Source: an uncultured delta proteobacterium
GTDB taxonomy: Bacteria; Desulfobacterota; Binatia; Binatales; Binataceae
Direction of reading: 5' to 3'
Assembly (NCBI GenBank): GCA_963711565.1
Contig: CAVQEQ010000004.1
Span: forward strand, 864,001 to 928,000
DNA length: 64,000 nt
Part shown: piece after piece, positions 1 through 64,000 of the stretch
How positions within the stretch are numbered: position 1 is the stretch's first letter
Layout of the letters: every line of letters starts with the position of its first letter
Translations under genes and position numbers: made by a program
The notes under the pieces: model-generated
Databases searched by the model: none
What the model was told of the DNA's origin: nothing
The model's input: the letters and a program-made list of their open reading frames with translations, nothing else

Positions 1-1
1 A

Positions 2-310
2 CGGCCTCGCTTCTTCGCCGAGCAGGCCGTCATTGGTGATGTCGCCGGGAACGACGACGACCTTATCTTCGATGTACCGATCGAACTTGTCGCCGAGATG
101 TTCGCGCAGCGGCGCAAACACAGGCGAGTCCAGAATCTCGCGACGAAAGCGGCCGACACTGCTCCGCCGGTCGCCGCGAATCAGCAAATACACGCGCTCG
201 ATTTCGGGATGCCATCGCAGCAGGACGGCGAGAAACACCTTGCCGAGAAATCCGGTCGAGCCTGTAAGCAGTATGCGACGGCCCTTGAGCACCTGCTCGA
301 GTGCCGGCAT
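2..310 (-). CDS. N-terminal fragment of a fatty acyl-CoA reductase (male-sterility/NAD_binding_4) domain protein, ElbD-like; runs off the window edge
   Basis: Not in the ORF track. Manual translation from ATG at 310 gives MPALEQVLKGRRILLTGSTGFLGKVFLAVLLRWHPEIERVYLLIRG...VVVVPGDIT, with the TGxTGFLG Rossmann motif and the YLLIR/GDIT motifs of FAR domains. GGAG lies just upstream and the frame is open to position 1. Confidence 0.85.
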   Translation of the reverse strand, partial: MPALEQVLKGRRILLTGSTGFLGKVFLAVLLRWHPEIERVYLLIRGDRRSSVGRFRREILDSPVFAPLREHLGDKFDRYIEDKVVVVPGDITNDGLLGEEARP

Positions 311-335
311 ACCAGCTCCGTTGCGCCTGCCGTTG

Positions 336-1976
336 CTACTCGACATCCGCGATCACCAGCGGCGGCAGGTGCAGGTACGTTATCTCGGCCGAGCGTCCGA
401 GCTCCAACGTCGCCATCGCGATCGCCTCGTCGAGCGTGTCCGCCGCTTCCCATCCAAGACGTGCGGCGACCTCCGGCTCTTCGCATCCCGCCGCGATCAC
501 GCGCCCGACGTGCTGCCGCGCCGGCTCGCCCCAGTACCACATGTAGAACGGATGGACGCCGTGGTACGCGTTGCCGTAACGGTACATGTGGATATAAGTG
601 GGGTTGCGCGCGAACTCACGCTCGAAATTTTTCTCGAGCTCGACGGCGTCGGTCGTCTCGGCGAGGCATCGATGGAAGAACTCGATGTAACTTGGATGAT
701 GCTCGGGATGAAATTCGTCGCGCAGCGGATGACAGATGATCATCGTGCCGCCTTCGCGCACCAGCGGCTTGTTGCGATACATGTTGAACAGGTAGCCGAG
801 ACCCGTGCACTGCACGAGGACCGGATTCATGATCGAGTTGACGTTGTACGGACAGATGTACGGCACGCCGACGATCAGAATGTCGGCCTGACCCTTCACC
901 GGCACCGCGTACTGCTGGAAGACTCGCGCGAGCGCCTTCTGATGCACCGTCTCGGTGTCGCCCGCCCACACGCCGATCATGCCGTACGGCGCCGCGTAGT
1001 TGTGCAGCACGGTTCGCCGCATCTCGCTCGACATGTTGCGCATCGTCCACTGAAAGCCCTTCAGCCGCGTGCGATCCCAGTCGGTGAAGTGGTCTTCGTT
1101 CTTGTGCAGGAAGTCGAGCATCCCGCCGTACATCCGCGTGTTCACGGCGGTCTCGATCTGAAAAATCTTGACCGACTCGTGAATCAACTTGCCCATCCGA
1201 TCCGACGAGCGATGCAGCGCCGAGCGCGTCGGGTCCATGTACGAGTGCGAATCGCGCAGCGTGCCGACGTTGTGGTGATGGCGCAGGCTCTGGTACGGCG
1301 CGAGTCCGACGGCGACCGACTTGTGCCCGCCGTCCATCGGCACCAGGTTGATGTTCAGGTAGATGAGCAGGTCGGACTCGGCCGCGCGCCGCGAGAGCCA
1401 GACCTCCTCGCCATGCTCGGTCTTGCCCAACATCGCCAGCTCGGCGCGATTCTCCGCGTCGAAGTTGTACAGCCGGTCCGGCCAGTACTGTTTGAACGCG
1501 CGCTCGCCTACGACGCGGCGAATCTCGGCTTCCGTCATCCGCCGATGCAGCAACGTCGCGATCACCAGGTGAACGTCGTCAACTCCGTAATCGGCAAGCG
1601 TCTGCAGCACCTGATTGAGCAGGCGCTCGCGAATGTCAGGACGGCGCATCTGCGGCAGCGGCAGGCTGATGTCGTCGATCGCGATCGTCACGCGCATGTT
1701 GGGACTGAGCTGCGCGAACAGCGGATCCTGGTTCTCGGGATGGAGAATGGCGTAGCGAATCGCCTGGTCGGCGTCGGCGAGCGGATCGAGCGGCGGCGGC
1801 GGATAGATCACGCGCGTACCGACCGGCAGCTTCTCGAGCAGAAATTCCTCGCCGTACGGGATGATGCGGCGCTCCGAGCGCCGATTCAGCTTGACGACCA
1901 GCTCGCTGCGCGCGCCGACTTCGTGACGCAGCTCGGCGGTTTTCAGTTCCTTGAGTTTTGCTTCAGGCCGCGCCAT
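336..1976 (-). CDS. Lactate racemase (LarA/DUF2088)-family protein, ElbC-like
   Basis: 546 aa with LarA-like motifs: VTIAIDDISLP, IATLLHRRMT, MDGGHKS (Lys position) and a His cluster HHHN. Overlaps the upstream HAD gene. Confidence 0.8.
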   Translation of the reverse strand: MARPEAKLKELKTAELRHEVGARSELVVKLNRRSERRIIPYGEEFLLEKLPVGTRVIYPPPPLDPLADADQAIRYAILHPENQDPLFAQLSPNMRVTIAIDDISLPLPQMRRPDIRERLLNQVLQTLADYGVDDVHLVIATLLHRRMTEAEIRRVVGERAFKQYWPDRLYNFDAENRAELAMLGKTEHGEEVWLSRRAAESDLLIYLNINLVPMDGGHKSVAVGLAPYQSLRHHHNVGTLRDSHSYMDPTRSALHRSSDRMGKLIHESVKIFQIETAVNTRMYGGMLDFLHKNEDHFTDWDRTRLKGFQWTMRNMSSEMRRTVLHNYAAPYGMIGVWAGDTETVHQKALARVFQQYAVPVKGQADILIVGVPYICPYNVNSIMNPVLVQCTGLGYLFNMYRNKPLVREGGTMIICHPLRDEFHPEHHPSYIEFFHRCLAETTDAVELEKNFEREFARNPTYIHMYRYGNAYHGVHPFYMWYWGEPARQHVGRVIAAGCEEPEVAARLGWEAADTLDEAIAMATLELGRSAEITYLHLPPLVIADVE

Positions 1977-2784
1977 CCGAGCCTCGCGTTGAACGTTCGT
2001 TGTCGTGGTTGAGTTCCAGGTTGTTGTCGAAATCTTCGGGCTGCTTTGAATCCGCGGCCTTCTCGAAATGGAGCACAGGCCACTGCCGGCTTAGCGCGGC
2101 CGCGCGCAATCGGCGATCGGGGTTGACGGCGACAGGATGCCCGAGCGCCGCAAGAAACGCGATGTCGTAGTGCGAGTCGGCGTAACCCCAGCAATCCGCA
2201 AGATCGATGTTGCGCTCGGCAGCGTAGTCCGAGCACCAGACGGCCTTTTCGTCGCCCGCCATCACAGGCTCCGCCAGCCGGCCCGTCGCGCGGCCGCGGC
2301 TGAAGACAAATCGGTTCGCCGCGAAATCCGCGATCCCAAGATGACGCGCGAGTGGCGCCACGATGAAGTCCGGCGAGCCTGTTACGAGCACCGGCTCGAT
2401 TCCGGCCTCGCGATTCGCCTCGATCAATTCCACCGCGCGCGGAAAAAGATGTCCGACGAGGATGCGCCCGCAATATTCCTCGCCGAGCGAGAACAGGCGG
2501 TCGCGCGAGACGCCCTTGAAGGCCTCGAACAGCACGGTGTTCAGCAGCCGGCGGTCGCGCTGCTCCGCGATGTACAAGCGCGGGATTCGCGCGGCGAATC
2601 CGAGCAGGTACGACACGCGCCCGGTCCATTCGCCGACGTTGGCGAGCGTGAAAATTGCCGCATGCACCAGGTTCAGATCGACCAGCGTCCCGTCCAGATC
2701 GTAAAATGCCGCCCGGCGCTTCCGGGGCCTGGAAGCCTTGGGCGCGTGGCCGTTGGACGTTTTCTTATGACTGTAAACTGACAT
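1963..2784 (-). CDS. HAD-IB family phosphatase (SerB-like), ElbB-like
   Basis: HAD motif I FYDLDGTL, motif II VTGS, motif III Lys (GDEKA), motif IV GYADSHYD, and VAVNPD. Confidence 0.88.
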   Translation of the reverse strand: MSVYSHKKTSNGHAPKASRPRKRRAAFYDLDGTLVDLNLVHAAIFTLANVGEWTGRVSYLLGFAARIPRLYIAEQRDRRLLNTVLFEAFKGVSRDRLFSLGEEYCGRILVGHLFPRAVELIEANREAGIEPVLVTGSPDFIVAPLARHLGIADFAANRFVFSRGRATGRLAEPVMAGDEKAVWCSDYAAERNIDLADCWGYADSHYDIAFLAALGHPVAVNPDRRLRAAALSRQWPVLHFEKAADSKQPEDFDNNLELNHDNERSTRGSDGAA

Positions 2785-2790
2785 GTCAGT
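2777..2790. promoter_or_regulatory. Perfect 14-bp palindrome ACTGACATGTCAGT at the TetR stop/HAD start junction; candidate TetR operator
   Basis: The palindrome is read directly; its function is inferred from the adjacent TetR gene. Confidence 0.4.
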
Positions 2791-3454
2791 CTAGTTTGGG
2801 CCCAAAAAAAGAGCTCTCCCTCGAACTTGCTTCACCTGCGACTTCGCCTCGCGCGCGCACGAATTTCAACAGCTCGGGACGCGCCACGCCGCTCAGCCCG
2901 AAGGCCAGTATTTCCTCGACCAGCGCCGACGGATCGGCATCGGGACTGCGCGAGAGCATCCCGATAACTTCTTTGATGCCGCCGAGGATCGCATACGACA
3001 CCGCGCGCGTATCCGAGACGCGTACCAGGTTCATCTCGATTCCGAGATCGAGCGACCGTTTGATCAGCGCCGCGATCCGATCGTAGAAATCCTGGATCTT
3101 GTCGTCGAGCTCGTGGTCGAAGCCGGTCGAATGGTTGAGCAGAATGTCGGTGAGTTCGCGCTCCGCCAGCGCGTAGCTCAGCACCCGCATCAGGTTCGCG
3201 CGCAGTTGATCCACGGGGTCGGGCTCTCCCGGTCCCGGCCGCAGCCGCTCAACCCTCCGCGTCAACTCGCTGAGCGCCTGCTCGAGCAATTCCTCGAACA
3301 GGTCCTTCTTGTTCTGGAAGTAGAGATAGAACGTGCCACGCGCGATGCGGGCGCGGGCAATGATGTCCGCGACATTGGTCCTGTGATATCCCTTGCGAGC
3401 GAAGATGCGCTTGGCGTGGCGCAGCACCTGCGCGCGTCGGGCTTGGCGTTCCAT
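2786..3454 (-). CDS. TetR/AcrR family transcriptional regulator
   Basis: HTH FARKGYHRTNVADIIARARIARGTFYLYF. Start placed at ATG 3454, which has a GGAG RBS; the TTG at 3508 is part of a -35 box. Confidence 0.9.
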   Translation of the reverse strand: MERQARRAQVLRHAKRIFARKGYHRTNVADIIARARIARGTFYLYFQNKKDLFEELLEQALSELTRRVERLRPGPGEPDPVDQLRANLMRVLSYALAERELTDILLNHSTGFDHELDDKIQDFYDRIAALIKRSLDLGIEMNLVRVSDTRAVSYAILGGIKEVIGMLSRSPDADPSALVEEILAFGLSGVARPELLKFVRARGEVAGEASSRESSFFGPKLD

Positions 3455-3478
3455 CGCGATTCTCCGTGCGGAACTTTC

Positions 3479-3508
3479 ACCGTAGTTCGGGATACCACGC
3501 AGTGTCAA
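3479..3508 (-). promoter_or_regulatory. Sigma70-type promoter for the TetR/elb-like operon
   Basis: Minus strand TTGACA-18 nt-TACGGT, about 25 nt upstream of ATG 3454. Confidence 0.55.
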
Positions 3509-3518
3509 ATCCGGGACG

Positions 3519-3598
3519 AGGAAGGGTAAATCACTTTATTGAATGTGGAACCCGCCGTGGGTTCCACACCTCCTTGGGCAGGGGTGACCCCTGCACCC
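3519..3598 (+). repeat. Dispersed ~80-bp two-hairpin repeat, family A, copy 1
   Basis: GGAAGGGTAAATCACTTTATTGAATGTGGAACCC-N5-GGGTTCCAC...CCTTGGGCAGGGGTGACCCCTGCACCC; near-identical copies at 24038 and 50362. Confidence 0.85.
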
Positions 3599-3668
3599 GG
3601 TAGCAATCGCAAAAGGCGCGGACGCCTTTTGCTCTCAGGTTCTTTTTGCTGAGTCATTCAATTTTTGT

Positions 3669-3695
3669 GTCATTCAGAGCGAAGCGAAGAATCCC
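3669..3695 (+). repeat. CGTC/TGTC-type REP-like unit (family C, single short copy)
   Basis: GTCATTCAGAGCGAAGCGAAGAATCCC shares the GTCATYC head with the units at 45244, 53143 and 60382. Confidence 0.55.
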
Positions 3696-3779
3696 GGCTC
3701 CTTCTTACTTCCAAGCGGCGCTAGCATTCGAGACTGATAGGGTGGAAACGTGTTACGACAGTGCTTTGGAGGAAATCAT

Positions 3780-4232
3780 ATGAGCGATTCACATTTCTGG
3801 GACAAGGTCCACGCCGCCGCGGCCAAAGCGACATGGGCATACCTCGCGACCGCAAACGGAGCCCAGCCCAAGGTCCGCGTCGTCCATCCCGCCTTCGAGG
3901 GCGATCGCGTCTGGGTCGCGACGGGACGCGAATCGGCCAAGGCTCGGCATATCGATAAGAACGCCAAGGTCGAGCTGTTCTATCAAATCGGCGCCGAGAT
4001 GGTTCATCTGACCGTCACAGGCAAGGCGAAATTTGTGGAAGACGTTGCGGAGAAGAAACGAATCTGGAACGGCAAGGTCTTCGACTACGATCTCTCGCAG
4101 TTCTGGCCGGGCGGGCCTGAGTCGAAGGACTTCGGCTTGATGCTGATCACGCCGGACCGCGTCGAGCTGACCTCGCTGCCCGAAATGACAACCGGCAAGA
4201 AGCCCGAAGTGTGGCGCGCGCCGAGGAAGTAG
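3780..4232 (+). CDS. Pyridoxamine 5'-phosphate oxidase-like FMN-binding split-barrel protein
   Basis: YLATANGAQPKVRVV...VWVATGRESAKARHIDKNAKVEL pattern; GGAGG RBS before ATG 3780. Confidence 0.82.
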   Translation: MSDSHFWDKVHAAAAKATWAYLATANGAQPKVRVVHPAFEGDRVWVATGRESAKARHIDKNAKVELFYQIGAEMVHLTVTGKAKFVEDVAEKKRIWNGKVFDYDLSQFWPGGPESKDFGLMLITPDRVELTSLPEMTTGKKPEVWRAPRK

Positions 4233-4266
4233 CTCCTGGAGAGAGGTAGCTCTTATAAATTGGGGG

Positions 4267-4302
4267 TTCTCCTTCCCTCGAGGGAAGGGGTTAGGGGTTA
4301 GG
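4267..4302 (+). repeat. CCCTTCC..GGAAGGG-TTAGGGGTTAGG palindromic repeat, family B (single arm)
   Basis: CCTTCCCTCGAGGGAAGGGGTTAGGGGTTAGG between convergent genes; homologous copies at 44348, 51540, 53073 and 57779. Confidence 0.8.
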
Positions 4303-4332
4303 TTGACTGCGGATCACCTGCGGATTCGGATT

Positions 4333-4833
4333 TCATCCGCGGACGCGTTCGCGCGCGAAGATTGCGCGCTCTTCGGCGGTCATCTTCTCGCGGATGCGCG
4401 AGCCTTTCCCTAGATGCCGATATTCGCCGCCTTCTGAGAAATATTCTTCGTACGGCTGCGCCGGGATTGGCTCTGGCGGCGGCGTGTCGGTGATTTTTAC
4501 GTCGAGCACTTCCTCGACGAGCTTAGTGTCGTACATCCTGACCGCGTCGTAGTCCGTCAGCAGCGCGCATACTTCGACGCAGATGTAACACCCGATGCAT
4601 TCCTGGAAGCGATCCTGCACCGGCTGCACGCCGCGTCCCGGGACCGAGCCGGGCGACAGATACTCGATGCATTGCACGGGGCAGAACTCGGGACACTTGC
4701 CGCACGGGAAGCACAGGTTCACGTCCATGAACGCGACTTCGCGCGGACGCTTTTTCTTTTGTCCGACTTCTTCCGGAGTCTCGGGGATACGGTCTTCCTT
4801 GAGCCGGCGCTTGATGATGTCGATGGCGCTCAT
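4333..4833 (-). CDS. 2x[4Fe-4S] dicluster ferredoxin with C-terminal extension
   Basis: CFPCGKCPEFCP and CIGCYICVEVC motifs. Confidence 0.85.
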   Translation of the reverse strand: MSAIDIIKRRLKEDRIPETPEEVGQKKKRPREVAFMDVNLCFPCGKCPEFCPVQCIEYLSPGSVPGRGVQPVQDRFQECIGCYICVEVCALLTDYDAVRMYDTKLVEEVLDVKITDTPPPEPIPAQPYEEYFSEGGEYRHLGKGSRIREKMTAEERAIFARERVRG

Positions 4834-4916
4834 ACTTCTATAGTCACGCCATTTCAGCGCGCCCGGTCAAGCGCTGGACTGCCAGGGCTGGTCGCCGCTC
4901 GCTGTCGTCGATGCGC

Positions 4917-6482
4917 CTATCTGACGGCGAAGATGCGGCCGGTCGATGTCCCGACGTAGAGCATCCCCGACGGCGACGATGCGGCCGTCGCGATCTTGCC
5001 GAAGCTTCGCAACGTCCAGACGTAGGTGCCGTCGCCCGTCAGCACCGCCCCGACGTCGCCGGTCGCCGCGTCGAACACGCCGTCGTCGCCAACCACGCTC
5101 AATCCGGCGTCGCCCGGTTTCAGCGACGAGTTTTCCCATTGGACCTGCCCGTCGGCATTGACGCTATAAATCGTATCTGAGCCGGCGAAGATTGCGCCCG
5201 ATGGAGCGACAACAGGTCCAGCCGTGACCGCATTCGCGGAGTTGCTGTGCCATAGCGGATTGCCGGTACGCGAATCGATTGCATATATGCCGCCGCCCAC
5301 CGAGCCCGCGTAAACCACGTCATCTGAGTAAGCAACCGATCCCGAAAATCCGCCGTCAGGCTGGAACGTCCACACTACGGCGCCGTCCGCCGCGAGTGCC
5401 GAGACCGCGCCGCGCGAGGTTCCCACCACGACCCCGTCTGGAGTCGCCGCCGCACTGGTCACCGGTCCGATGCTCACGCGCCAATTGAGAGAGCCGCCGG
5501 TGCTGACGGACACGAGGTCGCCGCCGACCGAAGCGTAAATCGCGCGATCGGTTGCCGCGAGCGGTCCCGCGCTATCGCCAATTTCAAGATTCCAGAGCGT
5601 CGCGCCGTCAGGACCGATCGCGGCAAGTGCCGACTTGGACACCATCGCGACCACCGTTCCGTCCGGCAACACCACTGGTGACGAACCGTCGGCAGAGCGG
5701 TGCATGGTTTCCTTGCCCGCGGAATTCAGCCCGTGCAGCACGCCGTCGCGCGTAATGAAGAATATCGAGCCGCCGGCGCCGGTCGCGATTCGTCCTCGTA
5801 GTTCCGCGCCCGCGTCGAAGGTCCACATCAGGACACCCGCACTCCGCGCCGACGGCGCAGGCGTGCTGGAGGCTGCCGGCGCCAGGGCGCCACCCGGCGT
5901 CGCCGTTGGAGTCGCAATAGGCGTGGGGCACATGAAGGCGGTTCCGCCGGGGCCGCACGTGGCGAGGTTGTCGTAAACACCGATCGCAAGAAACTGACTG
6001 CTCACACCGGAACTGCTCGCAAGGATGCAGACGCATCCGGCAAATCCGGTCGTATAAACGCCGCCCAAGTCGCCGGACGGCGGCGCCAGCAGCACAGTGT
6101 TGTCGGTGGAGGTCCAAAGTGTGGCCGCTCCCGCGGTGATATCCACGTACTTGATTCTTTTGTTCCTGATGAAGGTACCGATCGCATTAAATGAGATCGT
6201 CCCGCCGGTCGGCACGCTGCCAGGCTCAATGTTGGTTGGACTTGCTGACGGCCGCGGCGTCAGCGTGGGCGTCACGCTGTTTTTGGGAGTGGGGAACACT
6301 GTGGGCGTGGGCGAGGGCGGAGCGCCGGTCGAGATCGTGATCGCTTCGAGCGCGAAGCCAGGACTTGGAGTTGGAAGAGTTCCGCCGCTACCACCGCTGC
6401 CGCAACTGAGCAGGATTGCTCCGAACACGAACAACACCACCGGCGCAACCACCAGCAATCTAAGCCACCGCGACAACATCAA
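4917..6482 (-). CDS. Lipoprotein with Ig-like region and PQQ/BamB-like beta-propeller repeats
   Basis: Lipobox-like ILLSC, Pro/Thr-rich linkers, and repeated G..xWxF blades (GVLMWTF, GATLWNL, GAVVWTF, GNPLWHS). Confidence 0.78.
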   Translation of the reverse strand: MMLSRWLRLLVVAPVVLFVFGAILLSCGSGGSGGTLPTPSPGFALEAITISTGAPPSPTPTVFPTPKNSVTPTLTPRPSASPTNIEPGSVPTGGTISFNAIGTFIRNKRIKYVDITAGAATLWTSTDNTVLLAPPSGDLGGVYTTGFAGCVCILASSSGVSSQFLAIGVYDNLATCGPGGTAFMCPTPIATPTATPGGALAPAASSTPAPSARSAGVLMWTFDAGAELRGRIATGAGGSIFFITRDGVLHGLNSAGKETMHRSADGSSPVVLPDGTVVAMVSKSALAAIGPDGATLWNLEIGDSAGPLAATDRAIYASVGGDLVSVSTGGSLNWRVSIGPVTSAAATPDGVVVGTSRGAVSALAADGAVVWTFQPDGGFSGSVAYSDDVVYAGSVGGGIYAIDSRTGNPLWHSNSANAVTAGPVVAPSGAIFAGSDTIYSVNADGQVQWENSSLKPGDAGLSVVGDDGVFDAATGDVGAVLTGDGTYVWTLRSFGKIATAASSPSGMLYVGTSTGRIFAVR

Positions 6483-6574
6483 GCCATGAGCTATGACTGA
6501 TGCAATCGCGCGCTGTCAAGTTGAACAGCGATTTCGGCTTGCGAAGACCTTCCGAAAAGCCAGTCTGTATTCGC

Positions 6575-6740
6575 TTAAAACAAAAAATGGCGGGCATCTG
6601 AAGAGGGGGGGACTCTCCAATGCCCGCCTGTTCGTAGCGGCCGTCCGCGTACGCTGCGGACGGAAACCGGTTGATTGGGAGGAACAAACCAACCGGCCAG
6701 GTGCCAGAGCCGTGCGCACCTGTCTATTGAGACGATTCAA
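6575..6740 (-). ncRNA. Candidate small RNA with four hairpins, an anti-SD loop and an intrinsic terminator
   Basis: Minus-strand stems at 6698-6722, 6667-6696 (loop UUCCUCC), 6641-6663 and 6589-6628 (C-rich loop, followed by AUUUUUUGUUUU). An AT-rich promoter-like tract lies at 6740-6780. Confidence 0.5.
6577..6628 (-). terminator. Rho-independent terminator
   Basis: GGCGGGCAT...ATGCCCGCC stem followed by a T-run on the minus strand. Confidence 0.7.
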
Positions 6741-6827
6741 TTCGGTGATTATTCAAAGACAAAAAAGTTTTCATTTGCACGTACCGTCAGTCGGACTAGA
6801 CTCGGCGCCGGAGGGTACGAAAAAGCT

Positions 6828-7835
6828 ATGGAATATCGGCGATTAGGTGGAACCGGGCTCAAAGTTTCGGAACTTTGTCTGGGATGCATGACGTTTGGAC
6901 GTGAGACTGACGAAAAAACTGCGGGAAAAATTCTTGACCGGTTTATTGAAGTCGGCGGCAATTTCCTCGACACCGCGAACGTTTACGCAGCCGGCGCGTC
7001 GGAGGAAATTCTCGGGCGAATTCTCGGCGAGCGCCGAAAAGATTTGATTGTCGCGACGAAAGTCCGTTTCAACGCAAATATTTTCATGGGCAAGACGGTC
7101 GCCCCGAATCAAATCGGCCTCTCGCGCGGCCATATCATGTCGGAAGTCGAGGCGAGCCTGCGCCGATTGAAGATGGACTACATCGATCTTTACCAGGTGC
7201 ATTCTTGGGACTTCGAAACGCCGATTGAAGAGACGATGCGCGCGCTGGACGACCTCGTGCGCCACGGCAAGGTGAGATACATCGGCGCGTCGAATTTTAC
7301 GGCGTGGCAACTGATGAAGAGTCTGTGGGTCAGCGATAAACGCGACTTCGCGCGCTTTGATTGCCTGCAGCCGCAATACAGCCTGATATCGCGCGAGATC
7401 GAGCGCGAGATTTTGCCGCTGTGCCGCTACGAAGGCGTCGGCGTGATTCCGTGGAGTCCGCTCGGAGGTGGATTTCTGACCGGCAAGTATCGTTCGGGTC
7501 AGCGTCCGCCCGAGGATAGCCGCCTCGCGAAGATGGATATGTGGAATCGCCTCGCCGACGAACGCAATTACAAGACGCTCGAAGCGGTCGAGCACGTGGC
7601 GAAGGAACGCGGCCGTCCAATCTCGCAGGTCGCGCTCGCGTGGGTGAATCAGCAGCCGGGTGTCAGCTCGGTGATTTACGGCGCGCGGACCGAAGAGCAG
7701 AACGAGCAGAATCTCGGCGCCATCGGATTTCGGCTCGAGGCGGCGGAGCTCGCGGCGCTCAACAAGGCGAGCGCGTTGCCGCCCGAGTATCCCGACGCGA
7801 TGCAAGCGCGGCTGCCCGGTTATCCGCGCCAGTAA
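6828..7835 (+). CDS. Aldo/keto reductase
   Basis: MEYRRLGGTGLKVSELCLGCMTFG, DTANVY, ATKV, IDLYQVH, GASN, WSPLGGGFLTGKY. Confidence 0.93.
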   Translation: MEYRRLGGTGLKVSELCLGCMTFGRETDEKTAGKILDRFIEVGGNFLDTANVYAAGASEEILGRILGERRKDLIVATKVRFNANIFMGKTVAPNQIGLSRGHIMSEVEASLRRLKMDYIDLYQVHSWDFETPIEETMRALDDLVRHGKVRYIGASNFTAWQLMKSLWVSDKRDFARFDCLQPQYSLISREIEREILPLCRYEGVGVIPWSPLGGGFLTGKYRSGQRPPEDSRLAKMDMWNRLADERNYKTLEAVEHVAKERGRPISQVALAWVNQQPGVSSVIYGARTEEQNEQNLGAIGFRLEAAELAALNKASALPPEYPDAMQARLPGYPRQ

Positions 7836-7843
7836 AGAGATTT

Positions 7844-7914
7844 GTAGGACGGAATTTATTCCGTCGCTCTTGTCGCCGTTGCCGCGCCGGATGACGGAAT
7901 AAATTCCGTCCTAC
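7844..7914. repeat. GTAG-type REP doublet (REPIN-like), family D
   Basis: GTAGGACGGAATTTATTCCGTC (7844-7865) and its perfect reverse complement (7893-7914) between convergent genes. Confidence 0.85.
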
Positions 7915-7921
7915 GGTGCAG

Positions 7922-8770
7922 TCACCCTTGAAACGATGGGCCTATGAAGCTGCGCGGCGGCATCGCCTGCGCCGCTGCGGAGCTCTGTCCGTCGATCGGA
8001 GAGAACTGGCTGCCGACCGTCAGGCCGCCATCTACGATCATCGCTTGCCCCGTTACAAATTCCGAATCGTCGCTGGCGAGGTACAACGCCATCCCGGCAA
8101 TATCCTCCGGATGGCCGGCACGCTGAATCGGCTGCGCCTTCGCCATCAACTGTTCCATCGCGTCCTTCACGCCCGGCATATTGCGATGCAGTATCGGCGT
8201 GTTGATGCCGCCGGGGCAGATGCAGTTGACGCGGATCTTGTCCTTGGCAAATTCCAACGAGGCCGATCGCGTCAGGTTCACCACGCCGGCCTTCGCCGCG
8301 CAATAGGCATGCAATCCGTTGAAGCCGCGGATGCCCGCGACTGACGCGGTCGAGATTATCGAGCCGCCGCCAACTTTGCGCATCTCGGGCACCGCATGCT
8401 TCATGCCCAGGAACACACCGCGCAGCAGCACCGCTTGGCTCTTGTCCCAGTCTTCGACGGAGATTTGTTCGAGCGGTCCGACCGCGCCGCCGATTCCGGC
8501 GTTGTTATAGAGGATGTCGAGACGGCCGAACTCCGTGATGGCGCGTGCGATGAGCGCCTTGATTTCCGTTTCGGCGGAGACGTCGGTTTTCTGGAAGACC
8601 GCGCGCCCAGCGTTCTCCTTGCAATCGCGAACCGCGGATTCGCCGCCTTCGACATTTAGGTCCGCGATTACAACTGCGGCACCTTCGCCTGCGAACTTGA
8701 TTGCGGTCGCGCGCCCGATACCACTCGCCGCGCCCGTGATTACGGCCACTTTGCCCTTAAGCCTGTCCAT
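7922..8770 (-). CDS. SDR family oxidoreductase (paralog 1)
   Basis: TGAASGIG, NNAG, YCAAK. Confidence 0.93.
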   Translation of the reverse strand: MDRLKGKVAVITGAASGIGRATAIKFAGEGAAVVIADLNVEGGESAVRDCKENAGRAVFQKTDVSAETEIKALIARAITEFGRLDILYNNAGIGGAVGPLEQISVEDWDKSQAVLLRGVFLGMKHAVPEMRKVGGGSIISTASVAGIRGFNGLHAYCAAKAGVVNLTRSASLEFAKDKIRVNCICPGGINTPILHRNMPGVKDAMEQLMAKAQPIQRAGHPEDIAGMALYLASDDSEFVTGQAMIVDGGLTVGSQFSPIDGQSSAAAQAMPPRSFIGPSFQG

Positions 8771-8840
8771 TTCAGATTTCCTCTTGCTTGAAAAATTAGG
8801 TTGCGACGCACATGACTCCTATCGAAGTAAGTACCCGACC

Positions 8841-8867
8841 GCAACTTTTCGCGGGCTCGTTCGTCTT
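8841..8867 (+). promoter_or_regulatory. ECF-sigma-type promoter upstream of the spy-like gene
   Basis: GCAAC-16 nt-CGTCTT matches the general ECF AAC/CGT consensus, and an ECF sigma is encoded in the same operon. Confidence 0.55.
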
Positions 8868-8903
8868 GCAGACAAAGAACACGCGGCAATAGCCCGAGGG
8901 GTG

Positions 8904-9422
8904 ATGAATATGTGGAAATCCAGATTCTCGATTCCGATCGCGATTGCGATTCTCGGCGGTTGCGTCAACGCGGGCGTCGCGCGTGCGCAGGATATGATGG
9001 GACCGCCGCCCGGGGGCCCGATGGGCGGACCGCCGCCGGTTCCGCCGCCTCTGATGATGGCGCTGCGCGCGGCAGCTCTGACTCCCGCGCAGCAAAAGCA
9101 AGTTCATGAAATTATGAACGCGAGCCGCACGAGCAGCGAACCGCAGATGCAGCAGATGCACTCGATCCGCGATCAGATTGCGGACAAGCTGCTATCATCG
9201 GGCAGCGTGAGCGCGTCGGACTTGGCGCCTTTGCTGGCGCAGCAGACGGCGATCCAGCAGCAGCTCGATAATCAAATGATATCGACGGCGCTTCAGATTC
9301 GCGGCGTCCTGACATCCGACCAGTTGAGCAGAGTGGCGTCGGTGCACGACAAGCTCAAAGCAATCCATTCGCAGATCGATTCGATTCTCGGACCGCCGCC
9401 AGATGCGCCACCGATCCCTTAA
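8904..9422 (+). CDS. Spy/CpxP-family periplasmic protein (LTxxQ motifs)
   Basis: Signal peptide ending VARA, Pro/Met/Gly-rich N-terminus, LTPAQ and LTSDQ motifs. Confidence 0.8.
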   Translation: MNMWKSRFSIPIAIAILGGCVNAGVARAQDMMGPPPGGPMGGPPPVPPPLMMALRAAALTPAQQKQVHEIMNASRTSSEPQMQQMHSIRDQIADKLLSSGSVSASDLAPLLAQQTAIQQQLDNQMISTALQIRGVLTSDQLSRVASVHDKLKAIHSQIDSILGPPPDAPPIP

Positions 9423-9429
9423 CACTGCG

Positions 9430-9978
9430 ATGCGCCACGAGCCCGCGCCCGATCTCGCCGCGACGATCGAGAGGGCGCGGGCCGGCGATCAGGCGGCAAT
9501 CCGCACGCTCATCGAGCTCTATCAGGGACGCGTGGGGCGATTTGTGCTCGCGATGCTCGGCGATGACAGCGAGTGGGAAGATGTCGCGCAGGCTACTTTC
9601 GTCAAGATGATGCTGGGAATCGAGCGGCTGCAAGCCGGCGACATTTTCGAGTCGTGGCTCTTCAGGATCGCGCGCAATGCATCGCTCGACCATCTCAGGC
9701 GACGGCGATGGCGCCGGCTGTTCACGTCGTGGGAGCCGCATCACGGCGAGGTCGCTGCGCCCGTGCGCGAGATCGAGGATCGGCGCCTGGTTCAAGTGGA
9801 GCGCGAGCTGAGGAAACTGCCGGTCGATCAGCGCGAACTCATTTTGCTCATGCGCGAGAACGACTGGAGCTACGGCGATCTCGCGCGCATAACCGGAGTC
9901 ACTGCCACCGCGGTCAAGTCGCGGCTGTTCCGCGCGCGCAGCCGCCTCCGCGCGCTGATGAACGGAGATGAATCATGA
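9430..9978 (+). CDS. ECF RNA polymerase sigma factor
   Basis: EDVAQATF, FESWLFRIARNASLDHLRR, LPVDQRE..SYGDLARITGVTATAVKSRLFRAR. Confidence 0.9.
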   Translation: MRHEPAPDLAATIERARAGDQAAIRTLIELYQGRVGRFVLAMLGDDSEWEDVAQATFVKMMLGIERLQAGDIFESWLFRIARNASLDHLRRRRWRRLFTSWEPHHGEVAAPVREIEDRRLVQVERELRKLPVDQRELILLMRENDWSYGDLARITGVTATAVKSRLFRARSRLRALMNGDES

Positions 9979-10388
9979 GAGATGAAAGATTCCCCTGGAC
10001 CGATGTCGGGCAGGGGCCGGAGCCGCGGTTGTCCGCCGATTTTGCCTCGCGCGTGATCGATAAGGCACACGCGGCTCGAGCACGAAAGCGTCGTGCAAAG
10101 ATCGAGCTCGGCGTTACGGCAGGACTCGCCGCGATCGTCGCATTGTCTCTCCTGATGCGCACGACGACACCCTCGAATCAACAAGCTTCACGCGGTGTTG
10201 CACCGTCGCGCGCAATCTCCGATCTCGACACCTTCAGCTGGAGCGACAATCCAGACCCCGATGTGCTCGGGGTCCTCATGCCGAGTGCGCTGCAGGCAGA
10301 GAAGTTCGACGCGTACTACGGCACGGCTCCATGGGACACCTACGCAAGTTGGGATCCCGATTCGTACGACGCGTCGCGCACCCGCTGA
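9975..10388 (+). CDS. Putative single-pass anti-sigma factor
   Basis: ATGA overlap with the sigma gene; LSADFASRVI motif, a basic stretch, then one TM helix. Confidence 0.65.
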   Translation: MRDERFPWTDVGQGPEPRLSADFASRVIDKAHAARARKRRAKIELGVTAGLAAIVALSLLMRTTTPSNQQASRGVAPSRAISDLDTFSWSDNPDPDVLGVLMPSALQAEKFDAYYGTAPWDTYASWDPDSYDASRTR

Positions 10389-10407
10389 TCACATTTCACG
10401 CGAAGCT

Positions 10408-11232
10408 TCAAACCTCAAACGACGGGCCGGAGAAGCCGCTGTCCGGCAGGCCCGCCATGCGGAAGCGCGCGTTGCCGGTGTTGATTCCGCCGTCAACGAC
10501 CATTGCGGTGCCGCTGATCCAGTCCGCTTCGTCGCTGGCGAGGAACAGCGCCATCGTGGCGATATCGTCGGGCTTACCGGCGCGCGGTATCGGCTGCATT
10601 CTCGCCATCGCCTTCTCCGAGCGTTCCTCGCCGCCGGGAACCCCGCGATGTATCAGCGGAGTGTTGACGCCGCCGGGGCAGATGCAGTTGACGCGAATCT
10701 TGTCGTGGCCGACTTCGATCGCGACCGCCTGCGTCAGGTTCACAACCGCCGCCTTGGCCGCACTGTATGCGGCGAGATAGCCGACGCCGCGTAGTCCCGC
10801 GACCGACGCCGTCGAGATGATCGACCCGCCGCCCGCCTTGCGCATCTCGGGGATCGAGTACTTCATGCCGAGGAACGCCGCGCGAAGCAGCACGGCGATC
10901 GTTTTGTCGAAGTCCGCCGATGCGACCTTCTCGATCGGCCCGACCGCGCCCGCGACGCCCGCGTTGTTGAACATGATGTCGAGCCGGCCGTATTCCTTGA
11001 CCGCGCGCGCGACGGCGGACTTGATATCCGCCTCACTGGTGACGTCGGTGCGCTGAAATACCGCGCGTCCGCCCGCCGCGGCACATTCGGCGACGGCGGT
11101 TTCACCGCCCTGCGCGTTCAGATCGGTGAGGACAACGCTCGCCCCTTCTTTGGCGAAGCGGAGCGCCGTCGCGCGGCCCATCCCGCTCGCGGCGCCGGTG
11201 ATAACTGCGACTTTTCCCTGGATTCTGCCCAT
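10408..11232 (-). CDS. SDR family oxidoreductase (paralog 2)
   Basis: MGRIQGKVAVITGAASGMG, NNAG, YSAAK; start placed by alignment with paralog 1. Confidence 0.92.
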   Translation of the reverse strand: MGRIQGKVAVITGAASGMGRATALRFAKEGASVVLTDLNAQGGETAVAECAAAGGRAVFQRTDVTSEADIKSAVARAVKEYGRLDIMFNNAGVAGAVGPIEKVASADFDKTIAVLLRAAFLGMKYSIPEMRKAGGGSIISTASVAGLRGVGYLAAYSAAKAAVVNLTQAVAIEVGHDKIRVNCICPGGVNTPLIHRGVPGGEERSEKAMARMQPIPRAGKPDDIATMALFLASDEADWISGTAMVVDGGINTGNARFRMAGLPDSGFSGPSFEV

Positions 11233-11340
11233 TGCATTTCTCCTGCGCGCATTCGGTTGCGCGATATTTCGATGCGAATCGTAAAATCTCAATAGCAATG
11301 ATTCGGGCGATTCGGGTAGAGCACCGCCTGCGATGATATA

Positions 11341-13431
11341 GTGGTGGCGGCCATGCTCCCCGAAGATGAAAACGAAAAGCCGACGGGACCTCAGTACGGT
11401 TCGCTGATCGAGTATCCGAAAGAAGCTCCAACGCCAGGCGGCAATCCCGAGTCGCTGATTCTCGAGCACGAATCCAACGTCGTCGATCAGAAGTTAGCAG
11501 CCACTTCGACCGAACCCGGCATCTACCTGCTGCGCGATCGAGCGGGCAAGGTGCTCTACGTCGGCAAGGCGAAGTCCCTGCGCACGCGCGTCCGCGCATA
11601 CTTTCGCGAGGGCGGCGACGGGCGCTACCAGGTTCGTTTCCTGATGAAGCGCGTGCGCGACTTCGACACGATCGTCACGGCCAGCGAGAAGGAAGCGCTG
11701 ATCCTCGAGAACAACCTGATCAAGCAGTACAAGCCCAGGTACAACATCCGCCTCAAAGACGACAAATCGTACCTGAGCGCGAAGATCACCAATCACGCGT
11801 GGCCGCGAATCACCGTCACACGCAAGATCGTCAAGGATGGCGGTCACTACTTCGGCCCCTTCGGCTCGGCCGATGGGTTGCGCGAAACGATCAACGTCAT
11901 CCGCAAAGTGTTTCCGCTGCGCACCTGCACCGACGCGGTGTTCCGCAATCGCTCGCGCCCGTGCCTCGAATATCAGATCAAGCGATGCCTCGGCCCGTGC
12001 TGCCTCCCTGTAGATCGCGAAGAGTACGGCCGCCATCTGCACGCGGCGCAGATGCTGCTGGAAGGCAAAAATCTCGAGCTGCTGCGCGAGATGCGCGATC
12101 TGATGAAGGACCACGCCTCGCGGCTCGAGTTCGAGCAGGCCGCGCGAATCCGCGACCGCGTGCGCGCAATCGAGAAAACCGTCGAGCGGCAGACCGTCCT
12201 GCATCATTGGGGAATCGATGAGGACGTGTTCGGAATCTACCGCGAGGGCGGCTACATCGAGGCGATCGTGCTGATCGTGCGCGGCGGCAAACTGACCAGC
12301 ACGCAGGGATGGAGCTTCCAGGACCTGGAATTCCCGGTGCACGAAATTCTTTCCGATCTGCTGACTCAGTACTATTCGGGCGCGCGTAATATTCCCGACG
12401 AAGTGATCTTGCCGGTCGAGCTCGAGGACGCCGCCGTGCGCTCCGAGCTGCTCTCAGAGCGGCGCGGGAAGAAATGCGAAGTGTTTCAGCCGCAGCGCGG
12501 CGAGAAGCTCCGGCTGCTCGAAATGGCGATGGACAACGCGCGCCTGAGCTTCGCCTCGCGGCGCGACAACGAAAAGACGCGGGAAAAAATGCTCGAGGAC
12601 CTGCGCGTCAAGCTCGGCCTGCGCAACTCGCCCAAGCGGATGGAATGCTACGACATCTCAAATCTGCAGGGCTCGATGGTGGTCGGGTCGCAGGTGACTT
12701 TCGACGAAGGCGAGCCGCAGAAGAATCTTTATCGCCGCTACCGGATTCGCAGCTTCGAAGGCCAGGACGATTTCGCCAGCATGTACGAAGTCCTGAAGCG
12801 CCGGCTCGAACGCGCGGTGCGCGAAAACGAATACCCCGACCTGTGGGTAATCGACGGCGGCAAGGGGCAACTGAACGTCGCGCTCGAAGTGCTGCGCGAG
12901 TTCAAGCTGCTCGATCAGATCGATTGCGTGTCGCTGGCCAAGCAGCACGTGCTGAACGATCGCCGCGAAAAAGAAGTGACGAAGTCCGAAGAGCGCGTCT
13001 TCGTTCCGCGGCGCAAGGATCCGATCGTGCTGCCGAAAAACTCGACCGCGCTGTTCCTGCTCGTCAGGATTCGCGACGAAGCGCATCGATTCGCGATCAC
13101 CTACAACCGCGAGCTGCGGCGGCGCGCGCGGCTGCGCTCGGTCCTCGACGACATCGAGGGCGTCGGTCCAGTGCGGCGGCGCGCGCTGCTCCGTCATTTC
13201 GGCAGCCTCAAGCGGATTCGCGAAGCGACGGCCGACGAGATTGTGGCGGTCAAGGGCCTCAACCGCGAACTCGCCGCCGAGATTCGCCGGCACCTTGACG
13301 AAATGACTGCGCTCCTCGACGTCGAAGAGTCCGCCGATCCTGCGGATCAACTGGCTTTCCCGCTCGATTCATCCGCTATTCCCGCCGACAACCCCGCCGC
13401 GCGAGTCAATGAGACGACTGCTCGCGATTGA
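11341..13431 (+). CDS. uvrC: Excinuclease ABC subunit C
   Basis: GIY-YIG (PGIYL..VLYVGKAKSLR), PRYNIRLKDDKSY, Cys cluster, YDISN, IDGGKGQ, RIRDEAHRFA and HhH. The start may be ATG 11353. Confidence 0.96.
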   Translation: MVAAMLPEDENEKPTGPQYGSLIEYPKEAPTPGGNPESLILEHESNVVDQKLAATSTEPGIYLLRDRAGKVLYVGKAKSLRTRVRAYFREGGDGRYQVRFLMKRVRDFDTIVTASEKEALILENNLIKQYKPRYNIRLKDDKSYLSAKITNHAWPRITVTRKIVKDGGHYFGPFGSADGLRETINVIRKVFPLRTCTDAVFRNRSRPCLEYQIKRCLGPCCLPVDREEYGRHLHAAQMLLEGKNLELLREMRDLMKDHASRLEFEQAARIRDRVRAIEKTVERQTVLHHWGIDEDVFGIYREGGYIEAIVLIVRGGKLTSTQGWSFQDLEFPVHEILSDLLTQYYSGARNIPDEVILPVELEDAAVRSELLSERRGKKCEVFQPQRGEKLRLLEMAMDNARLSFASRRDNEKTREKMLEDLRVKLGLRNSPKRMECYDISNLQGSMVVGSQVTFDEGEPQKNLYRRYRIRSFEGQDDFASMYEVLKRRLERAVRENEYPDLWVIDGGKGQLNVALEVLREFKLLDQIDCVSLAKQHVLNDRREKEVTKSEERVFVPRRKDPIVLPKNSTALFLLVRIRDEAHRFAITYNRELRRRARLRSVLDDIEGVGPVRRRALLRHFGSLKRIREATADEIVAVKGLNRELAAEIRRHLDEMTALLDVEESADPADQLAFPLDSSAIPADNPAARVNETTARD

Positions 13432-13626
13432 GGTAAACGTTCTCCAGAGCACATATCGTCAGTCGCGCTGTCTATTTGTGTTGGCGCATAATCCATTAGT
13501 CAACATCAACCGCGCGCCGCCGTTAGCGCGCAAAGGAGTGCGTGACCTATCGCTGCGGGAGCACTTTCCGTCAGCCGCTCTGTCTCGCGACCGGTCGGAC
13601 TCGAATCGATCAGGCCGCGCGAGACC

Positions 13627-16239
13627 TTGCCTCCGTTACCGGCCGTCAGCCTGCTCGAACGGCTGGCGCCCATTTACGCGGTCGCGGTAGCTGTGGTCGG
13701 CGGCGACGCGCTCGGCAATTTCCATGTCGCGATTCCGCTCTGGTTCGCATTGGCGATCGCGATGCTCGCGCTTGTCGCGTTCCTCTCCGCTCGACGGACG
13801 CTCGGTCTCGCCGCTGCATACCTAGCGATCGCACTTGCCGCAACGGCCGCCGTTACGAATGTGCTCGAGCCTCCGCACGCGCCACACAGCATCGCCACCG
13901 TGGTGGAAGGTTCGCGCGTTACTGTCGAAGGACGCGTGTACCGCGAGGTTGAGCACGAAGCTTATGGCGACCGGCTGTACGTCAAGGTCGAGCGAGCCGG
14001 CGCGCAGGGCGGCGCCATGTCAGCCTCGAGCGGGAATGTTCGCATCGCGGTGCTCGGCAGCGGGGATTTCAAATTGGGCGATGAAATCAGGCTGAGCGCG
14101 CGAATTCATTTCCCTCGCAACTACGGCAATCCCGGCGAGTTCGATTACGCGGGCCTGATGGCGCGTGACGGCATCGACGCGACCATGACCGCGCCGGACA
14201 AATCGCTCGGCTCGCCTGTATTTCAAATCATCGGGCATCGCTCGACCTTTCCGGCAAGCGAGATTGAATCGATCAGAGAGCATATCGGTGAGTTCTTCGA
14301 TCGGAACCTCACCTATCCTGAAAACGCCGAGATGCGCGCGCTCGTGATCGGCGATCAAGGCGAAATCGGCGAGCCGCTGCGGCAAACGTTCGCCCGCACC
14401 GGCATGGCGCATCTGCTGGTGATTTCGGGATTGCACCTGAGCATCGTGGCGGCCGCAACCTTCGCCGTGGCGCGGCTCATGATGATGCTATTCCCCGGGC
14501 TCGCAAACCGCGGTTATGCGAACAAGGTTGCCGCGCTGGCCGCGATGCTGACGGTGTGTGCGTACGCGTCGATCGCGGGCCATCACGTGTCAACGGTGCG
14601 GGCGCTGGTGATGGTGCTCGCGTACATGCTGGCGGTCGCGGTCGATCGTTCCCGCGAAGCGATCGCGTCGCTCGCGCTCGCCGCAATCGTAATTTGCGTC
14701 GCGCTCCCCGGCTCGACCGCCGACATCGGGTTTCAGCTATCGTTCGCGTCGGTGATTGCGATCGTGCTCGGCATGCGCCGATTCGCCGCCTGGTTCGCGC
14801 GCCGAAAGCGCCTTGGCCGGCTTCGCGGCGAACCTTCGTCGCCGCGATGGCGATTTCTGGAAGCTCCCACCGGCTACCTCGCAGTGTCGTTCTGGGCGAT
14901 GGCGGGGACGGCTCCTCTGACCGCCTACCACTTCAACCAGTTCGCAATTGTCGGAATCGTCGCAAATGCCGTGGTCGTGCCGATCATGGCATTCGGCGCG
15001 ACTATCAGCGGGCTGATCGCGGCCGCATTGAGTTTCTTTTCGGACTCGGCCGCGCGCCCGATACTGCTGTTCGGCGCACACGCGCTCGCGGCCGGCAACT
15101 GGCTGGCAGCATCGTTCGTCGATTGGCCGCTCGCGTGGTTCCGCATCTTCACGCCGACAATTCTCGAACTAGCAATTGCGTATGCGTTCCTCATGATGTG
15201 GTTGCTCGCGCCGCTTGCGGTAGCGATAACCGGCAAGCGCTCTCGCGACGATACTTCCGACGAGTCTGCAAGCTTGCCCAGGTTCGGACGGCGGGCGCTC
15301 TGCGCGATCGCGCTTTCACTGGTGCTGACGGTTGACGCGGGATGCTGGACTTACGATCGCTTCTTCAATCCCGATTTGCGCGTGACGTTCCTGTCAGTGG
15401 GAGAGGGCGACGGCGCGGTCGTGCGATTTCCCGGCTCGCGCGTGATGGTGATCGACGGCGGCGGCTCCTACGGCGGTTTCGACGCCGGCGAGCGAATTGT
15501 CGCGCCATATTTGTGGTCGCAAAAAATCATGCGCGTCGATTACATCGCGCTGAGTCATCCCGATCTCGACCACTTCGGCGGCCTGGATTTTATCGCGATG
15601 AATTTCGCGCCGCGCGCGTTTTGGACGACCGGAGTGCAGAGTCTCGACGAGAGTTACGCAAGCCTTATTGATGACCTCGTGCGTGCGAAGATTCCGATGG
15701 TGCAGGTGCGCGAGAGTGCGCCGGTCGCGTCGATCGGCGGCGTTGCGATCAAGTCGCTCAACGGCGACACCGGCATCGCGCGGTCGCACAACAACAGCTC
15801 GATGGTGTTGCGATTCAGTATCGGCAGTGCGTCATTGCTCTTCACCGGCGATATCGAATCGGCCGGCGAGCGCGCGATGCTCGCAAGCCGCGTCGATCTT
15901 CGCGCAACGATTCTCAAGGTGCCGCATCACGGCAGCGCGACGTCCTCGATGGCGGCATTCATTGCGGCGGTGCATCCGCAAGTCGCGGTAATCTCGGACG
16001 GCTACCTGAACAATTTTCATTTTCCGGCGCCCGCTGTCGTCCAGCGTTACGCAGAATCGGGCGCAATCCTGATGCGCACCGACCTCGACGGGGCGGTGAT
16101 GGTTGATGCGACGCGGAATCGAATGCTGGTGCGAACTTTCCGGGCCCGCACCGATGGTTCAATCCGTATCGTCCCACCGCGCTTGCCACGTCTAAAGCGG
16201 ATCGACCATAAGTATCAAAAATGGTACTATCGCTCGTGA
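13627..16239 (+). CDS. comEC: DNA internalization competence protein ComEC/Rec2
   Basis: NPGEFDY, GMAHLLVISGLH, GFQLSF, and a metallo-beta-lactamase domain (SHPDLDHFGG, KVPHHGS). Confidence 0.93.
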   Translation: MPPLPAVSLLERLAPIYAVAVAVVGGDALGNFHVAIPLWFALAIAMLALVAFLSARRTLGLAAAYLAIALAATAAVTNVLEPPHAPHSIATVVEGSRVTVEGRVYREVEHEAYGDRLYVKVERAGAQGGAMSASSGNVRIAVLGSGDFKLGDEIRLSARIHFPRNYGNPGEFDYAGLMARDGIDATMTAPDKSLGSPVFQIIGHRSTFPASEIESIREHIGEFFDRNLTYPENAEMRALVIGDQGEIGEPLRQTFARTGMAHLLVISGLHLSIVAAATFAVARLMMMLFPGLANRGYANKVAALAAMLTVCAYASIAGHHVSTVRALVMVLAYMLAVAVDRSREAIASLALAAIVICVALPGSTADIGFQLSFASVIAIVLGMRRFAAWFARRKRLGRLRGEPSSPRWRFLEAPTGYLAVSFWAMAGTAPLTAYHFNQFAIVGIVANAVVVPIMAFGATISGLIAAALSFFSDSAARPILLFGAHALAAGNWLAASFVDWPLAWFRIFTPTILELAIAYAFLMMWLLAPLAVAITGKRSRDDTSDESASLPRFGRRALCAIALSLVLTVDAGCWTYDRFFNPDLRVTFLSVGEGDGAVVRFPGSRVMVIDGGGSYGGFDAGERIVAPYLWSQKIMRVDYIALSHPDLDHFGGLDFIAMNFAPRAFWTTGVQSLDESYASLIDDLVRAKIPMVQVRESAPVASIGGVAIKSLNGDTGIARSHNNSSMVLRFSIGSASLLFTGDIESAGERAMLASRVDLRATILKVPHHGSATSSMAAFIAAVHPQVAVISDGYLNNFHFPAPAVVQRYAESGAILMRTDLDGAVMVDATRNRMLVRTFRARTDGSIRIVPPRLPRLKRIDHKYQKWYYRS
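16211..16230 (+). promoter_or_regulatory. Candidate toxin-antitoxin operator/-10 region
   Basis: Imperfect palindrome AGTATCA-AAAA-TGGTACT overlapping TACTAT, just upstream of the toxin remnant. Confidence 0.4.
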
Positions 16240-16314
16240 ATAAAGAGAACTCAGAAGACCGCGCAAGGCGACATCGCTCTGGCACTTAAACGAATAAAGG
16301 GAGCGGGCACATGA
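16236..16314 (+). pseudogene. Remnant of a RelE/Gp49-like toxin gene (C-terminal ~24 codons)
   Basis: 16240-16314 translates IKRTQKTAQGDIALALKRIKGAGT*, resembling the KKTQKTPxxDIxLAxxR end of RelE/Gp49 toxins. Its TGA overlaps the antitoxin ATG. Confidence 0.65.
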
Positions 16315-16592
16315 AAAAGAAACATATCGGATCATCCTTCGATAGTTGGCTCCGCGAGGAGGGCATCTACGAGGAAGTCACCGCGAGCGCTATCAAGCGC
16401 GTCCTCGCGCGGCAGGTTGAAGCAGCCATGAAGGAGAGACAGTTTTCCAAGGCGGAAATGGCGCGGAGGATGCGCACCAGCCGCGCCGCGCTGGACCGCT
16501 TGCTCGATCCCGGCTACGACGCGGTGACATTAAGCACGCTGCGCAAAGCAGCCGCGGCTGTGGGCCGTCAACTCCGCCTGGAACTTGTGTGA
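16311..16592 (+). CDS. XRE-family HTH antitoxin (orphan)
   Basis: MKKKHIGSSFDSWLREEG N-terminus and HTH SKAEMARRMRTSRAALDRLLDP. Confidence 0.85.
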   Translation: MKKKHIGSSFDSWLREEGIYEEVTASAIKRVLARQVEAAMKERQFSKAEMARRMRTSRAALDRLLDPGYDAVTLSTLRKAAAAVGRQLRLELV

Positions 16593-16721
16593 AGGAGATC
16601 GAGTTCGGCCCCTATCTGCCCGCCGCTCGTTCAGCCCAAACAGTCGTTCAGAGCGTGCTGTAAAATCGGCGCGCGTTTCTATCGACCCCACCCGTCACTC
16701 TAAGCTACTTTATGAATCGAG

Positions 16722-17864
16722 ATGGATCTCGAACTCACCGATGCGCAACGCGGCGCGCGCGACGTTGCCCACCGCTTCGCCCGCGAAAAGCTCGGACCGA
16801 TCGGCGTCGAGGCTGACCGCTCGCATCGATATCCCGTCGAAGCGATCGACGAACTCGCGCGGCTCGGGATGCTCGGCATCTTCCTTCCCGAGCAATACGG
16901 TGGCGCGGGCCTCGATCACGTCGCATATTCTCTCGTGCTCGAGGAACTCGCCGTCGAATGCGCTTCAACCGCGGTTATCATGTCGGCGCATTGCTCGCTC
17001 GCGTCGTGGCCGATTCTCGGACTCGGCACCGCGAAGCAGAAGGATCACTTTCTGCCGCAGATGGCGACCGGAGGTTGGCTTGGATGCTTCGCCCTGACCG
17101 AGCCGCAGGCCGGCTCCGACGCCGCCGGGCAGAAGACGCGCGCGGTGCGCGACGGCGATTCGTACGTGATCAACGGGACCAAGAATTTCATCACCAATGC
17201 GCCGCAATCGAAGGTGGCGATTGTATTTGCGATGACGCAGCCCGACAAGGGGCATCATGGGATCAGCGCGTTTGCGGTCGAGACCGACACGCCGGGATGG
17301 GCCGTCACGCGCGTCGAAGACAAGATGGGAATTCACGGCGCGCATTCGGCGCAGCTGAGTTTTTCGGATATGCGCGTGCCGCGCGAGAATCTGCTGCTCG
17401 AGGAAGGGCAGGGCTTCAAGGTCGCGATGAAGACTCTCGACGGCGGCAGGATCGGGATCGCCTCGCAGGCGCTCGGAATCGCGCGCGCGTCGCTCGAGGC
17501 GTCGTTGAAGTACGCGCAGGAGCGCCTGACGTTCGGCAAGCCGATCGCGCAGTATCAGGCGATCCAGTGGAAGCTCGCCGACATGGCGGTTGAGATCGAC
17601 GCGGCGCGCTTGTTGACGCATCGCGCCGCGACGCTAAAAGATCGCGGCGAGGCGTGCACCAAGGAATCCGCGATGGCGAAGTTGTTCGCCGCTGAGACCG
17701 CGATGAAATCCGCGACCGAAGCGGTGCAGATTCACGGCGGCTACGGCTATACCAAGGAGTTCAAGGTCGAGCGCTATTTCCGCGACGCCAAGATCACCGA
17801 GATTTACGAAGGCACGTCGGAGATCCAGCGCCTTGTGATCGCGGGCAGCGTACTCAGTCAGTGA
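16722..17864 (+). CDS. Acyl-CoA dehydrogenase (short/branched-chain type)
   Basis: [46 protein letters not shown]. Confidence 0.95.
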
Positions 17865-19510
17865 GGGGCACTCGTGTGAGCAACAAAAAGAAATGGCTCG
17901 AGACGACCTACAAGCAGGCGATCGAGCGGCCGGTACGTTTCTCGACCGTGTCCGACATGGAGCTCGACCCGCTCTACACGCCCGACGACGTGACCGGCGC
18001 GTACGACGACGCGCTCGGCAACCCCGGCGAGTTCCCGTACACGCGCGGTGTGTACGGCTCGATGTATCGCGGACGGTTGTGGACGATGCGCCAGTTCGCC
18101 GGCTTCGGACTCGCCGAGGACACTAACGCGCGCTTCCACTTCCTGCTCGGCCAGGGCCAGGACGGCCTCTCGACTGCATTCGACATGCCGACGCTGATGG
18201 GCTACGACGCCGACCACGAACGCGCGCTCGGCGAAGTCGGACGTGAGGGCGTTTCAGTCTCGACAGTTTACGACATGGCGACGCTGTTCGATCGAATTCC
18301 GCTCGACCGCGTCACCACGTCGATGACGGTGAATTGTTCGGCGTCGATCCTGCTCGCGATGTATCTGGTGGTGGCCGAGCGCAACGGAATTCCGTGGGAG
18401 CGCGTCGGCGGCACGATTCAGAACGACATGCTCAAGGAGTATATCGCGCAGAAGGAATGGATTTGTCCGCCGCGACCGGCGCTCAGAATCGTCACCGACA
18501 TGATTGAGTTCTGCGCGCGCAAAGTTCCGCGCTGGCACGCCGTCTCGATCTCGGGCTACCACATCCGCGAGGCCGGCTCGACCGCCGTGCAGGAGCTGGC
18601 GTTCACGATTGCCGACGGCATCTGCTACGTCAACGAGGCCGTCAAGCGCGGAATCGCTGTCGATGACTTCGCGCAGCGGCTGTCGTTCTTCTGGAACCTG
18701 CACAACGATTTCCTCGAAGAGGTCGCCAAGCTCCGCGCCGCGCGCCGGATGTGGGCGCGAATCATGAAGGATCGTTTCGGCGCCAAGAATCCGAAATCGA
18801 TGATGCTGCGGACGCACGCGCAGACCGCGGGCGCGTCGTTGACCGCGCAGCAGCCGATCAACAACGTAGTTCGCGTCGCGATTCAGGCGCTGGCGGGAGT
18901 GCTCGGCGGAATACAGTCGCTGCACACCAATTCGATGGATGAGACGCTCGCGCTGCCGACCGAGCAGGCTGTGATGGTCGCACTGCGTACGCAGCAGGTA
19001 ATCGCCGAAGAGACTGGCGTGACGAATACTATCGATCCATTCGGTGGCAGCTACACGGTCGAGGCGCTGACGGACAGGATGGAACGCGAGGCTGGCGACT
19101 ACATTATGCGCATCGACGAGATGGGTGGGATGGTCAAGGCGATCGAGACCGGCTATCCGCAGCGCGAGATTGCGGAGGCGGCGTTTCACTTTCAGCGGCA
19201 GCTCGAACAGGGAATCAAGACGGTGGTCGGCGTCAACAAGTATTCAATCCCCGAGGAGATTCCGATCGCGACGCTCAAGATTGATCCTGAGATCGAGGAG
19301 CGGCAGATTCAACGCGTGGGCAAAGTTAAGCGCGAGCGAAATTCGGTCGCGGTCAAGGAAGCGCTTGCTCGCGTCTCGGAGGCGTGCCGCTCGGGTGAGA
19401 ATCTGATGGGCCCGATTTGCGAAGCGGTGCGCCGCGACGCGACTGTCGGCGAGGTGTCGGATATTTTTCGCGCCGAATTCGGCGTGTACACTGACCCAGG
19501 CTGGATTTAG
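17861..19510 (+). CDS. icmA: B12-dependent acyl-CoA mutase large subunit, isobutyryl-CoA mutase (IcmA)-type
   Basis: [19 protein letters not shown] (Phe where MCM has Tyr), [13 protein letters not shown] (Gln where MCM has Arg), [11 protein letters not shown]; no fused B12 domain. Confidence 0.8.
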
Positions 19511-19513
19511 GCG

Positions 19514-19918
19514 ATGGCGGAAAAGAGACTCAGAATTCTGGTCGCGAAACCCGGACTTGACGGTCACGATCGCGGCGCGAAGATTATCGCACGCGCGCTG
19601 CGCGACGGCGGCTTCGAGGTCATCTACACCGGACTTCATCAGACACCCGAAATGATCGCGGAGGCCGCCGTCCAGGAAGACGCCGACGCGGTCGGCCTGA
19701 GCGTCCTGTCGGGCGCGCACATGACACTGTTCCCCGAGGTGATGCGCCTGCTGAAGGAACGCGGTGCCGGCGAGGTCGCGGTTTTCGGTGGCGGAATTAT
19801 CCCCGATGACGACGCCGTCAAGCTCAAGGAGATGGGCGTGCGGCAAATCTTCACCCCCGGCGCGTCAACCGAAGACATCGTCAAGTGGGTGCGCGAGAAC
19901 GTCGCGCCTCGCACCTAG
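19514..19918 (+). CDS. icmB: Cobalamin-binding small subunit of the acyl-CoA mutase
   Basis: [12 protein letters not shown] (DxHxxG), [16 protein letters not shown]. Confidence 0.88.
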
Positions 19919-19924
19919 ATTCAA

Positions 19925-21082
19925 ATGAATTTCGATCTGACCGAAGAGCAGCGCCGCATCCGCGAGACGCTCACCGACTTCGCCGAGCGTGAAATTAAGC
20001 CGTACTCGACCAAGTGGGACAAAGACGAGACCTTCCCGCGGCACATCGTCGAGCAGCTCGGCCAGCTCGGCTTTCTCGGCGTCGCATTTCCCGAAAAATT
20101 CGGCGGCGGTGGCGCCGACACGCTGTCGCAGGTGCTCGTGGTTGAGGGGCTCTCGCGCTACGACGCGTCGATTGGCCTGACATGCGCCGCGCACATGTCG
20201 CTCTCAACCGGCCACATCGCCGGGTTCGCGTCCGACGAGCTGCGCAATCAATATGTGCCCGAAATGCTGCAAGCGAAGAAGATCGGCGCGTGGTGCCTGA
20301 CCGAGCCGAGCTCCGGCTCAGACGCAGCCGCGATGCATACGAAGGCGACGCGGGTCGGCGACAACTATTCGATCACCGGCTCGAAGATGTTCATCACCAA
20401 CGGCACGGTCGCCGACGTGTATGTGGTGATGGCGATCACCGACCAGGCGCGCGGGCGCGACGGCGTGTCGGCGTTCATCGTCGATCGCGGCACTGCGGGA
20501 CTCTCGAACGGAAAGAAAATCGAGAAGCTGGGATTACGCGCGTCCGACACCGCCGAAGTCATTTTCGAAAATGTCACAGTGCCGGCGCGCAATCTGGTCG
20601 GTGAGCTTGGCGCCGGCTATCGGCAGACGCTCAAGGTGCTCGAAGCGGGCCGAATCGGAATCGCGGGATTCGCAGCGGGAATCGCGCGCGGCGGTTTTGA
20701 AGAAGCACGCGCGTACGCGCTCGAGCGCGGGCAGTTCGGCAAGAAGATTGCCGAGTTCCAGGCGATCCAGTGGATGTTCGCCGACATGGCGACGCGAATC
20801 GACGCGTCGTGGGTGCTCATCTGCCGCGCCGCCGCGCTCAAGGATGCGGGCAAGCCATTTGCGCGCGAAGCCGCGATGGCGAAGCTGTTCGCGTCCGAAA
20901 CCGCGATGTGGTCGACGATCAAAGCCGTGCAGATTCACGGCGGCTACGGCTACGTCACCGACTTTCCGGTCGAGCGCTACATGCGCGACGCCAAGCTCTC
21001 CGAAATCGGCGAGGGTACCAGCGAAGTGCAGCGTATGATCATCGCCAAGTCGCTGCTGCGCGACGGCTACCTGCCAGCCTGA
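19925..21082 (+). CDS. Acyl-CoA dehydrogenase
   Basis: [39 protein letters not shown]. Confidence 0.95.
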
Positions 21083-21086
21083 TCGA

Positions 21087-21821
21087 TTAGTCTTCCAGTA
21101 AATCTTCGCGGATGACTGACAGGTCGGCAGGTCCGAGACCGATTACCTCGCGCATGAAGCCTTCGATGCCGCCATGTTCGTCGATTAGTTCGAACACCGG
21201 GTCGAGCTGCTCGGCCGCGAGTGGAATCTTTTTGAAGACGAGGTTGCTCTCCAGGAAGTCAGCGACGATTCGATCGCGATCGACTCCGAGCATCGACAGC
21301 AGCATCGCGGCGCCGACGCCCGTGCGGTCGCGGCCCGCGGAGCAATGGAAGAGCAGGGGATAGACGTCGCGCTCGGCGAGCACTTTGAAAAAGCGGCGCC
21401 AGTCGTTGCGGAAGTGCATCACTAGCGCGAGATGCTCGCGGCCGGGCTCGGGGGCGACGCGCGTGTAGCCCTGGTCGTTGAACCATTCGTCGCCCATCGG
21501 GATGTGTTCCCATCGGATGCCTTCACGTGAAGCCGGCACGGGCGCGCCCAGGTGCTTCACTTCCGCGCGGCTCTGGAGCGTGACGAGGGTGCGAAGTTCG
21601 AGCTGGCTTATAGGACTTTCGGGCGGGACTTCGGCGAGATGTGATGAGCGAAAAATCCGGCCGGCGCGGACGCGGCCCTGGTTGGCTGCGGGATAGCCGC
21701 CGAGGTCGCGGAAGTTCTGCGCGGCGAAACTACGCAGCAGCTCGAAGTCGACGACCACGCGCGTCTTTTCCGCCGCATCTTCAGTTTTGTTGTTATTTTT
21801 CGCCAAGAGCTTCAGTTGCAC
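21087..21821 (-). CDS. Tyrosine-protein phosphatase (IphP/Y_phosphatase3 family)
   Basis: NFRDLGGY, IFRSSHL and P-loop HCSAGRDRTG; start uncertain. Confidence 0.88.
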   Translation of the reverse strand: MQLKLLAKNNNKTEDAAEKTRVVVDFELLRSFAAQNFRDLGGYPAANQGRVRAGRIFRSSHLAEVPPESPISQLELRTLVTLQSRAEVKHLGAPVPASREGIRWEHIPMGDEWFNDQGYTRVAPEPGREHLALVMHFRNDWRRFFKVLAERDVYPLLFHCSAGRDRTGVGAAMLLSMLGVDRDRIVADFLESNLVFKKIPLAAEQLDPVFELIDEHGGIEGFMREVIGLGPADLSVIREDLLED

Positions 21822-21915
21822 CCCGTCTGCGGCTCAAGTTTAACAGGGCGACTGGCGCCGGCCAAAGGCGCACCATCCGCTGGAGGCCCTTGCTTCGTGC
21901 ATTGCGGTCGTTTAA

Positions 21916-21929
21916 TAGACTGGAGTCTA
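21916..21929. promoter_or_regulatory. Palindrome TAGACT-GG-AGTCTA; candidate TetR operator
   Basis: Lies 5 nt before the TetR ATG, with a degenerate second copy at about 21951-21964. Confidence 0.55.
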
Positions 21930-21934
21930 GTTAT

Positions 21935-22618
21935 ATGGCCGAGTATATCGAAAGCTCCAGTCTTCATGGTGTCGCGACGGCGCCGGTTTCGCGACGCGAG
22001 CGCAAGAAAGGGCGCACTCGCGCTGATATCTACAATGCCTCGATGAACCTTTTTCTGCGGCGCGGTTTCGATTCGGTTACGATCGAGGATATCTGCGACA
22101 GTGCCGATGTCGCGCGCGCGACCTTTTTTCTGCATTTTCCGGCCAAGGAAGCCTTGCTCATCGAGTACGGCGAGCGCGCCAACGACGAGCTTGCGGCCGC
22201 GATTGGCCAGTATCGCGGGAGCGCGACCGCCGCGATGCGGATGGCGCTCAAGATGCTGGCCGAACGCGCGGTGCGGCATCCTGACGTAGTGCGGCTGGTG
22301 ATGCGCGAAGTGCTCGCGCGGCCGCGTTTGTTTACCGAGCATGACGAGAGAACCGCCGACCTGATTAATCTGCTGGCGGGGGTAATCCGGCGTGGGCAGA
22401 AGAGCGGTGAGTTTCGGCGGCGGACCGAACCGACCGTCGCGGCACTGACGGCGTGCGCGGCGTTCTTTGCTCTCATCTACACATGGGTGAAGCATGACGG
22501 GAAGATCGATATCGAAGCGGCGGTTGCCGAGACTTTGGACATTATTTTGAACGGACTCAGCGAGAAGAAATCCAAACGCGGACATTCGCCCGCGCTGATT
22601 AGAAGGACAAGCAGCTAG
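21935..22618 (+). CDS. TetR/AcrR family transcriptional regulator
   Basis: RRERKKGRTRADI..LFLRRGFDSVTIEDICDSADVARATFFLHFPAKE. Confidence 0.9.
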   Translation: MAEYIESSSLHGVATAPVSRRERKKGRTRADIYNASMNLFLRRGFDSVTIEDICDSADVARATFFLHFPAKEALLIEYGERANDELAAAIGQYRGSATAAMRMALKMLAERAVRHPDVVRLVMREVLARPRLFTEHDERTADLINLLAGVIRRGQKSGEFRRRTEPTVAALTACAAFFALIYTWVKHDGKIDIEAAVAETLDIILNGLSEKKSKRGHSPALIRRTSS

Positions 22619-24031
22619 ATGAATAACACTCATGCGATTGTGATCGGCGGCAGCATGGCGGGACTTTGTGCGGCTCGCGAGTTGTCCAGGTTTTACGACA
22701 AGGTCACCGTTATCGACCGCGATGCGTATCCTGTCGGTGCGCACGAGCGACCCGGGGTTCCGCAGAGCAGGCATGTGCATGCGCTGTTGATGCGTGGGCG
22801 GCTTGAACTGGATCGGCTGTTTCCGGGCTTCGAGAAAACGATGATCGAGCGCGGCGCGATCGAGATAAATTTCGGCCGCGACTTTGCCGCGCTTCGCGCG
22901 GATGGATGGGCCGAGCGCCGTCCAAACACGATCACGACGCTGTTCGCGAGCCGCGTGCTGATCGAGGCGACCGTCCGCGAGCTGATCCGAAAACTGCCGA
23001 ACGTCGAGCTGATCGAACGGGCCGAAGCGGTCGGCTTCGAGACGGTGCGCGGCGACATGATTCGGGTGAGCGGAGTAAAGGTGAGTCCGCGCGATGGCGG
23101 CGCCGCGTTCACGCTGTCCGGCGATCTTATCGTCGATGCGAGCGGGCGTACGACCAAAATTCCGTCATGGATCGAAGCGATGGGCTTGCCGATGCCGCCC
23201 GAAACCGTGGTCGATTCGCATACCGGGTACGCGTCGCGATGGTACAAGGCGAATCCCGACAGGCGTCCCAAGAATTGGTGGTGGAAGGGAATCTGGATCG
23301 ATCCGATCGCCGAAAATCTCTCGACCGCGGGCGTGATGTTCCCGGTCGAGAACAATCGAATTATTGTCTCGCTGGCAGGAATCGGTGGACATTACCCGCC
23401 GAGCGACGAGGCCGAATTTACCGCCAAGCTCGCGCAACTTCGCTCGCCGATAATCGCCGAGGAAGTCGCGCTGGCTGAGCCGATGTCGCAAGTCTATTCC
23501 TACCGGCAGATGGCGAATCGCTGGCGGCATTACGAGCGATGGGGCGCGCGGCTCGACGGCTTCGTCGCATTGGGCGATTCGTCGTGCGCGTTCAATCCTG
23601 TCTATGGACAGGGGATGACGTCGGGCGCGTTGTCGGCGATATTGCTCGGCGAGTGCCTCGAGAAAAATGGCATCAACGATGTCGAAGTTCCGCGAAAATT
23701 CTTCGCGGCGCAGGCGCGCTTCCAGGCCGAGCCATGGGGACTCGCGACCGCATCGGATTTCCGGGTTCCCGGCACCGAAGGCAAGCGTCCGTTGATGAGT
23801 CGCGTGCTGGACCCGCTGCTTGGCAAGATGTTCCAGGTCGCCAACGACGATCCCGCTATCGGCGAACGTCTCGGCGAAGTGATCAACATGATGAAGCCAC
23901 CGTCCGCCCTGTTCGAGCTGTCGCTGCTGAAGCTGATCGCGAAGGCGTGGTCGCGGCGACTGATCAGGGGTAAGAGACAGCAGAAGGAAGCGGCATCGAT
24001 GCCGCCGTTGGCGCTAGGCGCTGAAGGATAG
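22619..24031 (+). CDS. FAD-dependent monooxygenase/epoxidase-like oxidoreductase
   Basis: AIVIGGSMAGL, RPGVPQSRHVH, VDASGR, LGDSSCAFNPVYGQGMT; directly abuts the TetR gene. Confidence 0.87.
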   Translation: MNNTHAIVIGGSMAGLCAARELSRFYDKVTVIDRDAYPVGAHERPGVPQSRHVHALLMRGRLELDRLFPGFEKTMIERGAIEINFGRDFAALRADGWAERRPNTITTLFASRVLIEATVRELIRKLPNVELIERAEAVGFETVRGDMIRVSGVKVSPRDGGAAFTLSGDLIVDASGRTTKIPSWIEAMGLPMPPETVVDSHTGYASRWYKANPDRRPKNWWWKGIWIDPIAENLSTAGVMFPVENNRIIVSLAGIGGHYPPSDEAEFTAKLAQLRSPIIAEEVALAEPMSQVYSYRQMANRWRHYERWGARLDGFVALGDSSCAFNPVYGQGMTSGALSAILLGECLEKNGINDVEVPRKFFAAQARFQAEPWGLATASDFRVPGTEGKRPLMSRVLDPLLGKMFQVANDDPAIGERLGEVINMMKPPSALFELSLLKLIAKAWSRRLIRGKRQQKEAASMPPLALGAEG

Positions 24032-24037
24032 GTTGGG

Positions 24038-24116
24038 GGAAGGGCAGATCATTTGATCGAATGTGAAACCCGCCATGGGTTTCACGCTTCCTTGGGCAGG
24101 GGTGACCCCTGCACCC
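24038..24116 (+). repeat. Family A repeat, copy 2
   Basis: GTGAAACCC-GCCAT-GGGTTTCAC...GCAGGGGTGACCCCTGCACCC between convergent genes. Confidence 0.85.
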
Positions 24117-24133
24117 AACTATATTGAAGACAG

Positions 24134-25048
24134 TTACTGCTGATTTTGTTGGTTCGAGCTGCTGTTAGGGTCCGAGGAGAGCTTACTTTCAGCTAGCGGC
24201 TCGATTTGCAGTTCTACTGACATTAGTTGCATGCCGCCATGACTCCTGTACACGCCGCGCAGTGGCGGGACGTCTGAATAGTCGCGGCCTATGGCTACCC
24301 GGATGTGGCGCTCGTCCACCATGCATCCGTTGGTAGGATCGAAGCCGGTCCATCCCAGACCGGGAAGCTGCGCTTCCAGCCATGCGTGGCTCGCTTGTGC
24401 GCCGACGGTTTCCACGGTGGATTTGGCGGCGGGCGCCAGGTAGCCGGAAACGTAGCGCGTGGGGATGCCGGCGAGGCGCAGCACGCCGATCGTGAGATGG
24501 GCAAAGTCCTGGCATACGCCGCCGCCGACCGAAAGAATCTCGTCGGCGGTCGAGTGCACCTTGGTCATTCCCGGCTCGTAAACGAACTGATCGCGGATGT
24601 AAGCGACGATGCGGTTCGCGTAGGTGGCGACGTCTTCGGATGGATCGGGCTTGGCGAGCCAGAAGAATTTGCGCATCGGCTCGCTGAACGGAACGTGGCG
24701 GCTCGCGTTCAGAAAATCGTACTCGGTCCGATTGCGCACGTGATCCTCGAGCAGGTACTCGCCGAACGGCGTAGGTATCGCGGGCGGCGCCGCCGCGGGC
24801 ACGCGCTCGACCAGAGATTTCGCGGCGACGACTAGAACTGGGTGCGGATCGTGGATCGAAAACCCGTACACGCGATTGCCGTAGTAGTCGTCGTATTCAA
24901 ACGTTGACGCGTTGGGCGTCAGATCCAGATCAAACTCGACGCACCGCTGATTTGCGCCTTCGAGCGGCCGCATGCGCGCCTCGTTGTGCGAATCGTAGGC
25001 GGGCGCCTGGTACTCGAAGCGGGTGGTGTGGCAGATCCGCAGCAGCAT
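24134..25048 (-). CDS. Transglutaminase-like protein with bacterial transglutaminase N-terminal domain
   Basis: HTTRFEY N-terminus; triad GVCQDFAH, SHAW, FDPTN; GRDYSDVPP. Confidence 0.92.
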   Translation of the reverse strand: MLLRICHTTRFEYQAPAYDSHNEARMRPLEGANQRCVEFDLDLTPNASTFEYDDYYGNRVYGFSIHDPHPVLVVAAKSLVERVPAAAPPAIPTPFGEYLLEDHVRNRTEYDFLNASRHVPFSEPMRKFFWLAKPDPSEDVATYANRIVAYIRDQFVYEPGMTKVHSTADEILSVGGGVCQDFAHLTIGVLRLAGIPTRYVSGYLAPAAKSTVETVGAQASHAWLEAQLPGLGWTGFDPTNGCMVDERHIRVAIGRDYSDVPPLRGVYRSHGGMQLMSVELQIEPLAESKLSSDPNSSSNQQNQQ

Positions 25049-25057
25049 CGCGTCAAT

Positions 25058-25999
25058 TCAATCGATCCTGAGGTAGCGTTGAAAGACCTCGTCGCCGAGC
25101 GCGGCACATCCATCCTGAATCTGAATGAGAAACTGATGCAAGCCGGATTTGATCACCTCGAGCGATCGCTTCGAGCGCATCAGGGCCAGCAGTTCCTCGA
25201 GCTGCGACGCGGCCGGCGAGGGCTCGGGCGCCTGGCTCTTGATCCGATTGAGCGAAGTCTCAAGCATCGCCAACGCGAATTGCGCCGAACGCGGGAAGGT
25301 CGGATCGAAGAGCAGGATCTCGACGACATTGTCGATTCTGATCGAGTTGCCGAAGCGCTTGCGATAGGCCTCGAGGCCCGACGCGCTGCGCAGCACGGCC
25401 GCCCATTGCAGGATGTCGAGCGAGCCGCCAACGTCTTCCAGCCGCGGCAGCAGGAAGTGGTACTTGACGTCCAGCATCCGCGAAACGTCTTCTGTCCGCT
25501 CGAGCATGATGCCCAGTTGCATGAAGTCGTAGGCGATGTCGCGCGGGATCGTGCTCTGGCGAATGCCGGACAGGCGATAGAAGCTGTCCTTGAGATCGGC
25601 GAAGAAGGCAAACACGCCGGGCGAGACGAAAAGTTCGGGGGTCCATTCCTGCGCGTTCAGGTAGAGCGTGTTGAGGTCGAGCCACAACTCGGACGAGATG
25701 TAGTGCCGCAGCGAGATGGCGTTGTTGCGCGCGGTGTCGATGCAACTGCGAATCGAATTGGGATTGTCGATGTCGAGCGCGAAGAAGTTGAGGATCGAGG
25801 CGTCGTCGGCGGTGGTGTAGGACTCGGCGAATAGCTCGCGTTCGCCGAAAATCGCCAGCAGCGGCGCCCACGGCTGCGCGTCGCGCGGCGGACTCTCGAT
25901 CAGCAGATGGTAGTTGACGTCGAGCAGGCGCGCGCGCCATTCGGCTCGTTCCAGATTGCGAGCGGTCCAGAAAAGATGACTCGCGATACGCCGAAGCAT
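25058..25999 (-). CDS. Alpha-E domain protein (DUF403)
   Basis: MLRRIASHLFWTARNLERAE, GIMLERTE, FPRS. Confidence 0.9.
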   Translation of the reverse strand: MLRRIASHLFWTARNLERAEWRARLLDVNYHLLIESPPRDAQPWAPLLAIFGERELFAESYTTADDASILNFFALDIDNPNSIRSCIDTARNNAISLRHYISSELWLDLNTLYLNAQEWTPELFVSPGVFAFFADLKDSFYRLSGIRQSTIPRDIAYDFMQLGIMLERTEDVSRMLDVKYHFLLPRLEDVGGSLDILQWAAVLRSASGLEAYRKRFGNSIRIDNVVEILLFDPTFPRSAQFALAMLETSLNRIKSQAPEPSPAASQLEELLALMRSKRSLEVIKSGLHQFLIQIQDGCAALGDEVFQRYLRID

Positions 26000-27489
26000 C
26001 AGGCCTCGAGCACCCAGGTGTCCTTGCTGCCGCCGCCTTGAGATGAATTCACGATCAACGAGCCCTCGCGCAGCGCGACGCGGGTCAGCCCGCCGGCGAG
26101 CACTCGCGGCTTGGCGCCGAGCAGCACGAACGGGCGAAAGTCGATGTGCCGCGGCATCATCTTCATCCCGCTCTCAGAGCCATTGTGAATGATCGTCGGA
26201 TGAACCGAGAGCGCGATGACGGGCTGCGCGATGAAGGCCGACGGATCGTGGACGATTCGCTCGCGCGTCTCCGCGAGTTCCTGTTCGCTGGCCTTGGGCC
26301 CGATGACGACGCCGTAGCCGCCGGACGCGCCGGTGGGCTTGACGACGTACCGCTCGAGATTTTTCAGCACCTGCTCGCGCACTTCGGGGTCGCGCAGCAG
26401 ATAGGTCTCGACGATCGGGAGAATCGGCTCCTCGGCGAGATAGTAGCGAATCATCGCGGGCGTGTAGGCATAAACGGCCTTGTCGTCGGCGACTCCCGTG
26501 CCGATACCGTTGGCGATCGCCGCATTGCCGGCGCGCAGGACGGTGGCGAGGCCGGCAACGCCGAGCAGAGAATCGGGACGGAAGACGAGCGGGTCCAGGA
26601 AGTCGTCGTCGATGCGCCGATAGAGGACGTCAATCTGGCGCAAGCCGTGAACGTCCTTCATGTAGAGCTTGCGATCGACGCATACGAGATCCTGGCCCTC
26701 GACCAATTCGATGCCCATCTGCTGTGAGAGGAAGACATGCTCGAAGAACGCGGAGTTGAACGGCCCCGGCGTGAGCAGCGCGATGGTGGGCTTGGACTTG
26801 CCGGTAGGCGACATCTCCATCAGGCATTGCAGCAGGTCGGCGGGGTAGCGCTCGACGCTGCGCACGCGCGATGAACGCATCAGGGTCGGCACGAGGCGCG
26901 TCATGACGACGCGATTTTCGATCACGTACGACACCCCGCTCGGGGTGCGCGCGTTGTCTTCGAGGACGTAAAAGCGGCCGTCGGCGCCGCGCACGAGATC
27001 GATTCCGGCGACGGTGATGAAGTTGCCAAGCGGCGGCTTGATGCCGACGGCGGCGCGGCGAAACTGTGGACATCCAAGAACGAGATCTCTCGGCACGACG
27101 CCATCGGACAGGACGCAGCCGTCGCCGTAAACATCGGCGACGAACGCATTCAGCGCCCGCACGCGTTGGATCAAGCCGGCCTTGAGCGTCGCCCAGGTCG
27201 CGGCGTCGATTACGCGCGGAATCGGATCGAACGGGAAAATCCGCTCAGAACCGTCGGCCGCGCCGTACACATTAAATGTCACGCCCATGCGGCGGAACAT
27301 CCGGTCGGCGCGCGCGCAGATTTCGGTGAACTGCGCCGGCGGCATAGAGAACAGCGCGTCGATGACGGCCGCGCAGCCGTTTCGTGGCTGGCTGGAAAGA
27401 TCGAGCATTTCGTCGAAAACGCTCGCGTCGGTCTTGTACGCCGCCCAAACGGGCACCGCCTTGCCTGTTTCGGAAACAGTCGATTCCAT
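25999..27489 (-). CDS. Circularly permuted type 2 ATP-grasp protein
   Basis: FDPIPR, LEDNARTPSGVSY, YRRIDDDFLDP, VVKPTGASGGYG, VNSSQGGGSKDTW. Confidence 0.93.
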   Translation of the reverse strand: MESTVSETGKAVPVWAAYKTDASVFDEMLDLSSQPRNGCAAVIDALFSMPPAQFTEICARADRMFRRMGVTFNVYGAADGSERIFPFDPIPRVIDAATWATLKAGLIQRVRALNAFVADVYGDGCVLSDGVVPRDLVLGCPQFRRAAVGIKPPLGNFITVAGIDLVRGADGRFYVLEDNARTPSGVSYVIENRVVMTRLVPTLMRSSRVRSVERYPADLLQCLMEMSPTGKSKPTIALLTPGPFNSAFFEHVFLSQQMGIELVEGQDLVCVDRKLYMKDVHGLRQIDVLYRRIDDDFLDPLVFRPDSLLGVAGLATVLRAGNAAIANGIGTGVADDKAVYAYTPAMIRYYLAEEPILPIVETYLLRDPEVREQVLKNLERYVVKPTGASGGYGVVIGPKASEQELAETRERIVHDPSAFIAQPVIALSVHPTIIHNGSESGMKMMPRHIDFRPFVLLGAKPRVLAGGLTRVALREGSLIVNSSQGGGSKDTWVLEA

Positions 27490-27577
27490 CGCAGATCACC
27501 CCTCCGCGCTAACTGGCGCGGAATTCAGCATCGCCGGCACTGTCGGCGTCATTTTAAGAGCAATCGACGGGCCAGAA

Positions 27578-29560
27578 TCAGGCGGGAATCTCGGCGGCGC
27601 TTTGCGCCAGGTAGGCCTGGTAGGCGAGGTCGGTCGCGAGCAGGTGCGCATGTGTGCCGGAGGCGGCAATTGTTCCGCCGTGAACGAAAAAGACGCGGTC
27701 GCACGCGGCAAGCGTGCCCCCGCGATGGGCGACGATGATGACGATTCGATCGCGCGCCAGCGCGGTCAGCGTCTTCAGGAGCTCGGACTCCGAAGCTGGA
27801 TCGAGCGGCGCGGCAGGCTCGTCGAGCACGATGATTTCCGGACGTCGAAGCAGGGCGCGCGCGATCGCGATTCGCTGTTTCTGTCCGACCGACAGTCGCG
27901 CGCCACGCCGGCCGAGAACGGTCGCGTATCCGTCGGGCAGGCGGTCGATAAACTCCGCCGCACCGGCCATCGCGGCCGCCTCGCGAACATCGGCCGGCGA
28001 GGCGCTATCGCTGCCGTAGCGGATGTTGTCTTCGATCGAGGTCGAGAACAGCGACTCATTCTGAAATACGAATCCGACGCGCGCGCGAATCGTGTCGGGC
28101 GCGACGGCGCGCGAGTTGACGCCGTCGAAGGCGATCGTCCCCGCCGACGGTTCGACGAAACGCGGGATCGAGTGGATGAGCGTGGTCTTGCCGCATCCGC
28201 TGGGACCCGCCAGCGCGACCATCTCGCCCGCGCGCATCGACATCGTGACCCCGCTCAGCACGGTGGTGGCGCCGTAGCCGATCGCGACGCCGTCGAATTC
28301 CAGATTGCCGATGCGCGCGCTGAGTCCGTCGCCCCGTCCGTCGCCGACCGGCTCGGGCAGGTTGTCGAGCACGCTATGCACGCGCCGCAGTCCCGCGACC
28401 GACCCCTGCACGGATGCCCAGGTGCTGCCGATGATAGACATCGGGTTCGCCAGCATCGATCCGTAGCTCGCGAGCAGGACGATGTCGCCGAGCGTCATCT
28501 GGCCCGCAATCACCTGCATCATCAGATAGTAAAGCGCGTATCCCACCAGCACACAGCACACGGGCGTCAGCACGATCACAAGCACGAAAATGATCGCGAG
28601 CATGCGCAGCGTCGAGCGGAACGACTGCCAACTGGCGGCGTCGACGACGGCGGTCTCGCGCGCCTCCTGGCCGAACGCCTTGATCAGCTGGACCTGGGCG
28701 ACGCGCTCCTCGAACGCGGCCATCACGTCGCTGCCGCTCTCGTGCATCGACTGGCTCTGATCGCGGAGCGCGCGGCCGAAAAGACTGCTGCCGATCGCGA
28801 TCACCGGCAGAAAGAGAACCGCGACGACGACGATCACCGGCTCGTTGCTGAATTGAAACGAGAGCACGATCATCGCCATCACGAACATGAACACCGACAT
28901 GACTGGCGCGAGCACGCCGCGGTAAAATACCGGGCCGATCGATGCGCTGTCGTACATTACGCGGAAGACGGCGTCGCCGATTTTCTGGTCGGCGTACAGC
29001 GCAAGCGGCGATCGCAAAAACCGCTCGTAGACCGCGGTCCGCAGCGACTGGTTCATCCGCTGCGTGAGATCGATCGTGATGCGCGACTCGAGGTAACCGA
29101 ACAGGCCGTTCCACAGGCTGCCGCCGTCGTTGGCGTCGTTGGCGGTGACGCCGGCCTGGTCGAGGCCGCCGCTGTTCACGTTGGTGCCGAGCGCCTGCGC
29201 CTCGCCATGCACCATTCCGATCAGAATGACGGTCAGCACGAGAAACAACGAAACGGCGACGAGAATCCCGCTCCGGCTGTCGCCCACCATCGGCGTCAAA
29301 ATCGCGCCGGGAACCCCGGTCAGCGGGTGGCCGTCGATGACGTTATCGATGACGATCTTCAGCGGCCACGGCGTCATCAGGAAAAACGTCAGCGAGACGA
29401 AAACCAGCGCACACTTGAGCGCGACGAGCCGGCGATAACGGCTGACGAACGGCCAGCTCTTGACGAGGACGCGCCAGGCCTCGCGCAAGGTGAGCGGCTT
29501 ATGCTCGTCGGCGTACAGAACACTCGCGCGCGAGTCGCGCGGCGCCGCAATGTCAGGCAT
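27578..29560 (-). CDS. ABC exporter half-transporter (TMD+NBD) 2
   Basis: TM helices; GPSGCGKTT, LSVGQKQR, VLDEP, AHR. Confidence 0.9.
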   Translation of the reverse strand: MPDIAAPRDSRASVLYADEHKPLTLREAWRVLVKSWPFVSRYRRLVALKCALVFVSLTFFLMTPWPLKIVIDNVIDGHPLTGVPGAILTPMVGDSRSGILVAVSLFLVLTVILIGMVHGEAQALGTNVNSGGLDQAGVTANDANDGGSLWNGLFGYLESRITIDLTQRMNQSLRTAVYERFLRSPLALYADQKIGDAVFRVMYDSASIGPVFYRGVLAPVMSVFMFVMAMIVLSFQFSNEPVIVVVAVLFLPVIAIGSSLFGRALRDQSQSMHESGSDVMAAFEERVAQVQLIKAFGQEARETAVVDAASWQSFRSTLRMLAIIFVLVIVLTPVCCVLVGYALYYLMMQVIAGQMTLGDIVLLASYGSMLANPMSIIGSTWASVQGSVAGLRRVHSVLDNLPEPVGDGRGDGLSARIGNLEFDGVAIGYGATTVLSGVTMSMRAGEMVALAGPSGCGKTTLIHSIPRFVEPSAGTIAFDGVNSRAVAPDTIRARVGFVFQNESLFSTSIEDNIRYGSDSASPADVREAAAMAGAAEFIDRLPDGYATVLGRRGARLSVGQKQRIAIARALLRRPEIIVLDEPAAPLDPASESELLKTLTALARDRIVIIVAHRGGTLAACDRVFFVHGGTIAASGTHAHLLATDLAYQAYLAQSAAEIPA

Positions 29561-31427
29561 TGCTCACCTCGCGAATCGGGACGTCGTTTAGGGCGGCGCC
29601 GTTCGCGGCAACCAGGCGGCCCGCGGCGAGTTGGTAGATTCGGTCGGCGCGCGACGCGGTGGTGCGGCGATGCGTTGCGAGAATCACCATGCGACGGGTG
29701 GGCTGCTCGTTCACCCAGGCGCGCAGGCCGAGCATCACGGCCTCCTCGGAGGCCACATCGAGCGCCGAGGTCGGTTCGTCGAGGAGAAGAATCGGTGCGT
29801 TGCGCAGAATAGCGCGGGCGAGACCGAGGCGCTGCGCTTGTCCGGTAGAAAACTTCGAGCCCTTTTCGCCGAGCATCGTGTCGAGGCCGGCCGGCAGCGA
29901 GCGAACGAAGTCGCCCAGGCCGGCGCGATGAATCGCTTCGGCAACTTCGGCGGTCGATGCGTCCGGGCGGCCGTACGCGACGTTGTCGCGGATGCTCGCC
30001 GTGAACAGCGGATTTTCCTGCAGCGCCACCGAAAGCATCCCGCGCCACGCCGGAAGGTCGAAGCTTTCGATCGGTTCGGCATCGAGCAGAATACGGCCCG
30101 CTGACGGATCGAAGAATCGCACGATGAGCGAGATGATGGTGCTCTTGCCGGAGCCGCTGGGTCCGGCGATTGCGGTAATTTCACCGACACGCGCCTCGAG
30201 GCTCACGCCGGCGAGGACCGGCGAGCGTGGGTCGTAGCCGAAGGTCACGTCGTCGAAGGCGAGCGTGGTGGCGGATGCCGGCGGGATTGCATGGCCGCTG
30301 CTGACGCTATGCTCGGGCGTTTTGCCAAGCATCTCGAGCACGCGCGACATCGCGACGACCACGTCCTGCATGCTGCCCCACAGGTCGGTGAGATTTCGCA
30401 TGCGCGCGCTCACCCTGCCAACCAGCGCGAGCGAACCCTGGAACAGTCCGAGCGACACCGCGACGTACGCGAGACCAGCGGATCCGCCTGCCATCACTTC
30501 TGTCGCGCCGACATACAGCGCGGCAACGTAAGCGAGACCGCGAACCGTATTAGTCACAACGCGATAGCGCGCGAGCATCAGGCGCGCGCGGCGGCCGGCA
30601 AGGAATGCGTTCCAGTTGTCGCGCGCGTAGTTCTCAGATTCGCGCGCTTCGGTGCCGAAAGCTTTGACGGTTCTAATTGACGCGAGCGTTTCCTCGATGC
30701 GCGTGGTCGCGAGCGACGTGGCTTCACGTTCACCGATGAAAGCGGCGCGCAACGAGTTCGCGTACATCCACGCCAATATGAAGTTCGTGGGCAGCAGCAG
30801 CGCCGCAATGAGTGCCAGCCGAGCGTCATAGAAGACCAGGTAGAGCAGCGAGCCGATGGCGGCGGGAATGAAAATGAGCGGCTGAACGATCAGGCCGTCG
30901 ATGACGCTCGGAATCGCGGCGGAGTCCTGGAACATCCGGAAAATCGCGTCACCGATTTTCTCCTCGGAATGAAAGCGGACGCTAAGCTCCTGCATCCGCG
31001 TATAGAGATTGACGCGGAACAGATTGCTGATGCGCTGTAAGATCCAAATCGCGTAGCCGAGCAGGAGTCCGTAAACTATCAGGCCGACGACGGCTGCAAT
31101 TCCTGCGACGACGCACGCATGGATCAGAACGGTGCGCCGATCGGCATGCAGCGGCACGCGGAGCATCCACGCCTGAGCGCGCGTCAAGGCGGCGCCGTGG
31201 CCGACGACGTCGAAGAAAACGCGCGTGAGATTGAGTCCAACTAGTCCGGCAAGGAGCGCCGGCATGATGAGGATGAACAGGTACGCGAGGTGGCGTCGGT
31301 AAGGGCGGACGAACGGCCACACCCGCGCGAGCAGGCGGAAGACGTTGCGCGAACGGAGCCGGCGAGCGTTGGGGAACGCGATCTCGCTGGGAGCCGGGGG
31401 CGCGGTGATTGTCGGTTCGGCGTTCAA
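29553..31427 (-). CDS. ABC exporter half-transporter (TMD+NBD) 1
   Basis: TM helices; GPSGSGKST, FSTGQAQR, LLDEPTSALD, THR. Start uncertain (TTG 31427 chosen; frame open to 31559). Confidence 0.88.
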   Translation of the reverse strand: MNAEPTITAPPAPSEIAFPNARRLRSRNVFRLLARVWPFVRPYRRHLAYLFILIMPALLAGLVGLNLTRVFFDVVGHGAALTRAQAWMLRVPLHADRRTVLIHACVVAGIAAVVGLIVYGLLLGYAIWILQRISNLFRVNLYTRMQELSVRFHSEEKIGDAIFRMFQDSAAIPSVIDGLIVQPLIFIPAAIGSLLYLVFYDARLALIAALLLPTNFILAWMYANSLRAAFIGEREATSLATTRIEETLASIRTVKAFGTEARESENYARDNWNAFLAGRRARLMLARYRVVTNTVRGLAYVAALYVGATEVMAGGSAGLAYVAVSLGLFQGSLALVGRVSARMRNLTDLWGSMQDVVVAMSRVLEMLGKTPEHSVSSGHAIPPASATTLAFDDVTFGYDPRSPVLAGVSLEARVGEITAIAGPSGSGKSTIISLIVRFFDPSAGRILLDAEPIESFDLPAWRGMLSVALQENPLFTASIRDNVAYGRPDASTAEVAEAIHRAGLGDFVRSLPAGLDTMLGEKGSKFSTGQAQRLGLARAILRNAPILLLDEPTSALDVASEEAVMLGLRAWVNEQPTRRMVILATHRRTTASRADRIYQLAAGRLVAANGAALNDVPIREVSNA

Positions 31428-31580
31428 TCGAATCGCAGTCTTCTGACTCCTCTGTATGCGGAAGGTCGGGGAGTCTCTAAAATCATAACGGCCTGCGGAG
31501 CGGCGGGTAAAGGTACCCGCGCAATACAGTTTGATGGTAACTTCGCGGAATTGCCGCACAGCACTGAAAAGGAGCGCATC

Positions 31581-32387
31581 ATGCCTGCGTTAATCTTCGA
31601 GAAGCGGAACCACGTCGCCTATCTCACGATGAACCGGCCCGAGGTTCACAATTCACTGAATCCGGAAATGCTGGTCAACCTTGCGGCGGCGTGGAAGGAG
31701 ATCGAGGGCGACGACGCGATTCGTGCGACGATCGTGACCGGCGCGGGCAAGGTCGCGTTCTCCGCCGGTGCCGATCTTGGCAAGCTGATTCCGCTGTTCA
31801 CCGGCGCGCGCAAGCCCGAGGACGAATGGGACAACAAGCTGCTCGCGGATCGCAAACTCGGCGACATCGCGTTGCTGCGCGGCTATGACATGGACAAGCC
31901 GGTGATTTCCGCCGTCAACGGATTTTGCATCGCGGGCGGAATGGAATTTATCCAGGGCACAGATCTTCGCGTCGCGGCGGAGAACGCGAGCTTCGGCTTG
32001 CAGGAAGTGAAATGGGCGATCATCCCGGCCGCCGGCTCGCTGGCGCGATTGCAGCGGCAGATTCCGTACTGCAAGGCGATGGAGATTCTGCTGACGGGCA
32101 ATCGGATCGACGCGCAGGAGGCGTGGCGCCTCGGACTCGTGAACTACGTCGTGCCGCAAGACAAGTTGATCGCGAAGGCGGAGGAACTCGCGGCGACGAT
32201 CGCGCAGAACGGGCCTTTGGCGGTGCGCAAGATCAAAGAGGCGGTGCGGCGAACGTCAGGGCGTCCGTATGAAGAGGCGTTCAAGATCGAAAACGAAATC
32301 GCGCGCGAAGTCATGAAGTCCGAGGACGCGAAGGAGGGCCCGCGCTCGTTCATGGAGAAGCGCAAGCCTAACTACAAAGGGCGGTAG
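31581..32387 (+). CDS. Enoyl-CoA hydratase/crotonase family
   Basis: FSAGADL, AVNGFCIAGGME, FGLQEV; AAGGAG RBS. Confidence 0.93.
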   Translation: MPALIFEKRNHVAYLTMNRPEVHNSLNPEMLVNLAAAWKEIEGDDAIRATIVTGAGKVAFSAGADLGKLIPLFTGARKPEDEWDNKLLADRKLGDIALLRGYDMDKPVISAVNGFCIAGGMEFIQGTDLRVAAENASFGLQEVKWAIIPAAGSLARLQRQIPYCKAMEILLTGNRIDAQEAWRLGLVNYVVPQDKLIAKAEELAATIAQNGPLAVRKIKEAVRRTSGRPYEEAFKIENEIAREVMKSEDAKEGPRSFMEKRKPNYKGR

Positions 32388-32390
32388 CGC

Positions 32391-33401
32391 CTACGCTCCG
32401 GCCAGTGCGCGCATCGTGTTGGGATAGTCTCGCGACGACGTTGCTGCGGGGCCGATTGGAAAGACCACGGGATGAGTGATGCCGGCGGCGCGGAATCGCG
32501 CGACGAAATCGCGGCCGGCCTTGGCGTTTCCGAACACCGCGATTTTGCGGCATGAGGCTTCCGAGATTGCCTTCGGAGCCTCGTCGCGCTTGCCGAGTTT
32601 CCACAGCCGGCGGACCTCGTCGAACTCCGCCGCGAGTCCGTAGCGCGCGAACATCTTGTTGTAGCTGTCCACGAACGCGTAACCGGCCAGCTCGCGACGG
32701 AACGAATCGACGGCTTTGTCCTCGTCCTCCGTGATGCACATACGGATGTAGATGCCGACATCGACGGCGGACGGGTCGCGGCCCGCGGCTTTGGCGCCTT
32801 CGGCGATGTGCTGCACCATCGGCGCGATTGCCTCGGGCGGCGAGTAGTTCATCAGGACGCCGTCGGCGACTTCGCCTGCCAGTCGAAGCATCGGGGCGTT
32901 TAGGCCCGCGAGATAAATCTTGGGCGGATGCGGCGCGGTGATGCGCATGCTCAGCTTGAAGTCGGACTTGTAAACTTTGCCCTGGAACTTCGAGCGGCCC
33001 TCGGTGAACAACTGGCGCATGATCGTGACGCACTCGCGCATCGCGGTGACGGGTTTGCGATACGACGCGCCGTGCCATCGCTCGACGATGATCGGACTCG
33101 ACACGCCGAGACCCGCGATAGCTCGTCCGCCCGACAGTTCGTTGATAGTGAGGAAGCCCATCGCCATCGCGCCCGGCGTGCGAATCTGAATCGGGATGAC
33201 TCCCGTGGCCAGTTCGGCTTTGCGCGTGTTGACCGCAAGCGCGGCGAGGCTGACGAACGCGTCGGGCCCGCTGACCTCGGCGATCCACAATGACGTGTAG
33301 CCGAGATCCTCGGCCTCGCGGATTAACGCGAGGCGGCCGGCGAGCGCGTCGGCGCCGACGCCGACGTTGGTTTGAAGTCCGAGCTTTTGATTCGATGGCA
33401 T
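32391..33401 (-). CDS. LLM-class (luciferase-like) flavin/F420-dependent oxidoreductase
   Basis: AEDLGYTSLWIAE, ELSGGRAIAGLGVS, IYLAGLNAPMLRLAGEVADG. Confidence 0.9.
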   Translation of the reverse strand: MPSNQKLGLQTNVGVGADALAGRLALIREAEDLGYTSLWIAEVSGPDAFVSLAALAVNTRKAELATGVIPIQIRTPGAMAMGFLTINELSGGRAIAGLGVSSPIIVERWHGASYRKPVTAMRECVTIMRQLFTEGRSKFQGKVYKSDFKLSMRITAPHPPKIYLAGLNAPMLRLAGEVADGVLMNYSPPEAIAPMVQHIAEGAKAAGRDPSAVDVGIYIRMCITEDEDKAVDSFRRELAGYAFVDSYNKMFARYGLAAEFDEVRRLWKLGKRDEAPKAISEASCRKIAVFGNAKAGRDFVARFRAAGITHPVVFPIGPAATSSRDYPNTMRALAGA

Positions 33402-33489
33402 CTGAAAAATCCGTAGGAGTTTGAGTTGCGCAGATTGTGCGGGTATTCGATTATGGCTGCAAGCATAGCCCAGACGGGGGTTTTGAACG

Positions 33490-34245
33490 ATGGCGTACTT
33501 CGATTCCGATGGCGTGCAGATTTATTTCGAGGAGCATGGCAAGGGCGAGCCGGTCGTGCTGGTGCACGGGTTTGCGTCGCGCGCGGAGCATAACTGGGGT
33601 GCGATGAATTGGTTCACTACGCTCGCGCCGCACTATCGCGTCGTCGCGCTCGATTGCCGCGGGCACGGCAAGAGCGGCAAGCCGCACGATCCAGCGGCGT
33701 ATGCCGGCGCGACGATGGGCGACGACGTGATTCGGCTGATGGACCATCTTGGAATCAAGCGCACGCTGATCATGGGCTACTCGATGGGCGGGCGGATCGT
33801 CACGGGACTGCTGATGACGCATCCGGAGCGTCTGCGTGCGGCGGTGCTCGGCGGAATCGGCGCGGCATCAGGGTCGAACTTCGACCGCAAGCCGATCGTC
33901 GATGCGATGCTGGCCCAAGATACGTCCCGTATCACTGACCAGCGTGCAAAGGAGTTTCGACAGTTCGCGGAGCTTACGGGCAACGACTTGAAGGCGTTGG
34001 CGGCGTGCATGGGATCGAATCGCGAGGATTTCACGGCCGAGGAAATTGCGGCGCAGAAAATTCGCGTGCCGGTCATGATCGTCATCGGGAAGAAGGATTT
34101 GCTGGTCGGCGATCCGACCCGGCTGCGCGATGCGATCCCGGGGAGCAAGCTGGTGATGCTCGAAGGACGCGATCACATGAGTGCGCCGGGCGATACGATT
34201 TACAAGGAATCGGTTCTGGAGTTTTTCAAATCCGCGCCGGCGTAA
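33490..34245 (+). CDS. Alpha/beta hydrolase
   Basis: VLVHGF, DCRGHGKS, GYSMGG nucleophile elbow, C-terminal His. Confidence 0.92.
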   Translation: MAYFDSDGVQIYFEEHGKGEPVVLVHGFASRAEHNWGAMNWFTTLAPHYRVVALDCRGHGKSGKPHDPAAYAGATMGDDVIRLMDHLGIKRTLIMGYSMGGRIVTGLLMTHPERLRAAVLGGIGAASGSNFDRKPIVDAMLAQDTSRITDQRAKEFRQFAELTGNDLKALAACMGSNREDFTAEEIAAQKIRVPVMIVIGKKDLLVGDPTRLRDAIPGSKLVMLEGRDHMSAPGDTIYKESVLEFFKSAPA

Positions 34246-34289
34246 GAAGTCCCGGCGGCTGGCGCTGCTTGCATTGGTCGGGGTGAGTG

Positions 34290-35150
34290 CTAGCTGATGC
34301 GCGGGGCGTTTAGGGTGCCGGTCAGGTGGTAGGGTTCCGGGCCTGGGGGGTGCGGCAAGGTTGTGAGCAGTATCCCGAGCTGCGCGGCGGCGGCGGGAGT
34401 TGTCGAAAGAGTGAATTGGATTGCGAGCTCGCTGTCGCCGGGGTCGGGTGCGAGCTGGATCGTTCCTTCGGCGGTCAGGATCAAATCGCCGCCGGTGGTC
34501 GTGAATTCTTCGATCGTCAGCGTGCCATCATCCAATGTGAACTTTGAATAGCCTTCGCCGAGACGGATCGGCGCCTGCGCGAAGGGTGACGTGAACGTCA
34601 GTCCCGCGGCGCTTAGTTCACCGTCGCCGGTTTGCGCGATGTTATCGGGCGAGAGCAACAGACTGCCGCTGCCGGAAAGCGCGCCGGCGGTACTCGCGCC
34701 GGGGATCGTCCACAACTGCTGACGCGCCAGCTCGACCGAGTCGAGGTCGTAGCTGATAGCGGTGTTGCCGCCGCTGGGGCGGATGGTGACGCTCACGACG
34801 CCGTCGTAGAGATTGGCCTTGACGCGGACGCCGGGATGCATGGTGAGCATCGAGAGGAACGCGGGCGCGATGGTGACGGCCGGGCTCTCGACGAGCAGGC
34901 CGGCGGACGCGGGCCGGGTCGAGGTCAAGCGGACATCCGACAAGCGCGCACCGAACGGAAAGCTGGCGGTCTGACCCGTGCTAGAGAACTCGAGGCCCAT
35001 CGGCGCGAGGACCTTGGTGAGAGTGGCGGAGTAGGGAAAGGTGGAAATCAGGTACGCGGCGAAGAGCGTCAGGCCGACGACTACATAGCCGATGCGAACG
35101 AGACCCGGGCGCCGGATTGGCGCGGACGTGTCAGCGCGCGCATCAGGCAT
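34290..35150 (-). CDS. gspN: Type II secretion system protein N
   Basis: N-terminal TM helix then TFPY, beta-rich body, C-terminal LTGTLNAPR; last gene of the gsp operon. Confidence 0.75.
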   Translation of the reverse strand: MPDARADTSAPIRRPGLVRIGYVVVGLTLFAAYLISTFPYSATLTKVLAPMGLEFSSTGQTASFPFGARLSDVRLTSTRPASAGLLVESPAVTIAPAFLSMLTMHPGVRVKANLYDGVVSVTIRPSGGNTAISYDLDSVELARQQLWTIPGASTAGALSGSGSLLLSPDNIAQTGDGELSAAGLTFTSPFAQAPIRLGEGYSKFTLDDGTLTIEEFTTTGGDLILTAEGTIQLAPDPGDSELAIQFTLSTTPAAAAQLGILLTTLPHPPGPEPYHLTGTLNAPRIS

Positions 35151-35787
35151 TCTTGGCGAGCGCAACACAGGTGAGGTCAACGTCGTAGGAATGCGTGTCC
35201 TGGGTGCGGCGCTGGATGCGAATGTTCGACACGCCGATCGGCATCGGCAGCGAATTGATGCCGTAGAGCGCGTCAACCACCTGCGAGAGACTCAGGTTGT
35301 CGAGTTTCAACTGTACGCTGTACTCGATGAAGCCGTCGGTGAGTTTGCGGTCGGAGCCGGGGGTGATCGAGCCGATTTTGTCGCGGCCGACAGTCTTGGT
35401 CATCGAGGCTTCGACAACGGAGAACAGCGAAAAATCCCTGCCCGTTGGCACCGTGCGTTTCTCGGCGGCGGCGAGGTTGGCCTTGAGCTGGGCGTACGTG
35501 CCGGCGAGCTGGCGAACCTCGATGAGATCGTTTTGCCGCTGGGTGATCTTGTCCTGGAGGCCGGAGCTCAGATCGACGATTGGCACATAGATCAGGTTGT
35601 AGATAAGAAAAATTCCGATCAGGCCGCCGGCGATTTGCACGAGGATACGTTCGCGCGGTTCGAGTTTCTGATAGCGGCCGCGCGCCTGCACCAGCATCGG
35701 ATCGATGCGGGTGGCGGCCTGCTTGAGCCATGGACGGAGCAGGTCCATCACTCGCGCGCGCAGATCGTCGATCCATTCCTTAAGCAT
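35143..35787 (-). CDS. gspM: Type II secretion system protein M
   Basis: YQKLEPRERIL plus TM helix, coiled coil and ferredoxin-like C-terminus; position in operon. Confidence 0.8.
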   Translation of the reverse strand: MLKEWIDDLRARVMDLLRPWLKQAATRIDPMLVQARGRYQKLEPRERILVQIAGGLIGIFLIYNLIYVPIVDLSSGLQDKITQRQNDLIEVRQLAGTYAQLKANLAAAEKRTVPTGRDFSLFSVVEASMTKTVGRDKIGSITPGSDRKLTDGFIEYSVQLKLDNLSLSQVVDALYGINSLPMPIGVSNIRIQRRTQDTHSYDVDLTCVALAKNA

Positions 35788-37273
35788 TGCGGCTATTCTT
35801 CTCCGCGATCGTTCGACGGCACGGCGTCTTTGAAATCCGCGTCCATCCGAAAATCCACTTTGCTCGGATCCAGCCGGCCTTCGCATGCGCGACCTCGATC
35901 GAGCCGAAGAAGCCGCTATGGTCGAGCGCCTCTTTCGCTTGATCGACGGTGGTGAACGAATCGGCCTGGCCGGTCACGCGCAAGCCCTGCGAATCGATCT
36001 GCACGTCGGCCATCTGGACCGGGAAGCGGGGCGGCAGTGCGCGCGACACAGCGACCAGCGTGTCGAGCGGCGAGTGAGTCAGATTGCCGCCGATCAGGTT
36101 GAGCCGCTTGTTCATCTTGATGATCCCGCTTTGCAACTGCGCCTTGGCGTCGGCCGGATCGGTTTCGCCGAGGACCGGTCCGGCGACGGCGGCGATTTGC
36201 GCATTGATCTTGCTCAACTGATGGAGATTGGCGGAGACGCCGAGCGCGAAATGAAAAACGATCATAGCCAGCAGCGCGGCGGCGAGAATGCCCGAAGTGT
36301 AGAATGGGCTGAAGTCGCCACGGATGCGTCCGCGGAACATGAACTCGCCCTGGCGGAAATTGATCAGAGGAAGCGGCTGAGTCGGCAACTCGCCCATCAG
36401 CATCGCGATGCAGGAGGAGAATTTGCCGGTGTTCGGCACCGGGCCTTCGAAGATGCCGGTGTAGTCGAACGCGCCGCCGTCGCGTACCGACATCGCGAGC
36501 GAATCGGAGAGCAGTCCACGCACCTTCGGATAGGCCGCGGCGGCGCCGGCCAGGATCACCTCGGTCTGTTCGGTTTCCTCGCGGCTGGCAAGCAGGGTCT
36601 GACGCACCGAGTTGAGAATCGGCGCGGCCGCGTCCGCCGCCACCGGCGAGCCGTCGGACGTCATCAGGCCGCCGGCCATCGAACGCATCGCGCGCGGGGT
36701 TCCGGCCAGGTCGACGAGGACGACCGACGTGGAGGATTCGTCGCCTTCGACGACAAGGTGCGCCATCGGCTTGGCGCCGTTGCCGTTTTTGGCGCGCGTG
36801 AACATCGCGGCCAGCGCGAGCGGCGCGAGCGTGACGGTCCTGGGATCGAGTCCGGCTTTATGCAGCAGATCGAGATGCTGCTGGAGATCGGTCTTGCGCA
36901 CCATCGCGGCGATGACGAGCGTGTGGTCGCCCTCGCGCCCGACGCGGGCAAAGGCGACGACGCCATTGTTGACCGGAAACGGCAGATGCTCTTCGAGTGC
37001 GAAGGGAACGACCTGATGCAGACGGCGCGCATCCTTGAACGGCAGTTCGAGGATGCGCTTGACGACGCGATCCGCGGGCAGCGCCGAGATGACGATGTCG
37101 GGCTGGCCGGCCTCGACGATCAGGCGCGAGAGCGCGCCGCTCAGGTCGCCCTCGTCATCGGCGCGAACCTTGTCGTACATGCCGGTGAGCGTGAACGAGT
37201 TCCACGAGCGTTCCGCCATCGCGGCGCGCACGCGGTCGCCGACCAGCTCCAGCGCAAGTATTCGTTGAGCCAT
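35780..37273 (-). CDS. gspL: Type II secretion system protein L (PilM/PilN-like); probable 1-bp frameshift near 35872
   Basis: Actin-like N-domain (LELPF, EEHLPFP), INFRQGEF, TM helix. An alternative frame gives a more plausible C-terminus DPSKVDFRMDADFKD...EE* ending at 35793. Confidence 0.82.
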   Translation of the reverse strand: MAQRILALELVGDRVRAAMAERSWNSFTLTGMYDKVRADDEGDLSGALSRLIVEAGQPDIVISALPADRVVKRILELPFKDARRLHQVVPFALEEHLPFPVNNGVVAFARVGREGDHTLVIAAMVRKTDLQQHLDLLHKAGLDPRTVTLAPLALAAMFTRAKNGNGAKPMAHLVVEGDESSTSVVLVDLAGTPRAMRSMAGGLMTSDGSPVAADAAAPILNSVRQTLLASREETEQTEVILAGAAAAYPKVRGLLSDSLAMSVRDGGAFDYTGIFEGPVPNTGKFSSCIAMLMGELPTQPLPLINFRQGEFMFRGRIRGDFSPFYTSGILAAALLAMIVFHFALGVSANLHQLSKINAQIAAVAGPVLGETDPADAKAQLQSGIIKMNKRLNLIGGNLTHSPLDTLVAVSRALPPRFPVQMADVQIDSQGLRVTGQADSFTTVDQAKEALDHSGFFGSIEVAHAKAGWIRAKWIFGWTRISKTPCRRTIAEKNSRNA

Positions 37274-37288
37274 TAAACGCCCTTGACC

Positions 37289-38230
37289 CTAGTCCTCATG
37301 CCACGCCGCGAGTGTCCCGATGCCGGTGGTCTCGCGATGAAAGGTTGCGGTAATGATTTTGCGGGCGCCCGCATAAGTCCCGGTCCCGGTAAGCGTGAAG
37401 AACTGGCTGCGCATGTCAACGTCCTTGGACAGGAGCTGCGCCACGTCGGCGAGATCGGGCAGGTTCATGATGTCGGTCGGCTGGGTGAACGGCCGGATCG
37501 CGCGCGCGTCGAGAATCGCGAGCACCAGTTTCTGATCTTCGGTCAACTGCGGCTCGAGCGCGGCCAGCACTTGCGGTGGCGCGGTGTTGGCGTTCACTGC
37601 CGTCTCGGCCATCACGGTCAGGAACGGGCTCACGCGGTTGAAAATAGCCTCGTTGAATCCCTGGACCATCTGCAGATCCCCAATCGTCGGCATCGCGCCG
37701 TAGCGCGGCTGATATGGCGGTTTCAGTCCCAGGTAGTAATCCCCGATGCTGTTGCCACTGCCGTTGTTCGGCGTAATCCAGTCGACGATACCTTGAACCA
37801 AGTCGGGGCTCACGTCGAGCACCGTGAAAAGCCGCTGCACCTTCTGAATCGCAGCCAGGTTGGGGGCATTGTTTTGAATCATCGAGTTCAAATTGATCTT
37901 GCGGCCTTCGTCCACGATCGACAACGTGACCGTGCCGCCACCGAGCGGCATCGGAGGAAACGGCACCGCCCACGGGTCGTTCAAGGTCTCGGCCGGGGTC
38001 TGCTCTTGTTGCTTTGCGCGCGCGTCGGCCGCCAGCAGGCCGAGGCCGACGTTGATTCCCGAGCGGGCAAGGTAGCTGGAGCGCAACTCGTTGGCCTGGT
38101 TGGCGGCGGACACGAATCCGAGTCCCGAGGACATCGCGAAATCCACGACGACCAGAGTCATCAGGGCGATTCCCAGCAAGACCGCCAGCAACGCCACGCC
38201 GCGCTCACTCTTTTGCAGCCGCTTTACCAT
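37289..38230 (-). CDS. gspK: Type II secretion minor pseudopilin K
   Basis: ERGVALL, DEGRKINLN, IVDW, VNANTAPPQVL. Confidence 0.9.
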   Translation of the reverse strand: MVKRLQKSERGVALLAVLLGIALMTLVVVDFAMSSGLGFVSAANQANELRSSYLARSGINVGLGLLAADARAKQQEQTPAETLNDPWAVPFPPMPLGGGTVTLSIVDEGRKINLNSMIQNNAPNLAAIQKVQRLFTVLDVSPDLVQGIVDWITPNNGSGNSIGDYYLGLKPPYQPRYGAMPTIGDLQMVQGFNEAIFNRVSPFLTVMAETAVNANTAPPQVLAALEPQLTEDQKLVLAILDARAIRPFTQPTDIMNLPDLADVAQLLSKDVDMRSQFFTLTGTGTYAGARKIITATFHRETTGIGTLAAWHED

Positions 38231-38874
38231 TCCTGTATCGCCATCGGCACGGTGACCTGTGTCGCGAAGTCCATCACGTGACCGCCCGGCGCCGCCATCT
38301 TTATCTGGATCGCCACCGCGACCGGCAACTGGGTTCCGCGCGGCTGACTCGAGGAGTCCCAGCTCTCGTCCCATTTCTGGCCGTCAAAGTAGCGAAAGTG
38401 GAGCGACATCACATTGTCCGCGAGCACTGTCGTTTGCTGCGCGACCGTGCTCGTCAGCAATCCGCTTTGCTGCGAGCGCTGGAGCATGTAGCAGCCGGGC
38501 TGGTCGGGATTCGCGGTCAAATTGTACGTGACTATCGACTCGGGCGTCATGCCGGTGAGCGCTTTGCGATGGCCGGCGCTGAAGGTGGACAACGTGATGG
38601 CGTCGATCGCAACGCCATTGCCCATGTGACCGCTGCCGAGCAGCGCGACGTTGCTGAGAGCGTACGGCGTCTGCACGGCATTGCGCAGTTCCTTGGTCAG
38701 TTGCCACAACAAGGAGCGGCCCTCGCGATCGACCATGAGCCGGCCCTCGGCGTGCACCTTGCTATGCGCGATCGTGCTGAACGAGCTGGCCAGCATCGTG
38801 AGGATCAGCGCCAGCACGCCGATTGCGAGCATCATCTCGATGAGCGTGAAGCCGCGCGGCGCCCGATCCGTCAC
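38224..38874 (-). CDS. gspJ: Type II secretion minor pseudopilin J
   Basis: RGFTLIEMM prepilin motif; FRYFDGQKWDESWDS..LPVAV. Confidence 0.87.
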   Translation of the reverse strand: MTDRAPRGFTLIEMMLAIGVLALILTMLASSFSTIAHSKVHAEGRLMVDREGRSLLWQLTKELRNAVQTPYALSNVALLGSGHMGNGVAIDAITLSTFSAGHRKALTGMTPESIVTYNLTANPDQPGCYMLQRSQQSGLLTSTVAQQTTVLADNVMSLHFRYFDGQKWDESWDSSSQPRGTQLPVAVAIQIKMAAPGGHVMDFATQVTVPMAIQEW

Positions 38875-39344
38875 AGTACACCTCCGGCCGGCGTCGTCGG
38901 AGTTGTGCCGTTCTGAGGCGCTCCGGTCGTCGTGGTGGTGGTTGTTGTATCGGGCGGAATCGGCGAATGCAGGAACTCGACGAGGCCGAAATTTTGCGAA
39001 AGGTTGGGACCGTAGCGAATCACGACCTCAACCTTGCGCACGTCGGGGAACATGCCTGACTCCTCGACATTCCGTGACCATCGGAAGTCGGGGAACTCAC
39101 CGGGAAAGGCCGAATCGAAATTGCCGCTGGTGATGCCGAGATCCGGAAATCGCTCGATCTCCGCTTCAGTCATGACCGCCTGCGCGAGCATCGAGGCTCG
39201 CGTCATCTGCTGCGCGCGAATCACGGATTGCATGCTCTGATGCTGCAGTCCGAGCAGACCGAGCAGCGCGATTCCGAGGATCGCAATCGCAACCATCACC
39301 TCGAGCAGGGTGAATGCGCGCGCGCGCCGGCGAAGTGGATTCAC
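38871..39344 (-). CDS. gspI: Type II secretion minor pseudopilin I
   Basis: AFTLLEVMVAIAI prepilin motif; position in operon. Confidence 0.85.
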   Translation of the reverse strand: MNPLRRRARAFTLLEVMVAIAILGIALLGLLGLQHQSMQSVIRAQQMTRASMLAQAVMTEAEIERFPDLGITSGNFDSAFPGEFPDFRWSRNVEESGMFPDVRKVEVVIRYGPNLSQNFGLVEFLHSPIPPDTTTTTTTTGAPQNGTTPTTPAGGVL

Positions 39345-39922
39345 TGCGTCATCCCCGGCGGCATCACGTCGCCGCTGACGATCGCAACCTGGCCCGTCAA
39401 TGGAGAAAATTCGAGCGTCATCACGTCGCCGGAAGCGTCCTCAAGATGCACCACGGTCGCATCGACGTAACCCTCGGGATAAAAGTTGGTCGCGACCACG
39501 CCGCGATTGACGGTGCCGATTCCTTCGACCGTTACGTCGCGAATCCGTATCGCCGAGGGCAGCATCACCGGCTTGCCCGACAGGCTGTTGTCCGGCGCGA
39601 ACACCGGCTGCACCGCGTAGGGATCGAGTTGCGCGGCGGCGTAGCCGTTGTTGTCGAGATCGAAGATGAGCCGCAGCACGAGTTTGTGGCCAGTAGCCTC
39701 GTCGAACATGTAAGTTGCACGGCCCGCCAGCCGGCGCGCCTGGCTCTTCAGCGCGGCCTCGCGAAATCCGCCGAGATACGGCAGCGCCAGCGTCAGCATG
39801 AGACCCATGATAAAAATTACGACCGCGAGCTCTAGCAGCGTGAAGCCCGCCGACTCGGACGACACACCGGCGCGCGCGCTCGAAGCGGCGCGGCGAAGAG
39901 TTGGCCCGGGCCGGCACTTCAT
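39341..39922 (-). CDS. gspH: Type II secretion minor pseudopilin H
   Basis: GFTLLELAVV; FYPEG motif; start uncertain (39922 or 39949). Confidence 0.83.
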   Translation of the reverse strand: MKCRPGPTLRRAASSARAGVSSESAGFTLLELAVVIFIMGLMLTLALPYLGGFREAALKSQARRLAGRATYMFDEATGHKLVLRLIFDLDNNGYAAAQLDPYAVQPVFAPDNSLSGKPVMLPSAIRIRDVTVEGIGTVNRGVVATNFYPEGYVDATVVHLEDASGDVMTLEFSPLTGQVAIVSGDVMPPGMTQ

Positions 39923-39929
39923 GGCGTCG

Positions 39930-40349
39930 TCACTGCGTTTGACTGGCATCTATATCGTCCGAACTCTCGACACCGTCGGGGCCGAACGATTTCAGAACGT
40001 AAGAGTTCCCGTCGCTCTGGTAAGCGTAGGGCGTACCCCAGGGATCCTGCGGCAGACGCTCGATATAGCCGCCGCTCTCGTAGTTGGCGGGCGTGCGGCC
40101 GTTGGTCGGCGGCGTCACCAGCGCGCTCAAACCCTGATCGGTGGTCGGGTAGTAGCCGTTGTCGAGATAGTAGCGATCGAGCGCGGTCTTGATTTCGGCG
40201 AGGTCGGCTTGCGCCTTAGTCTTCTTGGCCTTGTCGGCGGCGCCGCGCAGACTCTGGACGACGATCGTCGCGAGCAGGCCGAGGATCAGAATAACCACCA
40301 TGATTTCAATCAGGGTGAAACCGTCCTGATTGTACCGACGTGACTTCAT
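39930..40349 (-). CDS. gspG: Type II secretion major pseudopilin G
   Basis: GFTLIEIMVV, YYLDNGYYPTTDQGL, LPQDPWGTPY, SFGPDG..DDI. Confidence 0.95.
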   Translation of the reverse strand: MKSRRYNQDGFTLIEIMVVILILGLLATIVVQSLRGAADKAKKTKAQADLAEIKTALDRYYLDNGYYPTTDQGLSALVTPPTNGRTPANYESGGYIERLPQDPWGTPYAYQSDGNSYVLKSFGPDGVESSDDIDASQTQ

Positions 40350-40372
40350 CGCGGTTACCTCCGGCGCGTCTC

Positions 40373-41602
40373 TCATTGCATCAACTGGTTGAGCTGGAAG
40401 ATTGGCATCAGCACTGCCAGCATCATGAACACGATAATAGCAGCCATCGCCAGCGTCATCACCGGCTCCAGCACGGTGGTCATCTGGCTGAGCGAGTGCG
40501 AGACTTCACGCTCGTAGTTGTCGGCAACCCGCTCGAGCATCTGCTCTAGTTCGCCGGAGCGTTCGCCGACGCGGATCATTTCGATCAGCAGCGGCGGAAA
40601 CAGCCCGCTCTGCGCCAGCGTCTGCGCCATGCCGTGGCCTTCGCGGATACTTTCGCGGCTCTGCTCGACGGCGTCCTTGAGCAGAACGTTGGTCACCACG
40701 CCTTTGACCGCGTCGAGCGACGGCAGCAATTGGACGCCGCTGGCGAGCAGGGTGGCGAGAGTCCGCGCAAAGCGCGCGCAGATGATTCGAATCAGCGTCG
40801 GCCCGATGTAATACACCTTGAGAATCGCGGTGTCCCACATGCGGCGGCCGCGCGGCGTCGCCATCCCGGCGGTGAATCCCGCGACCAGCCCGACGAGCAA
40901 AAGCCCCAGCGGAATATAATAGCCGGTGACCAGACCCGAAAACGTAATCAGGATTCGCGTCGCCAGCGGCAACGCCGCGTGCTGCTCCTCGAAGATCGTT
41001 GCGACCTGCGGCACCACGTACGCCACCAGGAAAGCCATGATGCCGGTGCCGACGCACATCATGATGATCGGATAGGTCAGCGCGCCGCGCACCTTGGTCA
41101 CGAATTCATTCTGGCGCTCGCTGTACTCGGCCAGCCGGTCCAGCACCGCTTCGAGCGCCGCGGCCTGTTCTCCTGCTCGCACCATCCCGATGTAGAGGTC
41201 GGAAAAGACGTCGCGATGATTGCTCAGCGCGTCGGCCAGCGACGAGCCCTCGCGCACGCGCTCGCGCACCTGCGAGAGCATCCGCTTGGTCGCGGCGCGC
41301 GACGATTGATCGCTGAGCGCGGTGAGCGCGTCAACCAGCTGCACGCCCGCGCCGAGCAGCGCGCTCAACTGCCGCGTCAGCAGAGCCAGGTCCGCCGCCG
41401 GCATCTTGCGCTTCCACAGCGAAGGCAGCCACTCGCGCTTGGCGGCAGTGCGTTCGGCGGCGCTGGATTCTTCGTTGAGGACAGTCGGGAAGATGCCCGA
41501 CGCCCGTAGCTTGCCGCGCGCCGTGCGCGCGCTGTCCGCGTCAACCACGCCGTTGACGGAGCGGCCGTCGGCGCCAAGTCCTCGATAAGCAAATACTGGC
41601 AT
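40373..41602 (-). CDS. gspF: Type II secretion inner membrane platform protein F
   Basis: MPVFAYRG, TRQLSALLGAG, ALTYP, MIRVGERSGEL, LEP. Confidence 0.94.
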   Translation of the reverse strand: MPVFAYRGLGADGRSVNGVVDADSARTARGKLRASGIFPTVLNEESSAAERTAAKREWLPSLWKRKMPAADLALLTRQLSALLGAGVQLVDALTALSDQSSRAATKRMLSQVRERVREGSSLADALSNHRDVFSDLYIGMVRAGEQAAALEAVLDRLAEYSERQNEFVTKVRGALTYPIIMMCVGTGIMAFLVAYVVPQVATIFEEQHAALPLATRILITFSGLVTGYYIPLGLLLVGLVAGFTAGMATPRGRRMWDTAILKVYYIGPTLIRIICARFARTLATLLASGVQLLPSLDAVKGVVTNVLLKDAVEQSRESIREGHGMAQTLAQSGLFPPLLIEMIRVGERSGELEQMLERVADNYEREVSHSLSQMTTVLEPVMTLAMAAIIVFMMLAVLMPIFQLNQLMQ

Positions 41603-41624
41603 GGGTGAAAATTAAGCGGGCGCT

Positions 41625-43340
<1,716 letters not shown>

Positions 43341-43543
43341 CAGGCAAGTCCCACGGCAGGCTCGCCAGCAGGCGTCAAGGCGCGTCGATTCAACTCATAT
43401 CGGGCCATCTTTAACGACAACGACTCCCCACCGAACATACCACCATTCCCCCCGCCGGGGCTCAATTAGACACGATGGTTCTGACTAGTTGCAAGCGCGC
43501 GTTCCCCTCGGCACTAACCGGTTGCGCGGCCCCCTGGCCACCG

Positions 43544-44017
43544 CTAGTAATGCACCGCTCCGGGCTGCGTCTGGGTCCCACTCCCAATCGGCGGCTGGTT
43601 GATTCCCAAGCCGAGCCCGCTATGTCCCTTGGCCGGCATTGTGTGCTCGGCTTCCTGCCATGAGACGAGTTTACCCCCAACAAACTTCAAATCTAAAAAC
43701 GTCCCTTTGTCGCCGTCTTTGGTCGAGGTGTACATTACCGCCGCCGCAAGGTCGTTGCTGTTGGGCTTATAGGCGTAACTCCAGACCTCGGTTTCGCCCG
43801 GCAGGTAGGTCCGGATATCGGGCTCGCCCCAGGAATGATGCACCTCGGGCGAGGTTTGGCCGACCTGCAATGAATCGGACATCCGCGTCGCCTTGATTCG
43901 GGTTCCGGCCTGATAGGCGAGGCCGCATCCGGCCAAGATGAGCGCTGCCGACATGATTGCGATGCGGGTGAAGAGCGGGAAGCGGATTTTTTTCGAGATC
44001 GGGAGACTTATCAACAT
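43544..44017 (-). CDS. SmpA/OmlA (BamE-like) lipoprotein
   Basis: Lipobox ILAGC; LQVGQTSPEVHHSWGEPD..EVWSY pattern; start uncertain. Confidence 0.65.
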   Translation of the reverse strand: MLISLPISKKIRFPLFTRIAIMSAALILAGCGLAYQAGTRIKATRMSDSLQVGQTSPEVHHSWGEPDIRTYLPGETEVWSYAYKPNSNDLAAAVMYTSTKDGDKGTFLDLKFVGGKLVSWQEAEHTMPAKGHSGLGLGINQPPIGSGTQTQPGAVHY

Positions 44018-44104
44018 ACCATCCATCGGCGCGATTCTGTGGGCGCCACCCTTGTTTGTCAACGTTATGCTATAGAGCAACGGATATGAACGAGGGAGAC
44101 CCCG

Positions 44105-44338
44105 ATGGCGCGTAAGCTGACTCTGGTGAAGGGAAGGTCGCAGCGCGGCTCGCTGGTTTACGGAATGCGGATTTTCGAACCTGGCAGCCTCGCCGGCGTC
44201 GAGGATGCGCGCGTCAGCCTGGCCGACGGCACCAGCGGGCGCGTCACGATGCATCTGATCGAAGGCACGCGAGTACAAATCCGCCGCCAACTGATGCAGA
44301 GCATCGACGCGTTTTTCGAATTGCTCGACGAACAGTAA
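44105..44338 (+). CDS. Small hypothetical protein (77 aa)
   Basis: GGGAG RBS, typical codon usage, fills the intergenic gap. Confidence 0.6.
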   Translation: MARKLTLVKGRSQRGSLVYGMRIFEPGSLAGVEDARVSLADGTSGRVTMHLIEGTRVQIRRQLMQSIDAFFELLDEQ

Positions 44339-44347
44339 TATAAAAAC

Positions 44348-44393
44348 AATCCGGTCCCCCTTCCCGCGCGGGAAGGGGTTAGGGGTTAGGTTC
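44348..44393 (+). repeat. Family B repeat (single arm)
   Basis: AATCCGGTCCCCCTTCCCGCGCGGGAAGGGGTTAGGGGTTAGGTTC. Confidence 0.82.
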
Positions 44394-44429
44394 CTGAAAT
44401 AGCATCGACCACAAAAGCGGAGAAGCAGC

Positions 44430-45215
44430 ATGGACCTGAAATTCATCAAGTACGAGAAGCGCAACCATATCGCCTACATCACGTTTAACCGGCCCGAGCG
44501 GATGAACGCGCTGCATCCGCCTTGTCACGTCGAGATGGACAACGTGTGGGACGATTTCGTCGCGGACAAGTCGGCGTGGGTCGCGATCGTGACGGGCGCC
44601 GGCGACAAGGGCTTCTCCGCCGGCAACGATTTGCGCTGGACCGCGGAGAATCGCGGGCAGGTGCTCGAAGGCCTACGCGCCAAAGGCGGCTTCGCCGGAA
44701 TCACCGCGCGCTACGACATCTACAAACCGATCATCGCGGCGGTGAACGGATTCGCGCTCGGCGGCGGATTCGAGATCGCGCTGTCGTGCGACATCATCAT
44801 CGCGGCCGATCACGCTCGCTTCGGCTTGCCGGAACCGCGCGTCGGTCTGATGGCGGCGGCCGGCGGAGTGCATCGCTTGCCGCGCCACGTCCCGCTGAAA
44901 ATCGCGATGGGCATGATGCTGACGGGCAAGCACATCACGGCGGCGGATGCGCTGCGTTTCGGAATCGCGAACGAGGTCGTGCCGCTGAAGGACCTAATCC
45001 CGACGGCGGAGAAATGGGCGGCCGAGATCATGGAATGCTCGCCGCTGTCGGTTCAGGCGTCGAAGCAAGCAGCGATGGACGGGCTCGGGATACCGGTGCA
45101 GCAGGCGATCGCGAAGCATTACGATTTGCAGGCGAAGCTGTTCAAATCGAAAGACGCGATCGAAGGCCCGCTGGCATTCTCACAGAAACGAAAACCGAAC
45201 TGGACAGGAGAGTAG
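44430..45215 (+). CDS. Enoyl-CoA hydratase/crotonase family (CaiD-like)
   Basis: FSAGNDL, AVNGFALGGGFE, FGLPEPRVG. Confidence 0.93.
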   Translation: MDLKFIKYEKRNHIAYITFNRPERMNALHPPCHVEMDNVWDDFVADKSAWVAIVTGAGDKGFSAGNDLRWTAENRGQVLEGLRAKGGFAGITARYDIYKPIIAAVNGFALGGGFEIALSCDIIIAADHARFGLPEPRVGLMAAAGGVHRLPRHVPLKIAMGMMLTGKHITAADALRFGIANEVVPLKDLIPTAEKWAAEIMECSPLSVQASKQAAMDGLGIPVQQAIAKHYDLQAKLFKSKDAIEGPLAFSQKRKPNWTGE

Positions 45216-45243
45216 GGCGGCGCGCGACATCTGTGCCCGTTTT

Positions 45244-45369
45244 GACATACTGACGAAGCGACGAACGCGAGCGCATTCTGTCATTCCGACGACGGGAGCG
45301 AACCGACGGGAGGACATGGCTTCTGGCCTCCGGACAGCTTCGCGCAAGCGAAGCCGGTACCGGTTTTGA
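45244..45369 (+). repeat. Family C composite repeat (2 GTCAT units + GCAA-tetraloop tail)
   Basis: GACATACTGACGAAGCG..., GTCATTCCGACGACGGGAGC..., CGGACAGCTTCGC-GCAA-GCGAAGCCGG. Confidence 0.75.
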
Positions 45370-45388
45370 GTTCTGAGTCACAATCGCG

Positions 45389-45604
45389 ATGAATGAACTC
45401 TGGCTAATGCACCAGACGATCGCGGCCCTGCTAGTCGGCGCAACGACGGCGGCTTTCCCGCCAGTAGGCACGGGAGCATTCTGGACAATAGTCGCATTCT
45501 ACGGCGTCATCTCGATCCTGTTCGACGACGAAACCCCGCGCGGCGTCCCCGGCATGGAATATTTCTACGCGACGCGGCCGCATCTGAAAGATCCGCAGAG
45601 TTAG
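45389..45604 (+). CDS. Small hypothetical membrane protein (71 aa)
   Basis: Two hydrophobic segments; co-oriented 16 nt before the next gene. Confidence 0.45.
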   Translation: MNELWLMHQTIAALLVGATTAAFPPVGTGAFWTIVAFYGVISILFDDETPRGVPGMEYFYATRPHLKDPQS

Positions 45605-45620
45605 CATCTCGCCGCTGAAC

Positions 45621-46505
45621 GTGCGTCGCTCACTGATACTCGCACTCGTGATCTTCATGCTTGCATCCTCCGCACGCGCTGCGGATAACGCTGCATCCAG
45701 TTCTGCGCCGTCCTCTTTTGGCTACGGCGTCCTCGCCACGATCGAAGATTATTTCGCCAACTGGTTCGTCCGCTCCGACGCTGCCAAGGCCAGCCAACCC
45801 GACTGGCCCTCTCCTTTGATCACAGTAACGCCATTGCTCGTAGAGCAGGTGCGCTACGACCAGTACTGGGACACGCAATCGCCAAACGGGGTCGCGACGG
45901 ATAATTTCAGCGGCGGCAAGGGCCTGGAGTTGATACCCGAGGGTCACACCGAGCTGTCCATCGGAATGCCGCCGTTCTTGAAGCGCACCTACCCGCGAAA
46001 TACCAACGGCTTCGGCGACCTTCCTTATCTCGTGAAACTGCGCCTGCTATCCGCGAACGAAGCGAACGGCGACTATCTCGTTACCGCCTTCATGGGATTC
46101 ACCGTGCCGACCGGATCGAACGTCAACGGCGCCGGTCATGCGACGTTCACGCCGACGCTCGCCGCCGGCAAGGGCTTTGGCGATTTCGACGTGCAGAGCA
46201 CGGTCGGCGTGACGTTTCCTAGCGGCGGGCTGGATCGCCTCGGGATGCCGCTGGCGTGGAACACGGCCTTTCAGTATCGCGTCGGCAAATATTTCTGGCC
46301 GGAGTTGGAGACCAATTACACGTGGTTCTCATACGGACAGAACACCGGCCACAATCAACTGTTCCTGACGCCGGGCATAGTAATCGGACGGATTCCCATC
46401 AACGATCGCTTCGGCGTGACGCTCGGCACGGGCGACGAGATAGCGGTGACGCGATACCGTTCGATGAACCGCCGCTGGATAGCGTCGGCGCGCATCCCGT
46501 TCTAG
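45621..46505 (+). CDS. Outer-membrane beta-barrel transporter (MetA-pathway/phenol degradation-like family)
   Basis: Signal peptide (ARA), GFGDL, PTG, amphipathic strands, C-terminal Phe. Confidence 0.7.
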   Translation: MRRSLILALVIFMLASSARAADNAASSSAPSSFGYGVLATIEDYFANWFVRSDAAKASQPDWPSPLITVTPLLVEQVRYDQYWDTQSPNGVATDNFSGGKGLELIPEGHTELSIGMPPFLKRTYPRNTNGFGDLPYLVKLRLLSANEANGDYLVTAFMGFTVPTGSNVNGAGHATFTPTLAAGKGFGDFDVQSTVGVTFPSGGLDRLGMPLAWNTAFQYRVGKYFWPELETNYTWFSYGQNTGHNQLFLTPGIVIGRIPINDRFGVTLGTGDEIAVTRYRSMNRRWIASARIPF

Positions 46506-46518
46506 GCGACCCAATCTC

Positions 46519-49167
46519 TTATTGGATGCCGACCGGTCCCGACGTCGCGATCTTCAGTTTCCAGTTGGCGATTTCCGGATAGTTGCTCGTGTTCAATTGA
46601 TTCGTGAACGTGATCAGTCGCGCGGTGTCCGGGCCGTGCGCATCCTCGGCGCGTTGGCGCAGGTAGTAGGGCGGGATGCTTTGATAGTAGAGCGTCGCAT
46701 TCACTGCGGCGGCGTTCGATGCGATCGGTATCTGGTAGCGCACGACGCTGCAGCCGCATCCGTTCTTGTAGCTCGGGTCGTCGCCCGTGCCCACCGGTGC
46801 GGTGATATCGGCGTTGGGGCCGTTGAACGATCTTCCTTGCGGCTGAATGCGATTGTCTTTGACCTTGTGATCGAGACTTAGAAAGCTGGTCGTCAGCAGT
46901 CCTCGGGGATCGGTCGTCAGTTCCTCGTAGATCTCGACCTGGCTGTCGCTGGTGATCGGATTGTCGGTCCAGAAATGAGGCTGATAGGTCTGCTGCGATC
47001 TGCTGAAAAACTCGGTCGGCAGCGGATTACCCGCGTTATCTACGATGACGCCGTCGGAATTCGTGTTGCCCGAGGCCCACAGGACGTTACCGTCGGCGTC
47101 GAGCATCTGGAAATTCAGGAAGGCGCGCCGAAAACTCACTCCCGACGGAAAGTTGTGTCCCGCCAGGTTATCCACCTGCACGTCGGCTTGTAGCACGCCG
47201 CTCGTTTCGGTCGCTGACAAAATTGTAACCGTGGCCGTGCTGGTCTGAGCCTGCGTCACTGCCTCCGCCACCGCCGTCTTCTGTCCGAAGATCTGCTTCG
47301 CCAGAGGATTCGGCAGATTGGGATCGAACTGAAATAGCCCGAGGTCGGCGCGAAACTGATCGAACATCTCGAGCGCGAACAGGTTGATCCCGAGCAGTTG
47401 ATGGCGCCGATACGGCGACCGCGCTTCCAGGATCAAATCATCGTCGGGCAGGCGCGTTGACGGCCCCTGATCGGGCACGGCGGGGAAAGTGTTGTCCTCG
47501 ATATTCGCGATTTTGAATTGCAGCGGATTGTCCTGGTAGCTGTCGGGCATGTGGCATTGCTGGCACGGAATAGTAATGAAGCCGCTATTGAGCCACTCGA
47601 AAAAGGTGGTTTGCTCGTACTCGGATTTCGGCGCGCCATCTTTGATTACCCGATTCCCGTTGGCGTCGAAAACCGGCAGCAGAATCGTATGGCATGACGC
47701 GCACAGGTTGGCCTGCTGGATCTGGAGACCCTGGCTCGGCGTAATCCCCTCACTGTTCTGCATCGGCAGCGGGATAACACTGTCACCGCTCTTCGCACCG
47801 GTCGGGTCGGGATCCGACGGGAACGGCCCGTACAGCTCGCTCGCCGGGCCGACCTTGAAAAGTCCCGTTTCGGTCGATGGGTCGCCGAGCTGGTCGTCCG
47901 ACATGTGATGGCAGACCGCGCATGAGACCCCATCACGCGCGAGCGCGCCGTACTTCGATTTCGGATCCTGCAGCACCGCCCGCGTGAGCAATGTGTTCGG
48001 CCCGTTGCCTTTGTCGATATGAAATTGCCGCTGACCCATCACGCCGTGGCATCGAAGACAGAAGTCCTGGACGAACGCCGCGCCGTCGGCGACTCCCGCC
48101 AGATGCCCGTGTAGCGTGGATTCCGTGTCGAGCTGCGCAAAAAAGATCGGGTCGCGCCCCGCCAGTCCCATCATCGAGTATCGCCATTCGCCGTACTGCG
48201 ACAGGTTCGCCGGCGCTGGACTTTGCGCGCCATAAATCATGTTGGGGACGAGGCCGGCGAGCGTGCCCGTCGCGTCGTGACACTCCGCGCATTGGTCGGC
48301 GGTGACAAACTCCTGCGGACCGCCGGCGGACTTGGCGGCCGGGACCACGTGATCGAAGGCCTGCGAGACCATGCACGGCGCCGAGCCCTTCGCCAATGGC
48401 TTGAGCTTGGCGAAGACGGAACTCGGCAAGCGGTCAACGAACTTAGGGACCTGTTCTGCCGCCGACGCGCCCGGCAACTGCCGCGACGAAACATTGTGCA
48501 TATCCTCGATCATCGCCGTCGTATCCGGGAACGCGCCCGCGCCGGCCTCGCTCGGCGGATCGATATACGCTGTGCTCGAATAGGTTCCCTGATTGGCGAT
48601 CGCCGACGCGTGGCAATTCAGACAATACAAACCCGCGCCGTTGAACTGGATCTGCGGTTCAGCGCATCCACCCCCCGGCAACGGCGTCGGCGTCGCGTTC
48701 GGATTGCGCGGGCTCGGATTCACCAGGTCGGCCCAATACCAGCCGTCCCACGACAGCTTCGAGTCTTTGACCATCACGGTCCATTCGGACAGCGGAGCCG
48801 TCTGGCTCTGATACTGCTCCTTCACGACGATCGCGCCGTTGGGGATCGGCCCCGTGCGGTTTTTGACGGTGATCCAGTCGAACAGCGGCGGCGAGTACCA
48901 GACCCTGACGAACGGATGCACGCCGTCGCTGGTGCGCACCTGGGCGTCATGCTGCCAGTTCTGTTTCTGGTAGCAGAGGTTGTTCATGAAGGGAGTCAGG
49001 TGAACCAGGAAATTCGGGTCCGCCGCCGGCGGCAGTGGCGCGCATGGATCATTGTTAGATGCGGAAGACGCGGAGCCGCCTCCTCCTCCGTTGCCGCACG
49101 CAACAAGGATCGATAGCGCCAGACAAACGACGCCTAACGGTATTCGCCTCAGGAGCTCGGTTCGCAT
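46519..49167 (-). CDS. Hexaheme c-type cytochrome lipoprotein with N-terminal cytochrome P460-family domain
   Basis: Lipobox LVAC; PNGAIVVKE..VMVKD..DGWYW..CLNCH (P460 fold motifs); then CAECH, CLRCH, CAVCH, CASCH, CQQCH; C-terminal GHNFPSG..RR domain. Confidence 0.85.
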   Translation of the reverse strand: MRTELLRRIPLGVVCLALSILVACGNGGGGGSASSASNNDPCAPLPPAADPNFLVHLTPFMNNLCYQKQNWQHDAQVRTSDGVHPFVRVWYSPPLFDWITVKNRTGPIPNGAIVVKEQYQSQTAPLSEWTVMVKDSKLSWDGWYWADLVNPSPRNPNATPTPLPGGGCAEPQIQFNGAGLYCLNCHASAIANQGTYSSTAYIDPPSEAGAGAFPDTTAMIEDMHNVSSRQLPGASAAEQVPKFVDRLPSSVFAKLKPLAKGSAPCMVSQAFDHVVPAAKSAGGPQEFVTADQCAECHDATGTLAGLVPNMIYGAQSPAPANLSQYGEWRYSMMGLAGRDPIFFAQLDTESTLHGHLAGVADGAAFVQDFCLRCHGVMGQRQFHIDKGNGPNTLLTRAVLQDPKSKYGALARDGVSCAVCHHMSDDQLGDPSTETGLFKVGPASELYGPFPSDPDPTGAKSGDSVIPLPMQNSEGITPSQGLQIQQANLCASCHTILLPVFDANGNRVIKDGAPKSEYEQTTFFEWLNSGFITIPCQQCHMPDSYQDNPLQFKIANIEDNTFPAVPDQGPSTRLPDDDLILEARSPYRRHQLLGINLFALEMFDQFRADLGLFQFDPNLPNPLAKQIFGQKTAVAEAVTQAQTSTATVTILSATETSGVLQADVQVDNLAGHNFPSGVSFRRAFLNFQMLDADGNVLWASGNTNSDGVIVDNAGNPLPTEFFSRSQQTYQPHFWTDNPITSDSQVEIYEELTTDPRGLLTTSFLSLDHKVKDNRIQPQGRSFNGPNADITAPVGTGDDPSYKNGCGCSVVRYQIPIASNAAAVNATLYYQSIPPYYLRQRAEDAHGPDTARLITFTNQLNTSNYPEIANWKLKIATSGPVGIQ

Positions 49168-49355
49168 GGTGCCAGTTGCTGGCAGGATGCTTGCTCAGAG
49201 GCGCGGCGTCAATCGACTCCTGCCAAACCGCCGCTCGCCAAAGAATATGTCGCGCAGGGAACTAAAAGTTTGACCAATTGTGGACGCATTCGCTTGACAT
49301 GCGGCATGCACAAGATTTGGTCCGGTTGTGCTACGATTAGCGCATAGGTGATGGC

Positions 49356-49607
49356 ATGGCGATGAATTCTGTGATCCCTTCTCCGATTTTCGAGACGCTC
49401 AGAGATTCAGAAGATACGCTGCGGACCACGCTCGCCGAGCTGGCCGAGGACAAGCGCAAGCAAAGGCCGAATATCTCCGAGCGCAAGCTGGCCGAGTATC
49501 TGGCCGATCAGATGGGCTATCGCGGCGCGAAGAACGTCGAAGCGCTGGTAGCCTCGCGCGAGCGAATCGCGAAATCACGCATGGCCGTTGGCTTAAGCAG
49601 CAAGTAG
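49356..49607 (+). CDS. Small hypothetical protein (83 aa)
   Basis: AGGTG RBS-like sequence, upstream TTGACA and TGnTACGAT elements, helical charged sequence; divergent from the cytochrome gene. Confidence 0.6.
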   Translation: MAMNSVIPSPIFETLRDSEDTLRTTLAELAEDKRKQRPNISERKLAEYLADQMGYRGAKNVEALVASRERIAKSRMAVGLSSK

Positions 49608-49615
49608 CTCCCCCC

Positions 49616-50341
49616 TCAATGCCCGAGGTGGCGGCCGAAGAATGCTTCGATCCGCTTCCAACTGTCTTCGGCGGCCTCGGGATTGTACGCCGCCTTCATC
49701 GGTCCGATTTTTCCGATCCACGGCAGGAACCCGTCGTTGCGGCTCATGAAGCTGTGACCTGCGTCCTCGTAAACCTTCACGTCGTGATCGATTCCCATCT
49801 CGGTCAGCAGCGTTTCGAGCCTGCGGCCCTGCGCCGCGAACATCCTGTCCTGCCCGCCGTAACCGCCGAGCACCGGGCAGACGCCGCGCAACTGGTCGGT
49901 GGATTTTGGCACGTCGCCGTAAAACGTCGCCGCGACGCCGAGCGGAGCACGCGCCGCGTACATCAGCGCGAATCCGCCGCCCATGCAAAATCCGATCACC
50001 CCGATACGCGCCGCATCGACGCCCGGCTGCTGCTGCAGGAACTTGCGCGCCGCATCGAGGTCCTTGAAGGCGTCGCCCTCGCCGCGATTCAACGTCATCA
50101 GCGTGCGCGCGATACAGACGAGCCGCATGCCGTCGCGGTCGTAGAGGTCGGGCGCGAGCGCGGCATAACCAAGATCGGCCACCTTGCCGGTGATTCGCCG
50201 GATATCATCGTTGAGCCCGAAAATCTCGTGGATAACGATCACGCCGGGGCGCTTCTGCGAATCGGACGGCGCGGCATGCGCCGCCCGCATCGGCCGCCCG
50301 CCCTCAGTGGGAAAGGTAATATCAGTAGTAGTCATCGCCAA
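49616..50341 (-). CDS. Dienelactone hydrolase family protein
   Basis: IHEIFGLN, GFCMGG, YEDAGHSF. Confidence 0.93.
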   Translation of the reverse strand: MAMTTTDITFPTEGGRPMRAAHAAPSDSQKRPGVIVIHEIFGLNDDIRRITGKVADLGYAALAPDLYDRDGMRLVCIARTLMTLNRGEGDAFKDLDAARKFLQQQPGVDAARIGVIGFCMGGGFALMYAARAPLGVAATFYGDVPKSTDQLRGVCPVLGGYGGQDRMFAAQGRRLETLLTEMGIDHDVKVYEDAGHSFMSRNDGFLPWIGKIGPMKAAYNPEAAEDSWKRIEAFFGRHLGH

Positions 50342-50361
50342 AACCTCATTACACGGTTACT

Positions 50362-50440
50362 GGGTGCAGGGGTCACCCCTGCCCAAGGAAGCGTGAAACC
50401 CACGGAGGGTTTCACATCGAATAAAGTGATTTCCCCTTCC
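50362..50440 (-). repeat. Family A repeat, copy 3
   Basis: Reverse complement reads GGAAGGGGAAATCACTTTATTCGATGTGAAACCC-TCCGT-GGGTTTCAC...GCAGGGGTGACCCCTGCACCC. Confidence 0.85.
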
Positions 50441-50441
50441 C

Positions 50442-51485
50442 TCACCCCCGCGAGATAGCACTGACGATCGCCGCCGTCACCTCGCCCGTCAACGCCTTCC
50501 CGCCCACGTCGCGCGTCAGCACTTTCCCCGCGCGCAGCACCGACGCCGTCGCCGCGCGAATCTTCTCGCCGGCGGCACCATGCCCCAGGTAGTCGAGCAT
50601 CATCGCACTCGACAGGATCATCGCAATCGGATTCGCGACGCCCTTGCCCGCGATATCGGGCGCCGTTCCGTGCACCGCTTCGAAAATCGCGCCCTTGTCG
50701 CCGTAGTTCGCGCCCGGCACGAGGCCCAATCCGCCGACCAGTCCCGCGCACAAGTCGGACACGATATCCCCGTAGAGATTTTCGAGCAGTAACACGTCGA
50801 ACGATTCCGGATGGGTCACCAGCCGCATGCAGGCCGCATCGACGATTTGCTCCTGGTACCGAATCGCGGGGTAGCCCTTCGACACGGCGCGCGCGCATTT
50901 CAGAAACAGGCCGTCCGACAGCTTCATTATGTTGGCTTTGTGAATCGCAGTGATCGATTTGCGCCGATGCGTCCGCGCGTACTCGAACGCGAACTTCGCG
51001 ATTCGCCGCGACGCGCGCGCCGTGATCACCTTGATACTCTCGACCACGCCCGGCGCGATCTCGTGCTCGATTCCCGAATACAAATCCTCGGTATTCTCGC
51101 GCACCACGATCAGATCGACGTTGTCGAACGGCGTCTGCACGCCGGCAAAGTTCATCGTCGGGCGCACGTTGGCGTACAGGTCGAAGGCGCGCCGCAGATG
51201 CACGTTGATCGAACGCCAGCCCTCCGCCACTCGCGTCTCGAGCGGTCCTTTCAGCGCCACGCCGGTGCGTTTAAGCGACCTCATAAGAGCATCGGGCACC
51301 GGAGTCCCGAAGCGCCGAAACGCATTCATCCCCGCCGCCTGCCGATCCCACTCGAGCTTGACCCCGGTCGCCTCGAGCACCGCGAGCGCCGCGCTGACCA
51401 CCTCCGGCCCAACGCCGTCTCCCGGAATCAACGTGACCGCGCGCTTGCCCGAAATTTTCGTACGTGTCGTTTTCCTAGAACCCAT
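50442..51485 (-). CDS. Isocitrate/isopropylmalate dehydrogenase family (NAD-dependent IDH-like)
   Basis: [53 protein letters not shown]. Confidence 0.9.
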
Positions 51486-51539
51486 CGATTGTTCTTTTCT
51501 TTTCAAAATCTCAACTGTGCCCGCCGCTCCTCCGTCCTA

Positions 51540-51704
51540 CCTCTCCTTGTCCGAGGAGAGGTCGCCGCGAGCCGAAGGAGCGCGGCGGGAGAGGTGCAAC
51601 GCAAGGCAACATATCCACTCACGACCACACTCTCGAAGCCAGACACTGGTTCCGCCGTCCTGCGCTGCACCTCTCCCTAACCCTCTCCTCGGACAAGGAG
51701 AGGG
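51540..51704. repeat. Family B full two-armed element (~165 bp)
   Basis: Perfect inverted arms CCTCTCCTTGTCCGAGGAGAGG (51540-51561 / 51682-51703) plus inner GGAGAGGTGCA/TGCACCTCTCC. Confidence 0.8.
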
Positions 51705-51730
51705 CACTGGACTAGGAGATTCAGCAGCAC

Positions 51731-53056
51731 TCAGTAATTCACCAGCCCGATAAAAACGTCGCTGACGTTGGTCCCGGTCGGCCCCGTGACGAACAGTCCA
51801 CCCGACGCTCGAAAAAAATTGTACGCGTCGTTGCGAGTCAACGCTGTCGCCGCGCCGACCCCCGCGCGATCGCCGTCCGCGACCGTGTCCGGCGACGCGA
51901 ATGCGCCCGCGGCGTCGGTCGGCCCGTCGATTCCGTCGGTGCCCGCGAACAGTGCCGCGATTCGCCGCCCGCGCCCGATTCGCGCCAGCTCGATTCCCAT
52001 CGCGAGTGCGCATTGCTGCGCGCGCCCGCCCTTGCCGCCGCCGCGCACCGTCACCACCGGCTCGCCGCCCGCGACGACGCACACCCGCTCATCCGCGATC
52101 CCGCGCAGATACTCCGCGAGCGCGCGCCCGGCGTCATTGGCCTCGCCGTGCAGGCCTTTCCATCGATGCGGACGATACCCGAGCGCAGCCGCGCCCCGCT
52201 CTGCGCCTTCGAGCGCGAGGTCGCTGTCGCCGACGATAACGTTGGTCACGCGCTCGAGGATTGGATCGTTCATCTTCACCGTCGGGCCGATCTCGCCCGC
52301 CACCGCCCGCTCGAGGTACGCGCGCGCCGCCTCCGGCGCGCGCCCCCACACGCTGCGCCGCTTCATCACCGCGACCGCGTCGCCGAAACTACTCCAGTCG
52401 CCCGCGGTCAGCCCCGATCCGATCGTCGCCAGGTCGTTGCCGGGCACGTCGGAAATAATCAGCCCGAGCACGCGCGCGCCCCCGCAATGGCGCAACAGTC
52501 GCCCACCTTTGACAGCCGAGAGATGCCGCCGCACGATATTCACTTCGCGAATCGACGCGCCGGCTTTGAGCAGCGCCTGGTTGACCGCAATCTTATCGGC
52601 CAGCGTGAGCCCTTCCGCCGGCCGCGCGAACATCGCGGACGCGCCACCGCTGATCGCGACGATCACCAGGTCGTCCGCCGTCGCCCGATGCAGCATCGCG
52701 CACGCCACCTCGACGGCCGCCTCCGACGATTCGTCGGGCACCGGATGACCCGACTGTACGATTCTTTTCAGTATTAAGGCCCGCTCCGATGTCGCGGCGG
52801 AGTGTTTTGGAACCACCACGATGGCATCGACGATCCGGTCACCGATTCTGCGTTCGATTTCGCTCGCCATCGCGCGCGACGCTTTGCCCACCGCGAGCAG
52901 CAGGATTCGCGACGCGCCCGCTATCAAATCTGGAACCCGGTCCGCACCCGGACAATCGCCGTCCATCGCGCGCCCAACAAGCCGCCCCGGCTCGACCGCC
53001 GCAACCGCCGCCCGATAGATCTTCTCGAGGTCGGCCCTCTCGGCGTTCTGTGTCAT
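51731..53056 (-). CDS. Glycerate 2-kinase (TtuD/MOFRL, class II)
   Basis: VGKAS, GHPVPD, ISGGASA, SAVKGG, SDVPG, GTDGIDG, TGPTGTNVSD. Confidence 0.92.
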   Translation of the reverse strand: MTQNAERADLEKIYRAAVAAVEPGRLVGRAMDGDCPGADRVPDLIAGASRILLLAVGKASRAMASEIERRIGDRIVDAIVVVPKHSAATSERALILKRIVQSGHPVPDESSEAAVEVACAMLHRATADDLVIVAISGGASAMFARPAEGLTLADKIAVNQALLKAGASIREVNIVRRHLSAVKGGRLLRHCGGARVLGLIISDVPGNDLATIGSGLTAGDWSSFGDAVAVMKRRSVWGRAPEAARAYLERAVAGEIGPTVKMNDPILERVTNVIVGDSDLALEGAERGAAALGYRPHRWKGLHGEANDAGRALAEYLRGIADERVCVVAGGEPVVTVRGGGKGGRAQQCALAMGIELARIGRGRRIAALFAGTDGIDGPTDAAGAFASPDTVADGDRAGVGAATALTRNDAYNFFRASGGLFVTGPTGTNVSDVFIGLVNY

Positions 53057-53072
53057 CGTGCGGTCATTCTCA

Positions 53073-53120
53073 AATCCGGTCCCCCTTCCACCAGGGGAAG
53101 GGGGTTAGGGGTTAGGTTCC
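53073..53120 (+). repeat. Family B repeat (single arm)
   Basis: AATCCGGTCCCCCTTCCACCAGGGGAAGGGGGTTAGGGGTTAGGTTCC. Confidence 0.82.
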
Positions 53121-53142
53121 GCGCGCGCTTCGCGCGCACTCG

Positions 53143-53380
53143 GTCATACTGCCAAAGCGGCGCGAGCGCATTTGCCGTCACCTGCCGAGGTGCGCCCCCC
53201 GGTGTCATTCTGCCGAAGCGAGCAACGCGACGTTCTTGTGTCATCTCGACGAAGTGACAGTGCAAGCGCATTTGTTGTCATCCTGACGAAGCGAGCAACG
53301 CGAGCGGCAGGAAGGATCTCGGACAGCGGCGCGCAAGCGCCGCCGGTTCCGGTCTCCGAAATCGCGCAGCGCTCTTTTCC
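53143..53380 (+). repeat. Family C array: five tandem degenerate GTCAT units + tail hairpin
   Basis: Units start at about 53143, 53177, 53204, 53240 and 53277; tail CGGACAGCGGCGC-GCAA-GCGCCGCCGGTTCCGG. Confidence 0.75.
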
Positions 53381-53397
53381 CAGCGCATCGCTCACCG

Positions 53398-54072
53398 TCA
53401 ACCCTTCAGAACACGAATCTTCCCCGACGCCTCCGCCACCAGCACCACATCGCACATCCCGATAAACAACCCGGTGCCGACCACACCCGGAATCGCAAGC
53501 AGGTCGCGATCCAGCCGCGCCGGACTCGCGATCTTTTTCACCGCGCAGTCGAGAATCACGTTGCCGTTGTCGGTGATGAATTCCTTGCCGTCCTTCTCGC
53601 GAACGCGCGGTTTGATCCCCATCGCTTTGATCTTCGCGCTCACGAGTGACACTCCGAACGGCACCACTTCCACCGGAATAACCCCGTGGTCGCCCAGTCT
53701 CTTCACCATTTTCTCGTAGCCGACCAGCACGACCAACCGCCGCGACGATGCCGCCACGATTTTCTCGCGCACGAGCGCACCGCCTAATCCCTTGATCAGA
53801 TTGAGCCGCGGATCGACCTCGTCAGCTCCGTCAACATCGATGTCGATTTTCCCGGCCTGCTCGAGCGTGACGATCGGAATTCCCACCGACCGCGCCAACT
53901 CCTCGGCCGGCGAGGATGTCGGCACTCCCCGGACTTCGATTCCGCTGGCTCCCAGAGCCCGAATAAACGCACTAGCCGCCCGCCCAGTCCCGAGCCCAAT
54001 CGTATGCCCCGGCCTAACAAACCGCAGCGCATACCGCCCCAGCGCCTCCAGCGATGCTTCATTAGCCGGCAT
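53398..54072 (-). CDS. rpiA: Ribose-5-phosphate isomerase A
   Basis: IGLGTG, VDGADEVD, LIKGLGGALVREKIVA, TDNGN. Confidence 0.95.
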   Translation of the reverse strand: MPANEASLEALGRYALRFVRPGHTIGLGTGRAASAFIRALGASGIEVRGVPTSSPAEELARSVGIPIVTLEQAGKIDIDVDGADEVDPRLNLIKGLGGALVREKIVAASSRRLVVLVGYEKMVKRLGDHGVIPVEVVPFGVSLVSAKIKAMGIKPRVREKDGKEFITDNGNVILDCAVKKIASPARLDRDLLAIPGVVGTGLFIGMCDVVLVAEASGKIRVLKG

Positions 54073-54074
54073 CT

Positions 54075-54296
54075 CTATTCGGACTCGCGGCGACGGTCGC
54101 GGCGCATCGCGGCGAGGTCGCCCTCCCAATGGAGTTTGCCGCGCGCGGAGCGAAGCAGGTTCTCTTGCTCGCCCTGACGCACCATGATCTCGAGCGCCAT
54201 CTGGACGGTCGCGCGCTTCGTGCTCGTACCCGACACGCGCATCGCACGCTTCATCAACCCATCGTCGATATCAATCGTCGTCCGTACCAGTGTCAC
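54075..54296 (-). CDS. VapB-family antitoxin (orphan)
   Basis: RTTIDIDDGLMKRAM..TKRATVQMAL..WEGDLAAMR; no PIN toxin adjacent. Confidence 0.8.
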   Translation of the reverse strand: MTLVRTTIDIDDGLMKRAMRVSGTSTKRATVQMALEIMVRQGEQENLLRSARGKLHWEGDLAAMRRDRRRESE

Positions 54297-54337
54297 CCGA
54301 TTCCTCGATTCGTGTTTTGTTCGCCTGCCATAAAGGA

Positions 54338-54353
54338 CGTTTCACGTGAAACC
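54338..54353. promoter_or_regulatory. parS-like centromere site
   Basis: cGTTTCACGTGAAACc, 14/16 match to consensus TGTTTCACGTGAAACA, intergenic. Confidence 0.75.
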
Positions 54354-54418
54354 TTTTCGCCTGGAAAACTCAGCAAACGCGGCCCCTTCTGGAAGAAAAA
54401 AGCGAAACTCGCGACGCC

Positions 54419-55048
54419 CTACGGCTTGCCGTCCCTCAGCAGTTGCATGAACTCCTGACGCGTCTCGTGGTTCGTTCGGAACACGCCCAGCATCGCTGAC
54501 GTCGTGACGAAAGAGTTCTGTTTCTCGACCCCGCGCATCCGCATGCACAGATGCTCGGCCTCGAGCACCACGGCGACGCCGAGCGGATCGATCTCCGACA
54601 TCAACGTCTGCGCGATCTGCGTCGTCAGCCGCTCCTGCACCTGCAGGCGCCGCGCGTAGATCTCAACCATCCGCGCCAGCTTCGAGATTCCGACGATCTT
54701 GCGATTGGGCAGGTACGCGACGTGCGCTTTGCCCATGAAAGGAAGCAGGTGATGCTCGCACAGCGAATAAAAATCCAAATCCTTGCACAGGATCATTTCC
54801 TGGTAATCTTCTTCGGCAAACAGTGCGCCGTTGATCGCTTCCTTGGGATCCTTGGCATAGCCGCTGGTGAGGAACTCGTAAGCCTTGGCGACGCGCGCCG
54901 GCGTCCGCTCGAGTCCTTCGCGATCCGGATCCTCGCCGATATGCCGCAGGATGACGCGGACCGCGTCTTCGAGCTTGGCGGTGCCGGCCGCGCCATTTTT
55001 GTCGTTGCCGATTTTCGCTCGCGAACCATTTGCCAGGGTACGGTTCAT
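54419..55048 (-). CDS. folE: GTP cyclohydrolase I
   Basis: [48 protein letters not shown]. Confidence 0.96.
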
Positions 55049-55947
55049 TTACCGATCTCCTTGCGCCAGCGGCTGAATTCAAGTGCCAGCTCGATAGCGA
55101 GTGACGGACCGCCGCCGCTCATGATGATGAACCCGGCGGCGTCGCGAGCCAACGACTTCATCAGCGCCAGGTTCTCCCGGATCGAGATCGCGCGCACCTC
55201 TTCTTCGCTCATCCCGCCGAATCTGTCCAGATGGCTGCGCGCGCCGCTCAGGTCCTTCACGCGGTCGATCAGGTAAGTCGCCATCGCCGCGCGCTTGACC
55301 GGGAGGATTCCGAGCATCGTCTTGATCCCGAGGCTGTTGGCCTTCGCGACGAAGTGGCGTCCGGTCTCGGCGTCGAACACCGGCTGCGTGATCACGAAGC
55401 GCGCACCGGCGGCGGCCTTGCGCTCGAGCAGCTCGAACTCGCGCTCGATGTTTTTTCGATTCGGATTCGCGACCGAACCCGCGAGAATCGACGGGAGCGC
55501 CTTCAACGGCGGCTTGCCCTCGCCGGTGTCGCCGCGATTCAGCGCACCGACCATCGCGAGCAGCGCGTACGCGTCGATATCGTGCGAGACGATCGCCTTG
55601 CCGTCGGCATCGGGCGGGATTTTGTCGCCGTTGAGCGCGACGACGGCGTCAATCCCAATTGCCGCCGCGCCCAGCAGATCGGATTTCAGCGCGAAGCGGT
55701 TGCGGTCGCGGCACGAGACGTTCAGCACGACCGGAATTTTCAGGCGCTCCTTAATCGCCGCGCCGAACACCAGCCCCGACATCTTGACCTTGCCGAGCGC
55801 GTTGTCGGTCAGGTTGATCGCATCGACATGCCCCGCCAGCGCGCCAAGCTGCCGCAGCAGCGGGCCAGGATTGATTCCGCGCGGGGGCGAGACTTCGAGC
55901 CATAGCGCGGGCGCGGCGGAGTTCAGGCTGTCGAGGATTGAGGGCAA
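55045..55947 (-). CDS. metF: Methylenetetrahydrofolate reductase
   Basis: [37 protein letters not shown]. Confidence 0.85.
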
Positions 55948-55986
55948 CGGATTTCTCCGCGGACGCGCGAGTTCAGGCGTCTGGCG

Positions 55987-57021
55987 TCACGCCTGGCGGC
56001 GCTCGGTCGCTTTGACCTTCTGATATTTGCGGTAGTCGTAGCCGGTCGCCATCGCCATTAGCAGCGGTTCCATCCCGCCGTCGCGCTCACGGCGTAGCAC
56101 GCGCAGGCGATCGAAGAACTCGCGGAAGTCCTTGTCCACGCGATGCTTGCCGTCCACCGGCGACAGAAAGAAATCGTGCAGGCGGGTTACGGTGAAGCGC
56201 AGCGATGAAAACCGCAGCTCGTTGGGAAACGCATCCCATTCCGCGAGCGACAGCGTGCGCACCGACTCGTAGCCCGACAGCAGCCAACGGAAGCGGTCGA
56301 GCGAGTAACTGCCGTTGACGAAGCACAGCGCGTTGACCGCCGTCGCGATATCGAAAATAAACTTGCCGCGGCAGGCCGCGTCGAAATCGAGCATCGCAGT
56401 CAGCTTCTCGCCGCGGAACAGCAGGTTGTCCGAGAAGATATCGCCGTGAATCACGCCCTTGGGCAGCTTGCCTTCGAGGTACCGCGTCAGGTACTCGACC
56501 TCGTCGTCGAGCGTGCGGCAAATCTTGCGGAAGTAGTTCGGCAGCCGGTTGCGCACGGTCAGGTACAGGTCGGCGATTCGCTCGAAGCTGAAGCGGTTGT
56601 CGATGCCTTTCTTGTAGGCCTTGCCGATCACGTGCAGGTCGCCGAGTGCGTGGCCGATCGTTTCGAGCTGGCTCGGCTTGAGGCGCGCGGGCGCCAGCAC
56701 CTTGCCTTCCTGGTACTTGAACAGCGACACGCAGCGGTTGTTGAAGTTGCGGTAGAAGCGCCCCATCCGATCCTGCATCGGATGCGGGCACGGGAACGCA
56801 TGCTTGCGCAGGAACGACAGCAGGTCGATTTCGCGCTTTAGCTCGTTCTCGCCCTTGACCTCGTCGATCCGCAACAGGAATTTGCCCTTGGCCGCTTCGA
56901 GCACGTAGTTCGAGTTGACCGAGCCTTCCGGGATGCCGGCGGCGCTGGAGACGCGCCCCAAGCCGTAGTCGTCGGCGAGCTCCTTGAGAAACGGTTTGCT
57001 TAACTCGGTGTAAACGGCCAT
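55987..57021 (-). CDS. thrB: Homoserine kinase type II (APH-like)
   Basis: MAVYTEL, GSVNSNY, GVIHGDIFSDN, LDFD, LRFTVTRL. Confidence 0.88.
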   Translation of the reverse strand: MAVYTELSKPFLKELADDYGLGRVSSAAGIPEGSVNSNYVLEAAKGKFLLRIDEVKGENELKREIDLLSFLRKHAFPCPHPMQDRMGRFYRNFNNRCVSLFKYQEGKVLAPARLKPSQLETIGHALGDLHVIGKAYKKGIDNRFSFERIADLYLTVRNRLPNYFRKICRTLDDEVEYLTRYLEGKLPKGVIHGDIFSDNLLFRGEKLTAMLDFDAACRGKFIFDIATAVNALCFVNGSYSLDRFRWLLSGYESVRTLSLAEWDAFPNELRFSSLRFTVTRLHDFFLSPVDGKHRVDKDFREFFDRLRVLRRERDGGMEPLLMAMATGYDYRKYQKVKATERRQA

Positions 57022-57198
57022 AGGAACGTGGGCGCGATCAATTGAGGACTGTCAGCCCGCCAAGTCTAAAGTGTGACTGGCACCTCGTCAACTAGGGGCC
57101 GCGAAACCCTTGTAAAATGAGGGTTTGGTGAATTCTTGAATACGGTCAACTACAGCCGCGGCGATGTCCAAGTTGCCTCAAGCATCGAGCGCAGCTAA

Positions 57199-57747
57199 AT
57201 GAATCCCATGCCTACATCCAAAAAAGCCGCCACCAGGACTCCAAAGAAATCTGCAACCGCGCCGTCGAAGAGCGCCAGCGCCGCGCTGCAAGGAAAGAAG
57301 GCGCCGGCCTTCGGGCTGTTCGACGCCGGTGGAAAAAGCGTCGCGCTCAAAGATCTGATCGGCGCGAACAATCTCGTGCTCTATTTCTATCCCAAGGACA
57401 TGACGCCCGGATGTACGATCGAGGCGTGCAGCTTCCGCGACAACATCGCACCAATAAAAAAGCTCGGCGCGAAAGTCGTCGGCATCAGCGCCGACTCGAC
57501 CGACTCGCACGGCAAGTTCATCGCGAAGCACGAGCTGAACTTTCCGTTGCTCGCCGATCCGGGCAACAAGGTCTGCAAGCTCTACGGCGTGTACAAGATG
57601 AAGTCGCTCTACGGGCGCGAGTTCATGGGGATAGAGCGCACGACGTTCATCGTCAACAAAGCGGGCATCGTGCGGAAGGTGTTCCCGAAGGTGAAGGTGA
57701 ACGGGCACACGGAGGAAGTGATCGAGGCGCTGAAGGCGATCGCGTAA
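57199..57747 (+). CDS. bcp: Thioredoxin-dependent peroxiredoxin Bcp
   Basis: YFYPKDMTPGCTIEACSFRD, GIERTTF. Confidence 0.94.
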   Translation: MNPMPTSKKAATRTPKKSATAPSKSASAALQGKKAPAFGLFDAGGKSVALKDLIGANNLVLYFYPKDMTPGCTIEACSFRDNIAPIKKLGAKVVGISADSTDSHGKFIAKHELNFPLLADPGNKVCKLYGVYKMKSLYGREFMGIERTTFIVNKAGIVRKVFPKVKVNGHTEEVIEALKAIA

Positions 57748-57778
57748 GCCTTCACCAACGACGACAATCTGATCCTCG

Positions 57779-57960
57779 CCTCCTCCGTTCGTTGGAGGAG
57801 GCCGCCACGGGTCCGCGCGCGGCGGGTGGAGGACCTAATTTTCTGAATTTCTGGTTGGCGTTCGCGTCCGCATCGGAACCCACCGCGCTCCAGACATTAG
57901 CGCGGCACGTTTGTCCTCCACCCTAACCCTCCTCCAACGTAGGAGGAGGGAACCGGATTT
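57779..57960. repeat. Family B full two-armed element (~180 bp)
   Basis: Arms CCTCCTCC..GGAGGAGG at both ends, inner GGTGGAGGAC/GTCCTCCACC, CTAACCC and terminal AACCGGATTT. Confidence 0.78.
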
Positions 57961-58867
57961 ACGAGGCGGCGGCGCGGGTTGTGTCGAGCAGGTTGTCGCG
58001 CAGGAAGGCTCGGAGTTCGGGCTCGACCTGTTTGCCGAGATCGTGCGACGCCTGCGGGAAATAGTGGGTCTCCACTTTCGCGCCGCGCTCGCGCAATGCG
58101 TCCGCCAGCTTCACCGCCTGCATCACCGGCATCCGATTGTCCTGCTGGCCGTGCATGATCAGCACGCTGCACTCGAGCTTCGGCGGCAGATGCGCCATTA
58201 CGCTGCGCTCCTGCAGTATCCGCTTACTCGGCCATACTTCGCGCAGAATAGACAGCTTGGTGCGCAGCGGCGCAGTCGGCCATAGCGACAGCGGATCGTA
58301 GCAGCCTGATTCGAGGATCAGCGCGCGCGGGCGCGAGTCGTAGTCCATCAGCAGGCCCGCCGCGACTGCGCCATGACCAAGGCCCCAGACCGCGAGCCGC
58401 GACGCATCAACGTCGTCGCGTCCCGCCAGCAGGTCGAGCGCCTTGCGCGACGCCAGCACCGACCCCTCACCGACGAAGCGGCTCGGCCCGGACGAATTGC
58501 CATAGCCCGGGATATTCACGCAGGCGACCTGGATACCCATCGCCGCGATTCCCTGGCTCATCTTGACGCACTGATCGACGTTGCCCTCGCCGCCGTTGAG
58601 CACGAGCAGGCCGGGGCGCCGTCCCAGTTCGGCGCTGCGCGTCAGGTAGCCCTCGATATGGTAATTCTTGGGGCCCTGTGCGACGTCGAAGTTGAACTGA
58701 TCGACATTTTTGTAATTCGACGCAATCGATCGACCGGGAATATGGCACGCCATCGTCGAGACGGCGAAAACCAACGCGACAACAGAAAGTTTCGACAATC
58801 GTCGCGCGGTGGATGGAATCATATTCAATCGTGAACGAGCGGAGGGGCTCGGCAAGTCGTCTGACAT
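57959..58867 (-). CDS. S9/alpha-beta hydrolase-fold lipoprotein with Gly at the nucleophile position
   Basis: Lipobox-like TMAC, PGYGNSSG, VWGLGHGA, LIMHGQQD, ASHD. Start at 58867 or 58822; the long upstream extension overlaps hisI. Confidence 0.78.
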   Translation of the reverse strand: MSDDLPSPSARSRLNMIPSTARRLSKLSVVALVFAVSTMACHIPGRSIASNYKNVDQFNFDVAQGPKNYHIEGYLTRSAELGRRPGLLVLNGGEGNVDQCVKMSQGIAAMGIQVACVNIPGYGNSSGPSRFVGEGSVLASRKALDLLAGRDDVDASRLAVWGLGHGAVAAGLLMDYDSRPRALILESGCYDPLSLWPTAPLRTKLSILREVWPSKRILQERSVMAHLPPKLECSVLIMHGQQDNRMPVMQAVKLADALRERGAKVETHYFPQASHDLGKQVEPELRAFLRDNLLDTTRAAAS

Positions 58868-59020
58868 CGGCCCGTAATGTACTCGCATTGCCGGTACTTT
58901 AAAACAGGCTGGGGTTGCGCGCGCGACACGCCGCATTGAATCGCATCGAAGTTTGACCGATACTGCTTGATTCACAAGCGCTATATTTAATTTACGGCGC
59001 AATTTAATTCGGGAAAAGCA

Positions 59021-59464
59021 ATGGCATCGCAGGCACAATCGGCTTCTCAAGCATCGGCCGCAATCGATTTCGACAAAAACGGCGGCGTCGTCGCCGCGAT
59101 CGCAGTCGATCATCTGAGCCACCGCGTGCTGACCGTCGCCTACATGAACCGCGAGGCTTTCGACGAAACGGTGGCCACCGGCCGCGCGTGCTACTTCTCG
59201 CGCTCGCGCAACAAGCTGTGGCGCAAGGGCGAAGAGTCGGGGAATTTTCAAATCGTGCACGAGATTCGTCTCGACTGCGACGGCGACGCGATCGTGGTCG
59301 CCGTCGAGCAGCGCGGCGACGGGGCCGCATGCCACGAAGGGTACGAGTCGTGCTTTTTCCGCAAGCTCGACGGCGGCGCGTGGAAGATCGTCGAGCAGCG
59401 CAAAGTCGATCCCGCCAAGTACGGCCCCAATTACGGGCATCAGCCGAAAAAGTCGGCCGGTTGA
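59021..59464 (+). CDS. hisI: Phosphoribosyl-AMP cyclohydrolase
   Basis: [35 protein letters not shown]. Confidence 0.95.
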
Positions 59465-59470
59465 TCGAAC

Positions 59471-60370
59471 ATGGCTGACCAGATTCTGAAATTCGGCATC
59501 CCCAAGGGCAGCCTCGAGGAGCAGACGCTCGAGCTGATGCGCAAGTCCGGCTGGCGTATCACGGTCGGTTCGCGCTCCTACATCCCGACCACCGATGACC
59601 CGACGCTGAGCTGCCGCATTCTGCGCCCGCAGGAGATGCCGCGCTATATCGCCGACGGCTCGCTCGACGCGGGCATCACCGGCAGTGACTGGATCGTCGA
59701 GAACAACGTGACTCTGCACCAGGTCGAGAGCTTCATATATGCCAAGGCGACGCTGACGCCCTCGCGCTGGGTGCTGTGCGTGCGCAACGACTCGCCCGTC
59801 AAGCGGCTCGAGGACTTGCAGGGCAAGCGCATCGCGACCGAGCTGGTGCAGTTCGTCACGCGCGTCCTGGCCGAGCGCAAAATCAAAGCCGAAGTTGAAT
59901 TTTCATGGGGCGCGACCGAGGCCAAGGTCGCCGAAGGCATCATCGACGCCGCCATCGACGTGACCGAGACCGGCTCGTCGCTTCGCGCCAACGGACTGCG
60001 CATTGTCGAGGAGTTACTCATCTCGAATCCGGTGCTGGTGGCCAATCCGGCGGCATGGGCCGACCCGTGGAAGCAGGCGAAGATTCGCCAGCTCGGGGTC
60101 CTGATTCGCGGCGCGCTCGATGCGGAGAATCGCGTCGGTATCAAGATGAACGTCGCGAAGGAAAATCTCGAAAAAGTGATCGCAATTCTGCCGTCGATCA
60201 CCGCGCCGACGATCTCGCATCTCTATGCATCCAAGGCGCTAAAGGGAGTCGAATGGCTGGCGGTCGAGACGGTGATCGCGGAGCAGACGGTGCGCGAGCT
60301 GTTCCCGAAGCTGCTCGAAGCGGGCGCGGTGGGAATCGTGGAATTCCCGCTGAATAAGATTATCGGTTAG
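59471..60370 (+). CDS. hisG: ATP phosphoribosyltransferase (long form)
   Basis: GIPKGSL, RPQEMP, DAGITG, SWGATE, DVTETGSSLRANGL and C-terminal regulatory domain. Confidence 0.95.
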   Translation: MADQILKFGIPKGSLEEQTLELMRKSGWRITVGSRSYIPTTDDPTLSCRILRPQEMPRYIADGSLDAGITGSDWIVENNVTLHQVESFIYAKATLTPSRWVLCVRNDSPVKRLEDLQGKRIATELVQFVTRVLAERKIKAEVEFSWGATEAKVAEGIIDAAIDVTETGSSLRANGLRIVEELLISNPVLVANPAAWADPWKQAKIRQLGVLIRGALDAENRVGIKMNVAKENLEKVIAILPSITAPTISHLYASKALKGVEWLAVETVIAEQTVRELFPKLLEAGAVGIVEFPLNKIIG

Positions 60371-60381
60371 CGGTGGCGGCG

Positions 60382-60546
60382 AAAGGAGCGCTTCGCGATT
60401 TCAAAACCGGAACCGGCTTCGCGTGCGCGAAGCTGTCCGAGGTCCGTTCCTCCCGTCGCTGGCGCTCCCGTCGTCAGGATGACGGAGCGGCTCGCGTTGC
60501 TCGCCTGGTCAGAATGACACAAGAAAGTCGCGGTGCTCGCTTCTGT
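60382..60546 (-). repeat. Family C composite repeat (3 units + tail)
   Basis: Reverse complement reads ...GTCATTCTGACCAGGCGAGCAACGCGAGC..GTCATCCTGACGACGGGAGC..CGGACAGCTTCGCGCACGCGAAGCCGGTTCCGG. Confidence 0.75.
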
Positions 60547-60625
60547 TCGGGATGCCAACCTTGGGTCTCTGGTTCGCGCCTCGCGATTGTGGCACAACAA
60601 GAACACTCACACGGAGGTCGCAATC

Positions 60626-61321
60626 ATGGGTTTGCCCAACGGAGTGCATCACCTCGCTATCTGCACCAAGGACATCAAGAAGCAGATCGATTACTTCTCG
60701 CAAGTCGTGGGGATGGAGCTCGTCGCGCTCTACTGGATGCATGGCGTCGAGAACACCTTCCACGGCTTCATGAAGCTGAGCGATAGCTCGTCGATCGCCT
60801 TCGTGCAGCATCCCGATATCGCCAAGATTCAGCCGATCAAGGGCGTCTCGCATGCCGGGCACACTTCGCAGAATGTCGCGGCGGGAGCGATGCAGCATCT
60901 CGCGCTCAACGTCGATACATACGCCGACCTGATGGCGATTCGCGATCGCGTCCGCTCGCACGGGCACTGGGTGATGGGCCCGCTCGATCACGGTTTCTGC
61001 AAATCGATCTACCTGGCCGCGCCCGAAGGCATCATGCTCGAATTCTCGACCTCCGAGGGCGGCTCGATCGACGCGGAAGCGTGGATCGATCCCGAAGTGC
61101 AGGCGCTGGCGGGAATCAGCGCGGATGAGGTCGAGAAGTACAAGCATCCCGCGGCGTTCGAATCGAAGGACGGCAAGGTCGCGCAGCCGAAGCCCGATCC
61201 GTCGAAACCGCTGATGGACTTTCCGCCCGACGATCGCATCTGGACGATGAGCGACGAGGAAGTGACACGCCGCATGAGCGAGACGACGCCGCCGGTGCAA
61301 AAAAAGCCCAAGGCGGCATAG
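60626..61321 (+). CDS. VOC (glyoxalase/dioxygenase) family protein
   Basis: GVHHLAI, MQHLALNV, HGFCKSIY..PEGIMLE; GGAGG RBS. Confidence 0.88.
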   Translation: MGLPNGVHHLAICTKDIKKQIDYFSQVVGMELVALYWMHGVENTFHGFMKLSDSSSIAFVQHPDIAKIQPIKGVSHAGHTSQNVAAGAMQHLALNVDTYADLMAIRDRVRSHGHWVMGPLDHGFCKSIYLAAPEGIMLEFSTSEGGSIDAEAWIDPEVQALAGISADEVEKYKHPAAFESKDGKVAQPKPDPSKPLMDFPPDDRIWTMSDEEVTRRMSETTPPVQKKPKAA

Positions 61322-61383
61322 CGGCGACCATCCTGTCCGAACAGCGTTCGTCCAACTCGAGCCGCGCCCACGTGGCTGTTGAG

Positions 61384-61698
61384 CTATTCCGCGGACGGCT
61401 GGAACACTATCTCGACGCGATCGAGGTAGCTGAGCAACTGGCGCGCAAGCGTCGTCACTGCGCCGTCGTCGCGAAGAGCGGCGGCATGCTCGAGCGCGCG
61501 CCCCATCTCGGTCATCGAGTCGAAGCCGTAGCTGCCGCCTTCGCCCTTGATCCGATGCGCGACGCGGCCGATTTCGGCATAGTCGCGCCGCGTCACCGCT
61601 TCGAAAATCGCCTCGATGTCGGCGCGTTTGTGCGTCATAAAACCCGGGATCAGGTCGGATAGATCCCGATCCACTTCCACTATTACCCGGTCCGGCAT
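61384..61698 (-). CDS. Hpt phosphotransfer protein
   Basis: AHRIKGEGGSYGF motif; overlaps the kinase stop. Confidence 0.9.
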   Translation of the reverse strand: MPDRVIVEVDRDLSDLIPGFMTHKRADIEAIFEAVTRRDYAEIGRVAHRIKGEGGSYGFDSMTEMGRALEHAAALRDDGAVTTLARQLLSYLDRVEIVFQPSAE

Positions 61699-64000
61699 GG
61701 TTCCTCCTTTGGATTGGCAACGTTCGTTCGGGCGTCATTTGATGGCGCCGCTTCGACCGCGTCGCGGATAGCGTCGAGCAGCGTCGATTTTTTGACCGGC
61801 TTGGTTACGTGCGCGTCGCATCCGGCCTCTTTCGAGCGATAGACGGCCTCTTCGAGCGCCGACGCCGTCAGCGCCACGATCGGAGTACGGTGGCGACCGT
61901 TCATCACTTCCCAGACCCGGATCGTGCTGGTCGCTTCGTAGCCGTCAACGATCGGCATCTGGATATCCATCAGCACCAGGTCGAAGTTGCCGGCGATGAA
62001 TTTGTCGATCGCCTGCTGGCCGTCTTCGGCCTCTTCGAGATGGTAGGGCGTTTTCTTCAGGTAGGCCCGGATCAACGCTCGGTTGTCGCGCGAATCGTCG
62101 GCCATGAGAATTCTGAGCGGCCGATTGAGTAGTGCGGACGGAGCCGACGGCGCGATTGGCGGCGGCTCGAAGTTGTCGCCGTGCGCGTCGATTCGCACTC
62201 CGGCGGATGCTCGCGCGACCGCCGCGAACAGTTCAGCGCGGCGCACCGGCTTGACAATGTAGTTGTCGATGCTGAGCGCACGCAGGCGCGCGACCTCGCA
62301 GGTCAGGTCGTTGGTGGCGAGCATCATCACGACCCGCGGCGGACGCTGCCCACCACTCACCAGGTATTCGGCGACCTCGAATCCTACCTGCAGCGGCATC
62401 GTGCCGTCTATCAGCACGACCCGGAAGCGTGACTGATGCGCGCCGTCAGCGCGAAGTTCCGCGAGCGCCCCGGCCGCCGACGACGCCTGGATCACCTGCG
62501 CGCCTCGCGCGGTCAGCAATTCGCAGACAATCGCGCGACTGTCGGTGTTGTCATCAACCAGGAGTATTCGCACGCCCACCAAAGAGAGGTCCCGCGCTGG
62601 TGACGGCAGAGGGTTTGCGATCCCGAATTGCGCCGTGAATGAGAACGCGCTGCCCGCGCCCGGTTCGCTGACGACTTCGACCTTGCCGTGCATCAGCGCG
62701 ACCAGCCGCGACACGATCGCCAGGCCGAGCCCGCTGCCGCCGTATTTGCGCGAGGTCGAAGAGTCGGCCTGGCTGAACGGGTGGAACAACAGATGGCGTT
62801 GGCCGGCCGCAATGCCAATTCCGGTGTCGGTCACGGTGAACTTGAACATGGCCGCGGTGGCCGCGGCCGCCTCGACCGACACCAGCACCTGTCCAGTCCG
62901 CGTGAATTTGATCGCGTTGCCGACCAGGTTGATTATGATCTGGCCGAGTCTCAACGGATCGCCGAGCACGAGGTCGGGGAGGCCGGGCGCAAACCGCACC
63001 ATCAGCTCGAGGCCTTTTTCATGCGCGCGAAGCGCCAGCGTCTCGAGCGCCTTCTCGACGGCGTCTTTGAGATCGAATTCGACCGCCTCGAGGCTTATCC
63101 GCCCGCTCTCAACCTTGGCGAGGTCGAGGATGCCGTTGATCAATGCGAGCAGCGCGTGGCCGTTGCTGATGACGGTGCTCAAGTATCTTCGCTGCTCGTC
63201 GTCGAGCGCGGTCTCCATCAGCTGATCGGCCATCCCGAGAATCGAATTCATCGGCGTGCGAATCTCGTGCGACATGCTCGACAGGAACTCCGACTTGGCC
63301 CGCGACGCCGCCAGCGCCGCCTCGCGCGCGGCGACCAGTTCGCGCCGGGTCAGCTTGAGGTCCGATATTCCGCGCGAAATGGTCAGGCAGCAGAGTTGTC
63401 CGTGCAGCTCGAGGTTCAGCGCCGAAAGGAGCACCGGCTGCTCGGTGCCGTCCTTCATGCGGAACGCCACTTCGAGGTTGCGGACCTCGTTGGTCCCGAA
63501 GAGTTGATCGCTGAACGCGATCATTTCGTCGGCATGAATCCACATGTTGAGCTCGCTGAAATGATGGCCGACGGCCTCTTCGCGCGAAAACCCGGTCGTC
63601 CTGACGAACTCCCGGTTGACGTCGATGTAAATTCCATCGACTCCGTTCAGCGTCATGCTGTCCAGATTCACGTCGAACAGTCTGCGGAAGGTCTCTTCGC
63701 TGGCGCGCAGCCTGGTCTCGACGCGTTTGATCTCCGTGATGTCCCGCGTCATCGAGATCACGCACCGCTCGCCGTTGACTTCGACCACGGAAGCCGAGAT
63801 GAGATACATCTCGGGCGTCCCGTCCTTGCGGCGCTGCTGGATTTCCATGTTCTTGACGCGGCCGGTTCGTTGAATGGTGTCGATGAACAGTTCCATTTCC
63901 CGCGCGCTCGGCCACATCTGCAGACCAATCACGCTGGCGCCGAGGACGTCGGCGCGGGTGTAGCCCGCGACCAGGTAGTCGTCGTTGACCGCGATGAAAC
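61683..64000 (-). CDS. Multi-PAS hybrid sensor histidine kinase with two receiver domains (5' truncated)
   Basis: PAS repeats, H-box SHEIRTPM, NLVGNAIKFT, DTGIG, GSGLGL, two REC domains (VLIDGTMP, VLMDIQMP); frame stays open to the window end. Confidence 0.93.
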   Translation of the reverse strand, partial: FIAVNDDYLVAGYTRADVLGASVIGLQMWPSAREMELFIDTIQRTGRVKNMEIQQRRKDGTPEMYLISASVVEVNGERCVISMTRDITEIKRVETRLRASEETFRRLFDVNLDSMTLNGVDGIYIDVNREFVRTTGFSREEAVGHHFSELNMWIHADEMIAFSDQLFGTNEVRNLEVAFRMKDGTEQPVLLSALNLELHGQLCCLTISRGISDLKLTRRELVAAREAALAASRAKSEFLSSMSHEIRTPMNSILGMADQLMETALDDEQRRYLSTVISNGHALLALINGILDLAKVESGRISLEAVEFDLKDAVEKALETLALRAHEKGLELMVRFAPGLPDLVLGDPLRLGQIIINLVGNAIKFTRTGQVLVSVEAAAATAAMFKFTVTDTGIGIAAGQRHLLFHPFSQADSSTSRKYGGSGLGLAIVSRLVALMHGKVEVVSEPGAGSAFSFTAQFGIANPLPSPARDLSLVGVRILLVDDNTDSRAIVCELLTARGAQVIQASSAAGALAELRADGAHQSRFRVVLIDGTMPLQVGFEVAEYLVSGGQRPPRVVMMLATNDLTCEVARLRALSIDNYIVKPVRRAELFAAVARASAGVRIDAHGDNFEPPPIAPSAPSALLNRPLRILMADDSRDNRALIRAYLKKTPYHLEEAEDGQQAIDKFIAGNFDLVLMDIQMPIVDGYEATSTIRVWEVMNGRHRTPIVALTASALEEAVYRSKEAGCDAHVTKPVKKSTLLDAIRDAVEAAPSNDARTNVANPKEEPCRTG

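Follow-up and report, generated by a model that had tools for sequence, protein, structure and literature searches.

A hexaheme c-type cytochrome of an uncultured Binataceae bacterium joins a P460-fold domain to a pentaheme module

Introduction

The window analysed here, a 64,000-nucleotide stretch of DNA from an uncultured Binataceae bacterium, encodes a protein that appears to join two kinds of cytochrome in one chain, and it raises the question of what chemistry a P460-type heme would perform when it carries electron partners of its own. In the literature consulted, characterised proteins of the P460 fold are small mono-heme cytochromes, and assays of cytochrome P460 used artificial oxidants. 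A preliminary description, made from the sequence without database searches, proposed a membrane-anchored enzyme with a P460-like site, a heme wire and hydroxylamine as a candidate substrate. Our literature search found no publication on this fusion family, in which a P460-fold heme has an electron partner within its own chain and a pocket of a new kind, where the Lys is kept, the carboxylate is gone and a His and an Arg are invariant or nearly so.

Results

The reading frame at 46519-49167 on the minus strand is intact (882 aa, ATG start, 0 internal stops) and holds CxxCH motifs starting at residues 182, 293, 370, 416, 489 and 535, against a mean of 0.01 and a maximum of 1 per protein in 20,000 shuffles of the 882-aa sequence. 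Six such motifs are present in 117 of 121 proteins, the query and its 120 best matches. Re-deriving the frame and motifs from the sequence bore out the lipobox and six heme motifs of the preliminary description, every short motif that it had listed (VRVWY, PNGAIVVKE, VMVKD, GWYW, CLNCH, GHNFPSG) and its Lys codon at 48820-48822, the Lys of VVKE being residue 116 with its codon read as 48822-48820. AlphaFold2 modelled the whole chain with a pLDDT of 89.8 and a pTM of 0.90, and we consider it highly probable that the chain combines a P460 fold with a pentaheme module to which it is wired (Table 1).

Table 1. Features of the hexaheme cytochrome gene, by position in the window
Feature	Position	Strand	Basis
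Whole gene, 882-aa hexaheme c-type cytochrome (P460-fold domain and pentaheme/Ig-like module)	46519..49167	-	ORF, CxxCH motifs, AlphaFold2 model
Signal peptide with lipobox LVA-C24 (putative lipidation), then Gly/Ser-rich tether	49096..49167	-	Sequence; homologue column
Cytochrome P460/c'-beta fold domain, residues ~40-203	48559..49050	-	Profile matches, VIA, Z to 7EAD
Arg78, conserved, likely distal-pocket residue	48934..48936	-	Conservation; putative nearness to McP460 Arg43
His84, invariant, candidate base or sixth iron ligand	48916..48918	-	Conservation; register from alignments
Lys116, at cross-linking Lys78 of M. capsulatus P460 (Phe61 in c'-beta)	48820..48822	-	Alignments
Thr130, at catalytic carboxylate position (McP460 Asp102)	48778..48780	-	Alignments; carboxylate absent
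CLNCH heme motif of P460 domain, C182-H186	48610..48624	-	Motif scan; predicted at interface with heme 1
Linker, variable, partly low confidence, residues 204-261	48385..48558	-	pLDDT <50 at 232-249; poor conservation
Pentaheme domain, PHC family, CxxCH at 293, 370, 416, 489, 535	47248..48384	-	5ZE8 match, conservation, alignments
C-terminal Ig-like beta-sandwich	46522..47247	-	Structure match, alignments
GHNFPSGV loop of Ig-like domain	47137-47160	-	Sequence

The signal peptide and lipobox make it likely that the protein is periplasmic and lipid-anchored. The predicted anchor is restricted to certain lineages and is not general to the family, so that the earlier label of membrane-anchored lipoprotein suits this protein but not its relatives as a whole. 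Of the 104 close homologues without a gap at the lipobox column, 60 have Cys there; a regular expression found the lipobox in 21 of 119 close homologues and is insensitive, and its count of at least 20 of 114 representatives is therefore a lower bound. Neither a sigma-70-like promoter nor a convincing terminator was seen for the gene. One RNA run yielded a single 169-nt contig at ≥99% identity, too little to count as expression.

Profile and structure searches assign the N-terminal domain to the P460/c'-beta fold, as proposed from its motifs. Deeper profiles matched 6HIU/9HRK at E 1e-6, and significance was reached only with these; no P460 came up when single N-domain sequences were searched against solved structures, and with the small profile A1 the E-values were no better than 0.55-0.66. 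The suggested check with Pfam PF16694 left the query at 18 and 22.7 bits, under the 27-bit cut-off, although several homologues do carry that domain. In VIA searches of 48,161 chains, all five representatives of the P460/c'-beta family ranked first (Z 7.0-8.8, rmsd 2.9-3.9, 111-115 aligned), with the next fold at Z 4.0, and the top three Foldseek matches all belonged to the same family. One N-domain alignment included the canonical P460 of the same genome and three stand-alone P460s; its E-values are inflated for that reason, and it was used for residue register only. The heme motif C182-H186 lies near the C-terminal end of the domain, is invariant in 114/114 representatives and aligns with the CxxCH of M. 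capsulatus P460 (McP460), and the G-x4-K, M-x-K-D and GW motifs conserved in P460s are also found.

Lys116 aligns with Lys78 of McP460, which agrees with the earlier assignment of the VKE Lys to the P460 cross-link position. This position is Lys in 109 of 114 representatives (96%), roughly 32-60% identical to the query, and Ala in 5; c'-beta proteins have Phe or Met where P460s have the cross-link Lys. The further step from this Lys to a hydroxylamine-oxidising site did not hold up as stated. According to the P460 literature, the distal carboxylate (Glu96/97 in the N. europaea protein NeP460, Asp102 in McP460) is essential for hydroxylamine oxidation, and even a Glu-to-Asp exchange abolishes activity. 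The equivalent residue here is Thr130, and the representatives carry T in 50, A in 39, S in 8, V in 7 and an acidic residue (E) in 1 of 114. Since the carboxylate is missing, His84 would have to serve as the base instead if hydroxylamine is to be oxidised.

A His 5-10 residues ahead of Tyr91 is present in 114/114 representatives, and the alignment register puts His84 on the loop that bears the capping residue in known P460s. All five full-length members in which the Lys is replaced by Ala keep this His, which suggests that His84 is more essential than Lys116. The Arg78 position is Arg in 108 of 111 non-gap representatives (97%) and His in 3, and together His84 and Arg78 appear to take over the distal loop of the P460 domain. 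Val87 aligns with the conserved Arg50/Arg44/His80 position of P460s, which a review ties to cross-link formation in NeP460. By gapless extrapolation, not by tool alignment, the position of the Phe/Arg iron cap would fall on Val83 (Thr in 68 of 113), beside His84.

A distal His and Arg pair is the classic peroxidase signature, and in bacterial di-heme cytochrome c peroxidases a His/Met heme supplies the electrons. The pair His84/Arg78 matches that signature and could by analogy cleave H2O2 at the P460-fold heme while Met-ligated wire hemes donate electrons, a peroxide reductase or peroxidase that we judge unlikely. According to a review, the c'-beta of N. europaea, which has a distal Arg, shows peroxidase-like activity, and peroxide is used in the maturation of P460 itself; a patchy occurrence without nitrogen genes would agree with general oxidative stress, and a GMC-family flavoprotein lipoprotein gene is adjacent in 3/20 and 3/43 loci; against this, the structural matches include no solved peroxidase of the P460 fold, no chemistry other than the oxidation of nitrogen compounds is known for a cross-linked P460 heme, and the GMC neighbour is limited to a few close relatives.

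The highest structural score of the N-domain is to the c'-beta chain 7EAD (Z 10.3), with P460 scores close behind, and this lends some weight to NO binding or buffering as in c'-beta and the inactive AL212 P460, with the wire reducing or oxidising bound NO in detoxification and no turnover of hydroxylamine. AL212 P460 (Ala131, without the carboxylate) is cross-linked and binds NO and NH2OH without turnover, and in cable bacteria truncated globins that bind gases are fused to members of this pentaheme family (PMC11976967). The pocket, however, is polar (His, Arg, Thr, Lys) where NO-binding c'-beta proteins have hydrophobic Phe caps, and the gene shows no association with qNor, so that we consider an NO-buffering role improbable.

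Residues ~276-881 form a pentaheme and Ig-like cytochrome of the T. tepidum c552/ExtKL-MccSep/PtdA family, matching 5ZE8 at Z 21.3 (rmsd 2.8, 352 aligned) and ExtKL/MccSep homologues at 95.5% in hhalign; a pentaheme module following the P460 domain had been recognised correctly. Distal heme ligands are likely Met333, Met469, His589 and His671, so placed from the alignments, and two of the wire hemes are thus likely Met-ligated. Met333 stands where ExtKL and the stand-alone PHC proteins have a His, and the Met469 position is Met in 113/114 and His in 1/114. Reading all five hemes as a wire proved too simple, for in MccSep heme 2 is catalytic and the present family keeps invariant residues of its own there. 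Glu518/Gln519 occupy the MccSep Cys239/Cys240 position, with E518 in 113/114, Q519 in 114/114 and R338 in 114/114 representatives, and heme 2 keeps a second, conserved candidate site (Glu518, Gln519, Arg338, Arg680/681, Lys770). MccSep-type sulfur chemistry was rejected for lack of Cys or Sec, since Val677 (V 108, A 5, T 1 of 114) stands at the position of selenocysteine 325. NF040886 does not match the query, and for the homologue P0181 it gave 22 bits against 250.

When the P460 domain and the pentaheme module were predicted as separate chains, their interface reached an ipSAE of 0.89 against 0.00 for the best of 3 controls; of 157 solved complexes 116 attain the ipSAE mark, as do 2 of 215 mismatches. 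The split-domain runs shared at least 88% of contacts, with partner pLDDT of at least 87. In the predicted interface, residues 178-191, around the P460 heme motif, meet 291-304 (the heme 1 motif), 467-474 (with Met469) and 554-558, so that the P460 heme motif is predicted to dock on heme 1, in keeping with the proposal of a P460-like site with its own heme wire.

This geometry also fits a doubtful but possible reading in which His84 is the sixth iron ligand and the P460 heme a closed electron-entry or storage heme at the exposed heme-1 end, with catalysis at heme 2 on a nitrogen- or sulfur-containing substrate. Electrons enter MccSep at heme 1 and catalysis takes place at heme 2 (bioRxiv 2025.11.18.688581), and here it is heme 1 at which the P460 domain is predicted to dock. 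The near-invariance of the heme-2 residues, the rank of His84 as the most conserved distal residue and its survival of Lys116 loss point the same way, as do five-heme relatives of the Met type that have a signal peptide but lack a P460 domain (P0316, P0324). Yet a closed heme leaves the conservation of Lys116 and Arg78 unexplained, an open iron site is needed for cross-link formation (review), and the characterised members of the P460 fold are all mono-His ligated.

A filter for six hemes and full length, applied to the top 150 clusters at 50% identity, was passed by 114, and the fusion is seen mostly in Binataceae and Acidobacteriota. Short matches were mostly fragments or frameshifted copies and did not represent stand-alone forms, although stand-alone relatives with the His and the Lys do occur (P0370 and P0376 type). 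A quick IQ-TREE of the N-domain (58 fused, 4 stand-alone rows) was poorly resolved with long branches and showed neither a single origin nor a donor. Within the genus the gene adjoins genes for a dienelactone hydrolase and an enoyl-CoA hydratase and a small ORF; in Acidobacteriota it lies near tRNA/tuf genes or elsewhere, and with neighbours that differ between lineages a conserved operon was rejected. Among the shared-neighbour clusters listed for 20 and 43 loci there were no nitrogen-cycle genes and no conserved porin or partner multiheme genes. The GMC-family gene adjoins the cytochrome gene in the loci counted above, which come from two overlapping searches.

The source genome (94.9% complete) gave 0 matches to AmoC, AmoA, HAO and NirK, so that the suggested check for Cu-monooxygenases returned no AmoC/AmoA-type match, and the protein itself does not match PF13447 (HAO). 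Across 151 family genomes, whose kinship makes them non-independent, neither AmoC (16/47 carriers against 41/104, p 0.59) nor qNor (18/47 against 26/104, p 0.12) was associated with the gene. The genome encodes a qNor-type NO reductase, its own canonical P460 and cytochrome c assembly genes.

Discussion

Our preferred reading, to which we give a probability of about one in three, is that a small iron-bound nitrogen substrate of the hydroxylamine type is oxidised at the P460 heme with His84 as base, and that the electrons pass into the protein's own chain. The signal peptide, heme motifs and cytochrome c assembly genes suggest that the protein would be exported and fitted with six c-hemes, after which Lys116, given its position, may cross-link to the porphyrin as in P460s. 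Substrate would bind on the distal side, where His84 could accept a proton in place of the carboxylate and Arg78 could be a hydrogen-bond partner. The P460 heme, of low potential, would then hand its electrons across the predicted contact to neighbouring heme 1; the likely His/Met ligation of heme 1 and a second wire heme would make heme 1 a higher-potential sink, from which the electrons could run on through the chain and either reach a periplasmic acceptor or end at heme 2 with its second conserved site. NO or N2O would be formed, and a qNor-type enzyme is encoded in the same genome. Smith 2019 (PMC6457333) states the need for a basic side chain in a suitable position and treats extra cross-links as a presumed mark of oxidative enzymes, and another study places Asp and His in the HAO pocket (PMC6427953).

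For this wired oxidase we count the fold and Lys register, the retention of Lys116 in 109/114, the pTM of 0.90, the ipSAE of 0.89 and the qNor gene. Against it stand the absent carboxylate, Val87, the Lys-to-Ala members, the absence of AmoC, AmoA, HAO and NirK matches in the genome, of any association with AmoC or qNor and of nitrogen genes among the neighbours listed, and the second candidate site at heme 2.

With cytochrome P460 (CytL; 6HIU/9HRK, 2JE3, 6AMG) the N-domain shares the beta-sheet fold, a CxxCH near the domain end and the cross-link Lys, and with AL212 P460 (6AMG) the missing carboxylate. Those proteins, however, are small, single-domain and mono-heme, mostly homodimeric, whereas here the domain is fused into an 882-aa hexaheme chain, lacks the distal carboxylate of the hydroxylamine-oxidising P460s and apparently the Phe/Arg cap, carries Val at Arg50/His80 and adds the invariant His84 and Arg78. 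Cytochromes c'-beta (6HIH, 7EAD, 7S5O) have the same fold (Z 8.0-10.3) and likewise no distal carboxylate, but are unfused and combine Phe61/Met79 at the Lys position with a hydrophobic pocket. The PHC family (5ZE8, Geobacter ExtKL/MccSep, GSU2801, PtdA, sPHC/lPHC) shares five CxxCH motifs and an Ig-like domain with a GHxxPxG loop; unlike the present protein it has no N-terminal P460 domain and uses His at one position, likely a second, where Met stands here. MccSep/ExtKL place Cys239 as ligand on heme 2 and Sec/Cys325 after GHxxPxG in place of Glu518/Gln519 and Val677, and PtdA/ext lie in a porin operon that the present gene lacks. Closest in design is lPHCtX of cable bacteria (PMC11976967), which also fuses a ligand-binding single-heme domain to a PHC module, although its partner is a b-type truncated hemoglobin, not a c-type P460 fold, and its hosts differ. 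HAO is a functional analogy only, in that a cross-linked P460-type heme is wired to a multiheme chain: it has eight hemes, an inter-subunit Tyr in a trimer and an unrelated catalytic fold, in contrast to six hemes and a Lys here.

A bolder version, which we offer as speculation and think unlikely, is a counterpart of HAO assembled independently, in which a Lys-cross-linked P460 heme, a His base and a Met-tuned five-heme sink ending in a second active site form a self-contained NH2OH (or NO) converter spread among soil bacteria that do not nitrify (Binatota, Acidobacteriota and others), and thereby an unrecognised soil route to NO/N2O. The family has many members, is frequent among soil lineages and, if its substrate is NH2OH or NO, bears on N2O emissions outside nitrifiers. 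It also tests the generality of the carboxylate rule for hydroxylamine oxidation and the role of carboxylate-less P460s, and it joins two folds of current interest, because MccSep, the new polysulfide reductase, is built on the same pentaheme scaffold. In the cultured Paracoccus seriniphilus DSM 14827 the gene JHW44_RS15200 (WP_089344214.1) is a full-length copy with all key residues, flanked by an ABC transporter and nqr genes, and the family is therefore testable now.

Gene, product and P460-fold domain

The hexaheme gene is a genuine open reading frame with a GC content resembling its surroundings, and the preliminary description of its product held for the lipobox (the signal peptide ends LVA-C24, followed by a Gly/Ser tether), for the VVKE lysine, K116, and for one P460-type and five further CxxCH motifs (starting at residues 182, 293, 370, 416, 489 and 535; shuffled sequences contained at most one). 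The gene is single copy in the host genome (4.84 Mb, 94.9% complete, with the window on contig C4), where cytochrome c assembly genes were also found. The secreted protein encoded convergently, with a C-terminal Phe like that of outer-membrane beta-barrels, has no Pfam or NCBIfam match and is not a conserved neighbour across the compared loci; the divergent ORF is kept in 7 of 20 loci and lacks a confident family.

Coordinates of the hexaheme gene and of other features discussed (G, genome; C, contig; L, compared locus; G000, host)
Feature	Location	Strand	Product or note
Hexaheme gene	window 46519-49167	minus	882-aa ORF
K116 codon	window 48822-48820	minus	VVKE Lys
Convergent gene	window 45621-46505	plus	294-aa secreted protein
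Divergent ORF	window 49356-49607	plus	83 aa
Second P460-family gene (L064)	G000:C1:791286-792272		328-aa lipoprotein
Di-heme protein gene	G000:C1:1185544-1187082		512 aa, secreted
GMC oxidoreductase neighbours	L022:9471-11315; L028:7265-9109; L024:4913-6790; L002:4145-5634; L004; L005		Tat-type lipoprotein
Stand-alone PHC gene	L043:2063-3673; G064:C2; G087:C169		~540 aa

Although the N-terminal domain scored below the PF16694 cut-off, deeper profile and structure searches confirmed its P460 fold. A 150-sequence profile matched Methylococcus capsulatus P460 (McP460) at E 1e-6 and c'-beta proteins at E about 0.01, and the AlphaFold2 domain model ranked five P460/c'-beta representatives first of 48,161 chains (Z 7.0-8.8; next 4.0), in agreement with Foldseek; the full-chain model gave Z 10.3 to 7EAD and 8.7 to 6HIU, with concordant results from the ESM Atlas. 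The alignments place K116 at McP460 K78 and c'-beta F61, T130 at McP460 D102, and V87 at McP460 R50 and H80 of the Nitrosomonas AL212 P460. Among 114 six-heme, full-length cluster representatives, the K116 column holds Lys in 109 and Ala in 5, and the T130 column is variable (T 50, A 39, S 8, V 7, Glu 1). His84 is kept in 112/113 by column, or 114/114 allowing a two-residue shift. By ungapped extension it would directly follow the residue aligned with the capping Phe, on the loop whose McP460 residues Gln46 and Asn48 form part of the distal pocket lining (PMC6427953). R78 is kept in 108/111, and peroxide reduction by this His/Arg pair is an unlikely but serious alternative function.

PMC11928373 and PMC6457333 describe the P460 cross-link as necessary but not sufficient for activity, and cross-linked AL212 P460 without the carboxylate as inactive. 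Active P460s need this carboxylate beyond the cross-link, and T130 stands at its position; the domain therefore lacks a known requirement for hydroxylamine oxidation unless His84 substitutes for the carboxylate, and for this domain the earlier assignment stands as to fold and Lys. Five full-length members (P0283, P0289, P0308, P0318 and P0322) carry Ala at the cross-link Lys and keep the His, two of them also with His in place of Arg78, which makes them natural variants of the fusion that resemble c'-beta. P0370, P0375 and P0376 are stand-alone PF16694 lipoproteins of 161-202 aa with the Lys, a distal-loop His and no carboxylate; judged by these residues, an uncharacterised Lys-plus-His P460 subtype occurs outside the fusion too. 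The host's second P460-family protein (L064) is a smaller P460-plus-electron-carrier fusion, made up of a class I cytochrome c and a canonical PF16694 domain (110 bits). In it the Lys is kept and a carboxylate occupies the Asp102 position; its gene follows a heavy-metal efflux-like cluster.

Pentaheme module and docking of the two domains

On the pentaheme c552 of Thermochromatium tepidum (5ZE8), residues 276-881 superpose with Z 21.3 and an rmsd of 2.8 A over 352 residues. The PHC family that they share also takes in the cable bacteria cytochromes along with ExtKL and GSU2801 (PMC11976967), PtdA (bioRxiv 2023.11.21.568154) and the polysulfide reductase MccSep (bioRxiv 2025.11.18.688581). For MccSep, the last of these papers describes bis-His ligation of hemes 1, 3, 4 and 5, electron entry at the exposed heme 1, and catalysis at heme 2 with Cys239 and Sec325. 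Alignment to six ExtKL homologues (hhalign 95.5%) puts V677 at Sec325 and E518/Q519 about at Cys239/Cys240, which excludes MccSep-type sulfur chemistry. A second site at heme 2 nevertheless probably persists, since E518, Q519, R338, R680, R681 and K770 around it are near invariant; that heme 2 is the catalyst, with His84 closing the P460 heme, is doubtful yet the strongest of the rivals.

The only near-invariant non-motif histidines of the module are H589 and H671 (114/114). M333 (110/114) falls in a column where ExtKL and stand-alone PHC proteins have His, and M469 (113/114, one His) precedes heme 4, where those proteins carry a His nearby. We infer two His/Met hemes, with M310 (kept in 108/112) an alternative ligand; His/Met hemes are generally of higher potential.

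AlphaFold2 predicted the whole chain with pLDDT 89.8 and pTM 0.90. Split into two chains with four hemes, the protein gave an ipSAE of 0.89, whereas none of three controls exceeded 0.00; the mark was reached by 116/157 solved complexes and 2/215 mismatches, counts only roughly valid here; runs agreed in at least 88% of contacts, with partner pLDDT at least 87. In the predicted interface the P460 heme motif (178-191) and residues 136-142 face the heme 1 motif (291-304), M469 (467-474) and 554-558, and the listed residues do not include His84, Arg78, Lys116 or Thr130. These models support a fixed docking geometry at heme 1; involving two parts of one chain, they bear on geometry, not electron transfer.

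Proposed mechanism and genomic context

We favour, at a probability of roughly one in three, a mechanism in which an iron-bound hydroxylamine-type substrate would be oxidised at a Lys-cross-linked P460 heme, with His84 acting as base and a Met-tuned five-heme chain as electron sink, because Lys116 is highly conserved, oxidative nitrogen chemistry is, to our knowledge, the only chemistry known for cross-linked hemes, and the adjacent heme is likely His/Met. The protein would then possibly work like HAO. NO binding and detoxification is an improbable function, and other explanations are less probable still.

The host genome encodes qNor. The copper monooxygenase that such chemistry might accompany did not appear: AmoC and AmoA, like HAO and NirK, had no match in the 94.9% complete host genome, and the AmoC search does work in relatives (57/151 genomes). 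Carriers of the fusion are not enriched for AmoC (16/47 versus 41/104 non-carriers, p 0.59) or qNor (18/47 versus 26/104, p 0.12), related genomes not being independent. Together these results speak against the protein being dedicated to the removal of hydroxylamine that a resident monooxygenase produces. Expression evidence for the gene is negligible. The host also encodes a secreted di-heme protein, which we take to resemble di-heme oxidoreductase/peroxidase families.

Family, distribution and neighbours

A first search recovered 2,409 proteins out of 7,999 scored candidates, and 117/121 sequences (the hexaheme protein and its best 120 matches) carry six CxxCH motifs. A 50%-identity library held 2,035 clusters at E <=0.001 and 511 at 1e-30; the conservation set comprises 114 of the best 150, each with exactly six motifs and 780-1,200 aa, the other 36 being 8 six-heme proteins outside this length range and fragments or shorter forms. 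Named close matches are Candidatus Binatus/Binataceae, probably the host's own family, and a pattern-limited scan of species genomes found 43 loci (22 delta proteobacterium/Binataceae, 20 Acidobacteriota, 1 gammaproteobacterium). Within the host's family 47/151 genomes carry a match; several copies occur in some, and in two the matches are weak and cover the pentaheme part alone. A full-length copy with all key residues, annotated 'hypothetical protein', also occurs in a cultured alphaproteobacterial strain, Paracoccus seriniphilus DSM 14827. Since many distant members lack a lipobox by an insensitive test, the membrane anchor is lineage-specific.

Both parts are known folds, and automatic cluster names already pair them; the family itself belongs to neither the active P460s, the HAOs nor MccSep. 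Full-text searches, mostly of open-access main texts, listed no paper in which a P460 domain and a multiheme cytochrome are combined in one protein, though supplements may list such proteins; the words 'fused', 'fusion' and 'domain' are absent from the text of a 2025 review (PMC11928373), as is 'P460' from the main text of a Desulfuromonadia cytochrome survey.

No conserved operon was seen around the gene in the compared loci. In a few close relatives a GMC oxidoreductase gene adjoins it on the same strand, a possible flavoprotein partner or peroxide source, and in at least three genomes a His-type stand-alone pentaheme PHC gene lies within a few kb.
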